Below, piece by piece: positions 1-32,000 of a stretch of DNA of 32,000 nt. Below the pieces are notes generated by a model, which was not told the DNA's origin, searched no databases, and worked only from the letters and a program-made list of their open reading frames with translations. This DNA comes from an archaeon. GTDB taxonomy: Archaea > Undinarchaeota > CAZHTU01 > JBDRCC01. Within the stretch, counting starts at the first letter, position 1. Each line of letters starts with the position of its first letter. Made by a program: the position numbers and the translations under genes. Location of the stretch: positions 12,215-44,214 of the forward strand of contig JBDRCC010000001.1 of NCBI GenBank assembly GCA_043822065.1, in the 5' to 3' direction.

Positions 1-106
1 AGTAGACGGCTGCCTTTTAAACTTTTTCGCCAACGTTTCCACGGCGAGTCTAGCTCGCCGGGGCCCCAAGGATTGCATCCTTGTGGTTGCCGAGCGAAGC
101 GAAGGA

Positions 107-128
107 AAAAGGTTGTTTTAAACCTTTT
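107..128. terminator. palindromic T-rich hairpin just downstream of the transglutaminase-like gene stop
   Basis: AAAAGGTT-gtttta-AACCTTTT forms an 8-bp stem with T-runs on both strands. It sits 8 nt from the stop codon at 136-138. Confidence 0.5.
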
Positions 129-135
129 CGTCGGC

Positions 136-1455
136 TCAGAACAGTGAAGAGAAAAGCCGCTTGATGGATTCTATAATCCCGGAGATAATGCTCGCAGGTG
201 AGGCTCCGCCGCGGACTGAGCCGCCGGAGGACATGGTCGGGTCAACATCTATCTTGGCCTTCTTCTCCTCTGCAATGTTGTGGACTACTGTTTCAAAGGA
301 GTAGATGTAACCCTCGTCCAAGCCTTCTGGGGGCTGGAGGGTATAGGAAACATCCTTTGCCCCGGAACATGTCCAGATGAGGGCTGAGGGCTTGCCTAGC
401 GTGAGCTTAAGGTTCGGGGTGGAGGGGTCTTTGTCTTCATACACTATATTCAGCTCGGAGGCTATGCAGCTTTGGGAGGATAGCTCGGCGCCGAGCTTAA
501 CGGAACTGGCTGGGGAAATCCTTGACTCTTTGGGGGAAAGGATAATCTTTTGTACCGGCTGCGCAAATTCTGACGAGTCCAGTATCTCTATTGTGTAAGC
601 CAGTGGCTTCAAGTCAGGCTCAAATGTCCTTGGCTTCCAGCTAAGAACGGAAAGGAATTTTTCCTGGTCTGGGCCGTGGGCAAATTTGATGTGCGTAGCA
701 TCCACATACCCATACTCGCCGTATGTCGGGTCAAACGGCACCCATTCCCCAAAGTAGACTTCCGCCCAGCCGTGGTTGTACCAGTCAGCCTCGCCGCCGC
801 TGTCAACCCCGAAAATCCCGTATGTGATGCCTGAGACGTAGCGCGCAGGGATGCCAAGCGAGCGGACCATTGCTATGAAAAGGTGGGAGAACTCATCGCA
901 TGTGCCCTTCCGGTCCCGCAGGACGGCATCTGCAGGCTCTATTATGGAGCCATAAGACAGCGTGTATTCTATGTTCTGGTTTATCCAGTAGGCTATCCGT
1001 GAAACTGCGTCGAAGGCATTTTCCGAGCCATCGGTTATTTCGCGCGCCTTCTGGGCTATCTCAGGGGTGATTGGGGCGTATTTTGTTGCTGCAAGGTACT
1101 CTGGATAGTCCTCTGGCGCGTATGGAAACGCAGGCGGGACGCTAATGGAGTTGACTGCAGCTTTGTTCTTTACCCTCAGTGAGAGCGAGTAGGATAGGTC
1201 GTTCGTAGACTCCCATTCCCTAACCAGATAGGTGTTGCCATAGGCATCTATCCCTTTTACATACTCGACCGGCGAGAGAACAGTCACTTGTGCCACCGGA
1301 AACTCGTAAGAGGTGAACGTCGCGCTTGAAATTTCCCGCTCGGCAGTTAGTGTTCTGGTAAAGTCTATCCTTACGTCGATCTCCTGTGTCTTTGGGGAGT
1401 CTATAGCAAATACGCAGGAGGCGAACAGGAGCAATGCGAATAGTGCGTATTTCAT
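136..1455 (-). CDS. secreted transglutaminase-like protein (Cys-His-Asp transglutaminase core)
   Basis: ORF 136..1569 trimmed to the internal ATG at 1455. [17 protein letters not shown] is a signal-peptide-like N-terminus, and this ATG overlaps the pyrG stop as ATGA. Core motifs GTCDEFSHLF (Cys), NHGWAEVY (His) and FDPT (Asp) are present. Confidence 0.75.
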   Translation of the reverse strand: MKYALFALLLFASCVFAIDSPKTQEIDVRIDFTRTLTAEREISSATFTSYEFPVAQVTVLSPVEYVKGIDAYGNTYLVREWESTNDLSYSLSLRVKNKAAVNSISVPPAFPYAPEDYPEYLAATKYAPITPEIAQKAREITDGSENAFDAVSRIAYWINQNIEYTLSYGSIIEPADAVLRDRKGTCDEFSHLFIAMVRSLGIPARYVSGITYGIFGVDSGGEADWYNHGWAEVYFGEWVPFDPTYGEYGYVDATHIKFAHGPDQEKFLSVLSWKPRTFEPDLKPLAYTIEILDSSEFAQPVQKIILSPKESRISPASSVKLGAELSSQSCIASELNIVYEDKDPSTPNLKLTLGKPSALIWTCSGAKDVSYTLQPPEGLDEGYIYSFETVVHNIAEEKKAKIDVDPTMSSGGSVRGGASPASIISGIIESIKRLFSSLF

Positions 1456-3047
1456 TTTTTCTTGGAAGCGGCTTTCAGGAACCCAAGGAAAAGCGGGAGC
1501 GGCTTTTCGAACTTTGACTTGAATTCTGGGTGGAACTGGGATGCGACAAAGAAGTCGTTTTTCGGGCATTCACATATCTCCATCACTGGGCTCTGGGGGT
1601 TGCGCCCTGAGAAAACCAGCCCGGCGTTTTCAAGCTGGCCTATGTAGTCGGGATTTATCTCATACCTGTGCCTGTGGCGCTCGGATATCCTTGCCCGCCC
1701 ATAAAGCCTCTTCACAAGGGAGCCCTGCTTGAGGTCGGCAGGGTAAGCGCCTAGCCGCATTGTGCCGCCCATCTTAAGTATGCTCTTCTGCTCAGGCAGG
1801 ATGTCGACGACAGGGAACGGCGTCTTTTTGTCGAGCTCGGTTGAGTTCGCGTTCTTTAAGCCGGCTGCATTCCGCGAGTACTCGACGACTGCAAGCTGCA
1901 TCCCAAAGCAGAGCCCCAGGTAGGGGATGTTGTTCTCCCTTGCGTATTTTATCGCCATTATCTTCCCTTCGGTGCCGCGCTTCCCGAAGCCCCCTGGAAC
2001 GATTATTCCGTCCACGCCTTTCAGGGTTGAGAGCTTTGACTTGTCCTTTTCGAACTCTTCCGTGTCCACCCAGAGGATGTCCACGTCCAGGCCAAGCTCC
2101 GCAGCCGCATGCGTGAGCGACGCCTCGATGCTGACGTAGGCGTCGTGGAGCTTCATGTATTTGCCAGTCATGGCAATGGTGACCTTCTTTTTTGGGAATT
2201 TGAGCCGGTTGACCCTCTGCTTCCAGTTCTTGAGGTTCGAGCGCCTTGACTTGAGGTGGAACTTGCGAAGGATGACTTCGCCGACCTTTTGGGCGTCTAG
2301 GACAAGCGGCACCTCGTAAATGCTTTCCATGTCCGGGTCGCTGATTACTGCCTCCTCCTTCACATTGCAGAAGAGTGCGATTTTCTTCTTGGTCTTCTCT
2401 TGAAGGGGCTCCTCTGCCCTGCAGATTATCATGTCCGGCTCAACGCCTGCCTCGCGGAGCATCCTAACGGAGTGCTGGGTCGGCTTTGTCTTTTGCTCCC
2501 CGACGACGTCCATCTGGGGGACCAGCGTCAGGTGGCAGACCATGACGTTTCCCGGCTCCTGCGACTTCATCTGGCGGATTGCCTCGACGAAGGGCATGGA
2601 CTCAATGTCGCCGACCGTGCCGCCGAGCTCGACGATTGATATGTCTGCTTTGGACTTCCTGGAGACGCACTTTATCGTGTCGACTATCTCGTTGATTATG
2701 TGGGGGATTACCTGGACGGTCTGCCCGAGGTAGTCCCCGCGGCGCTCCTTGTCCAGGACGGACTGGTAGATTTTGCCGGTAGTGATGTTGTGCTCGCCGG
2801 TGAGCTTGACGTCCAGGAACCGCTCATAGTGGCCAAAGTCCATGTCGACCTCTGCGCCGTCGTCGAGGACAAATACCTCGCCGTGCTCTATTGGGTTCAT
2901 GGTGCCGGCGTCCTGGTTGAGGTAGGGGTCAATCTTTATCGTGGTGACCTTGTACCCCTTGGATTCCAGTATCTTGCCGACAGAAGCAGAGACAATACCC
3001 TTGCCAAGACCGCTCAAAACCCCACCGGTAATAATCAAGTATTTCAT
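1452..3047 (-). CDS. pyrG: CTP synthase
   Basis: 531 aa. N-terminal [18 protein letters not shown], glutaminase GLCFGMQ Cys and HRHRYE motifs. ATG at 3047. Confidence 0.97.
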
Positions 3048-3099
3048 AGCACCAATGGAAGATTAACATGCGTAGAGTTATTTATACAGTTTTCTGAAA

Positions 3100-4881
3100 T
3101 CACTCGACTGTGACTGATTTTGCAAGGTTTCGCGGCTTGTCAGGGTCAAGGCCTTTCAGGACTGCGGCGTGGTAGGCTATAAGCTGGAGCGGGACGATAT
3201 AGGTCAGCGGGGAGAGGTATTCGTTGGTGAATGGTATCTTGATTGCATTCTTGAGCTCCTTGTTGTCAGGGTCAGTTATCGGGATTGCGACCGCTCCGCG
3301 CGCGAGCGCCTCCTCCATGTTCGACTTTGTCTTCTCGTACATCGGGCCGTGCGGGCAGAGGACGAAGAGCGGAATCCCTTTGCCAATGAGGGCAAGAGGG
3401 CCGTGCTTGAGCTCGCCTGCGGGGAAGCCCTCGGCATGCACGTAGGCTATCTCCTTAAGCTTAAGGGCGCCCTCTAGGGCGACAGGGTACATCATCCCGC
3501 GCCCGATGAAGAAAAAGCCCTGCTTGTTTATGTTTGAGGCAATAATCTTTTTGAATTCCTGCTCGCGCTCGAGTATCTTCTCTATCGCCTTCGGCACCTT
3601 CTTGAGGTCTGGGATAAAATTCACAGGCTTGCCGTTTAGCTTGGCGAGGTGTGAAATCAGTACGTAGAAGACGACAAGCTGGGCGATGAACGTCTTGGTT
3701 GCGACGACGCCGACTTCAGGCCCGGCGTAGGTGTACATGTTTATGCCGCACTCGCGGGTTATCGAGCTGCCGAGGACGTTTGTTATCGAGAATGTCCGCG
3801 CGACCTTTTTCTTTGCAAACCGTACCGCTGCAAGGGTGTCCGCCGTCTCCCCTGACTGTGTTATTGCAAGGACTGCACAGCTCTTGTCCAAGACGTTGCC
3901 GACAGAATTTATGAATTCGGAAGAGATGACAACTTCGGTCGGGATGCCGAGGAACTTCTCAAAGAGGTACTTGCCGACCAGGCCGGCATGGTGCGAACTC
4001 CCCGCAGCGGTGATGTAGAGCCGCTTTATCCCTTTGAACTTTTTGGCAGCTTCACGGAGCTCTGCCGCGCTTCGGAGGGTGTCGGAGACGACGGTAGGCT
4101 GCTCGTGTATCTCCTTTAGTGTGAAGTGGGTAAATCCTGCCTTTTCCGCCTGGGTATGGCTCCAGTTTATCGTGACCGGAATGGCGTTTACCTTTTTTCC
4201 GGAAGAGATTGAGTAGATGGATATTTTTTCCTTTTCAAGGACAGCGTAGTCTCCGTCGCGCAGGTAGATTACGCGCCGGGTGTGCTTGATAAAAGCAGGG
4301 ATGTCAGAAGCTGCGAAATTTTCCCCTTTGCCTACGCCCAAAACAAGCGGTGAGAAGTTCCTTGCGACGATTATCTTTTCCGGCTCCCTTCTTGAGAGGA
4401 AAGCCACCGCGTAGCTTCCCCTGACCTGCCGAAGGGCGAGGCGGACTGCAGACTCAAAGCCCGTGTCGAGGTATTTTTCCACTAGGTGGGAGAATATTTC
4501 AGTATCGGTCTCGCTCCGGAACTTGCTCCCTTCATTCTGGAGTTTTGACTTCAATTCGGAGTAGTTCTCGATTATGCCGTTGTGGACGGTCACGATGATA
4601 TTTTTCGGACCGAAGTGCGGGTGCGCGTTGAGCTTGTTCGGGAGCCCGTGAGTAGCCCATCGGGTGTGCGCGATTCCAGCTGTCCCTGGCAGGTCGGAGA
4701 GGTTCAGCTTCTGGTCAATTTCGCTTATTTTGCCCTGGTCCTTCTTTATCGTTATCTTGTTCTTTTCAGAAATCGTGGCGATGCCGGCGGAGTCATAGCC
4801 GCGGTACTCGAGCTTCTTCAGCGCGTTCAGGAGCAGCGGCGCAGCCTTTTGCCCCCCAATATAGGCTATTATTCCGCACAT
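3100..4881 (-). CDS. glmS: glutamine--fructose-6-phosphate aminotransferase (isomerizing)
   Basis: 593 aa. N-terminal MCGI (Cys1 nucleophile), SIS-domain body, characteristic C-terminus NLAKSVTVE. Confidence 0.97.
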   Translation of the reverse strand: MCGIIAYIGGQKAAPLLLNALKKLEYRGYDSAGIATISEKNKITIKKDQGKISEIDQKLNLSDLPGTAGIAHTRWATHGLPNKLNAHPHFGPKNIIVTVHNGIIENYSELKSKLQNEGSKFRSETDTEIFSHLVEKYLDTGFESAVRLALRQVRGSYAVAFLSRREPEKIIVARNFSPLVLGVGKGENFAASDIPAFIKHTRRVIYLRDGDYAVLEKEKISIYSISSGKKVNAIPVTINWSHTQAEKAGFTHFTLKEIHEQPTVVSDTLRSAAELREAAKKFKGIKRLYITAAGSSHHAGLVGKYLFEKFLGIPTEVVISSEFINSVGNVLDKSCAVLAITQSGETADTLAAVRFAKKKVARTFSITNVLGSSITRECGINMYTYAGPEVGVVATKTFIAQLVVFYVLISHLAKLNGKPVNFIPDLKKVPKAIEKILEREQEFKKIIASNINKQGFFFIGRGMMYPVALEGALKLKEIAYVHAEGFPAGELKHGPLALIGKGIPLFVLCPHGPMYEKTKSNMEEALARGAVAIPITDPDNKELKNAIKIPFTNEYLSPLTYIVPLQLIAYHAAVLKGLDPDKPRNLAKSVTVE

Positions 4882-4935
4882 GTCTGGAATTGAAGTAAGG
4901 AAAATTAATATAGTCTTCTATTTTTAGGATTATCC

Positions 4936-5547
4936 ATGTACTCGCAGAAATTTGTGCTTGACACGACGGCCTTCACGAACGCGACTTCGCCGAAAAAGTC
5001 AAAGGACGTCCTCCAGTACACCAAGAAGCTTGTAAAGATAGTGGCTGACGCGAGGGTGAAGCTCGGGGTAACCTGCTATATCCCGTATCCGATGGCTTAC
5101 AACGAGCTGGTCGCCTGCTTGAAGATGCGGGATGCCAAGGAGGCGCAGCTGATAGACCTAGACACATGGTTCATCAAGAAGACCCCGAACAGGTACGAGG
5201 TCAAGCTAAGCTCGGAGATATTCTACGAATATATAGGGGATATACGAGAGCGCATGAACAAGGGGCTCAGGCTTGCCGAAGATGCTGTCAAGGAGGCGTC
5301 CAGGAAAAAAGACCATGCGCCGCTGATAACCATACTCAGGGACAAGTATAAGTCCGCCCTCCGGGAAGGCGTGCTGGACAGCCGCGAGGACCTTGATGTC
5401 CTCCTGCTGGCTAAGGAGCTTAACGCGGGTGTGGTGACGGCTGACGAAGGCATGATAAAATGGGCAGAGAAAATGGGGCTTGAGATAATACCTGCGAACA
5501 GGTTCCCGAAAATACTCCAGGACCAGCTCGACATGAGCGAGAAATAA
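4936..5547 (+). CDS. PIN-like protein of the HARP / UPF0278 family (protein-only RNase P homolog, formerly 'RNA ligase partner protein')
   Basis: 203 aa. FVLDTTAFTN N-terminus, MNKGLRLAE, and DSREDLDVLLLAKEL..VTADEGMIKWAEKMG match the pattern I recall for the Aquifex Aq_880-like family. It lies tail-to-tail with an RNA ligase gene. Not verified by search. Confidence 0.7.
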   Translation: MYSQKFVLDTTAFTNATSPKKSKDVLQYTKKLVKIVADARVKLGVTCYIPYPMAYNELVACLKMRDAKEAQLIDLDTWFIKKTPNRYEVKLSSEIFYEYIGDIRERMNKGLRLAEDAVKEASRKKDHAPLITILRDKYKSALREGVLDSREDLDVLLLAKELNAGVVTADEGMIKWAEKMGLEIIPANRFPKILQDQLDMSEK

Positions 5548-6645
5548 TCAATCGGACGCATATTCGCCGTTGAGGAAATTTTTTATCCTGTCTTGTGTTG
5601 AGATGAACCGCTTCCGGATTGTCAGGCGGTTTCCACTTATCTCTTTTTCAGAGTCTATGCCTAAGTGCTCGAGGTGCTCTGCAAACTCGGCAAGCACATC
5701 CGGGTCTGCTTCGACCGTAGTGTCCTCAGTGAGCCTCTTGCCAGATGCGACATTGTTTATCGATTCGAGCATCGGCTCGAGGACTGCTTTTCCAATCCTC
5801 AGGGCGCGCGCGTCGCGCTCGCTTTGGGTGCGGTCGAACTCGTAGGACTGGAAGCCCTCGCGAATAAGCCGCCTGAAGAAGAAGTCATGGCCGTACTCAA
5901 ATGGGAAATGGAACGCCGAAGACACGTCGGAGATGTTCGCCCGAGGGAATATGTATTTTGCCTGCTCGGACATGTCCTCCGTCTTGAAAACCATGCCCTC
6001 CCGGTTCTGCCCGTCGAGCTTTTTTATGAGGGAGTAGACCTTCCCAAGCTCATTCGGCTTGAAGCTGCCGAGGTATGGAACCATCTTCAGCCCGTGCGTT
6101 TCACTAAGCCGCCTCTTTTCAGAGAATTTGACTGGCTTGCCGGACTCTTTTTGCCGTATGTCGAAGATGAAGAGCTCTGCATTTTTGACTTCGGGGTAGT
6201 CGTGCGTCACATGCGGGTTGAGCGGGCCTGCTATTTCCCCGCAGAGGACAAGGTCGTTTTCCCTGAAAAAGCTGGCGGTTTTTGCCGTTGCAAGGTCTGT
6301 AGAGAACGGGCAGATGAGCCCGCCGCGGGTTATTGCATAAACCTCTTCTCCGACCTTTGCAACCCGGACATTGTATCCATCGATTTTTTCCTCAATGTGG
6401 AAACCTTTTGGAAACTTGACCGTTAGCCCTGATTTCAGGTATAGGATGCGGCGTATTTTAGGGACGCCGCGGATGATTTCATTGTTGTCGAAGATGACAG
6501 TCCCCTTTTCGATGTGGTGGAGCTCCTTCCTGAACGCAAGATATTTTGTTTTCCCGCAAGTGACTGCAGATATCCCATGGCGTATCCTCTGCCTAAGGTA
6601 TTTTTCCTCAATGCCAAGCTTTGCAGCAGCTGCAGATATGTCCAT
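5548..6645 (-). CDS. ATP-dependent RNA ligase, archaeal Rnl3 (Pab1020-like) type
   Basis: 365 aa. Nucleotidyltransferase motif I EEKIDGYNVRV (KxDG lysine) and motif IV-like REGMVFK. Size is typical of archaeal homodimeric RNA ligases. Confidence 0.75.
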   Translation of the reverse strand: MDISAAAAKLGIEEKYLRQRIRHGISAVTCGKTKYLAFRKELHHIEKGTVIFDNNEIIRGVPKIRRILYLKSGLTVKFPKGFHIEEKIDGYNVRVAKVGEEVYAITRGGLICPFSTDLATAKTASFFRENDLVLCGEIAGPLNPHVTHDYPEVKNAELFIFDIRQKESGKPVKFSEKRRLSETHGLKMVPYLGSFKPNELGKVYSLIKKLDGQNREGMVFKTEDMSEQAKYIFPRANISDVSSAFHFPFEYGHDFFFRRLIREGFQSYEFDRTQSERDARALRIGKAVLEPMLESINNVASGKRLTEDTTVEADPDVLAEFAEHLEHLGIDSEKEISGNRLTIRKRFISTQDRIKNFLNGEYASD

Positions 6646-6681
6646 GGAAGAAATAAAGAAAAGGTTGTATAAAAGGGATAG

Positions 6682-7089
6682 CTAAAGCGGCCTGAACTTG
6701 TAGCCGTAGTAGATTACGCCTTCCGCGCCGTCAGTTGATATCCGCTTGAAGACTGCCTGCACAGGCATCCCGATTTTTACCTCGTCAAGGTTGCAGTCGA
6801 TGACCTGGCCGGTTATGGACGTGCCCTCCTCGAGCTCGATTATTGCCATTGCGTACGGGGTCTGGCCAGCGAATTCCGGAGGTCCGACGTGTATGATTGT
6901 GTAGGTTTTTATCTTGCCCTTGCCGGACAGCTCGGCATCTTCCATTATCGTCCTTCCGTCTTTCAGCGCTTCCTTGCAGACCGGGCAGACTATGCGCGGG
7001 GGGAAGAAGACGCCCTTGCATCCCCGGCACCGCGTGCCCATCATCTTGTACCGCTGGGGTATCTCCCGCCAGAACCTTGGAACGCTCAT
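6682..7089 (-). CDS. DUF35 Zn-ribbon/OB-fold protein (scaffold subunit of the archaeal thiolase/HMG-CoA synthase complex)
   Basis: 135 aa. CRGC...CPVC zinc ribbon followed by an OB-fold-like C-terminus. ATGA overlap with the upstream thiolase gene. Confidence 0.85.
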   Translation of the reverse strand: MSVPRFWREIPQRYKMMGTRCRGCKGVFFPPRIVCPVCKEALKDGRTIMEDAELSGKGKIKTYTIIHVGPPEFAGQTPYAMAIIELEEGTSITGQVIDCNLDEVKIGMPVQAVFKRISTDGAEGVIYYGYKFRPL

Positions 7090-8243
7090 CTTGAGAATAT
7101 GTGGACGAGGCAGCTTCCACCAGAACCCCCTACATTGTGTGTCATGCCGATTTCAGCTTCCCCGACCTGCCTCTTTCCTGCCTGGTTGAGGAGCTGCTCC
7201 TTAATCTCGAGCACCTGCGCGATTCCTGTCGCGCCTACTGGGTGGCCCTTTGACTTGAGCCCGCCGGATGAGTTTATTGCGATTTTGCCGTCAAGCGCGG
7301 TTTCGCCCTCGAGCGCCGCCCTTCCGCCCTCGCCATTCTCAAAGAAGCCGAGGTCTTCGGTGGCGATTATTTCCGCTATTGAGAAGCAGTCATGGACTTC
7401 AGCCAGGTCTATGTCTTTCGGATGAAGCCCTGCCTGCGTGTAAGCCTGCTTTGACGCGTAGATTGCTGCATTCAGGCTGGTCATTGTGGGCCTCCCGTGC
7501 AGTGCGATTGTGTCGGTTGCGTGGCCAGAGCCCAATATCCAGACCGGAGAGTCGGAGAGCTCCTTCGCCTTTTTCTCGCTGGCGAGTATTACCGCCGCGC
7601 CGCCGTCTGAAAGGGGTGAGCAGTGCAGAAGCCTGAGCGGGTCTGCTACCATAGCGGAACGTAGGACTGCATCAATGCTGACCTCGTACCTGAACTGGGC
7701 ATGGGGATTCATTGTGCCGTTGTGGTGGCTTTTCGAGGATACTGCTGAGAGCATCTCCTCTGTGGTGCCATATTTGTTCATGTGCGCCCTTGCCATCATG
7801 GCGTAGACGCCTGGGAAAGTCAGCCCGTAGAATGACTCCCATTCCTGGTCGGCTGCCGTCGCAAGGACCTGGGTTGCAGTCTCGGCACTGACATCTGTCA
7901 TCTTTTCGACCCCGCCGACGACCACAATGTCGTGCATCCCGCTTGCGATGTCCAGGTATGCCTGCCTGAGGGCAAGCCCGCCTGATGCGCATGCTGATTC
8001 GACTCTGACAGAAGGGACTGGCTGGAGGCATGTCGTGTCTGCGAGGAGCGACGCCAGGTGCTCCTGCTTGACGAAGTTTCCGCCGGACATGTTGCCGCCG
8101 TACAGCGCCTCAATGTCCCTTGTGGTCACGCCAGCGTCCCTCATTGCAAGGACGCCTGCCTCGACGATGAGGTCCCTGAGCGACTTGTCCCAAAGTTCGC
8201 CGAACTTCGTCATTCCAGTGCCAATTACTGCTACCTTGTTCAT
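7086..8243 (-). CDS. acetyl-CoA acetyltransferase (archaeal-type thiolase)
   Basis: 385 aa. Catalytic Cys context VESACASGGLAL and C-terminal thiolase-like GGSGGSC. ATGA overlaps with both neighbouring genes. Confidence 0.9.
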   Translation of the reverse strand: MNKVAVIGTGMTKFGELWDKSLRDLIVEAGVLAMRDAGVTTRDIEALYGGNMSGGNFVKQEHLASLLADTTCLQPVPSVRVESACASGGLALRQAYLDIASGMHDIVVVGGVEKMTDVSAETATQVLATAADQEWESFYGLTFPGVYAMMARAHMNKYGTTEEMLSAVSSKSHHNGTMNPHAQFRYEVSIDAVLRSAMVADPLRLLHCSPLSDGGAAVILASEKKAKELSDSPVWILGSGHATDTIALHGRPTMTSLNAAIYASKQAYTQAGLHPKDIDLAEVHDCFSIAEIIATEDLGFFENGEGGRAALEGETALDGKIAINSSGGLKSKGHPVGATGIAQVLEIKEQLLNQAGKRQVGEAEIGMTHNVGGSGGSCLVHIFSR

Positions 8244-9283
8244 TCGAGCTTGAACTTCCCCCTCATTTTTGCATACTGAGTGTAATTGATGTATTCCTTG
8301 CGGTCGATATAGTACTGTGTAGTCGGGGCGAGCTTCTGTGCCGCCTTGAGGTGCTTTGTCGTCTTTATGTAGAACGAGTCGCTCCCTGCGCCTGAGCCGT
8401 AGGACGTCATCAGGATTGTCTGGTTTGCGTCTGCCTTGTCAAGGACGTGCGAAAGCGCGAGCGGGGAGCAGCCGGAGTATGTGTTTCCAACGTCCTGCAC
8501 TATCATCCCTGGGAGGTACTGCTCTTCGGTGAAGCCGAGCTTTTCAGCGGCTCTCCGCGGGAACTTACCGTTCGGCTGGTGGAAGACGACGTAATCGAAA
8601 TCCTTCGGCTTCTTGCCTATTTTTTGGAGAAGCGCCTCGGTGCAGCTGCAGACGTGCTTGAAGTAAGCCGGGTCGCCCGTGAACCTCCCACCGTGGGATG
8701 GGTATGGCGCGCCTTCCCGCCTCCAAAAGTCCGGAGTGTCGGTAGTGTATGAATGGAATGCCTTTATCTCGGCCAGGACTTTCTTCTTGCCGATGAGGTA
8801 CGCCGCGCCGCCGCTTGCGGTGGTGTATTCCAGCGCATCGCCAGGGGCGCCTTGGGCGGTGTCAGCGCCGATTGCAAGGCCGTAGTCCATATAGCCGCCA
8901 GCAACGAGGCCGAGGCAGGTCTGGATTGCTGTCGTGCCCGCCTTGCATGCGAATTCAAAGTCAGCCGCAGTCAGGTGCGGGGTCGAGCCGAGCGCCTGCG
9001 CAACTATTCCTGCAGAAGGCTTTACGGCATACGGGTGGGATTCCGAGCCAACGAAGACTGCTCCGATTGCCGTCCGAGGGATCTGGGCCCTTGCGAAGGC
9101 GTTCTTCGCAGCCTGGACTGAGATTGTGACTGTGTCCTCGTCCACGGAGGCGACCGACTTCTCCCGTATTAGGAGGCCTGCCTTGACAGATTCGGCATTG
9201 CCGCCCCATACCGCGGCAATCTCTTCGGCTTTTATCCTAAAACGTGGGACATAAGCCCCATAACCAACTATACCTATGCTCAT
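8240..9283 (-). CDS. hydroxymethylglutaryl-CoA synthase (archaeal type)
   Basis: 347 aa. IVGYGAYVPRFRI N-terminus, GSESHPYAVKP, FEFACKAGT active-site Cys context. First gene of the HMGS-thiolase-DUF35 operon. Confidence 0.9.
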   Translation of the reverse strand: MSIGIVGYGAYVPRFRIKAEEIAAVWGGNAESVKAGLLIREKSVASVDEDTVTISVQAAKNAFARAQIPRTAIGAVFVGSESHPYAVKPSAGIVAQALGSTPHLTAADFEFACKAGTTAIQTCLGLVAGGYMDYGLAIGADTAQGAPGDALEYTTASGGAAYLIGKKKVLAEIKAFHSYTTDTPDFWRREGAPYPSHGGRFTGDPAYFKHVCSCTEALLQKIGKKPKDFDYVVFHQPNGKFPRRAAEKLGFTEEQYLPGMIVQDVGNTYSGCSPLALSHVLDKADANQTILMTSYGSGAGSDSFYIKTTKHLKAAQKLAPTTQYYIDRKEYINYTQYAKMRGKFKLE

Positions 9284-9386
9284 GGAGAGAACTCAATAGT
9301 AAGGAGGGGTTTATATGTATTGTGGATGCCGATTCGAGTAGCGTATGTAGCGCACCGCATTTGCCAAAAGGGAGCAGACCAAAAGG

Positions 9387-9394
9387 TTTTAATT
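9387..9394 (+). promoter_or_regulatory. TATA-like box (TTTTAATT) upstream of tRNA-Pro
   Basis: A TTTAA core lies 35 nt upstream of the tRNA 5' end. The same TTTTAA-type box is seen upstream of all four tRNAs in the window. Confidence 0.5.
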
Positions 9395-9422
9395 CCGTTT
9401 GACTAATCAACTTAGCACCTAT

Positions 9423-9497
9423 GGGGCCGTAGGGTAGCCTGGTCCATCCTTCGGCGTTCGGGACGCCGAGACCCCAATTCAAATTTGGGCGGCCCCA
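9423..9497 (+). tRNA. tRNA-Pro (anticodon CGG), no encoded CCA
   Basis: Manual cloverleaf. Acceptor GGGGCCG/CGGCCCC. Anticodon stem CGGCG/CGCCG with loop TTCGGGA. T-arm CCCAA-TTCAAAT-TTGGG. Discriminator A followed by TTTTTG. Confidence 0.9.
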
Positions 9498-9590
9498 TTT
9501 TTGTTTATCTTAGCCAAGCTGAAGCGCTCTTAAGAATAGAAGGGGGCCGCCTTTCGACAGCCCCATGGGTTTGTTGGGTTTTTGGTTTTT

Positions 9591-10274
9591 TTATGTTGGG
9601 TTTTTTGTTTTCCTGCACGTGGCCGCTGTACTACTAACAAGCTCGTAGGCCCTATGTGCATCTGATTTGCTTAGAATGAGAAGGATTTCATTGGGGGTGG
9701 AAATTACCTCCTCAACTGAGATTCCGGACCGCTCCAGAATCCCAAACAGATAGTAGTACAGGCCTGGTGTTTCCGCTCCTGGGAGCGAAGTTCTGATAGA
9801 AAGAGCGTGAACGTCCGTCTGGTAGTAGAGGATGCCGGGGCGGAGCTGGTCCTTGAGCCGTTCGGCTATTTGCTGGTCGGCGATTACTCCGGTCTCGACC
9901 TGCCCTTGGACCAGGTACATTGTTTCGCCCTCCGCCCAGCGGACATCCTGCAGTTGGGTGTTCAGCACGGTAAGGGAATTGGGGTTTTTCTTGAGCGTTA
10001 TCCTGACGAGCCCGCCCTTGAGGGAGAATGCCGAGCCGGCAAGGGCTTTGAGAATGTTTTCGCCGTATGGCTCTTTTTCTATGCCTTCAGCATACCTGCG
10101 TATTGCAATGACTATTGCCTCCATCGAGCAGCCCTTTATCTGGGCGCGGACTTCAGGGTAGAGCTTCCTTGCCAAGGCTGAGTGGTTAATTATGTCTTCC
10201 TTCAGCCCATCAACAAGAAACGGCTTTGCTTCTATCAGTTCTCTCACCAGGTCAGATACCTTTGATTTTTTCAT
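9591..10274 (-). CDS. hypothetical regulatory protein, possible N-terminal HTH plus C-terminal ACT-like domain
   Basis: 227 aa. The N-terminus VRELIEAKPFLVDGLKEDIINHSALARKL and C-terminus ISVEEVISTPNEILLILSKSDAHRAYELV resemble archaeal ACT-domain regulators. Recognition is weak. Confidence 0.4.
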   Translation of the reverse strand: MKKSKVSDLVRELIEAKPFLVDGLKEDIINHSALARKLYPEVRAQIKGCSMEAIVIAIRRYAEGIEKEPYGENILKALAGSAFSLKGGLVRITLKKNPNSLTVLNTQLQDVRWAEGETMYLVQGQVETGVIADQQIAERLKDQLRPGILYYQTDVHALSIRTSLPGAETPGLYYYLFGILERSGISVEEVISTPNEILLILSKSDAHRAYELVSSTAATCRKTKNPT

Positions 10275-10530
10275 TCCTCAGGTTTGTCTAATTTTAGACT
10301 TATTGAATGATTTGTTTAGTGAAAAAGGTAGGAAGTATATAAAATAGTAGGGTTTGTTTGAATATTATGAGCGGATATCCGGCTTTAATCCAAACAAATA
10401 GTATAGTATTATACATAATTTATGTAATAAATACTATTGTGCACGCATTCGATAGTTAGCAGTATCCGAGAAAATTATATACCACTAGGTTTTAAGGGCA
10501 GGCAGGAAAGATGGAGTTGGGGTGAATTTA

Positions 10531-11991
10531 ATGGATTACAAGATGTACATTAACGGCGAGTGGGTCGAGAGCGCGTCAGGCAAGACTTTTGAGAGCGTAA
10601 ATCCCGCCAATAAAAAATCACTTGGCACATTCCAGAAGGGAACTAAAGAAGATGTCAATGCCGCGATTGACGCGGCAGAGGGCGCATTTGAAAAATGGAG
10701 CTCCACCCCGGCGCCGAGGCGCGGCGAGATACTGTTCAAGGTCGCAGAAATTCTGAAGAGACGGAAAGAGGAGCTGTCCAAGCTCGTGACCATCGAGATG
10801 GGGAAGGCCATCAAGGAGGGCAGGGGCGACGTGCAGGAGGCAATTGACACTGCAGAGTACTTCGCAGGCGAGGGACGGCGGCTGTTCGGGCACACCACGC
10901 CGTCAGAGCTGCCGGACAAGTTCGCGATGACTATAAGGCAGCCAGTCGGGGTCATGGGGCTGATTACGCCGTGGAACTTCCCGATTGCTATTCCATCATG
11001 GAAGGTACTGCCTGCACTGATTTGCGGCAACACCATGGTGTTAAAGCCGGCGAGCGACACGCCGCTGTGCGCGACAAAGTTCGTCGAAGTTCTCGCGGAG
11101 GCTGGCGTGCCCAAGGGCGTGGTAAACATGGTCACGGGCTCCGGCGGCGAAGTCGGCGACCCGATTGTTGAGAGCAAAAAGATTAGGGGGATATCATTCA
11201 CGGGCTCGCACGAGGTTGGCGAAGCCATCACAAGGAAGATTGGAATACGGAAGCTCGGGCTTGAGCTCGGCGGGAAGAACGCGATAATAGTAATGGACGA
11301 CGCAAAGCTCGACCTTGTGGTCGAAGGCATAATATGGGGCGGATACGGGACGACAGGGCAGAGATGCACCGCCGCGAGCAGGGTCATAGTCCACGAGAAG
11401 GTAAAGGGCAGGCTGGAAAAGATGCTCGTTGAGAGGATTTCGAAGCTCAGGCTCGGAGACGGGCTTGACCTGAAGACTGATGTCGGCCCGCTGGTGAATG
11501 AGAAAGCGGCCCAGAAGACCCACAAGTACACAGAGATAGCGGGCAAGGAGGGCGCAAAGCTCCTGATAGGCGCAGAGTTCGGGCCGAAGACTGGATTCTT
11601 CTACAAGCCGACGCTGTACTCCGACTGCACCTGTGACATGAAGTGCTGCCAGGAGGAGATATTCGGGCCTTTTGTCTCGATGATACCTGTCAAGGGGCTT
11701 GGCGAAGCCATAGAGGTTTGCAACAACATCGAGTACGGGCTGAGCTCGTCGATATACACTGAGAATATGAGGAACGCGTTCAAGGCGATTTACGGTATAG
11801 AGGCTGGAATAACCTACATCAACTCATCGACAATCGGCGCGGAAGCCCACCTTCCGTTCGGCGGGGTCAAGGGCACTGGCAACGGCACAAGGGAAGCCGG
11901 GATTGAGGGGATACACGAGTTTTCCGAGACGAAAACTGTGTACTTTGATTATTCTGGCAAACTACAAAAAGCCCAGATTGATGTAGACTAA
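10531..11991 (+). CDS. NAD(P)+-dependent aldehyde dehydrogenase
   Basis: ELGGKN and GQRCTAASR (catalytic Cys) motifs. I prefer the ATG at 10531, 5 nt after the SD-like GGGGTGA, over the GTG at 10522 used by the ORF track. Confidence 0.9.
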   Translation: MDYKMYINGEWVESASGKTFESVNPANKKSLGTFQKGTKEDVNAAIDAAEGAFEKWSSTPAPRRGEILFKVAEILKRRKEELSKLVTIEMGKAIKEGRGDVQEAIDTAEYFAGEGRRLFGHTTPSELPDKFAMTIRQPVGVMGLITPWNFPIAIPSWKVLPALICGNTMVLKPASDTPLCATKFVEVLAEAGVPKGVVNMVTGSGGEVGDPIVESKKIRGISFTGSHEVGEAITRKIGIRKLGLELGGKNAIIVMDDAKLDLVVEGIIWGGYGTTGQRCTAASRVIVHEKVKGRLEKMLVERISKLRLGDGLDLKTDVGPLVNEKAAQKTHKYTEIAGKEGAKLLIGAEFGPKTGFFYKPTLYSDCTCDMKCCQEEIFGPFVSMIPVKGLGEAIEVCNNIEYGLSSSIYTENMRNAFKAIYGIEAGITYINSSTIGAEAHLPFGGVKGTGNGTREAGIEGIHEFSETKTVYFDYSGKLQKAQIDVD

Positions 11992-11994
11992 GCC

Positions 11995-12900
11995 ATGGGC
12001 GTGCTTGCGGGATTTGCAGGAGTTTGGGCTCTGATTGCCTTAGGGAAGATTGTCCAGCTAAAGGGGATACTGAACGAGGACGCTGCGAAGCAGATTAACG
12101 TTTTTGTCCTGATGGTCGCGATGCCTGCGCTAAGCTTCGAGGCGATGTACAATATTGAAAGCTTCACAGGGCTTTACTGGCTTCCGGTTGGCGGGCTGCT
12201 TGTGGCGCTTGTAGTTACTGCGATTGCGTTCCCTGCAGCCAAGATGATGAAGCTTAAGAAGCAGGAGACGGGAAGCTTTGTGATAAGCAGCCTTCTGCCG
12301 AATGTCGGATTCCTCGGCCTGCCGATTATGGCAGCCTTCTTTGGGCAGGCAGGGGTTGAGGCGGCTGTCGTGTACATAATCTCGTTCAACATTCTTTCGC
12401 CGACGGTTGTGAATTACATTTCCGAGTGCTATGGCGGGGCATGCCCTGCGAGCGGAAAGCAGATGCTCAAGAAAGTCCTGCTGTTCCCGCTTTTTATCGC
12501 ATTCATCCTTGGGATAGCCTTCAACTTTTCAGGCATCGCCCTCCCTGAGATTCTAATGACACTCGTTGGCGATGTTGGAAGCATAACCATCCCGCTGATT
12601 CTGGTTTCCATCGGCGTCCTGCTGAAGATGGAAAAGGCTGACGCGTTCAAGGCGGTCGGGGCGATAGGCGCCCTCAGATTCATTGTTGCGCCGCTGGTTG
12701 CTTACGCCTTCGGGGTTTCGGTTGGGCTTTCGGGAGTCATACTTGCGGTGCTGGTACTGGAGAGCGCGATGCCGCCTGCGATTGCAAACCTGTCGTACAG
12801 CATAGAACGGAAACTTGACGTCAAGCTGACGCTCAATGCGATATTCTACCTGACCCTCGCGAGCATGGTTGCCCTGCCAGTCATTGCATGGCTGCTGTAG
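11995..12900 (+). CDS. AEC (auxin efflux carrier) family membrane transporter
   Basis: 301 aa, polytopic. MPALSFEAM and LPNVGFLGLPI are typical of AEC-family permeases. The start is 3 nt after the ALDH stop. Confidence 0.7.
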   Translation: MGVLAGFAGVWALIALGKIVQLKGILNEDAAKQINVFVLMVAMPALSFEAMYNIESFTGLYWLPVGGLLVALVVTAIAFPAAKMMKLKKQETGSFVISSLLPNVGFLGLPIMAAFFGQAGVEAAVVYIISFNILSPTVVNYISECYGGACPASGKQMLKKVLLFPLFIAFILGIAFNFSGIALPEILMTLVGDVGSITIPLILVSIGVLLKMEKADAFKAVGAIGALRFIVAPLVAYAFGVSVGLSGVILAVLVLESAMPPAIANLSYSIERKLDVKLTLNAIFYLTLASMVALPVIAWLL

Positions 12901-12944
12901 GCGGCTGCTAAATTATTTAAATACAAATTATATCTTGGGTAGGC

Positions 12945-13577
12945 ATGTACGCAGAGTTCCTCAAGGTGTTTCTGGCGATATTCGTAATAGTTAACCCCAT
13001 AGGCATACTGCCAAGGTTCATCGCGCTCACTGCGGGCCAGAAGAAGAGCGAGATATTGAGGACCACAAGGGTTTCAGTATTCATCGGGTGCGCCCTGCTC
13101 ATCCTATTCGCACTTGCTGGCAAGTACATACTTTCGTTCTACGGAATAACCACTGACGGGCTGAGGATAGCCGGCGGAGTCCTGCTTTTTGCTGTTGCTT
13201 TCGAGATGGTCTTCAAGGGAGTGCCCAGGACCAAGCACCATCCGGAGGGCGTAGTGTTCAAGGCGACCGACGACGTCGCCGTTTTCCCGCTGGCGATGCC
13301 GATGCTCACTGGCCCGGGCGCGATTACCACGGTCATAATACTGATGCAGGGGCAGATCGGATACGCCGGGTATTCAAGCATAATTGCGGCGATTCTCCTG
13401 ACTTATGCAATAGCGTTCTTCCTGTTCAGCTTTTCAGAGCCGGTGCACCGCCTCCTGGGAGAAACTGGCACGAACGTACTGACCAAGGTTTTCGGCATCC
13501 TGATGGCTGCGATATCAGTCGAATACATAGCGACCGGCGTCCAGAACAAGGCGCTTGCCCTGATGAGCCGCTGCTGA
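12945..13577 (+). CDS. MarC family (UPF0056) integral membrane protein
   Basis: 210 aa. N-terminal FVIVNPIGILPRFIALT and an overall 6-TM layout typical of MarC-family proteins. Confidence 0.75.
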   Translation: MYAEFLKVFLAIFVIVNPIGILPRFIALTAGQKKSEILRTTRVSVFIGCALLILFALAGKYILSFYGITTDGLRIAGGVLLFAVAFEMVFKGVPRTKHHPEGVVFKATDDVAVFPLAMPMLTGPGAITTVIILMQGQIGYAGYSSIIAAILLTYAIAFFLFSFSEPVHRLLGETGTNVLTKVFGILMAAISVEYIATGVQNKALALMSRC

Positions 13578-13591
13578 GAGCTGGGAAATTG

Positions 13592-13599
13592 TTTTAAGG
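13592..13599 (+). promoter_or_regulatory. TATA-like box (TTTTAAGG) upstream of tRNA-Arg(GCG)
   Basis: The TTTAA core lies 37 nt upstream of the tRNA 5' end. Confidence 0.45.
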
Positions 13600-13629
13600 T
13601 TAGACCTACTAATTCAAAGGGTGCCTGAT

Positions 13630-13703
13630 GCCCGGATGGGGTAGTCTGGATATCCTGACGGCTTGCGGAGCCGTTGACCCGAGTTCAAATCTCGGCCCGG
13701 GCA
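13630..13703 (+). tRNA. tRNA-Arg (anticodon GCG), no encoded CCA
   Basis: Manual cloverleaf. Acceptor GCCCGGA/CCCGGGC (A7:C66 mismatch). Anticodon stem ACGGC/GCCGT with loop TTGCGGA. T-arm CCGAG-TTCAAAT-CTCGG. Discriminator A followed by CTTATTT. Confidence 0.85.
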
Positions 13704-13735
13704 CTTATTTAAAAATAGGGGAGTTTAGGGAAATC

Positions 13736-15433
13736 ATGTGGGATGACTTCAAAGCCGAGGTAAAGAAAGAGGTAAATTTTGCGCTTAAGGAGCTCGACGC
13801 GAGCCTGTCAATTGACTCGTTTGAGCAGCCGCCGGGAGGCTTCGGCGACCTCAGCACGACGGCGCCGCTCGTCCTTGCCAAAGAGCTCGGCAGGAAGCCG
13901 CGGGACATCGCAAAGGATATGCTTGACATAATCTCGACCAGGAAACACAAGCTTATTTCAAAGGTTGAGGTTGCTGGGCCCGGGTATTTGAATTTCTATT
14001 TAGATTATGACAAGTCCGCAGGCGTGCTAATTGCGGATGTCCTGAAGAAAAAGGACAACTACGGCAAGAGCGCAGTTGGAAAGAAAAAGAAGACGCTTGT
14101 CGAACACACTTCGGCAAACCCAGACGGTCCTCTGCACGTCGGGCATTTTAGGAACTCTGTCATCGGCGACTGCCTTGCCAGGCTGCTGAATTTTGGGGGA
14201 TATGACGCGTCCACCGAGTTTTACGTTAATGACGGCGGAAGGCAGATGGGAGTCTGCCTCTGGTCGTATATGAATTTCCACGCAGGGGAGAAGCCTGACG
14301 GAAAGAAGGACCACTGGGTTGCCAAGGTCTATATTGACGGGAACAAGAGGCTTGAGGGAAATGAGGAAGGGGAAAAGCAGGTTGCGCAGCTCCTTTTGGA
14401 TTATGCCGCAGGAAAGCACCAGGAAACCTGGAGCAAGGTAGTCGACTGGTGCCTTGAGGGGCACAAGCAGACGCTTGAGGGGCTTGGGATATCCGTAGAC
14501 GCTTACCACAAGGAAAGCCGTGAGGTGTGGGACGGCTCCGTAAAAAAGATGATAAAGCTCGTGGAGAAGAGCAAGAATGCGCTGAAGGATGGGGAGCTCC
14601 TCGGAATGGACCTGAAGGAGCACGGCTTCGAAAAGGAGTTCCTGGTCAGGAGGTCGGACGGGACGATACTGTACGGCGCAAAGGACCTGGCGTATCATTT
14701 TTTCCATAAGGCTGGGCAGGCGGATTGGATGATAAATGTCCTCGGCTCAGACCACAAGCTGTATTACGGGCAGCTGAGGACGGCGCTGAACCTCCTTGGC
14801 GTAAAGCAGAAATTTGACGTCGTGCACTACGAGTTCCTCACCCTGCCGGAAGGGCAGATGAGCACGCGGAGGGGGACATATATCGCGGTCGACGATCTAA
14901 TCGCAGAGGCGCGGAAGAGGGCGCTTGCCGAAGTAAAGAAGAGGCGGAGCGACCTTTCGGAGAAGGAGATGCTCAAGATTGCGGACGGGGTCGCGGTCGG
15001 CGCGCTGAGGTACTCTATAGCCTCGATTTCCCCGGAGAAGCCGATATTTTTCAAATGGGAGGACGCGCTGAACTTTGACAAGAGCTCCGCCCCCGCGCTC
15101 CAGTATACTTTTGCAAGGACGACGAGGATACTTGAAAAGTCGAAGGAGAAGCCGGACCCAAAGGTAAAGTCGCTTGAGGAAAGCGAAAAGATGCTCGTCA
15201 GGAAGATTGCAAGGTTCCAGGAGACTGTTGAAAAGGCGGCGAGCGAGCTCCGACCGCACGTAATCGCTAACTACGCCGACGAGCTGAACACGGCGTTCAA
15301 GGATTTTTACGCAAAGTGCCAGGTCATTGGCTCTGACAAGGAGGCGCAGCGGCTTGCAATAGTAAAGGCAGTCAACCAGGTAATGAAGAACTGCCTGAAT
15401 ATCCTGGGCATTGAGCCGCTGGCGGTGATGTAA
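13736..15433 (+). CDS. argS: arginine--tRNA ligase
   Basis: HVGH (HIGH-type) motif in PDGPLHVGHFRNS and an MSTRRG (KMSK-equivalent) motif. The protein ends in M, as is typical for ArgRS. The ORF track's 13628 start runs through the tRNA, so I use the ATG at 13736 (MWDDFKAEV). Confidence 0.95.
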   Translation: MWDDFKAEVKKEVNFALKELDASLSIDSFEQPPGGFGDLSTTAPLVLAKELGRKPRDIAKDMLDIISTRKHKLISKVEVAGPGYLNFYLDYDKSAGVLIADVLKKKDNYGKSAVGKKKKTLVEHTSANPDGPLHVGHFRNSVIGDCLARLLNFGGYDASTEFYVNDGGRQMGVCLWSYMNFHAGEKPDGKKDHWVAKVYIDGNKRLEGNEEGEKQVAQLLLDYAAGKHQETWSKVVDWCLEGHKQTLEGLGISVDAYHKESREVWDGSVKKMIKLVEKSKNALKDGELLGMDLKEHGFEKEFLVRRSDGTILYGAKDLAYHFFHKAGQADWMINVLGSDHKLYYGQLRTALNLLGVKQKFDVVHYEFLTLPEGQMSTRRGTYIAVDDLIAEARKRALAEVKKRRSDLSEKEMLKIADGVAVGALRYSIASISPEKPIFFKWEDALNFDKSSAPALQYTFARTTRILEKSKEKPDPKVKSLEESEKMLVRKIARFQETVEKAASELRPHVIANYADELNTAFKDFYAKCQVIGSDKEAQRLAIVKAVNQVMKNCLNILGIEPLAVM

Positions 15434-16300
15434 ATGATAGTCTCCTGCGGGCACACGGCTTACGACAATATCTTTCGGCTCAAGGTCCTTCCTGAGCTGA
15501 ACGGCTCCTGCGTCGTCGACCAGTTTGGCAGGCACTTTGGCGGCGGCGGGGCAAACGTCGCAGTGGCACTGGCAAAGCTTGGACTGAAGGTGAAGCTGTT
15601 CTCAACCGCCGGAGAGGACTTCACGGGGTCGGAATACGAGAAGTCGCTAATCAAGAGCAAGGTGGACATTGAGCACGTGACCATAGCCGACGAGAAGACT
15701 GCCGAAAGCTGGATGTACTTCGACGAAATGCAGCGCTACAAATGCTTCTTTTACTGGGGCGCGTCAAGGTTTTTGCAGTACTTCAAGGTCCCGACGGACA
15801 TACGGAAGCACGACTTCTTTTTCAACGCCCTTGACCCGCAGTTTGTCAGGGCGAACATAGGGCTTGTCAAGGGGAAAGTCGCGTTCGACCCGTCGTATGA
15901 CATATACCTCTACACGAAGGAGGACTTCGCTAAGATACTGCCGAGGGTGGACTACCTTTTCCTCAACGAGCACGAGTACCCGATTGTTATGAAGAACAGC
16001 GGCCTGACGAAGAACAAGATACTAAGGAAAGTGGGCACAATGGTTGTCTCAAAAGGCTCCGCCGGCTGCGAGGTCCACACCGAGAGCCATGTCCGGATGG
16101 TCCCAACTCCGCCAGTCGACGTCGTTGACACAGTCGGCGCAGGCGACGCGCACCGAGCAGGCTTTATGGCCGGCATAGAGAAGGGCTACAGCGAAGTGGA
16201 AGCAGCCAAAATTGGAAACTTCGTCGCGTCATTTTCCATACAGGAATTCGGGGCGCAGGCGCGGCTCCCCACGTGGGAAGAAGTCGAAAAGCTCCTTTAG
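15434..16300 (+). CDS. PfkB-family sugar/nucleoside kinase
   Basis: 288 aa. C-terminal DTVGAGDAHRAGF motif of ribokinase/PfkB kinases. The ATG directly abuts the argS stop (TAAATG). Confidence 0.8.
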   Translation: MIVSCGHTAYDNIFRLKVLPELNGSCVVDQFGRHFGGGGANVAVALAKLGLKVKLFSTAGEDFTGSEYEKSLIKSKVDIEHVTIADEKTAESWMYFDEMQRYKCFFYWGASRFLQYFKVPTDIRKHDFFFNALDPQFVRANIGLVKGKVAFDPSYDIYLYTKEDFAKILPRVDYLFLNEHEYPIVMKNSGLTKNKILRKVGTMVVSKGSAGCEVHTESHVRMVPTPPVDVVDTVGAGDAHRAGFMAGIEKGYSEVEAAKIGNFVASFSIQEFGAQARLPTWEEVEKLL

Positions 16301-16321
16301 GCTACTGCCCCGCAGAAACTA

Positions 16322-16329
16322 ATTTAAGC
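16322..16329 (+). promoter_or_regulatory. TATA-like box (ATTTAAGC) upstream of tRNA-Arg(UCG)
   Basis: The TTTAA core lies 30 nt upstream of the tRNA 5' end. Confidence 0.45.
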
Positions 16330-16352
16330 CGGCTTAGTCTTATAGGTATTAC

Positions 16353-16429
16353 GGGCCTGTAGCGCAGACTGGAAGCGCGAGTGGCTTCGGACCACTAGGT
16401 CGGGGGTTCAAATCCCTCCAGGCCCGCCA
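16353..16429 (+). tRNA. tRNA-Arg (anticodon TCG) with genomically encoded CCA
   Basis: Acceptor GGGCCTG/CAGGCCC. D-arm GCGC-AGACTGGAA-GCGC. Anticodon stem AGTGG/CCACT with loop CTTCGGA. T-arm GGGGG-TTCAAAT-CCCTC. Discriminator G, then CCA at 16427-16429. Confidence 0.92.
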
Positions 16430-16519
16430 TAATATTTGTAGGTGGTTTTCTTTGGGGTAATGCATAGACCTTTCTTTTTCTAAAAGAAAGGGATTCGCTG
16501 AAAATCCCTCCAGGCCCGC
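16410..16519 (+). repeat. 18-nt perfect direct repeat of the tRNA-Arg(UCG) 3' end (16410-16427 and 16502-16519) bracketing a 74-bp cassette
   Basis: AAATCCCTCCAGGCCCGC occurs twice. Copy 1 is followed by CA (making CCA). Copy 2 is followed by TTATTTT, the native-type trailer. Confidence 0.9.
16469..16491. terminator. palindromic T-rich hairpin, candidate bidirectional terminator (tRNA-Arg versus serpin)
   Basis: CCTTTCTTTT-tct-AAAAGAAAGG forms a 10-bp perfect stem. Oligo-T runs read on both strands, between convergent genes. Confidence 0.6.
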
Positions 16520-16532
16520 TTATTTTCAGTTT

Positions 16533-17783
16533 TTATGCCGTTGGGTCTGCGACCTTTCCGATGAAAATGATGTTCCCGGTCTCTGTTTCCTGTATGATAA
16601 AGAGGAAGGGGTGGTCCGCGCGGAATATTTTAGGGGGCATGGGAAACCCCGTAAACTTCATTGCGACACCCGTTGCTGCTGCGACCTCGGTTCCCTCTTC
16701 GTTGACATCGATGTAAGCCTGGTGGAGCACTATGCCAATGTAAAGGTTCCGCGTGCCGTCCATCCCAGAAAAGTCTGCCTTGGCTGGCGAGAACGCCGTT
16801 GGCATTCCCATGGAGATTAGGCTGTTTGTCAGGTCGTATTTGGTCTCAAAGGTGAACTTCGGGAGATAAACATCGACATCTTCGGCTTGCAGCTTGGCTC
16901 TCCACTCGCTTAGTTTCTCAAGGGACAGTGAATTTTCTAAGGCGGAAATATCCCCATCTTTTGGCAGGAGAACCAGCATGGAGAGCTGCTCTCCCACGTA
17001 GGGCATTTCAAGTATCTGGAGGTCATCCGTTTCTGTATATTTAAAGTTGGCTTCTTCCCCCGTCAGCTTCATCATTGGAACCTTGACAGTTTTGTAAGGG
17101 CTGACGCGGAAGTCTTCGTCCCTGGTGTCCGCCTTGTCAAACTGCTTGAGCCAGTCGCCCTTGAAGTAAACCGCATTTGTAAGCACGAAGCTTGTGTCTG
17201 GGGTTATTGTGCCCTCTGGAAACAGGTCTTTTATTTTGTTGTTAGTCTGACCTTCGACCCATGTGTTGATTGTGATGCGCGATTTCTCGGTTTCCCGGAG
17301 AAAGTCAACATTGGTTGCCTTCCCGCCATAGTATGATTCGACTGTGGTGAGGTACCCGTCCAGGAACTTGTAATCCTGCTGGGCCCAGAGGGCATTCGCA
17401 GTGTGGAGCTTGTACGCCTTGCCCTCTGCATTTAGCCGGTTGTAAAGGCTGGCGAAGGATGAGCGGCGGGCGGTGTCGTCTTCTGGAAAGTGGAATACGC
17501 CCAGCATCTCCTCTGCTGTCTCGCCGCGGGCGCCTTCGTATGCCATGGCTAACGCCGTGGAAATGCTCCAGGGGGAAATGAATAGGTTCTCGCCATCGGC
17601 TTTCAGTTCAGAATACGCGGCCAGGGCAAATTGCGTATTTGAGCCTATAAGCCCGCTGACCCCCTCCGGTGTTGCCTGGCTATCGTCTGCTGGTTGAGGG
17701 GAGGCTGGCGGCCTATCGCCGGTGCAGCCCATTGCAAGAACAAGGGCAAGCAGAAGCCATACGGGGAGGATTCCATTCTTCAT
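16533..17783 (-). CDS. serpin (serine protease inhibitor), predicted lipoprotein
   Basis: 416 aa. Lipobox-like N-terminus LLALVLAMGCTGD. Serpin hinge/RCL EEGTEVAAATGVAMKF and the C-terminal signature FRADHPFLFIIQE..G.IIFIGKV. Confidence 0.9.
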   Translation of the reverse strand: MKNGILPVWLLLALVLAMGCTGDRPPASPQPADDSQATPEGVSGLIGSNTQFALAAYSELKADGENLFISPWSISTALAMAYEGARGETAEEMLGVFHFPEDDTARRSSFASLYNRLNAEGKAYKLHTANALWAQQDYKFLDGYLTTVESYYGGKATNVDFLRETEKSRITINTWVEGQTNNKIKDLFPEGTITPDTSFVLTNAVYFKGDWLKQFDKADTRDEDFRVSPYKTVKVPMMKLTGEEANFKYTETDDLQILEMPYVGEQLSMLVLLPKDGDISALENSLSLEKLSEWRAKLQAEDVDVYLPKFTFETKYDLTNSLISMGMPTAFSPAKADFSGMDGTRNLYIGIVLHQAYIDVNEEGTEVAAATGVAMKFTGFPMPPKIFRADHPFLFIIQETETGNIIFIGKVADPTA

Positions 17784-17923
17784 TGTACCTAGTAGATAAG
17801 CGCGGCGTTATATAATTTTTTTGTTTTGCAGGGCGGCAGGGGAAAAGCTTAGCTAGGGGATGCGGGCTGGTTTCAGAGTTTAGAAACCAGCATATTTATT
17901 AATGACTCTGAGTATCCTAAATT

Positions 17924-18595
17924 ATGATAAAGCTAAAGGACTGGATAACCCTTGCAAACCTTGCGTTTGGGTTTGCCGCGATAATATTTATTCTAGAGGG
18001 GGACTACCAGACGGGCACCAGGTTCATACTCCTCGCCGCGCTTGCGGACGGAAGCGACGGATTCATCTCAAGGAAGTTCTCAAAGCCTGACGACTACGGG
18101 CGTGAGCTTGACTCGCTATGCGACTTAGTCTCATTCGGCGTCGCGCCGGCTCTTTTGATATACAAGTCGATTGTGGGCGGGTTCCTCGGGATATTCGTCG
18201 GGCTCGCGCTCCTTTCAGCAGCAGCCCTGCGGCTTGCGAGGTTCAACCTGGTTTCAGGAGGGGACCGCTCGCTTTTCATCGGTCTCCCGGTTCCGGCATC
18301 CGCGATACTTGTCGTGACCTACTTCAATACTCACATAGTGCTTGAGAGGTACCTCATAACCGCGTTCCTGCTTTTCCTTGCCCTGCTTAACATAAGCGAG
18401 TTCAGGTACCCAAGCCAGAAGAGGGGCCTGAAGAAGCGGCAGGTTCTTGCGCTGGTCATAATTATCGGGTTCTTCCTGTACTATGTAAAGGAGGGGCTCA
18501 TGTGGAACTTCCTGTTTGTGTCTGGCGTGATATACCTGATGGCGCCGCTGTATTACGGCATAAGAAAGTATATTCCGCCTAGGCTCCAGCTATAA
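17924..18595 (+). CDS. pssA: CDP-alcohol phosphatidyltransferase, archaetidylserine synthase type
   Basis: DGFISR-x8-G-x3-D-x3-D (DGSDGFISRKFSKPDDYGRELDSLCD) plus multiple TM segments. Adjacent to psd. Confidence 0.8.
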   Translation: MIKLKDWITLANLAFGFAAIIFILEGDYQTGTRFILLAALADGSDGFISRKFSKPDDYGRELDSLCDLVSFGVAPALLIYKSIVGGFLGIFVGLALLSAAALRLARFNLVSGGDRSLFIGLPVPASAILVVTYFNTHIVLERYLITAFLLFLALLNISEFRYPSQKRGLKKRQVLALVIIIGFFLYYVKEGLMWNFLFVSGVIYLMAPLYYGIRKYIPPRLQL

Positions 18596-19181
18596 CTGAG
18601 ATTCCTGCCTTCAGCTTGTCCCCTTTGGAAACTTTTGGCTTAAGCCTTGGAGGGAGGGTGACATCGCACCGCGAGCCGAAGCGTATCATGCCGAAGCGCT
18701 GGCCTTGCGAGAGCGTATCGTTTTCTGAAACCCAGGTGACAATCCGCCTTGCAAGGATTCCGGCAAAGCGCTCGATTTTTAGGTTCCCTGATTTTGTTTT
18801 GAGGGTTATTGCCTCCCTCTCGTTTTCTGAGGATTTTTTCGAGAATGCCGGGGCAAATGTACCTCTCTGGTAGGATATCTTGAGGACCTTTCCATCACAG
18901 GGCATGCGGCTTATGTGGACGTTGAACGGCGACAAGAAGACGGATATCCTGTTCTTTGAAACAGAAACGACAGTTCCGTCCGTCGGCGAGAGCAAGCCAG
19001 GGATTTTTTTAATCCTGCGCTCAGGGTCGCGGAAAAAGTAGATTGTAAAACAGAGGAACGCGAAAGAAAGCCAGAATATGTACCTTGAAATGGCTGTTTG
19101 GAATGCGTAATACGCTAAGCCTATGGAGGCAGTTAGCGCAAGGACTGGGATGATGATTACGGAGGAGCCCCTCGCGAGCAT
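18579..19181 (-). CDS. psd: archaetidylserine (phosphatidylserine) decarboxylase proenzyme
   Basis: 200 aa. N-terminal TM segments and a self-cleavage GS motif in GMIRFGSRCDV. The start overlaps the carS stop (TGATG). Confidence 0.85.
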   Translation of the reverse strand: MLARGSSVIIIPVLALTASIGLAYYAFQTAISRYIFWLSFAFLCFTIYFFRDPERRIKKIPGLLSPTDGTVVSVSKNRISVFLSPFNVHISRMPCDGKVLKISYQRGTFAPAFSKKSSENEREAITLKTKSGNLKIERFAGILARRIVTWVSENDTLSQGQRFGMIRFGSRCDVTLPPRLKPKVSKGDKLKAGISVIAGA

Positions 19182-19681
19182 CAGTATGGAACCTCCTTGA
19201 GCTTGGCAAGGTACGCGAGTATGTTGAAGCTCCTGTGGATGAGGGGGGTTACAAGGATTAGGAAAGCGGCCTGCACCGGGTTCACATGTATCCGGATGCT
19301 TACAAAGAGAAGTGCGAATATTATAAACATAATCTGGTCAAGGATACTCGCATTTGCGCCTGACGTGAAGCCGAGCCGCCTTTTGATGAAGCTGCCGAAG
19401 ATATCACCAAATATCGTTCCAGACGCGAGCAGGAAGGCTGAGCCGGCTGTAAGCTGGCTTGCGAGAGGATATGCTGCGAGGAACGGCGCCGATAGGAAGT
19501 ATGCGGCAGTGCCGCAGAGTATTCCAAGGACTGTGCCGCGGATGGTCTTTCCCTTTCCAAGTATAGGCCTGCCGTCGCGGAATTTTTTCCCGAAGTCGAG
19601 CGGCCTGCCTCCGCCAAAAAGGACGGGGGAGGCGTTAGCAACGTAGGCAGGGATGATAAACAGGAATGCGTCAACGAGCAT
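19181..19681 (-). CDS. carS: CDP-archaeol synthase
   Basis: MLVDAFLFIIPAYVANASPVLFGGGRPLDFGK...GKGKTIRGT is typical of the CarS (DUF46) family. I prefer the ATG at 19681 over the TTG at 19696 used by the ORF track. A TTTAAA box lies about 27 nt upstream. Confidence 0.85.
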   Translation of the reverse strand: MLVDAFLFIIPAYVANASPVLFGGGRPLDFGKKFRDGRPILGKGKTIRGTVLGILCGTAAYFLSAPFLAAYPLASQLTAGSAFLLASGTIFGDIFGSFIKRRLGFTSGANASILDQIMFIIFALLFVSIRIHVNPVQAAFLILVTPLIHRSFNILAYLAKLKEVPY

Positions 19682-19751
19682 GGCTTGGCTAAGCAAATTA
19701 TTGATTTAAAGGTTTGGGTAAATATTTAATAAGGCTGGGTTTAGTCGTATT

Positions 19752-20453
19752 ATGCCCCTAAACGACTACAGGAAGCAGGCGGACGTGGTTCTCATGCCGC
19801 TTGCAAGGCGATGGATCGACATAAGCCCCAACAAATTCAGCGCCATGTCGATGTTCTGCGCAGTCCTCGCCGGGCTGTGCTTTTACCTTGGCGGGTGGCT
19901 GCTTGTTGGCGCGGCTGTTTTTGTTTTCCTAAACGCGCTGTTTGACGCCGTTGACGGGAAGATAGCAAGGCTGACAAAGAACACGACCCAGAGGGGGGAC
20001 TTTTTGGACCATATAATCGACAGGTATTCTGACATCGTCATCCTGCTTGGGATAATGTACTCTGCCTACGGGCACGTGGGGCTCGGAGTGTTCGCGATAA
20101 TAGGCACCGTAATGACAAGCTACATAGGCACCCAGGCTGAGGCGAGCGGCGGAAAGCGCGAACGGGGAGGCCTGCTAGGGAGGGCGGACCGGATTGTGAT
20201 AGTAATGTTCCTGCCGCTGGTGCAGGGAGCCATGCTGATGTACGGTACGCTGGTGCAGGGATTCATGCTGATGTACGGTACGCTGGTGCCGGGATTCATG
20301 CTGATGTACGGCATTGGGCAATTTTACGGGCTTTACCTGACCGGCTGGGTCCTGCTGCTTCTTGCATTAACAGGAAACTACACTGCGTTCAGGAGGTTCC
20401 AGCTGACCTGGTCGCGGATTGGCGGGAAGAAGTATAGGGGGGAAAAACTGTGA
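19752..20453 (+). CDS. CDP-alcohol phosphatidyltransferase (archaetidylinositol-phosphate / archaetidylglycerol-phosphate synthase-like)
   Basis: DGKIAR-x8-G-x3-D-x3-D (DAVDGKIARLTKNTTQRGDFLDHIIDRYSD), polytopic. Contains an in-frame 33-bp tandem repeat. Confidence 0.8.
   Translation: MPLNDYRKQADVVLMPLARRWIDISPNKFSAMSMFCAVLAGLCFYLGGWLLVGAAVFVFLNALFDAVDGKIARLTKNTTQRGDFLDHIIDRYSDIVILLGIMYSAYGHVGLGVFAIIGTVMTSYIGTQAEASGGKRERGGLLGRADRIVIVMFLPLVQGAMLMYGTLVQGFMLMYGTLVPGFMLMYGIGQFYGLYLTGWVLLLLALTGNYTAFRRFQLTWSRIGGKKYRGEKL
20221..20311 (+). repeat. 33-bp in-frame tandem repeat, 2.75 units, inside the CDP-alcohol phosphatidyltransferase gene
   Basis: Units at 20221-20253, 20254-20286 (31/33 identical to unit 1) and a partial unit 20287-20311 (24/25 to unit 2). 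Encodes VQGAMLMYGTL / VQGFMLMYGTL / VPGFMLMYG. Confidence 0.95.
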
Positions 20454-20881
20454 ACGTTGAAGAGGTAATGACCAAGGACGTCGTCGTCATAACAAAGGGC
20501 GCCAGTGTGAAAGACGCAATAGACTCGATTGTCCAGTTCCACGTCGGCTGCGTGCTTGTCATTGAGAACAGCACCGCAATCGGCATAGTGACCGAGCGGG
20601 ACGTCCTCAAGAAGGTCATCTCGCCAGGGAAGGACCCCAACCTCCTAAAGGTGGAGGACATAATGTCCACGCCACTGGTCACGGTTGAGCCAGACAGCAG
20701 CATAGAAGCGGCAGGGGCACTGATGGTCGAGAACAATATCAAGAAGCTGCCCGTAGTAAGAGATGGGGAGCTGGTAGGCATACTGACTGCGACGGACATC
20801 GTAGCTAACGAGCCGCGACATGTCATTGAGCTTTCCGAGCTGATGCTGAAAAGCGGCGTTGAAGCAGGCGTTGGTGGCTAA
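20450..20881 (+). CDS. CBS domain pair protein
   Basis: 143 aa. Two CBS repeats (VEEVMTKDVVVI..., VEDIMSTPLVTVEPD...KKLPVV). GTG start overlaps the upstream stop (GTGA). Confidence 0.85.
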   Translation: MNVEEVMTKDVVVITKGASVKDAIDSIVQFHVGCVLVIENSTAIGIVTERDVLKKVISPGKDPNLLKVEDIMSTPLVTVEPDSSIEAAGALMVENNIKKLPVVRDGELVGILTATDIVANEPRHVIELSELMLKSGVEAGVGG

Positions 20882-21846
20882 TGGGAACCCTAAAACTGAA
20901 GGCGACAATGCTTTTGACGTTTTTTCTGGTATTTGGCGTCCTATTTGCGTTCCTGTCTATTGTTTCGCTTTACTTCGGCTTTGGCGCATACGGGGCGCTT
21001 TTCATAAGCCTATTTTTTGTCACGGCGCAATGGTATTTCAGCCCCAAGCTGATAAGATGGTCCACCAAGATGCAGCCGCTCCAAAAGGGCGAGAACGCCT
21101 TTCTTGAGAACGCTGTCGAAGACCTTGCCAGGGAGGCTGGAATCCCGGCGCCGCAGATTGCAATAGTCCCGGACCCGACGCCAAACGCGTTTGTCTTCGG
21201 AAGGACTGTGAAGAGCTCCATGCTGGCAGTCCACCAGGGGCTTTTGAACACGCTCAGCAAGGATGAGGTCAAGGCAGTGCTCGCCCACGAGATAGGGCAC
21301 CTGAAGCACAGGGACTGCCAGCTGATGACTGTTGTCTCTGCCATTCCGCTGGTGGCATACATGATGTGGAGGAGCACGTTCTTCACCAGGCGGCGGAGCA
21401 AGGGGGGCGGAGCAATGATTGCGGTGGGGATAGCCTCGCTCCTGGTTTATTTCCTTTCACAGCTTCTTGTCCTTTCCCTGAGCCGGCTTAGGGAGTATTA
21501 TGCCGACGCATATTCGGCGAAGGCGACGGGAAAGCCGTCCGACCTCGGAAGCGCACTTACCAAGATAAGCCTCGGGCTTTCAAGGGCGGAGAAGACCGGG
21601 AACTTGAGGGCTTTTTACATAGGGGACCCGATAACCGCAAGGCGGGAAATATCTGCCGTGGCAAACCGCTCAAGCCAGTATGATGTGAACGGGGACGGAG
21701 TCCTGGACGACGCGGAGCTCCAGCGCGCCCTGAAGGAGGAGTCTGCGAGCAGGGGCGCAAGGCTGCTTGAGCTTTTCTCGACCCATCCAAGGGTATTCAG
21801 GCGCCTGGACGCGCTTAAAAAAATAGAAGGGGAGTTAGCCGCTTAG
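20881..21846 (+). CDS. htpX: M48-family zinc metalloprotease HtpX homolog
   Basis: HEIGHLKHRD zinc motif, N-terminal TM helices. The start overlaps the CBS gene stop (TAATG). Confidence 0.9.
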   Translation: MGTLKLKATMLLTFFLVFGVLFAFLSIVSLYFGFGAYGALFISLFFVTAQWYFSPKLIRWSTKMQPLQKGENAFLENAVEDLAREAGIPAPQIAIVPDPTPNAFVFGRTVKSSMLAVHQGLLNTLSKDEVKAVLAHEIGHLKHRDCQLMTVVSAIPLVAYMMWRSTFFTRRRSKGGGAMIAVGIASLLVYFLSQLLVLSLSRLREYYADAYSAKATGKPSDLGSALTKISLGLSRAEKTGNLRAFYIGDPITARREISAVANRSSQYDVNGDGVLDDAELQRALKEESASRGARLLELFSTHPRVFRRLDALKKIEGELAA

Positions 21847-21863
21847 GCTAACCCGCTATTTTC

Positions 21864-23204
21864 TTATTTCAGGTGTTTCTCAACAAACTCGTCGAGGACC
21901 TGCTCGATTGAGGGGTTGCTTATTGACGTAATGTCATAGGATACCCTGACAATCGGCTTGTTGCACTTCACGAGCTTGGCGAGGTCAATTGGGCTCCCGT
22001 CGACAACGACGTCGCATTTGGCGGCGTTTATTGTTGTCTCCAGGTCCTTGAGCTGCTCCTCATTGTACCCCATTGCCGGGACGATTTCTTTCAGTTGGGG
22101 GAACTCCTCGAAGATTGCCTTCATCGTCCCAACCAAATAGGGCGTTGGGTCGATGATTTGAGCCCCGCCTTCCTTGGCGGCGACATAGCCCGCGCCGAAG
22201 CTCATCCCGCCGTGGGTGAGGGTTGGGCCGTCTTCCACGACGAGAACCTTCTTTCCTTTGATGCTTTGGGGGTCTTCGACGCTCACTGTGGAATTCGTCC
22301 GTATTATCTTCGCTTGCGGGTTTATCCTCTTGATGTTCCTTTCGACGGTTTTCACGTCCTCCGGCTTGGCGTTGTTCATCTTGTTGATGATTACTGCGTC
22401 TGCGACGCGCACGTTCACTTCACCGGGGTGGTACTTGATCTCATGGCCGGGCCTGAGCGGGTCTGCGACCACGAATTCCAGGTCAGGCACGTAGAAAGAA
22501 ACCTCGTTGTTTCCGCCGTCGAACACTATCACGTCAGCCTCTTTTTCTGCCTGGCGGACGATTTTCTCATAGTCGACGCCTGAGTAGATTACAAGGCCCT
22601 GTTCGATGTAGGGCTCGTACTCTTCCCGCTCCTCGATGGTGCAGTGGTTCTTTTCGAGGTCTGCGTATTCTGCAAACCTCATGACTTCCTGCTCGACGAG
22701 GTCTGCATAGGGCATCGGCTCCCGAATTGCTACGACCTTGAACCCTTTGCCCTTGAGGTAGCGGTAAACCGCCCTGGAGACCTGGCTCTTTCCGCAGCCG
22801 GTCCTGACAGCGGTAACCGCGACTACCGGCTTGGTTGACTTAACCATTGTGTTATTCCTGCTGATTAGGCGGTAATTTGCTCCGGCGGCGAGTGCTATTG
22901 AGCCCTTGTGAACGACTTCCTCGTGGGAAACGTCGGAGTATGCTAAAATGACTTCGTCAATTTTGTTTTTCTTGACAAATTCGCTGAGCTTTGCCTCCGG
23001 AATCATCGGGATGCCGTTCGGGTAAAGCTTCCCTGCCAGCGCGGGCGGGTATTTCCGCTCGGCTTCCTCAATCGTTCCGACGTTCTGTTCGCCCGCAACG
23101 GTGAAGGCTTTCACGTCGTAGTCCTCATTGTCCCTGAAAACGGTGTTGAAGGTGTGGAAGTCCATACCCAGTGCACCGATAATAACAACACTAGTCTTTT
23201 TCAA
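21864..23204 (-). CDS. P-loop protein resembling the cyclic 2,3-diphosphoglycerate synthetase / 'predicted GTPase' family
   Basis: 446 aa. Walker-A-like RTGCGKSQVS and conserved-looking N-terminus VVIIGALGMDFHTFN. TTG start at 23204, preceded by a GGGGG SD-like run. Family assignment is from memory only. Confidence 0.45.
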   Translation of the reverse strand: MKKTSVVIIGALGMDFHTFNTVFRDNEDYDVKAFTVAGEQNVGTIEEAERKYPPALAGKLYPNGIPMIPEAKLSEFVKKNKIDEVILAYSDVSHEEVVHKGSIALAAGANYRLISRNNTMVKSTKPVVAVTAVRTGCGKSQVSRAVYRYLKGKGFKVVAIREPMPYADLVEQEVMRFAEYADLEKNHCTIEEREEYEPYIEQGLVIYSGVDYEKIVRQAEKEADVIVFDGGNNEVSFYVPDLEFVVADPLRPGHEIKYHPGEVNVRVADAVIINKMNNAKPEDVKTVERNIKRINPQAKIIRTNSTVSVEDPQSIKGKKVLVVEDGPTLTHGGMSFGAGYVAAKEGGAQIIDPTPYLVGTMKAIFEEFPQLKEIVPAMGYNEEQLKDLETTINAAKCDVVVDGSPIDLAKLVKCNKPIVRVSYDITSISNPSIEQVLDEFVEKHLK

Positions 23205-23254
23205 TTTGAAACCCCCTTACATTTCATAACTAGAATATAGGGATATGGCTGATG

Positions 23255-24187
23255 TTATTTAAACTTTTCCTTGAAAATCTGAGTTCCAGCGCTTCCGGAG
23301 ACTGCAGCCTCGAGGTTGTCTATCGAGGTGATGACCGCACGCTTGCCGCCTGACTCGAGGAATTCTATCGCCGCCTCCACCTTTGGGCCCATGCTCCCTG
23401 GGGGGAAGTGCCCCGCAGCAAGGTATTTTTTCGCCTCTGCGGCGGTCAGGCTGTTCAGCTCGACCTCGGTAGGCTTCCCGTAGTTGAGCGACACCTTGTC
23501 GACGTCGGTCAGGAGAATCATTGCGTCCGCCTTTATCTCCTGCGCAAGCTTTGAGGTCGCAAGGTCCTTGTCAATGACTGCCTCCACCCCGCGAATTTTC
23601 TCGCCGCGCTCAATCATCGGTATCCCTCCGCCGCCGCAGGCAATGACAATTATGCCCATGCGGACGAGCCGCCTTATCTCCTCGCGCTCTAATATCCTCA
23701 GGGGCTTTGGCGAAGGGACGACGCGCCGGTAGCCCTTGCCGTGGATTGGTATCGTCTGGAAGGGAAGCTTTTCGGCCTCCCCTTTGGAGTAGTACGGCCC
23801 TATCGGCTTTGTCGGGTTCTTGAAGGCGGGGTCGTTTTCGTCGACGACGACGCCGGTGACTATCGTGGCAATCAGCTTGTCGACTTTCAGCTTGCGGAAC
23901 TCGTTTTCGAGCGCACGCTCTATGAGATAGCCGAGCAGGCCCTGGCTTTCCGCGACGAGGACTTCAAGCGGCATTTTCGGGACGGCGTGGGCCGCCTCCT
24001 GCTGGAGGAGGAGGTAGCCAATCTGCGGGCCGTTGCCGTGAGTGAGCGCAATGTTGTACTTGGCGGCTAAGTGCGCTATCTGGCGGCATGGCTCCGAGAG
24101 GTTCTTCCTCTGCTCGTCAAACGTGCCCTTCTGTCCGTGCTTTATCAGGGCATTTCCGCCGAGCGCGATAACAATAGTTTCACCCAT
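23255..24187 (-). CDS. arcC: carbamate kinase
   Basis: The N-terminus MGETIVIALGGNAL is typical of carbamate kinase, and the fold is the amino-acid-kinase type throughout. The ORF track's start at 24238 would overlap argF, so I use the ATG at 24187. Confidence 0.9.
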   Translation of the reverse strand: MGETIVIALGGNALIKHGQKGTFDEQRKNLSEPCRQIAHLAAKYNIALTHGNGPQIGYLLLQQEAAHAVPKMPLEVLVAESQGLLGYLIERALENEFRKLKVDKLIATIVTGVVVDENDPAFKNPTKPIGPYYSKGEAEKLPFQTIPIHGKGYRRVVPSPKPLRILEREEIRRLVRMGIIVIACGGGGIPMIERGEKIRGVEAVIDKDLATSKLAQEIKADAMILLTDVDKVSLNYGKPTEVELNSLTAAEAKKYLAAGHFPPGSMGPKVEAAIEFLESGGKRAVITSIDNLEAAVSGSAGTQIFKEKFK

Positions 24188-24226
24188 GGGAAAATATAAA
24201 GCTTCGTTCTTTATTAACCATGCGAA
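24188..24226. promoter_or_regulatory. 39-bp divergent promoter region between arcC and argF with two TATA-like boxes
   Basis: AATATAAA (24193-24200) is about 30 nt upstream of the argF ATG. TTTATTAA (24209-24216, TTAATAAA on the minus strand) is about 25 nt upstream of the arcC ATG. This implies leaderless mRNAs. Confidence 0.55.
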
Positions 24227-25141
24227 ATGGTGCGGCATTTACTTTCTATAAACGACATGACCAAAGAGAGGGTAGAGAAGATACTCGACAAAGCCTCCGA
24301 GCTTAAGGCTGGACGGAAGAGACTTGCAGGCAGGGACGCGCTGCCCGGGAAAAACCTGGCGATGATTTTCGAGCGGGCTTCGACCAGGACGAGAATAAGC
24401 TTTGACCTGGCGATAACCGAGCTCGGCGGGCATGCGATGGAATTGAGCCCGAGCACCCTGGCGATGAGCAAGGGGGAGAGCCTCGAGGACACTGCGCATG
24501 TCATGGAGCGGTTCTACGACGCGATAATGATACGGACCTACAGCCACGAGACGCTGAAGAGGTGGGCGTCGGTCGCAAAAATCCCGATAATAAACGGGCT
24601 TGACGACGTCGAGCACCCATGCCAGGCGATATGCGACATGCTCACCGTAAGGGAGCACTTTGGCAAGCTGAAGGGGCTGAACTTCGTCTTCGTTGGGGAC
24701 TGCGACCAGAACATGGCAACTTCTCTGGCGCTCATTTGCGGCATGATGGGCCTGAACTTCACCGCCGCATGCCCGAAGGAATACCAGACCAAGGGCTGGG
24801 TCCAGAAGCAGATAAAGGGCAAGATAAACTTCAGAATCGAGCACGACCTCAAGAAGGCGGCAAAGGATGCAGATGTGATATACACTGACATCTGGGTGAA
24901 CCCAGGCTTCGAGAAGGAGAAGGAAGCGAGGCTGAAAATCCTGAGACCGTACCAGGTGAACGAGGAAGTGGCGAAAAGCGCTCCGGACGACTACGTTTTC
25001 ATGCACTGCCTGCCAGCCAACAGGGGGCAGGAGGTCACGGACGAGGTAATCGACAGCAAGAACTCGATAGTCTTCGAGCAGGCTGAAAACAGATTGCACG
25101 GGCAGAAGGGCATATTGATTGATTTGATTACGGGGCTATAG
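24227..25141 (+). CDS. argF: ornithine carbamoyltransferase
   Basis: STRTRISF (carbamoyl-phosphate binding), HPCQ and HCLPA motifs. 304 aa. Confidence 0.93.
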   Translation: MVRHLLSINDMTKERVEKILDKASELKAGRKRLAGRDALPGKNLAMIFERASTRTRISFDLAITELGGHAMELSPSTLAMSKGESLEDTAHVMERFYDAIMIRTYSHETLKRWASVAKIPIINGLDDVEHPCQAICDMLTVREHFGKLKGLNFVFVGDCDQNMATSLALICGMMGLNFTAACPKEYQTKGWVQKQIKGKINFRIEHDLKKAAKDADVIYTDIWVNPGFEKEKEARLKILRPYQVNEEVAKSAPDDYVFMHCLPANRGQEVTDEVIDSKNSIVFEQAENRLHGQKGILIDLITGL

Positions 25142-25148
25142 AGAAAAG

Positions 25149-25156
25149 TTTTAAAC
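25149..25156 (+). promoter_or_regulatory. TATA-like box (TTTTAAAC) upstream of tRNA-Arg(UCU)
   Basis: The TTTAA core lies 31 nt upstream of the tRNA 5' end. The identical octamer also occurs at 15-22 and 116-123. Confidence 0.5.
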
Positions 25157-25180
25157 TGCAGAATTGATTAGTCGGTTTAG

Positions 25181-25290
25181 GCTCCGGTAGCCTAGTTTGG
25201 ATAAGGCGTCAACGGAAATTGGAAAAACCCAAATCCGGCGCAAGCCTTCTAAGCTGAAGACCGCGGGTTCAAATCCCGCCCGGAGCGCCA
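25181..25290 (+). tRNA. tRNA-Arg (anticodon TCT) with a 32-nt intron at non-canonical position 29/30 and encoded CCA
   Basis: Acceptor GCTCCGG/CCGGAGC. D-arm GCCT-AGTTTGGATA-AGGC. After removal of 25212-25243 the anticodon stem is TCA|GC/GCTGA with loop CTTCTAA. T-arm GCGGG-TTCAAAT-CCCGC. Discriminator G, then CCA at 25288-25290. Confidence 0.85.
25212..25243 (+). other. tRNA intron (bulge-helix-bulge substrate), position 29/30
   Basis: Central 4-bp helix 25206-25209 (GCGT) with 25238-25241 (GCGC). 3-nt bulges CAA (25210-25212) and AAG (25242-25244). Inner helix CGGA (25213-25216) with TCCG (25234-25237). Cutting after the 2nd bulge nucleotide on each strand gives exactly the exon junction needed for a perfect anticodon stem. 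Confidence 0.8.
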
Positions 25291-25392
25291 CTTTATAGTT
25301 CTGAGCGGAGCGAAGACTAAGGTAGTTTTCTTTTTCGTCGACGTTTTTCTTTTTCTAAAAGAAAAAGGCCGTGAGAATCCCACCCGGAGCGC
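25272..25392 (+). repeat. 17-nt direct repeat (16/17) of the tRNA-Arg(UCU) 3' end (25272-25288 and 25376-25392) bracketing an 87-bp cassette
   Basis: AATCCCGCCCGGAGCGC versus AATCCCACCCGGAGCGC. Copy 1 is followed by CA (making CCA). Copy 2 is followed by TTATTTT. Confidence 0.9.
25344..25366. terminator. palindromic T-rich hairpin, candidate bidirectional terminator (tRNA-Arg versus membrane protein gene)
   Basis: TTTTTCTTTT-tct-AAAAGAAAAA forms a 10-bp stem. It contains the 19-nt core TTTCTTTTTCTAAAAGAAA, identical to 16471-16489. Confidence 0.6.
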
Positions 25393-25397
25393 TTATT

Positions 25398-26078
25398 TTA
25401 TTCAGAGGCGCCGAATGTGTTTTGAGTATTTTTTGCTGGCGGCTTTTTTTCAGTAGGTGCAGGCTTTGCCTTTTCAGGCTCCTCCTCGTCCATGCCGCCG
25501 AAGCTACCAAAGTCATCTTTTTCCACTGCCCCTGGCAACGGCTCCTCAGTTTTTGGAGCCGGGAGAACCTTGGTCACTATGAACTCCACGCCGAAATAGA
25601 AAATGACGAAGAAAAGCAGGATGCCGACAAGGGTCGGTATCGTGTCTACCGGGCGGATGAGGTAGGGTGAGTAAATGAACGGGGTGAACACTATCAGGAA
25701 GTAGGACACCTCGCGTATTCGCCCTATCGCCTTCGCGACCTCACGCCCCTGGATTGCCATACGCATTATGATTAGCCCGTAGATGAGCATTGCAACTGCA
25801 ACGCCGACCTTGAACGCGACGAGGGGAGTTATCCTGGCGATGTTGAGCCGCGAGAACATTGTCCTAATCCAGTCAATCCCTACCCACAGGGCAGTAAGCC
25901 CGTTTGCGGCGGCGTTGCCCAAGTCGGTCCCCCTCCGCTCCTGGTAGTAGTCGTTGACAATCCAGTTTAGGTATACTGGGATAAGTATCCAAAGCATCTC
26001 CGGGTTGTCGTATGGGCCGTAAACAAAGACCTTCCAAAGCCCCTGGGGGATGAGAATGAGGAACTCTACAAATTCCAT
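25398..26078 (-). CDS. hypothetical integral membrane protein with charged, low-complexity C-terminal tail
   Basis: 226 aa. Several hydrophobic segments and a C-terminus rich in E/K/P (DEEEPEKAKPAPTEKKPPAK). No family recognised. Confidence 0.6.
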   Translation of the reverse strand: MEFVEFLILIPQGLWKVFVYGPYDNPEMLWILIPVYLNWIVNDYYQERRGTDLGNAAANGLTALWVGIDWIRTMFSRLNIARITPLVAFKVGVAVAMLIYGLIIMRMAIQGREVAKAIGRIREVSYFLIVFTPFIYSPYLIRPVDTIPTLVGILLFFVIFYFGVEFIVTKVLPAPKTEEPLPGAVEKDDFGSFGGMDEEEPEKAKPAPTEKKPPAKNTQNTFGASE

Positions 26079-26123
26079 CGTGCAGGTAACCGTTTTATAC
26101 TTAATATTCTTTTCTACCTATAC

Positions 26124-26714
26124 ATGAACTTCATTAAGGCAAGCCTCTCAAAGATGAGGCGGTACAGGAAGATTTCAGCAGTTGACGAGATATCCAGGCG
26201 CTACTTTGTTATGAACGGCTTCGACGGCGCCCTCGTGACGCTTGGCGTGATAATGGGCTCGTATTTCTCCGGTGTCCATGACGCGTATCTCATAATCGGC
26301 GCAGTTTTGGGCGGGGCGCTTGCGATGGCGCTCTCTGGGGCATCCGGTGCGTTCTTCACGGAAAGGGCGGAGCGGAGGTTCAAGCTCAGGAGGATTGAGC
26401 GCGCGATGCTCACGAAGCTCAAGGACACCCAGCACGGCAGGGCATCGGTTTTTGCGTACTACTGGACTGCATTCATAAACAGTTCATCGTCGGCAGCGGC
26501 TTCAGTCATCATACTTATACCAATCATGCTGAACGCAGCGGGCTTAGTCCAGATTTCTACGGCAGTGTACGGCTCCATTGGAATTGCATTTGCAATGATT
26601 TTCGCACTTGGCGTCTACCTTGCCAAGCTATCGAAGGATAATGCAGTCGCACAGGGGCTTAAGATGGTGTTTGTCGGGCTAATCTGCGCGGGGATTATTC
26701 TTCTTTTTGCCTGA
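26124..26714 (+). CDS. VIT1/CCC1-like (DUF125) membrane protein, putative iron/manganese transporter family
   Basis: 196 aa. RRYFVMNGFDGALVTLGVIMG resembles the conserved GxxDG segment of VIT-family proteins, followed by several TM helices. Confidence 0.55.
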   Translation: MNFIKASLSKMRRYRKISAVDEISRRYFVMNGFDGALVTLGVIMGSYFSGVHDAYLIIGAVLGGALAMALSGASGAFFTERAERRFKLRRIERAMLTKLKDTQHGRASVFAYYWTAFINSSSSAAASVIILIPIMLNAAGLVQISTAVYGSIGIAFAMIFALGVYLAKLSKDNAVAQGLKMVFVGLICAGIILLFA

Positions 26715-26979
26715 GAATGCTGTTGTTGAGGCCGATTTCGTACCAGGACCATGCCCAGATTATCGCCTCGAATGAGTTTACGTAATCGCCCTTTTCCATG
26801 AAGTGCTTGCAGTCGTGGACGTAGGCTAATATGTTTGCCATGAATTCGCCGCCCTTCTCCCCCATCGGCTCGATGCCGGGAAGCAGGGGCTCGAGCTTGT
26901 CAAGCCATTTGAGTATCTCTTCCTTGGTGACCCTGTCCTTTATCTTTGCCCCGGTTTCGCTTTTAAATCCAGCGCCCAT
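26695..26979 (-). CDS. DUF357-family small protein
   Basis: ANILAYVHDCKHFMEKGDYVNSFEAIIWAWSWYEIGL matches the pattern I recall for archaeal DUF357. The start is ambiguous: the ATG at 26979 leaves 10 bp to cca, and the ATG at 27024 would overlap cca by 35 nt. The 3' end overlaps the VIT-like gene by 20 nt. Confidence 0.6.
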   Translation of the reverse strand: MGAGFKSETGAKIKDRVTKEEILKWLDKLEPLLPGIEPMGEKGGEFMANILAYVHDCKHFMEKGDYVNSFEAIIWAWSWYEIGLNNSILRQKEE

Positions 26980-26989
26980 ATAGGGTAGT

Positions 26990-28282
26990 ATGAAAGAAGT
27001 CTTAGATAAGATTACCCCTTCCAAAGAGGAGCGGGAGAGGGTCCACAGGCTTGCGCAGGAGATGGTCGCGGAGATACGGAAGCTTGGCTACCATGCAGAG
27101 GTGATGGGCTCAATCGCGAAGGAGACCTGGGTCTCAGGCGAGGCTGACATCGACATATTTGTTTTCTTCAGCCAGAAGACGACAAAGCAGGAGCTAGAAA
27201 GGAAAGGCCTGGAGCTCGGGAAGAAAATATTCAAGAAGCTCGGGGGGAGCTTTGAGATTGGGTTTGCCGAGCACCCTTACGTCAAGGGCGAGATAAGGGG
27301 AATAGGCGCGGACATTGTACCTTGCTACAAGCTCAAGAAGGTCGAGATAAAGAGCGCGGTGGACCGGACGCCGTTCCACACGCATTACGTCAACAAAAGG
27401 CTGAAGAAGCCCCAGAGGAAAGAAGTCCTCCTGCTCAAGCAGTTCTGCCGCGGGCAGGAGATATACGGCTCCGAGCTGAAGACGGAGGGGCTTTCCGGCT
27501 ACCTCTGCGAGATTCTCATACTCAGGTACGGGACGTTCTCAGACTGCATCGACGCGATTTCGAAGTGGAAGGAGGGCAAGATAATAGACATTGAGGAGCA
27601 TTACCTCAAGGACGAAGCCGAAAAGCTCAGGCAGCAGTTCAGGGCCCCGCTGATAGCCATAGACCCTGTCGACCTGAACAGGAACGTTGCCGCGGTGCTA
27701 AGCAGGAAGAACCTGCTCAAACTGATAAAAGCTGCAAAGGGGTACAGGCAGAAGCCGTCTGAAAAGTTCTTTTTCCAGGGAAGGGTTGAGCCCATGAGCC
27801 CAAGGAGAATAAAGGGCTGCATGTTTGTCGTCTTCCCGCGGGAAAAGGTGCTTGACGACATAATCTACCCGCAGATGAGGTCGACTGCCAAGAAGATATC
27901 CACCGCGCTCATGATTAACGGGTTTGAGGTGCTGAAGGAGGGCGCCTGGGCGAACGGGAGCTGCGTCCTTGTGTTCAGGCTCAAGTCTGCAAGGATTCCA
28001 AAGAAGTACAAGCACTACGGCCCCCCGCTTGAGATGAAGGAGCACACCGCAAGGTTCCGGAAGAAGTACAAGTCTGTGAAAAAGGAAGGAAAGCGGCTTG
28101 TCGTCCTGAGGGAAAGGAAGTACCAGGAGGCTGACGCCTTCCTTAAGGCTTACCTGAGGAAGGAAAAAGGCATCGCAAGCCACCTTGACGCAAAAAAGGC
28201 GAAGATGGTAACGGATGCCAAAAGCATTTTCAGGGAGGATTTCGGCCAGTGGCTCACAAAGTGGTACAATGAAAAAGACTAA
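26990..28282 (+). CDS. cca: CCA-adding enzyme (archaeal class I tRNA nucleotidyltransferase)
   Basis: 430 aa. GSIAKETWVSGEADIDIFVFF nucleotidyltransferase motif, and an N-terminus and length typical of archaeal Cca. Confidence 0.92.
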   Translation: MKEVLDKITPSKEERERVHRLAQEMVAEIRKLGYHAEVMGSIAKETWVSGEADIDIFVFFSQKTTKQELERKGLELGKKIFKKLGGSFEIGFAEHPYVKGEIRGIGADIVPCYKLKKVEIKSAVDRTPFHTHYVNKRLKKPQRKEVLLLKQFCRGQEIYGSELKTEGLSGYLCEILILRYGTFSDCIDAISKWKEGKIIDIEEHYLKDEAEKLRQQFRAPLIAIDPVDLNRNVAAVLSRKNLLKLIKAAKGYRQKPSEKFFFQGRVEPMSPRRIKGCMFVVFPREKVLDDIIYPQMRSTAKKISTALMINGFEVLKEGAWANGSCVLVFRLKSARIPKKYKHYGPPLEMKEHTARFRKKYKSVKKEGKRLVVLRERKYQEADAFLKAYLRKEKGIASHLDAKKAKMVTDAKSIFREDFGQWLTKWYNEKD

Positions 28283-28286
28283 TAAA

Positions 28287-28742
28287 ATGAAGCTTGCTGG
28301 CAAATGCCCGGTCTGCGGAAGCGACCTTGAGTACAGCTGGAGCGAAGAGAACATACCCTACTTTGGAAACATACTCATAACCCTGCTCAAGTGCAAGTGC
28401 GGGTACAAGTCGTCGGACGCCATCTCAACTGATGAAAAGGCGCCCTACCACGGAGAGCTGAAGGTCTCGAAAAAGACACTGAACACTAGGATAGTGAAAT
28501 CGAGCACGGGAAACGTCAGAATCCCTGAGCTCGGGGTGGACATCAGCTCAGGCCCCGCATCTGAAGGATACGTCAGCAATGCGGAGGGTGTGTTGAACAG
28601 GATAGAAGAGGCGATAGGGAGCAGGAGGGGCGGGGCGAAAGTGAAGAAGATGATGGCTGACGTAAGGGCTGGAAAAAAGACAGTTACCCTGATAATCGAC
28701 GATCCCAAGGGGAACTCTTTCATCGTGAAGGCTGAGAGATAA
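28287..28742 (+). CDS. ZPR1-type C4 zinc-finger protein
   Basis: CPVCGSDLEY...IPYFGNILITLLKCKCGYKS zinc ribbon followed by a ZPR1-like beta domain. The ATG at 28287 is 4 nt after the cca stop. Alternative ATG at 28269. Confidence 0.7.
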   Translation: MKLAGKCPVCGSDLEYSWSEENIPYFGNILITLLKCKCGYKSSDAISTDEKAPYHGELKVSKKTLNTRIVKSSTGNVRIPELGVDISSGPASEGYVSNAEGVLNRIEEAIGSRRGGAKVKKMMADVRAGKKTVTLIIDDPKGNSFIVKAER

Positions 28743-28995
28743 TTCGTTCAATTTCTGCCTTTTTCGACATATTGAGGTAGTAGGCGTCGCCGTGACGGGT
28801 TTTTCCATAACAGCAGACAAGACGCTGCTGCATCAGGTCGTGAAGGACGTACTTTACATAGCCCCTCAGGTGCGCATCAATGCCGGATTGGAGCCGTTCG
28901 AATAATAGATGACCTTTCCCCCATGCCGTTTCGCGGTAAAGCCTCCTAAGGACCGCCTTCCGGATTTCATTGTAATTCTCTGGCGAGATTCCCAT
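28720..28995 (-). CDS. hypothetical small protein (91 aa), possible winged-helix fold
   Basis: ORF with ATG at 28995 and a TTTAAATA box (minus strand) about 30 nt upstream. YVKYVLHDLMQQRLVCCYGKTRHGDAYYLN looks like a recognition helix plus wing. No family recognised. Confidence 0.5.
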   Translation of the reverse strand: MGISPENYNEIRKAVLRRLYRETAWGKGHLLFERLQSGIDAHLRGYVKYVLHDLMQQRLVCCYGKTRHGDAYYLNMSKKAEIERIISQPSR

Positions 28996-29109
28996 AAAAT
29001 CACTGGCGGGTTTGTTTGTATTTAAAGTTTCCTGAAGAGACTTTCTAAAAATAGCCGCTACGGGCTAAAAATAGAAAAGCTTATAAATTCTGAAACCTAA
29101 GTATGAAGC

Positions 29110-29454
29110 ATGAGTGAAGTGCCCGAATCAATATTCATAGAAACCTTCGGCAATTCGCCGATGAACAGGGTGCTTGATTTTTTAGTCACCTATGAGGGGT
29201 TTGACTACTCCATGACGCAGATTGCCGAGTATTCTGAAATCGGATACGCCACCTTAAAACTGTTCTGGAAGAACCTCGAAGAGAACGGAATAGTGAAGAT
29301 GACGAGGAAGGTCGGGAACGCAAAGATGTACAAACTGAACCTTGATAGTCCCGTCGTCCAGAAGTTCTGGGATTTCTACTGGGCAGTCGCCAAAATCAAG
29401 ACTGATGATTACTTCAGGAAAGAGGGGCTCCTCCAAGCCGCCAAAAAGGTTTAA
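29110..29454 (+). CDS. winged helix-turn-helix transcriptional regulator (small archaeal wHTH family)
   Basis: 114 aa. FGNSPMNRVLDFLVTYEGFDYSMTQIAEYSEIGYATLKLFWKNLEENGIVKMTRKVGNAKMYKLN is a typical wHTH layout. A TTATAAAT box lies about 25 nt upstream of the ATG. Confidence 0.7.
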   Translation: MSEVPESIFIETFGNSPMNRVLDFLVTYEGFDYSMTQIAEYSEIGYATLKLFWKNLEENGIVKMTRKVGNAKMYKLNLDSPVVQKFWDFYWAVAKIKTDDYFRKEGLLQAAKKV

Positions 29455-29477
29455 ATCCCACGAGGGTTAGTTTTCTT

Positions 29478-30740
29478 ATGAAGTCCTCAAAAATATCCGG
29501 GTTCTACAAGCTCCCAATAGGGGAGCGGCTGAGGATTGTAAAGGAGTTTGCCGGGCTGTCTGACGAGGAGGCCGGGCTGCTGGCGAAGGCGTCGGCGCTT
29601 CCCTTTGAGACTGCGGACAGGATGGTGGAGAATGCGCTTGGCTCATTCCCGCTGCCGCTCGGGGTTGCAGTGAATTTTACAGTAAACGGCAGGGACTACC
29701 TTATCCCAATGGCGACTGAAGAGCCGTCCGTGATTGCAGCCGCGTCGAATGCTGCAAAGATTGCCAGTGCAAATGGCGGGTTCAAGGCGAAGGCTGACGC
29801 GCCCGTGATGATAGGGCAGGTCCAGGTCACCGGGCTGAAGAGCCTTGCCGCTGCGAAGCGGAAGATACTCGCATCCAAAACGGAAATAATCAAAGCCTGC
29901 AACGAGAAGGACCCGATGCTCGTCAAGTTCGGCGGCGGGTGCAAGGGCGTAGAGGTCAGGATGTTTGAAAAGGAGAAGATGCTCGTTGTCCACCTGCTTG
30001 TGGACTGCAGGGACGCGATGGGCGCGAACGCGGTAAACACGATGGCAGAAGCGGTTTCGCCGCTGATTGAGAAATTGTCCGGCGGGAGAGTCTACCTCCG
30101 GATACTGTCGAATTATGCTGACAAAAGGCTTGTCCGCGCAGAAGCAGTCTTCGGCAAGGAGGCGCTCGGCGGAAAGGACTCTGTCGACGGGATAATCTGG
30201 GCGTACAAGTTTGCAAAGGCAGACCCCTACCGGGCGGCGACGCACAACAAGGGGATAATGAACGGCATTTCGGCAGCCATAATCGCAACCGGGAACGACT
30301 TCAGGGCAATCGAAGCCGGGGCGCACGCCTTTGCCTCAAAGAGCGGGAAGTACATGCCGCTGACAAGGTATGAAAAGACAAAAAGCGGGGACCTTAAGGG
30401 GTATATCGAAATACCGATGGCGGTCGGAACAGTGGGCGGGGCGACGAAGGTCCACCCTGTCGCGAAGGTCAACATGAAGATTCTTGGGGTTAAGTCCGCC
30501 ACCGAGCTGGCAGAGGTCATTGCATCGCTTGGGCTTGCACAGAACCTGGCCGCGCTCAGGGCGCTGGCGAACGAGGGCATCCAGCGGGGGCACATGGGCC
30601 TGCACGCGAGGAATGTCGCCGCCACGGCCGGCGCGAAGGGGAAGGACATAGACAGGATTGCAGAGCTGATGATTAAGGAGAAAAATATCAGCATAGAGCG
30701 GGCAACGAAACTGCTTGAGAGTTCTAGTCGACTGCAATGA
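29478..30740 (+). CDS. hmgA: HMG-CoA reductase, class II (bacterial/Archaeoglobus/Thermoplasma-like) type
   Basis: 420 aa with no membrane domain. ENALGSFPLPLGVAVNFTVNG, EEPSVIAAASNAAK, DAMGANAVN and GTVGGATKVHP motifs. Confidence 0.9.
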   Translation: MKSSKISGFYKLPIGERLRIVKEFAGLSDEEAGLLAKASALPFETADRMVENALGSFPLPLGVAVNFTVNGRDYLIPMATEEPSVIAAASNAAKIASANGGFKAKADAPVMIGQVQVTGLKSLAAAKRKILASKTEIIKACNEKDPMLVKFGGGCKGVEVRMFEKEKMLVVHLLVDCRDAMGANAVNTMAEAVSPLIEKLSGGRVYLRILSNYADKRLVRAEAVFGKEALGGKDSVDGIIWAYKFAKADPYRAATHNKGIMNGISAAIIATGNDFRAIEAGAHAFASKSGKYMPLTRYEKTKSGDLKGYIEIPMAVGTVGGATKVHPVAKVNMKILGVKSATELAEVIASLGLAQNLAALRALANEGIQRGHMGLHARNVAATAGAKGKDIDRIAELMIKEKNISIERATKLLESSSRLQ

Positions 30741-30755
30741 GAGGATTTTTCTGAC

Positions 30756-30893
30756 AATTAGTATACTAAACATATCACACGTTTTTTTATAGTAATACAT
30801 CCTAAATAAACGCTACACTCTAAAAAAATAGATATTTTGTATACTATCGATATATGAAAAAATATATAAATTAGTATACTAAATTGTATACAA
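30756..30893. promoter_or_regulatory. AT-rich leader with four GTATAC-core palindromes upstream of the Fic gene
   Basis: AATTAGTATACTAAA at 30756-30770 and 30869-30883 (each containing the perfect 12-nt palindrome TTAGTATACTAA). TTGTATACAA at 30884-30893. GTATAC at 30839-30844. Confidence 0.55.
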
Positions 30894-30918
30894 AACAATT
30901 AATCTTATTAAAAAGACG

Positions 30919-31971
30919 ATGAGACACATAGTTAAGAAAAATATTAGCGGAAACGAGTATTATTATTTTCAACTCAAGCTAGCGTCGATAGACCCAAAAA
31001 AGGAGCCGTATCTGTACAGCAAGTACATTGGCGAGTATTTGCCGTCAGAGTCTGTTCTAAAAAACTTTTTAATGAAGCGGGCGGAAGATTTGGCGATAAT
31101 TACTGCGAGTAACCTTGGTAAGGGCATACGTACATATTTCAGAAATGGACCGGATATTAAAGAAGTAGAAAGGGATAGATGGTGGTTTTATTTTATTAAC
31201 AATTACGATCTTTTTGAGGATCAAAATTCTACGTATCAGTCATTATTTGCCATACTATTTACGCTCCATACAAATGTAATAGAGGGCTCCAAAATGAGAC
31301 AAGACGATATTATCGCCATGACTAGTGACTCCCGGAAGAAAGTAGTCACCTTCGAAGAGAAAGAGGTCACAAATACCCTGGATGCACTCAAGTTTTCAGT
31401 TTCTAATGAAATGAAGTGGAATGTATCTTCAATAAAAAAACTTCATAGTAAGATATTGCCGGATGACCCCTTGGCCGGAAAATTTAGGATACGGGAGGTG
31501 GAGGTTGGTGATGCGACGCGAACGCGACTGTACAATACCGTGGAACCGCAAAAAATTAGAAAAGAACTTAGAGAGTTACTTTACTGGTTCAACAGGGAAC
31601 ATAACAAGGTATATCCTCCTCAACTAGCTCTTGAATTCCATTGGAGATTTGAGAGAATCCACCCATTTCAAGATGGAAATGGGCGAGTAGGGAGATTACT
31701 GCTAAATAGAATACTAATTGAGCACCACTTCATGCCAGTGATTTTCTTTTCGGAAAACGTTAGACAGTATTACGATGCAATAGCGCAAGCTAGAAACGGT
31801 AATTCTAGCAAGTTAGCTACGTTTTTCCTTAGGCAAAATAAAAAAACAAAGGAAGCCATGGAGCGTTTTAAAAGGGAAGGTATTGTCTCAGGACGGCGCT
31901 CTAGGATAGGTAGATGGACGATTAAAAGAGGAAAAACACCGAAAGAGTACGACGTAGAGGCCGAGGAATAA
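30919..31971 (+). CDS. Fic-domain protein (AMPylase family) with an N-terminal auto-inhibitory motif
   Basis: Fic motif HPFQDGNGRVGR (residues 248-259, nt 31660-31695) and inhibitory-helix motif TNVIEG = (S/T)xxxE(G/N) at residues 118-123. The gene is visibly more AT-rich than its neighbours. Confidence 0.88.
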   Translation: MRHIVKKNISGNEYYYFQLKLASIDPKKEPYLYSKYIGEYLPSESVLKNFLMKRAEDLAIITASNLGKGIRTYFRNGPDIKEVERDRWWFYFINNYDLFEDQNSTYQSLFAILFTLHTNVIEGSKMRQDDIIAMTSDSRKKVVTFEEKEVTNTLDALKFSVSNEMKWNVSSIKKLHSKILPDDPLAGKFRIREVEVGDATRTRLYNTVEPQKIRKELRELLYWFNREHNKVYPPQLALEFHWRFERIHPFQDGNGRVGRLLLNRILIEHHFMPVIFFSENVRQYYDAIAQARNGNSSKLATFFLRQNKKTKEAMERFKREGIVSGRRSRIGRWTIKRGKTPKEYDVEAEE

Positions 31972-32000
31972 TCTAACTTTTTGACATAAAGTTTAATGTT

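Follow-up and report, generated by a model that had tools for sequence, protein, structure and literature searches.

The 74 bp that separate two copies of the 3' end of tRNA-Arg(UCG) in the 32,000-nucleotide stretch of archaeal DNA analysed here (the window) are one member of a small, apparently undescribed intergenic element family common in DPANN archaea. On balance, the comparison of sequences suggests that the arrangement is probably due to a small recombinogenic element with a triplex-type hairpin, which would have been inserted together with a replacement gene end and would thereby have displaced the original tRNA end downstream.

The repeated tRNA ends in the window

The 18-nt sequence AAATCCCTCCAGGCCCGC, designated X, occurs exactly twice on the + strand of the window (Table 1), and no third copy with three or fewer mismatches is present there. 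The number of matches expected by chance, estimated from shuffled sequences, is 0.02, and two matches were obtained in 0 of 100 shuffles. In both window instances described here X extends from approximately position 57 of the tRNA, in the T-loop, to one base beyond the discriminator. Copy 1 is directly followed by CA (16428-16429), which provides tRNA-Arg(UCG) with an encoded CCA. Copy 2 runs on into TTATTTT, and its end thus matches the CTTATTT trailer of tRNA-Arg(GCG). The 74-bp spacing between the copies includes GGTGGTTTTCTTT and a perfect hairpin. This internal hairpin is the only inverted repeat that a repeat search detected inside the insert, and terminal inverted repeats are absent. 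The stop codon of the convergent serpin gene lies 13 nt past copy 2. An earlier, sequence-only reading had described the repeat coordinates, the CCA, the trailer, the hairpin and the serpin distance, and all of these statements are correct; it had missed that GGTGGTTTTCTTT is the mirror partner of a hairpin arm.

Both ARAGORN and Rfam find tRNA-Arg(UCG) complete without removal of the cassette, and the cassette here is therefore not a tRNA intron. A pseudo-tRNA downstream was rejected, since the likeness is limited to the 18 nt and a weak GGGATTC and both ARAGORN and Rfam are silent there.

The same layout is found at tRNA-Arg(UCU) in the same window, which has its own 3' end copied; the sequence-only reading had overlooked this case. 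After its encoded CCA the order is GGTAGTTTTCTTTTT, a hairpin, AATCCCACCCGGAGCGC and TTATTTT, with a repeat spacing of 84 bp, and the three tracts S1, S2 and S3 of the core are all altered in step relative to the first instance. The remaining two tRNAs of the window have neither the cassette nor an encoded CCA. An assembly artefact was rejected, because the layout occurs twice in the window and in many independent assemblies.

Table 1. Positions of the two cassettes and the adjoining genes in the window
Feature	Position	Strand	Evidence or remark
tRNA-Arg(UCG), complete, CCA encoded	16353-16429	+	ARAGORN; Rfam RF00005, 65.8 bits
Copy 1 of the 18-nt repeat X	16410-16427	+	working tRNA 3' end, tRNA positions ~57 to 74
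AT-rich linker TAATATTTGTAGGTG, tRNA end to core	16430-16444	+	
S1, GTTTTCTTT	16445-16453	+	proposed third (Hoogsteen) strand; T4-C-T3 mirrors S2
Variable loop GGGGTAATGCATAGA, S1 to S2	16454-16468	+	
Perfect 10-bp hairpin CCTTTCTTTT-TCT-AAAAGAAAGG	16469-16491 (arms 16469-16478/16482-16491)	+	repeat search; folds
S2 of the hairpin	16471-16478	+	
Hairpin loop	16479-16481	+	
S3 of the hairpin	16482-16489	+	
Element tail GATTCGCTGA	16492-16501	+	end is the junction with the putatively displaced copy
Copy 2 of X	16502-16519	+	interpreted as the tRNA's original 3' end, now displaced
Native trailer and oligo-T signal CTTATTTT	16519-16526	+	resembles the trailer after tRNA-Arg(GCG), 13704-13710
Serpin gene, convergent	16533-17783	-	Pfam PF00079, E = 3e-123
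tRNA-Arg(UCU), non-canonical intron, CCA encoded	25181-25290 (25181-25287, then CCA)	+	Rfam 49 bits; anticodon and intron read from sequence
Second instance, copy 1 of X, AATCCCGCCCGGAGCGC	25272-25288	+	
Second instance, S1, GTTTTCTTTTT	25325-25335	+	T4-C-T5
Second instance, hairpin TTTTTCTTTT-TCT-AAAAGAAAAA	25344-25366	+	S2 = T5-C-T4, S3 = A4-G-A5
Second instance, tail GGCCGTGAG	25367-25375	+	
Second instance, copy 2 of X, AATCCCACCCGGAGCGC	25376-25392	+	17 nt, 1 mismatch to the tRNA end
TTATTTT after second-instance copy 2	25393-25399	+	
Convergent ORF ending at the second cassette	25398-26078		

An element family in DPANN archaea

A search of other genomes for the core sequence showed the core to be widespread. 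The pattern GTTTTCTTT-N5-30-TTTCTTTTTCTAAAAGAAA, searched in genome contigs, matched at least 119 loci, nearly all of them in DPANN archaeal MAGs. Labels of DPANN or unclassified archaea are carried by 108 among the at least 119 matches listed, with no more than five loci per MAG, and the family is common to several DPANN phyla. Because the exact pattern fixes parts of S1, S2 and S3, some of the apparent conservation of sequence between phyla is due to the search itself. The core pattern was found in one viral contig; the hairpin-only pattern gave 26 matches in viral contigs, presumed to be chance matches in AT-rich DNA, only one of which also has S1. No Rfam model matches the cassette at the gathering threshold, and only noise appears at E ≤ 10.

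On the + strand, the parts of the family are arranged in the order of an AT-rich box ending in TA, S1 (consensus G-T4-C-Tn), a variable first loop of 7-23 nt, a hairpin of S2 (Tn-C-T4) and S3 (A4-G-An) closed by a second loop of 3 nt, and a short tail. In the family logo the AT-rich box with its terminal TA stands just before S1, and the linker is otherwise not conserved. The bracketed DNA measures 60-130 bp and contains no integrase. The orientation with respect to neighbouring genes is mixed, with no strong bias, and many members lie 3-10 nt past the 3' end of an opposite-strand gene.

Tandem units number at most two per locus. A CRISPR-like array was rejected on this count and because the 'spacers' are copies of adjacent gene ends. 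Integron attC sites, REP/RAYT elements and IS200/IS605 hairpin ends were also set aside, since their core-site motifs do not fit.

Covariation of the three tracts

The core contains three homopurine/homopyrimidine blocks on one strand, S1 (T/C), S2 (T/C) and S3 (A/G), in the order Hoogsteen-pyrimidine-purine. S1 mirrors S2 and is thus the parallel complement of S3; therefore, a single strand of DNA or RNA could form a pyrimidine-motif triplex. The proposed fold would consist of T.A-T triples with one C+.G-C triple.

The run lengths of S1, S2 and S3 covary among 124 cores, being 3,3,3 in 35 cores, 4,4,4 in 36, 4,4,5 in 35, and 5,5,5 or 5,5,6 in seven; the rule is broken in the other 11. When asymmetric hairpins were considered with S1 left unconstrained, 54 unique sequences have an upstream tract that mirrors the hairpin arm, and five have one that copies it directly. 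On the downstream side there are no mirror tracts and six direct ones. The mirror rule is kept in the independent run-length classes (3,5), (3,4), (5,4), (6,2), (4,3) and (4,5). Extensions also covary (CC/GG, CTC/GAG and CTT/GAA), and the covariation of the outer stem pairs is above that in all shuffles. In minimum-free-energy folds, which predict secondary structure, S1 is unpaired. From these patterns we infer that S1, S2 and S3 form an intrastrand pyrimidine-motif triple helix. In a few variants from bacterial MAGs, an extended GC stem directly adjoins S1, which would seem to disfavour a triplex. Polymerases are reported to stall at intrastrand triplexes, and such structures to be markers of unstable loci.

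Duplication of gene ends across the family

Exact flanking repeats of at least 16 nt accompany 17 of the 124 cores, compared with 3 of 1240 control positions, an enrichment of approximately 57-fold; about 85% of the cores have no flanking repeat. The intact gene is on the S1 side in all 18 interpretable cases, and the repeat copies the terminus of that gene. Across the family, the element is found beside a gene terminus, part of which is repeated immediately past the tail. The duplicated segments comprise tRNA 3' ends from the T-loop onward (L056, L067 and the two cases in the window), tRNA 5' ends from -2 to +14 (L033, L037, L046, L076, L079 and L124, and longer in L074), ORF stop regions (L077, L108, L132 and L133) and ORF start or promoter regions (L041, L072 and L121). 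The repeats are 12-57 nt in length, and lengths of 16-18 nt recur in several of the tRNA cases. CCA follows the upstream copy in the two window cases only; L056 and L067 are without it. The element is not tRNA-specific.

The sequence-only reading had interpreted the window locus as att-like, and this geometry is borne out: the working tRNA end, which bears the CCA, comes first, and the native end, with the oligo-T trailer, lies downstream of it. Of the explanations that it offered, a miniature non-autonomous element comes nearest to the results, given the cassette at a second tRNA, the core at no fewer than 119 loci elsewhere and the enrichment of flanking duplications. The specificity for tRNA genes that it ascribed to such an element has to be abandoned, since ORF stop and start regions are duplicated too. 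It had also considered the scar of a deleted integrative element, taken here as a larger, integrase-encoding element that integrated in the T-loop and lost its interior. The attL/attR geometry at the T-arm, a sublocation reported for archaeal viruses (PMC4090602), would be explained in this way, but the miniature size and conserved core are the same at two tRNAs of the window and at 17 or more independent repeat-flanked sites elsewhere, the core is nearly absent from viral contigs, and among the loci examined neither a kilobase-sized version nor a kilobase-distant copy of the sequence adjoining the tail was found. Such a scar is thus very unlikely.

A miniature DNA transposon that makes long staggered cuts, with the 18-nt repeat as its target-site duplication, would account for direct repeats that immediately flank the insert, for their length of 16-18 nt in several tRNA cases, and for the several copies per genome. 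The overall repeat length is not fixed, however, terminal inverted repeats are lacking, and conservation does not extend to the linker that makes up the left part of the insert. Moreover, the duplicated segment belongs to the gene on the S1 side in 18 of 18 cases, contrary to the prediction from a symmetric target duplication, and the purB copies described below have diverged silently beside an identical linker and core. A transposon of this kind is quite unlikely. Replication slippage or simple tandem duplication was rejected, because it predicts (X-linker-core)n followed by the flank, with no trailing X.

Silent divergence at purB

The arrangement varies at the purB gene of Altiarchaeales IMC4. 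With X denoting the duplicated gene-end segment, L the linker and C the core, four assemblies that encode an identical 443-aa PurB have the structures Xa-L-C-X3, Xb-L-C-X3, Xa-L-C-Xb-L-C-X3 and Xb-L-C-Xb-L-C-X3'. All the X copies encode NYIGTAVEQVENVLRKIK*, and they differ at 5, 9 and 14 sites, every one of them silent. The linker and core are identical, and the silent changes are concentrated in the repeat. In simulations, six random substitutions were all silent with a probability of 5 × 10-5, and eight or nine were never all silent in 200,000 trials. In relatives with 74-77% identity, the next gene starts 2-31 nt past the purB stop and there is no element.

The number of units and the allele at the Altiarchaeum purB vary between assemblies, and this copy-number polymorphism in the population is consistent with unequal homologous recombination. 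The silent differences speak for imported or once-functional gene ends, but they could also have arisen without a foreign origin, if the downstream copy was often excised and used again.

Cores within tRNA genes

The core is found in four settings. Two are introns, of the anticodon loop and of the T-loop; in the third the core lies just outside a tRNA end whose terminal exon is duplicated, and in the fourth at an ORF end whose last codons are duplicated. At L061, L066, L071, L111, L126 and L135 it is inside tRNA genes, with Rfam matches that span the core, and at L139 and L062 it interrupts the T-loop. Removal of 57 nt from L139, where they separate positions 59 and 60, restores a perfect tRNA-Lys(CUU).

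These cores raise the alternative that, in the tRNA cases, the element was originally a T-loop intron and that a copy of the 3' exon, derived for example from cDNA of a mature CCA-bearing tRNA or from an intron-less allele, was inserted ahead of it, so that the intron became a 3' trailer and splicing was no longer needed. This order of events would also agree with the start of the window repeat in the T-loop, with CCA at both copies 1 and at neither of the other two window tRNAs, and with the broad specificity of the splicing endonuclease in Micrarchaeota (PMC3239211). It leaves unexplained, however, the ORF cases L077, L108, L132 and L133, for which it fails because an element 18-54 nt inside a reading frame would not be tolerable. 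In addition, the upstream copies of L056 and L067 have no CCA, and the duplicated tRNA 5' ends take in positions -2 and -1, which mature tRNA does not contain. By eye, no bulge-helix-bulge motif is evident at the window junctions, although the first instance, unlike the second, could form a GGGATT/AATCCC helix. We consider an intron origin unlikely, although it has some points in its favour.

The cores in tRNA genes also bear on a possible role in termination. Between the tRNA and the convergent serpin gene, the element appears to supply T-runs on each strand, those on its reverse strand being offered to the serpin transcript. A plain bidirectional terminator would agree with this and with the many family members that lie 3-10 nt beyond an opposite-strand gene end; the repeat would then be an incidental local duplication, a primer-binding site or an anti-tRNA segment in the 3' UTR of the serpin transcript. 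Nevertheless, a terminator role is doubtful, because the same core resides in tRNA introns, which need read-through transcription and argue against efficient termination. Furthermore, a plain terminator explains neither why flanking repeats are enriched nor why S1 covaries as a mirror tract, the serpin context is absent from the second instance and from other loci, and a scan for bacterial-type promoters and terminators was empty at the cassette. The whole explanation is extremely unlikely. For the anti-tRNA 3' UTR or primer-binding-site function, which the sequence-only reading had also raised, no support was found. Priming of reverse transcription by tRNA was rejected: the 18 nt and CCA fit, but CCA is missing at L056 and L067 and the ORF cases involve no tRNA.

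Proposed origin and consequences

The preferred reading, insertion of the element together with a replacement gene end, may be described as follows. A segment consisting of gene terminus, linker and element would enter by Campbell-like or one-sided homologous recombination anchored in the gene, and the resident terminus would be pushed downstream of the incoming segment. In the window, the CCA-bearing copy 1 would be the incoming, working end, and copy 2 with CTTATTTT the original one. The direct repeats so created would permit gain, loss and tandem expansion through unequal homologous recombination.

Insertion at the tRNA-Arg(UCG) locus is deduced from the family, because no empty site was found for this locus. 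Apart from one identical PfkB sequence that has no contig attached, the closest relative found has a neighbouring PfkB gene that is only 47% identical; its synteny is ArgRS-x-PfkB, and no tRNA is at the site. Among 42 metagenomic archaeal tRNAs that share the 3' 24-mer of the tRNA, none is orthologous and none has a second downstream copy.

A broader proposal, that the family is a DNA-level mobile agent of DPANN archaea which marks transcription units at their ends, rearranges these ends and gives rise to non-canonical tRNA introns, is offered tentatively and is rather doubtful. Under this proposal, an element inserted in a tRNA loop would become an intron when nothing is duplicated, or an externalised leader or trailer when there is a duplication, and the triple helix would be what stalls replication or what recombination recognises. 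The full-text literature searched, an incomplete set, contained no description of an A/T-rich pyrimidine-motif intrastrand triplex family in archaea; should the fold be confirmed, the present family would be the first of this type found described there. It would tie a defined non-B structure to recurrent genome change, in the form of stacked alternative gene termini and live population polymorphism. For annotation, such cassettes yield tRNA fragments and duplicated gene ends that may be mistaken for pseudogenes, integration scars or assembly errors.

Comparison with known systems

Like REP/BIME sequences and MITEs, the DPANN element is short, structured, non-coding, intergenic, present in multiple copies and sometimes in tandem. 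Unlike REP and MITE sequences, it has no terminal inverted repeats or short fixed target duplication, and its three-block mirror architecture is not shared by REPs or MITEs.

This architecture is shared with the PIT/BoxC/TMECO elements (Hoyne/Maher 2000; Holder et al. 2015, PMC4666352), which likewise have three consecutive homopurine/homopyrimidine blocks, the third following the mirror rule, and occur as dispersed intergenic copies with no consistent gene orientation. Bacterial intrastrand triplex repeats go together with local genome instability (PMC4666352), a trait to which the flanking duplications and copy-number polymorphism of the DPANN element correspond. Under the PIT classification, the sequence would place the element in class IV (Hoogsteen, pyrimidine, purine) on the + strand and in class II, the purine motif, on the other. 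TMECO is proteobacterial and G/C-rich, with a purine motif and loops of 3-6 nt, whereas the DPANN element is A/T-rich with a single C/G and has a first loop of 7-23 nt. The ITxF definition requires loops of 1-6 nt (PMC4666352), which fits the second loop (3 nt) but not the first. The duplication of an adjacent gene terminus, found in the DPANN element, is unreported for TMECO.

The MALAT1/MEN-beta/ENE structures have the same order of U-rich tract 1, stem-loop, U-rich tract 2 and genomic A-rich tract, with one C+.G-C among U.A-U triples, a likeness that here is at the sequence level only. The MALAT1 helix adjoins a tRNA-like structure, as the window element adjoins a tRNA. These structures are stabilisers of eukaryotic or viral RNA 3' ends, in contrast to the DPANN element, which is known from DNA sequence alone, has no Rfam match and shows mixed gene orientation.

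Integration of archaeal viruses has been reported at the T-loop/T-arm sublocation of tRNA genes (PMC4090602). In SSV-type integrative elements, the direct repeat is the 3' part of the tRNA from the T-arm, as in the window; the gene is made whole again by the incoming copy while its former end is moved downstream, which parallels the proposal made here, and displaced coding ends differ silently, as at purB. In contrast to those elements, only 60-130 bp are bracketed here, without an integrase, and a single att sequence does not exist, because the targets are many tRNAs, tRNA 5' ends, ORF stops and ORF starts.

Finally, how archaeal tRNA genes come by their introns is, according to PMC4090602, not known. 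Transposition of archaeal tRNA introns (Fujishima et al. 2010, as summarised in PMC4090602) is, according to that summary, of unknown mechanism and thought to take place at the DNA level. As summarised there, it concerns BHB-bounded introns of Thermoproteales, whereas the DPANN core also occurs outside tRNAs and beside protein genes. With its presence both in tRNA introns, canonical and T-loop, and outside tRNA ends, the core is a testable candidate for the gain of archaeal tRNA introns.

The repeat at tRNA-Arg(UCG) and a second cassette

AAATCCCTCCAGGCCCGC occurs exactly twice in the window, where 0.02 matches are expected from shuffles and no third match is present at up to three mismatches. 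Copy 1 is the true 3' end of tRNA-Arg(UCG) and its next bases are CA, which completes an encoded CCA. After copy 2 comes TTATTTT, and the trailer CTTATTT is shared with tRNA-Arg(GCG). The 74 bp between the copies contain GGTGGTTTTCTTT and a perfect 10-bp hairpin, and copy 2 lies 13 nt from the stop of a convergent serpin ORF. All that the sequence-only reading had described at 16410-16535 (repeat, CCA, trailer, hairpin and serpin) was found again. The repeat is real, and its cassette is a member of a large family.

A second cassette lies downstream of tRNA-Arg(UCU), the fourth tRNA of the window, whose 3' end reads ...AAATCCCGCCCGGAGCG-CCA. About 85 nt with GGTAGTTTTCTTTTT and the hairpin TTTTTCTTTT-TCT-AAAAGAAAAA are followed by AATCCCACCCGGAGCGC, which is the 3' end of the same tRNA with one mismatch, and then by TTATTTT. 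The two cassettes consist of the same parts, arranged in one order; the 3' end copied is in each case that of their own tRNA, and in both (2/2) a convergent ORF ends on the side away from the tRNA. They are found only at the two CCA-encoding tRNAs of the window; the cassette-free tRNA-Arg(GCG) and tRNA-Pro(CGG) have no encoded CCA. No orthologous empty site for the window locus was found in the collections searched for this lineage.

Coordinates of features in the window and in loci from other genomes (L-numbers) that carry the core
Sequence	Feature	Position	Remark
Window	tRNA-Arg genes GCG and UCG	13630-16429	
Window	CTTATTT trailer of tRNA-Arg(GCG)	13704-13710	
Window	tRNA-Arg(UCG)	16353-16429	ARAGORN; Rfam, 65.8 bits
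Window	AAATCCCTCCAGGCCCGC, copy 1	16410-16427	
Window	AAATCCCTCCAGGCCCGC, copy 2	16502-16519	
Window	CDP-alcohol phosphatidyltransferase ORF	19752-20453	
Window	33-bp tandem repeat within this ORF	20215-20311	2.9 copies, 95% identity
Window	tRNA-Arg(UCU), Rfam match	25181-25287	missed by ARAGORN
Window	tRNA-Arg(UCU), read from the sequence	25181-25290	~32-nt intron in anticodon stem, non-canonical position
Window	ORF, Fic/DOC-family protein	30919-31971	
Window	Low-G+C last kb	31001-32000	G+C 0.40; about 0.53 elsewhere
L038	Core between tRNA and archaeal RNase P RNA	6153-6724	
L040	Group II intron domains	5764-6599	few kb from element; MAG labelled Halobacteriota
L051	Core past 3' end of 23S rRNA	5629-5713	43 nt past the end
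L062	tRNA T-loop interrupted by element	~5430-5590	reverse orientation
L139	tRNA T-loop interrupted by element	~48-176	reverse orientation

Some other features of the window may be listed. The tRNA-Arg genes GCG, UCG and UCU all lie within one 12-kb stretch, and an arginyl-tRNA synthetase gene is located directly 3' of tRNA-Arg(GCG). The 33-bp tandem repeat is in frame and adds 11-residue repeats. The Fic/DOC-family ORF is situated at the low-G+C end of the window, and its DNA is possibly foreign.

Anatomy of the element

The family has an architecture of three blocks with a mirror rule. In 124 core instances the parts are, in order, an AT-rich box with TA at its end (74% have T at -2 and 79% have A at -1), S1 (G-T4-C-Tn1), 7-23 nt of variable sequence, S2 (Tn2-C-T4), a TCT loop, S3 (A4-G-An3), and a tail of 5-12 nt that is often followed by a T-run. 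The values of n1, n2 and n3 move in step, being 3,3,3 in 35 instances, 4,4,4 in 36, 4,4,5 in 35, 5,5,5 or 5,5,6 in seven and discordant in 11; the window copies have 3,3,3 and 5,5,5. Since S1 (T4-C-Tn) is the reverse of S2 (Tn-C-T4), it is the parallel complement of S3 and not a direct or inverted copy.

With S1 left unconstrained, 45 nt were searched at all Tq-C-Tp / Ap-G-Aq hairpins in which p differs from q. Upstream, the mirror tract Tp-C-Tq was found in 54 unique sequences, compared with the direct tract in 5; downstream, the numbers were 0 and 6, respectively. The mirror rule is kept in the independent classes (3,5), (3,4), (5,4), (6,2), (4,3) and (4,5), and block extensions obey it as well (CC with GG, CTC with GAG, CTT with GAA). 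In another subgroup, the 13-nt version TTTTCTTTCTTTT is present in all three blocks. Covariation of the outer hairpin pairs is above that of all shuffles, and in secondary-structure prediction the hairpin is formed and S1 is unpaired.

Mirror repeats are not producible by duplication or inversion, and the structure that they are generally taken to indicate is a Y.R-Y triple helix. The block pattern suggests that the element may fold as an intrastrand triple helix, predicted to be of class IV (Hoogsteen, pyrimidine, purine) on the + strand and of class II (purine motif) on the other.

Distribution of the family

The pattern GTTTTCTTT-N5-30-TTTCTTTTTCTAAAAGAAA was scanned in one genome per species, and genes in the loci were called by simple ORF heuristics. 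At least 119 loci match, a count that is pattern-biased and in which loci are not phylogenetically independent. Among the matches listed, 108 are from DPANN lineages or unclassified archaea by record title (named lineages being Woese-, Pace-, Nano-, Micr- and Aenigmarchaeota, Iain-/Diapherotrites and Altiarchaeota), four carry other archaeal labels and seven bacterial or CPR labels, with up to five loci per MAG. Only one viral contig matches. Part of the apparent sequence identity between phyla stems from selection by the search pattern, which fixes much of the sequence; variant loops and run lengths are frequent within the same loci. Rfam has no family for the cassette, and no description of the element was found in the open-access subset of the literature searched.

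The copies in MAGs labelled bacterial or CPR (L029, L043, L064, L109, L129) mostly have S1 abutting a GC-extended hairpin, e.g. GTTTTCTTTGCCCCAC...GTGGG, and in L029 an 18-nt repeat lies upstream of two such units. These copies could reflect real spread or mis-binning. The Woesearchaeota-type copies at L031, L077, L127 and L144 have an additional conserved module (..ATTCTCACTYACAAATCT-loop-AGATTTG..) ahead of the core, and the family is therefore modular.

Duplicated gene termini

Members of the family repeatedly carry the terminus of the S1-side gene as a displaced copy. Of the 124 cores, 17 are flanked on both sides by an exact direct repeat 16 nt or more in length, compared with 3 of 1240 random positions in the same loci. 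Read one by one, the duplicated segment, X, ends at a gene terminus in every interpretable case, with the intact gene on the S1 side in 18 of 18; L136 is a complex case outside these 18. X may be the 3' end of a tRNA, starting in the T-loop and running 1-3 nt past the discriminator (L067, the two cases of the window, and L056 with three nested copies), or a tRNA 5' end, from -2 to +14, with the tRNA on the opposite strand (L033, L037, L046, L076, L079, L124; longer in L074). In other loci X comprises the terminal codons of an ORF together with its stop (18 nt in L077, 47 nt in L108; L132, L133) or the start or promoter region of an ORF (L041, L072, L121). Past the tail, the other copy adjoins the native flank, which may be an oligo-T trailer, a promoter or the gene that follows. 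In the tRNA 5' cases the native promoter stays with the distal, partial copy, and the duplication in L132 keeps an overlapping gene pair intact. One-sided repeats of varying length (12-57 nt) and a linker that is not conserved are not what a symmetric target-site duplication predicts. No version of kb size with the same two ends was found in the loci examined.

tRNA genes, introns and other stable RNAs

At 34 of the 124 cores a tRNA is the closest called feature on one side or both, and some cores lie, on the opposite strand, 6-9 nt past the 3' end of a tRNA. In Rfam scans of 75 loci, the core lies within a tRNA gene in antisense in L061, L066, L111, L126 and L135 and in sense in L071; these tRNA matches span 140-201 nt with the core included, and the element is therefore part of long introns. 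In L139, a perfect tRNA-Lys(CUU) that encodes CCA results when 57 nt are removed; the split lies between positions 59 and 60, and L062 has a similar interruption. The T-loop boundary of the window repeat thus coincides with a site that the element occupies, as an intron, in other loci. Transcription has to pass through the cores that lie in introns, and this weakens the case for the element as an efficient terminator. Core orientation has no strong bias relative to flanking genes. As L038 and L051 indicate, the element is also associated with stable-RNA genes other than tRNA.

The purB locus

The copy number of such sites varies within a population. At L133 (purB in Ca. Altiarchaeales IMC4), an identical 443-aa PurB is encoded in four assemblies (L192-L195), which differ in the downstream DNA. 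If X stands for alleles of the final 18 codons, L for a linker of 24 nt and C for the core with tail, the arrangements are Xa-L-C-X3, Xb-L-C-X3, Xa-L-C-Xb-L-C-X3 and Xb-L-C-Xb-L-C-X3'. L and C are identical in all four, and the assemblies vary in unit number (one or two) and in the silent allele in use. Xa, Xb and X3 each encode NYIGTAVEQVENVLRKIK*, and their differences, at 5, 9 and 14 positions, are all silent. In simulations, six random substitutions were all silent with a probability of 5e-5, and eight or nine in none of 200,000 trials. The displaced copies were therefore under coding constraint, either as functional ends in other genomes or through periodic re-use once excision has occurred. 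In the two-unit allele the middle copy is chimeric, like X3 in its junction-proximal part and like Xb in the remainder, as unequal homologous recombination between alleles would give. In purB relatives at 74-77% identity, the next gene starts 2-31 nt past the stop, without the element.

A possible history and related systems

In the window, the CCA-bearing copy, linker and core would have arrived together, displacing the original tRNA end, which retains the native CTTATTTT; the predicted triple helix may render the site recombinogenic. For the two tRNA cases, the main rival is an intron-first history: the element would have sat in a T-loop intron, which came to lie outside the tRNA when a 3' exon resembling that of mature tRNA, with CCA, was inserted. 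Such a history accounts for the CCA at copy 1 but leaves the ORF cases unexplained. The order of parts in the element corresponds to that of the MALAT1-type RNA triple helix. In the published classification of intrastrand triplexes, class IV is also possible in RNA, and instability has been reported for bacterial intrastrand triplex repeats (PMC4666352), in line with a site that may be recombinogenic.

Follow-up and report, generated by a model that had tools for sequence, protein, structure and literature searches.

Each of the two short cassettes that follow tRNA-Arg genes in the archaeal DNA analysed here (32,000 nucleotides, hereafter the window) appears to be a copy of a non-autonomous mobile or repeat element, denoted E, which was inserted with duplication of its target and now likely works as a two-way terminator; we put the probability of this reading at about 0.6. 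Insertion with target duplication is what we infer from the sequences compared below: one and the same interior is bracketed by unrelated repeats, each belonging to its own host, and tRNA-Arg(UCU) carries E at four sites in different lineages, which together argue that E moves and that its repeats are derived from the target.

Two cassettes behind tRNA-Arg genes

The features of the two cassettes are as follows.

16353-16429, plus strand: tRNA-Arg(UCG) with encoded CCA (ARAGORN, Rfam and sequence)
16410-16427, plus strand: repeat copy 1 (UCG), starting at T-loop A57
16428-16501, plus strand: element E, UCG copy, interior of 74 nt (match of covariance model R1 at 16440-16505, 56.5 bits)
16446-16453, plus strand: box 1 (UCG)
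16471-16489, plus strand: 19-mer core (UCG)
16502-16519, plus strand: repeat copy 2 (UCG), 18/18 identical to copy 1, then TTATTTT
16533-16535, minus strand: stop codon of the convergent serpin gene
25181-25290, plus strand: tRNA-Arg(UCU) with encoded CCA (Rfam tRNA match 25181-25287, 49 bits)
25272-25288, plus strand: repeat copy 1 (UCU), AATCCCGCCCGGAGCGC, from T-loop A58 through the discriminator plus C; functional tRNA 3' end
25289-25375, plus strand: element E, UCU copy, interior of 87 nt, with variable left arm, box 1, linker, hairpin and right arm (R1 match 25320-25380, 59.4 bits)
25326-25333, plus strand: box 1 (UCU), TTTTCTTT, near-invariant columns of the family
25346-25364, plus strand: core hairpin (UCU), TTTCTTTT-TCT-AAAAGAAA
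25376-25392, plus strand: repeat copy 2 (UCU), AATCCCACCCGGAGCGC, 16/17 identical to copy 1
25398-26078, minus strand: convergent ORF of 226 aa, stop codon 25398-25400, 5 nt past copy 2

The gene for tRNA-Arg(UCU) ends in ...AATCCCGCCCGGAGCG-CCA, and its terminal segment AATCCCGCCCGGAGCGC at 25272-25288 is followed by CA, which yields the CCA at 25288-25290. The initial annotation had noticed that this segment recurs at 25376-25392 with a single G-to-A change, that the second occurrence is followed by TTATTTT and that it lies 5 nt from the stop codon of a convergent gene; both strings, their coordinates and their surroundings were confirmed, the trailer (25393-25399) being the same as that of the UCG cassette. 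The change turns CCCGC into CCCAC within the T-stem's 3' strand; copy 1 therefore makes the better tRNA end, and its assignment as the functional one holds. By manual parsing, this tRNA gene contains an intron of about 32 nt (approximately 25212-25243) located 5' of the anticodon loop, at about position 29/30; the intron is free of E. If its borders and non-canonical site have been placed correctly, they would imply a splicing endonuclease of broad specificity. The gene was missed by ARAGORN and found by Rfam.

The 19-mer TTTCTTTTTCTAAAAGAAA occurs without mismatch in the interiors of both cassettes, at 25346-25364 and 16471-16489, as against 0.01 chance matches expected. The interiors also share a block around box 1 that reads GGTAGTTTTCTTT from 25321 (UCU) and GGTGGTTTTCTTT from 16441 (UCG), with GGTRGTTTTCTTT common to both; the spacing from the core to copy 2 is 11 nt and 12 nt, respectively. 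All of this, as well as the 87-nt length of the UCU interior, is as originally described. Beyond the box-1 block and the 19-mer the interiors align poorly. Box 1 and the core are all that the two copies have in common, although their target repeats are nearly perfect, which would be unusual for recent copies of a single source and suggests either old insertions under sequence constraint or the coexistence of distinct subfamilies. The UCG copy belongs to a subfamily of the form TTTTCTTT-GGGRTAAT...AGACC-core-GGGAT that is also found in Micrarchaeota and in unclassified archaea (L011, L017, L029, L088, L091, L152). Covariance model R1 scores these two copies at 59 and 56 bits and finds no other in the window, the next match, an unrelated one, reaching 12.5 bits.

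Both copies sit after intact tRNAs, outside the mature tRNA. At both borders of each cassette the tRNA terminus is present as a direct repeat of 17 or 18 nt, which extends from the T-loop to one nucleotide past the discriminator. The repeat scores of the two cassettes, 14 and 18, are reached by none of 591 mismatched left/right flank pairs taken from other copies. Upon inspection, neither interior (CATAATATTT...CGCTGA, CACTTTATAG...CCGTGAG) has terminal inverted repeats; both open with CA straight after the final C of the repeat. As the initial annotation had argued, duplication of a tRNA-plus-trailer unit does not fit such a pattern, in which the interior is the same and the repeats are host-specific.

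The remaining tRNA genes of the window, those for tRNA-Pro and tRNA-Arg(GCG), have neither a cassette nor an encoded CCA and are directly followed by T-rich trailers. In particular, the tRNA-Arg(GCG) gene ends in the discriminator plus CTTATTT, and in both cassettes CTTATTT follows copy 2, not copy 1, as it would be left by insertion between a tRNA end and its original trailer. Without the insert, the spacers between the tRNAs and the convergent stop codons would be only 6 nt (UCU) and 14 nt (UCG) long, so any insertion there had to overlap a gene end. The cassettes are neighboured by genes for a PfkB kinase, a serpin and an ornithine carbamoyltransferase and by an ORF without a Pfam match; no integrase was found among ten window ORFs scanned, all four cassette-flanking ORFs included.

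Several further observations concern the window at large. An encoded CCA is present only in the two cassette-bearing tRNAs (16427-16429 and 25288-25290), which, with four tRNAs, could be due to chance; a gene for the CCA-adding enzyme (26990-28282) lies 1.7 kb downstream of tRNA-Arg(UCU). The surroundings have an arginine theme (13630-15433, 16353-16429, 23255-25290): tRNA-Arg(GCG) is located about 30 nt upstream of the gene for arginyl-tRNA synthetase, and two more tRNA-Arg genes, ornithine carbamoyltransferase and an amino-acid kinase all lie within 12 kb. Three tandem 33-nt repeats (20215-20313; 88-94% identical to the first copy) inside the ORF 19752-20453 encode an 11-residue protein repeat. 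Finally, a T-rich 18-mer (TTTTTGTTTTCCTGCACG-like) occurs in five copies (3548, 6543, 9602, 17818, 19918). Of these, the copy at 9602 belongs to the T-rich sequence that follows tRNA-Pro, and that at 17818 immediately precedes the start codon of the serpin gene; the 18-mer may serve this genome as a promoter or terminator motif.

Element E in archaeal genomes

The 19-mer was searched in one genome per prokaryotic species, and box 1 together with the core in metagenomes. These scans yielded at least 120 genome loci and at least 120 metagenome loci and, with the window, at least 198 distinct copies of E, counts that are biased because an exact core (and, for metagenomes, also an exact box 1) was required. 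Among the 124 core matches listed from the genome scan, about half have an exact box 1, TTTTCTTT, 14-31 nt upstream of the core. Among the 80 titles listed, the box-1-bearing matches with a named source come nearly all from archaeal metagenome-assembled genomes (MAGs), the hosts listed including Woese-, Nano-, Micr-, Pace-, Iain-, Aenigm- and Altiarchaeota, Methanophagales (ANME-1), Syntrophoarchaeum and Methanosarcinales. Where box 1 is missing, the 19-mer matches come mostly from bacteria and look fortuitous. In a few bacterial MAGs (L010 from Thermodesulfobacteriota, L049 from Selenomonadaceae, also L092 and L104), however, the 19-mer follows TTTTCTTTGCC and has a short complementary stem that closes it; in some cases a variant hairpin lies in tandem with it. 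These may represent a bacterial branch of the family. A single match was found in 2.9 million viral contigs, in an uninformative context. E is multi-copy, dispersed and non-coding: there are several copies per genome (e.g. L004, L028 and L048 from one MAG), and the interiors are too short for a protein. When Rfam was run over the cassettes at gathering and permissive thresholds, only tRNA passed, with nothing else better than an E-value of about 0.1, and a literature search that included the 19-mer sequence retrieved no description of E. E is a small non-coding archaeal hairpin element that is apparently undescribed.

The element measures about 50-110 nt: a variable left arm of 7-108 nt is followed by box 1, then by a linker of 6-19 nt and the hairpin. 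The hairpin has the invariant core (8 bp with the loop TCT) at its top and, at its base, 3-9 more pairs that are variable yet complementary. The hairpin is supported: covariation in the basal stem is 0.271 versus 0.116 in shuffles, with none of 500 shuffles reaching 0.271 and every slid register scoring lower. A large subfamily, mostly from DPANN genomes, has the fixed flanks GTAGCT-core-AACCCA. In five loci (L159, L164, L203, L224, L124) a longer DPANN-type element is bordered by the imperfect inverted segments GAGCGAYTTCGTGG ... CCACGTGCGAGRTCGC, and that of L159 is flanked by a 32-nt direct repeat. Box 1 is an exact mirror of the 5' arm of the hairpin, as a pyrimidine-motif triple helix would require; as a side possibility, box 1 could lie in the major groove of the hairpin in a U.A-U / C+.G-C triple helix.

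The consensus of archaeal oligo-T terminators is a run of at least five Ts, or TTTTTYT, that immediately follows the gene on its non-template strand. E contains TTTTTCT inside the core and TTTTCTTT upstream; in RNA terms, the tRNA strand reads U4CU3 and then U3CU5CU, and the other strand U3CU4. Hence, E in the window is probably a two-way transcription stop for both convergent genes, and its retention there would be favoured by the arrest of both convergent transcripts.

The settings of E were counted by means of ARAGORN, a naive ORF caller and manual parsing; since ARAGORN proved too permissive after deletion of candidate introns (almost any deletion was called a tRNA), the placement of E within tRNA genes relies on manual parsing. 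The initial annotation had tied E to tRNA 3' ends with host-specific repeats. This stands for 11 cases of sense E behind a tRNA 3' end with a 12-20 nt repeat of that very end (two in the window, two in tandem in L019, and L197, L141, L125, L145, L156, L059 and L227), but not as a general rule: an ARAGORN tRNA lies within 150 nt in 46 of 198 copies (23%), versus 6 of 576 control positions in the same loci. In the 11 cases the repeats start in the T-loop or T-stem and end 0-8 nt past the discriminator. Antisense E is found ahead of tRNA 5' ends, with repeats of positions from about -2 to 14 (nine cases), and with its hairpin end 4-14 nt from a tRNA 3' end, without a repeat (13 loci). E also resides in anticodon-loop introns, nearly always antisense, and inside 23S rRNA genes, antisense (L024, L127, L182, L195). 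Nine further loci, parsed by hand, have antisense E in T-loop introns at about position 59/60, the hosts including tRNA-Arg(UCU), tRNA-Arg(CCU), tRNA-Lys(UUU) and the tRNA-Ala of an rRNA operon; at the Rfam gathering threshold only one of these nine genes (L075) gave a tRNA match, and that a partial one (model positions 8-63), the other eight being unsupported by any tool. Four tRNA genes (L031, L091, L183, L208) have two introns each, one in the D-loop or anticodon loop and one in the T-loop, and were missed by ARAGORN and, at the gathering threshold, by Rfam.

The commonest setting is just downstream of the stop codons of protein genes. In 36 copies, a gene that is read towards E has its stop codon no more than 25 nt from the hairpin end, as compared to 6 copies for the box-1 side. 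The ORFs adjacent to these 36 copies fall into 31 unrelated protein clusters. The window copies, facing the convergent serpin gene and the 226-aa ORF, match this setting too. Since the adjacent ORFs are unrelated, the idea that E is the 3' UTR of a particular gene, or marks where a single autonomous element ends, was rejected.

Across lineages, reading of the flanks by eye places E at four sites of tRNA-Arg(UCU), namely in a T-loop intron (L031), in an anticodon-loop intron (L021), as an antisense trailer (L173) and, in the window, as a sense trailer with repeat, which points to independent insertions. The orientation pattern fits selection: since the sense strand bears TTTTCTTT and TTTTTCT, which match the terminator consensus, sense copies should be acceptable only where a transcription unit ends, and antisense copies within such units. 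Selection alone offers no obvious explanation for the uniform sense orientation of the 11 copies with repeats at tRNA 3' ends.

A repeat score of 12 or more is found for 26 of 198 copies (about 13%, the fraction in which repeats are clear) as compared to 4 of 591 mismatched flank pairs, an enrichment of about 20-fold. The repeats are 12-20 nt long, with a mode of 16-18, and have wholly different sequences at sites with one and the same interior. Protein-gene 3' ends, including the stop codon, are duplicated as well (L233, L205, L020). On the hairpin side, the start of the repeat keeps a constant distance from the hairpin and adjoins the base of the stem; in four independent copies (L197, L141, L027, L079) it directly follows AACCCA. 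The left arm, in contrast, is ragged. Inspection of repeat-bounded copies revealed no inverted similarity at their ends; together with the variable repeat length, the lack of terminal inverted repeats argues against a classical transposase event. Tandem arrays of repeat plus E occur in L019, L063 and L188, and single mismatches in copy 2 at L125, L141 and L019. Some tRNA-end repeats reach 2-8 nt into the genomic trailer, so they were copied from genomic DNA and not from mature tRNA; an origin of copy 1 plus CCA from cDNA of a mature tRNA was rejected on the same grounds. Taken together, about 20 independent cases from other archaea, in which E is flanked by duplicated termini of its own host tRNA, lend support to the earlier proposal that one element family or one mechanism generates target-derived repeats.

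Possible origins of the cassettes

In the scenario that we favour, E would enter the 3' end of each tRNA-Arg gene, and the target segment from A57 (UCG) or A58 (UCU) to 1 nt past the discriminator (18 or 17 nt) would be duplicated; copy 1 would keep the tRNA intact, and copy 2 would stay joined to the original CTTATTTT trailer and the convergent protein gene. E itself encodes no mobility function and would be moved by an outside enzyme or process. Before the insertion, ...GCCCGC would have run straight into TTATTTTCAG, and the candidate empty junctions are ...CCAGGCCCGC joined to TTATTTTCAG, or ...CCCGGAGCGC joined to TTATTTTATTC. No empty site or presence/absence polymorphism was found for this genome, which has no close relatives in the databases (for the window proteins there is one 100% match, the next best being 50-65% identical). 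With one precise and one ragged end and with repeats of variable length, the copies resemble products of target-primed or template-switch copying.

The latter resemblance invites an enzyme-free version of events, in which E would spread by template switching or break-induced copying: a broken or nicked DNA end would copy E from elsewhere in the genome, the polymerase would drop off at the base of the hairpin, and re-annealing of the end upstream would duplicate the target. Such a model would account for the precise hairpin-side end (...AACCCA and then the repeat in L197, L141, L027 and L079), the ragged left arm of 7-108 nt, the repeats of 12-20 nt and the lack of inverted termini, but hundreds of cross-phylum copies with an invariant 19-mer would be hard to reach by repair accidents, and we consider it unlikely. 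Quite improbable, in our opinion, is the reading of the cassettes as remnants or miniatures of integrase-type elements of the SSV or pNOB8 style, with the repeats as attL/attR. Typical att sites of such elements extend from the T-loop to slightly beyond the 3' end, as do the repeats in the window. Integration at tRNA 5' or 3' termini is, moreover, known to leave a reconstituted tRNA and a direct repeat of the terminus (PMC3293823), just as seen here. However, the interiors, of 74 and 87 nt, contain no ORF, the ten window ORFs scanned include no integrase, and unrelated repeats at many tRNAs and protein-gene ends would require a separate attP for each site; E also resides inside introns and rRNA genes, and there is only the one match among 2.9 million viral contigs.

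Could the cassette instead be a functional part of the pre-tRNA, with copy 2 providing an alternative 3' strand of the acceptor and T-stem, and copy 1 plus E acting like a T-loop intron or a regulatory trailer? In minimum-free-energy folds the 5' acceptor strand does pair with copy 2, and the T-loop introns that contain E elsewhere begin at about 59/60, adjoining the repeat starts at A57/A58 in the window. Yet copy 2 gathers changes (the break in the T-stem here and the single mismatches in L125, L141 and L019), the T-loop introns hold E in the opposite orientation, and E is found with repeats at protein-gene ends as well, which makes this role very improbable. A counter-reading raised in essence already in the initial annotation, in which the shared blocks represent a generic terminator motif of local origin and the tRNA-end repeats reflect independent slippage, is correct in so far as the motif also occurs between non-tRNA genes; in its favour, E is T-rich on both strands and is usually located right behind stop codons (36 copies with one within 25 nt of the hairpin end versus 6 on the box-1 side). 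The repeats, however, with their approximately 20-fold enrichment next to E, are too systematic for independent slippage, an exact 19-mer together with an exact 8-mer at similar spacing across archaeal phyla is not convergence, and E is found inside tRNA and rRNA genes, so that we give this reading hardly any credence.

Returning to insertion with target duplication, a broader version can be envisaged, in which E, as a mobile element shared across phyla, would give rise to archaeal introns. It would enter genes for stable RNAs at the loops of their arms (D-, anticodon- and T-loop); the orientation without the strong T-runs would survive as a spliceable intron of tRNA or 23S rRNA, and the other orientation only at gene ends rescued by target duplication, as in the window. 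We offer this extension tentatively and deem it rather doubtful.

Implications and comparison with known systems

The reach of E, which extends over introns at several positions, leaders and trailers with duplications of the host gene, and the downstream flanks of protein genes in DPANN and methane-cycling archaea, makes this single, readily recognisable sequence a concrete marker for tracking the gain and spread of archaeal tRNA and rRNA introns, and it bears on the question of why the ends of tRNA genes are recombination hot spots. E could also serve as a portable two-way terminator where transcription signals are poorly known. For annotation, the duplicated tRNA ends and long introns pose a problem in that they defeat standard tRNA finders.

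Several known systems share some features with E. Casposons reportedly enter the 3' end of tRNA genes with a target duplication of 14-15 bp, leave the tRNA intact and form tandem insertions; E is like them in the tRNA 3'-end target, in a duplication of about 15 bp (17 and 18 nt in the window) and in the tandems, but differs in having no terminal inverted repeats, no Cas1 or polymerase genes and repeats of 12-20 nt, and in its presence also at tRNA 5' ends, in introns and at protein-gene ends. Elements of the SSV/pNOB8 type, like the E cassettes, come with a reconstituted tRNA and a direct repeat of its terminus (PMC3293823), whereas E has an interior of less than 100 nt, no integrase and a different repeat sequence at every site.

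Among bacterial repeats, REP/BIME, Correia, ERIC and MITEs are, like E, short non-coding multi-copy hairpins located after genes, and such small dispersed repeats are often credited with terminator or mRNA-stabilising roles (cf. PMC3184786). E is, in contrast, archaeal, with an A/T-rich hairpin, no inverted termini, long and variable target repeats, and residence in tRNA and rRNA introns; measured against MITEs specifically, it is multi-copy, non-coding and dispersed but lacks the terminal inverted repeats. Target-primed retroposition of the SINE/LINE type is similar in its precise end near a conserved stem-loop, its ragged other end and its variable duplications; E has no linked reverse transcriptase and no poly(A) tail, so the likeness is one of resemblance only. 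Finally, the bulge-helix-bulge introns of archaea, for which 'intron transposition' is said to have occurred in Thermoproteales, resemble E in that related sequences are found at different positions of different tRNAs, the T-loop included; E differs from them in that its copies in the window lie outside the mature tRNA, in its additional presence at protein genes and in its cross-phylum distribution.
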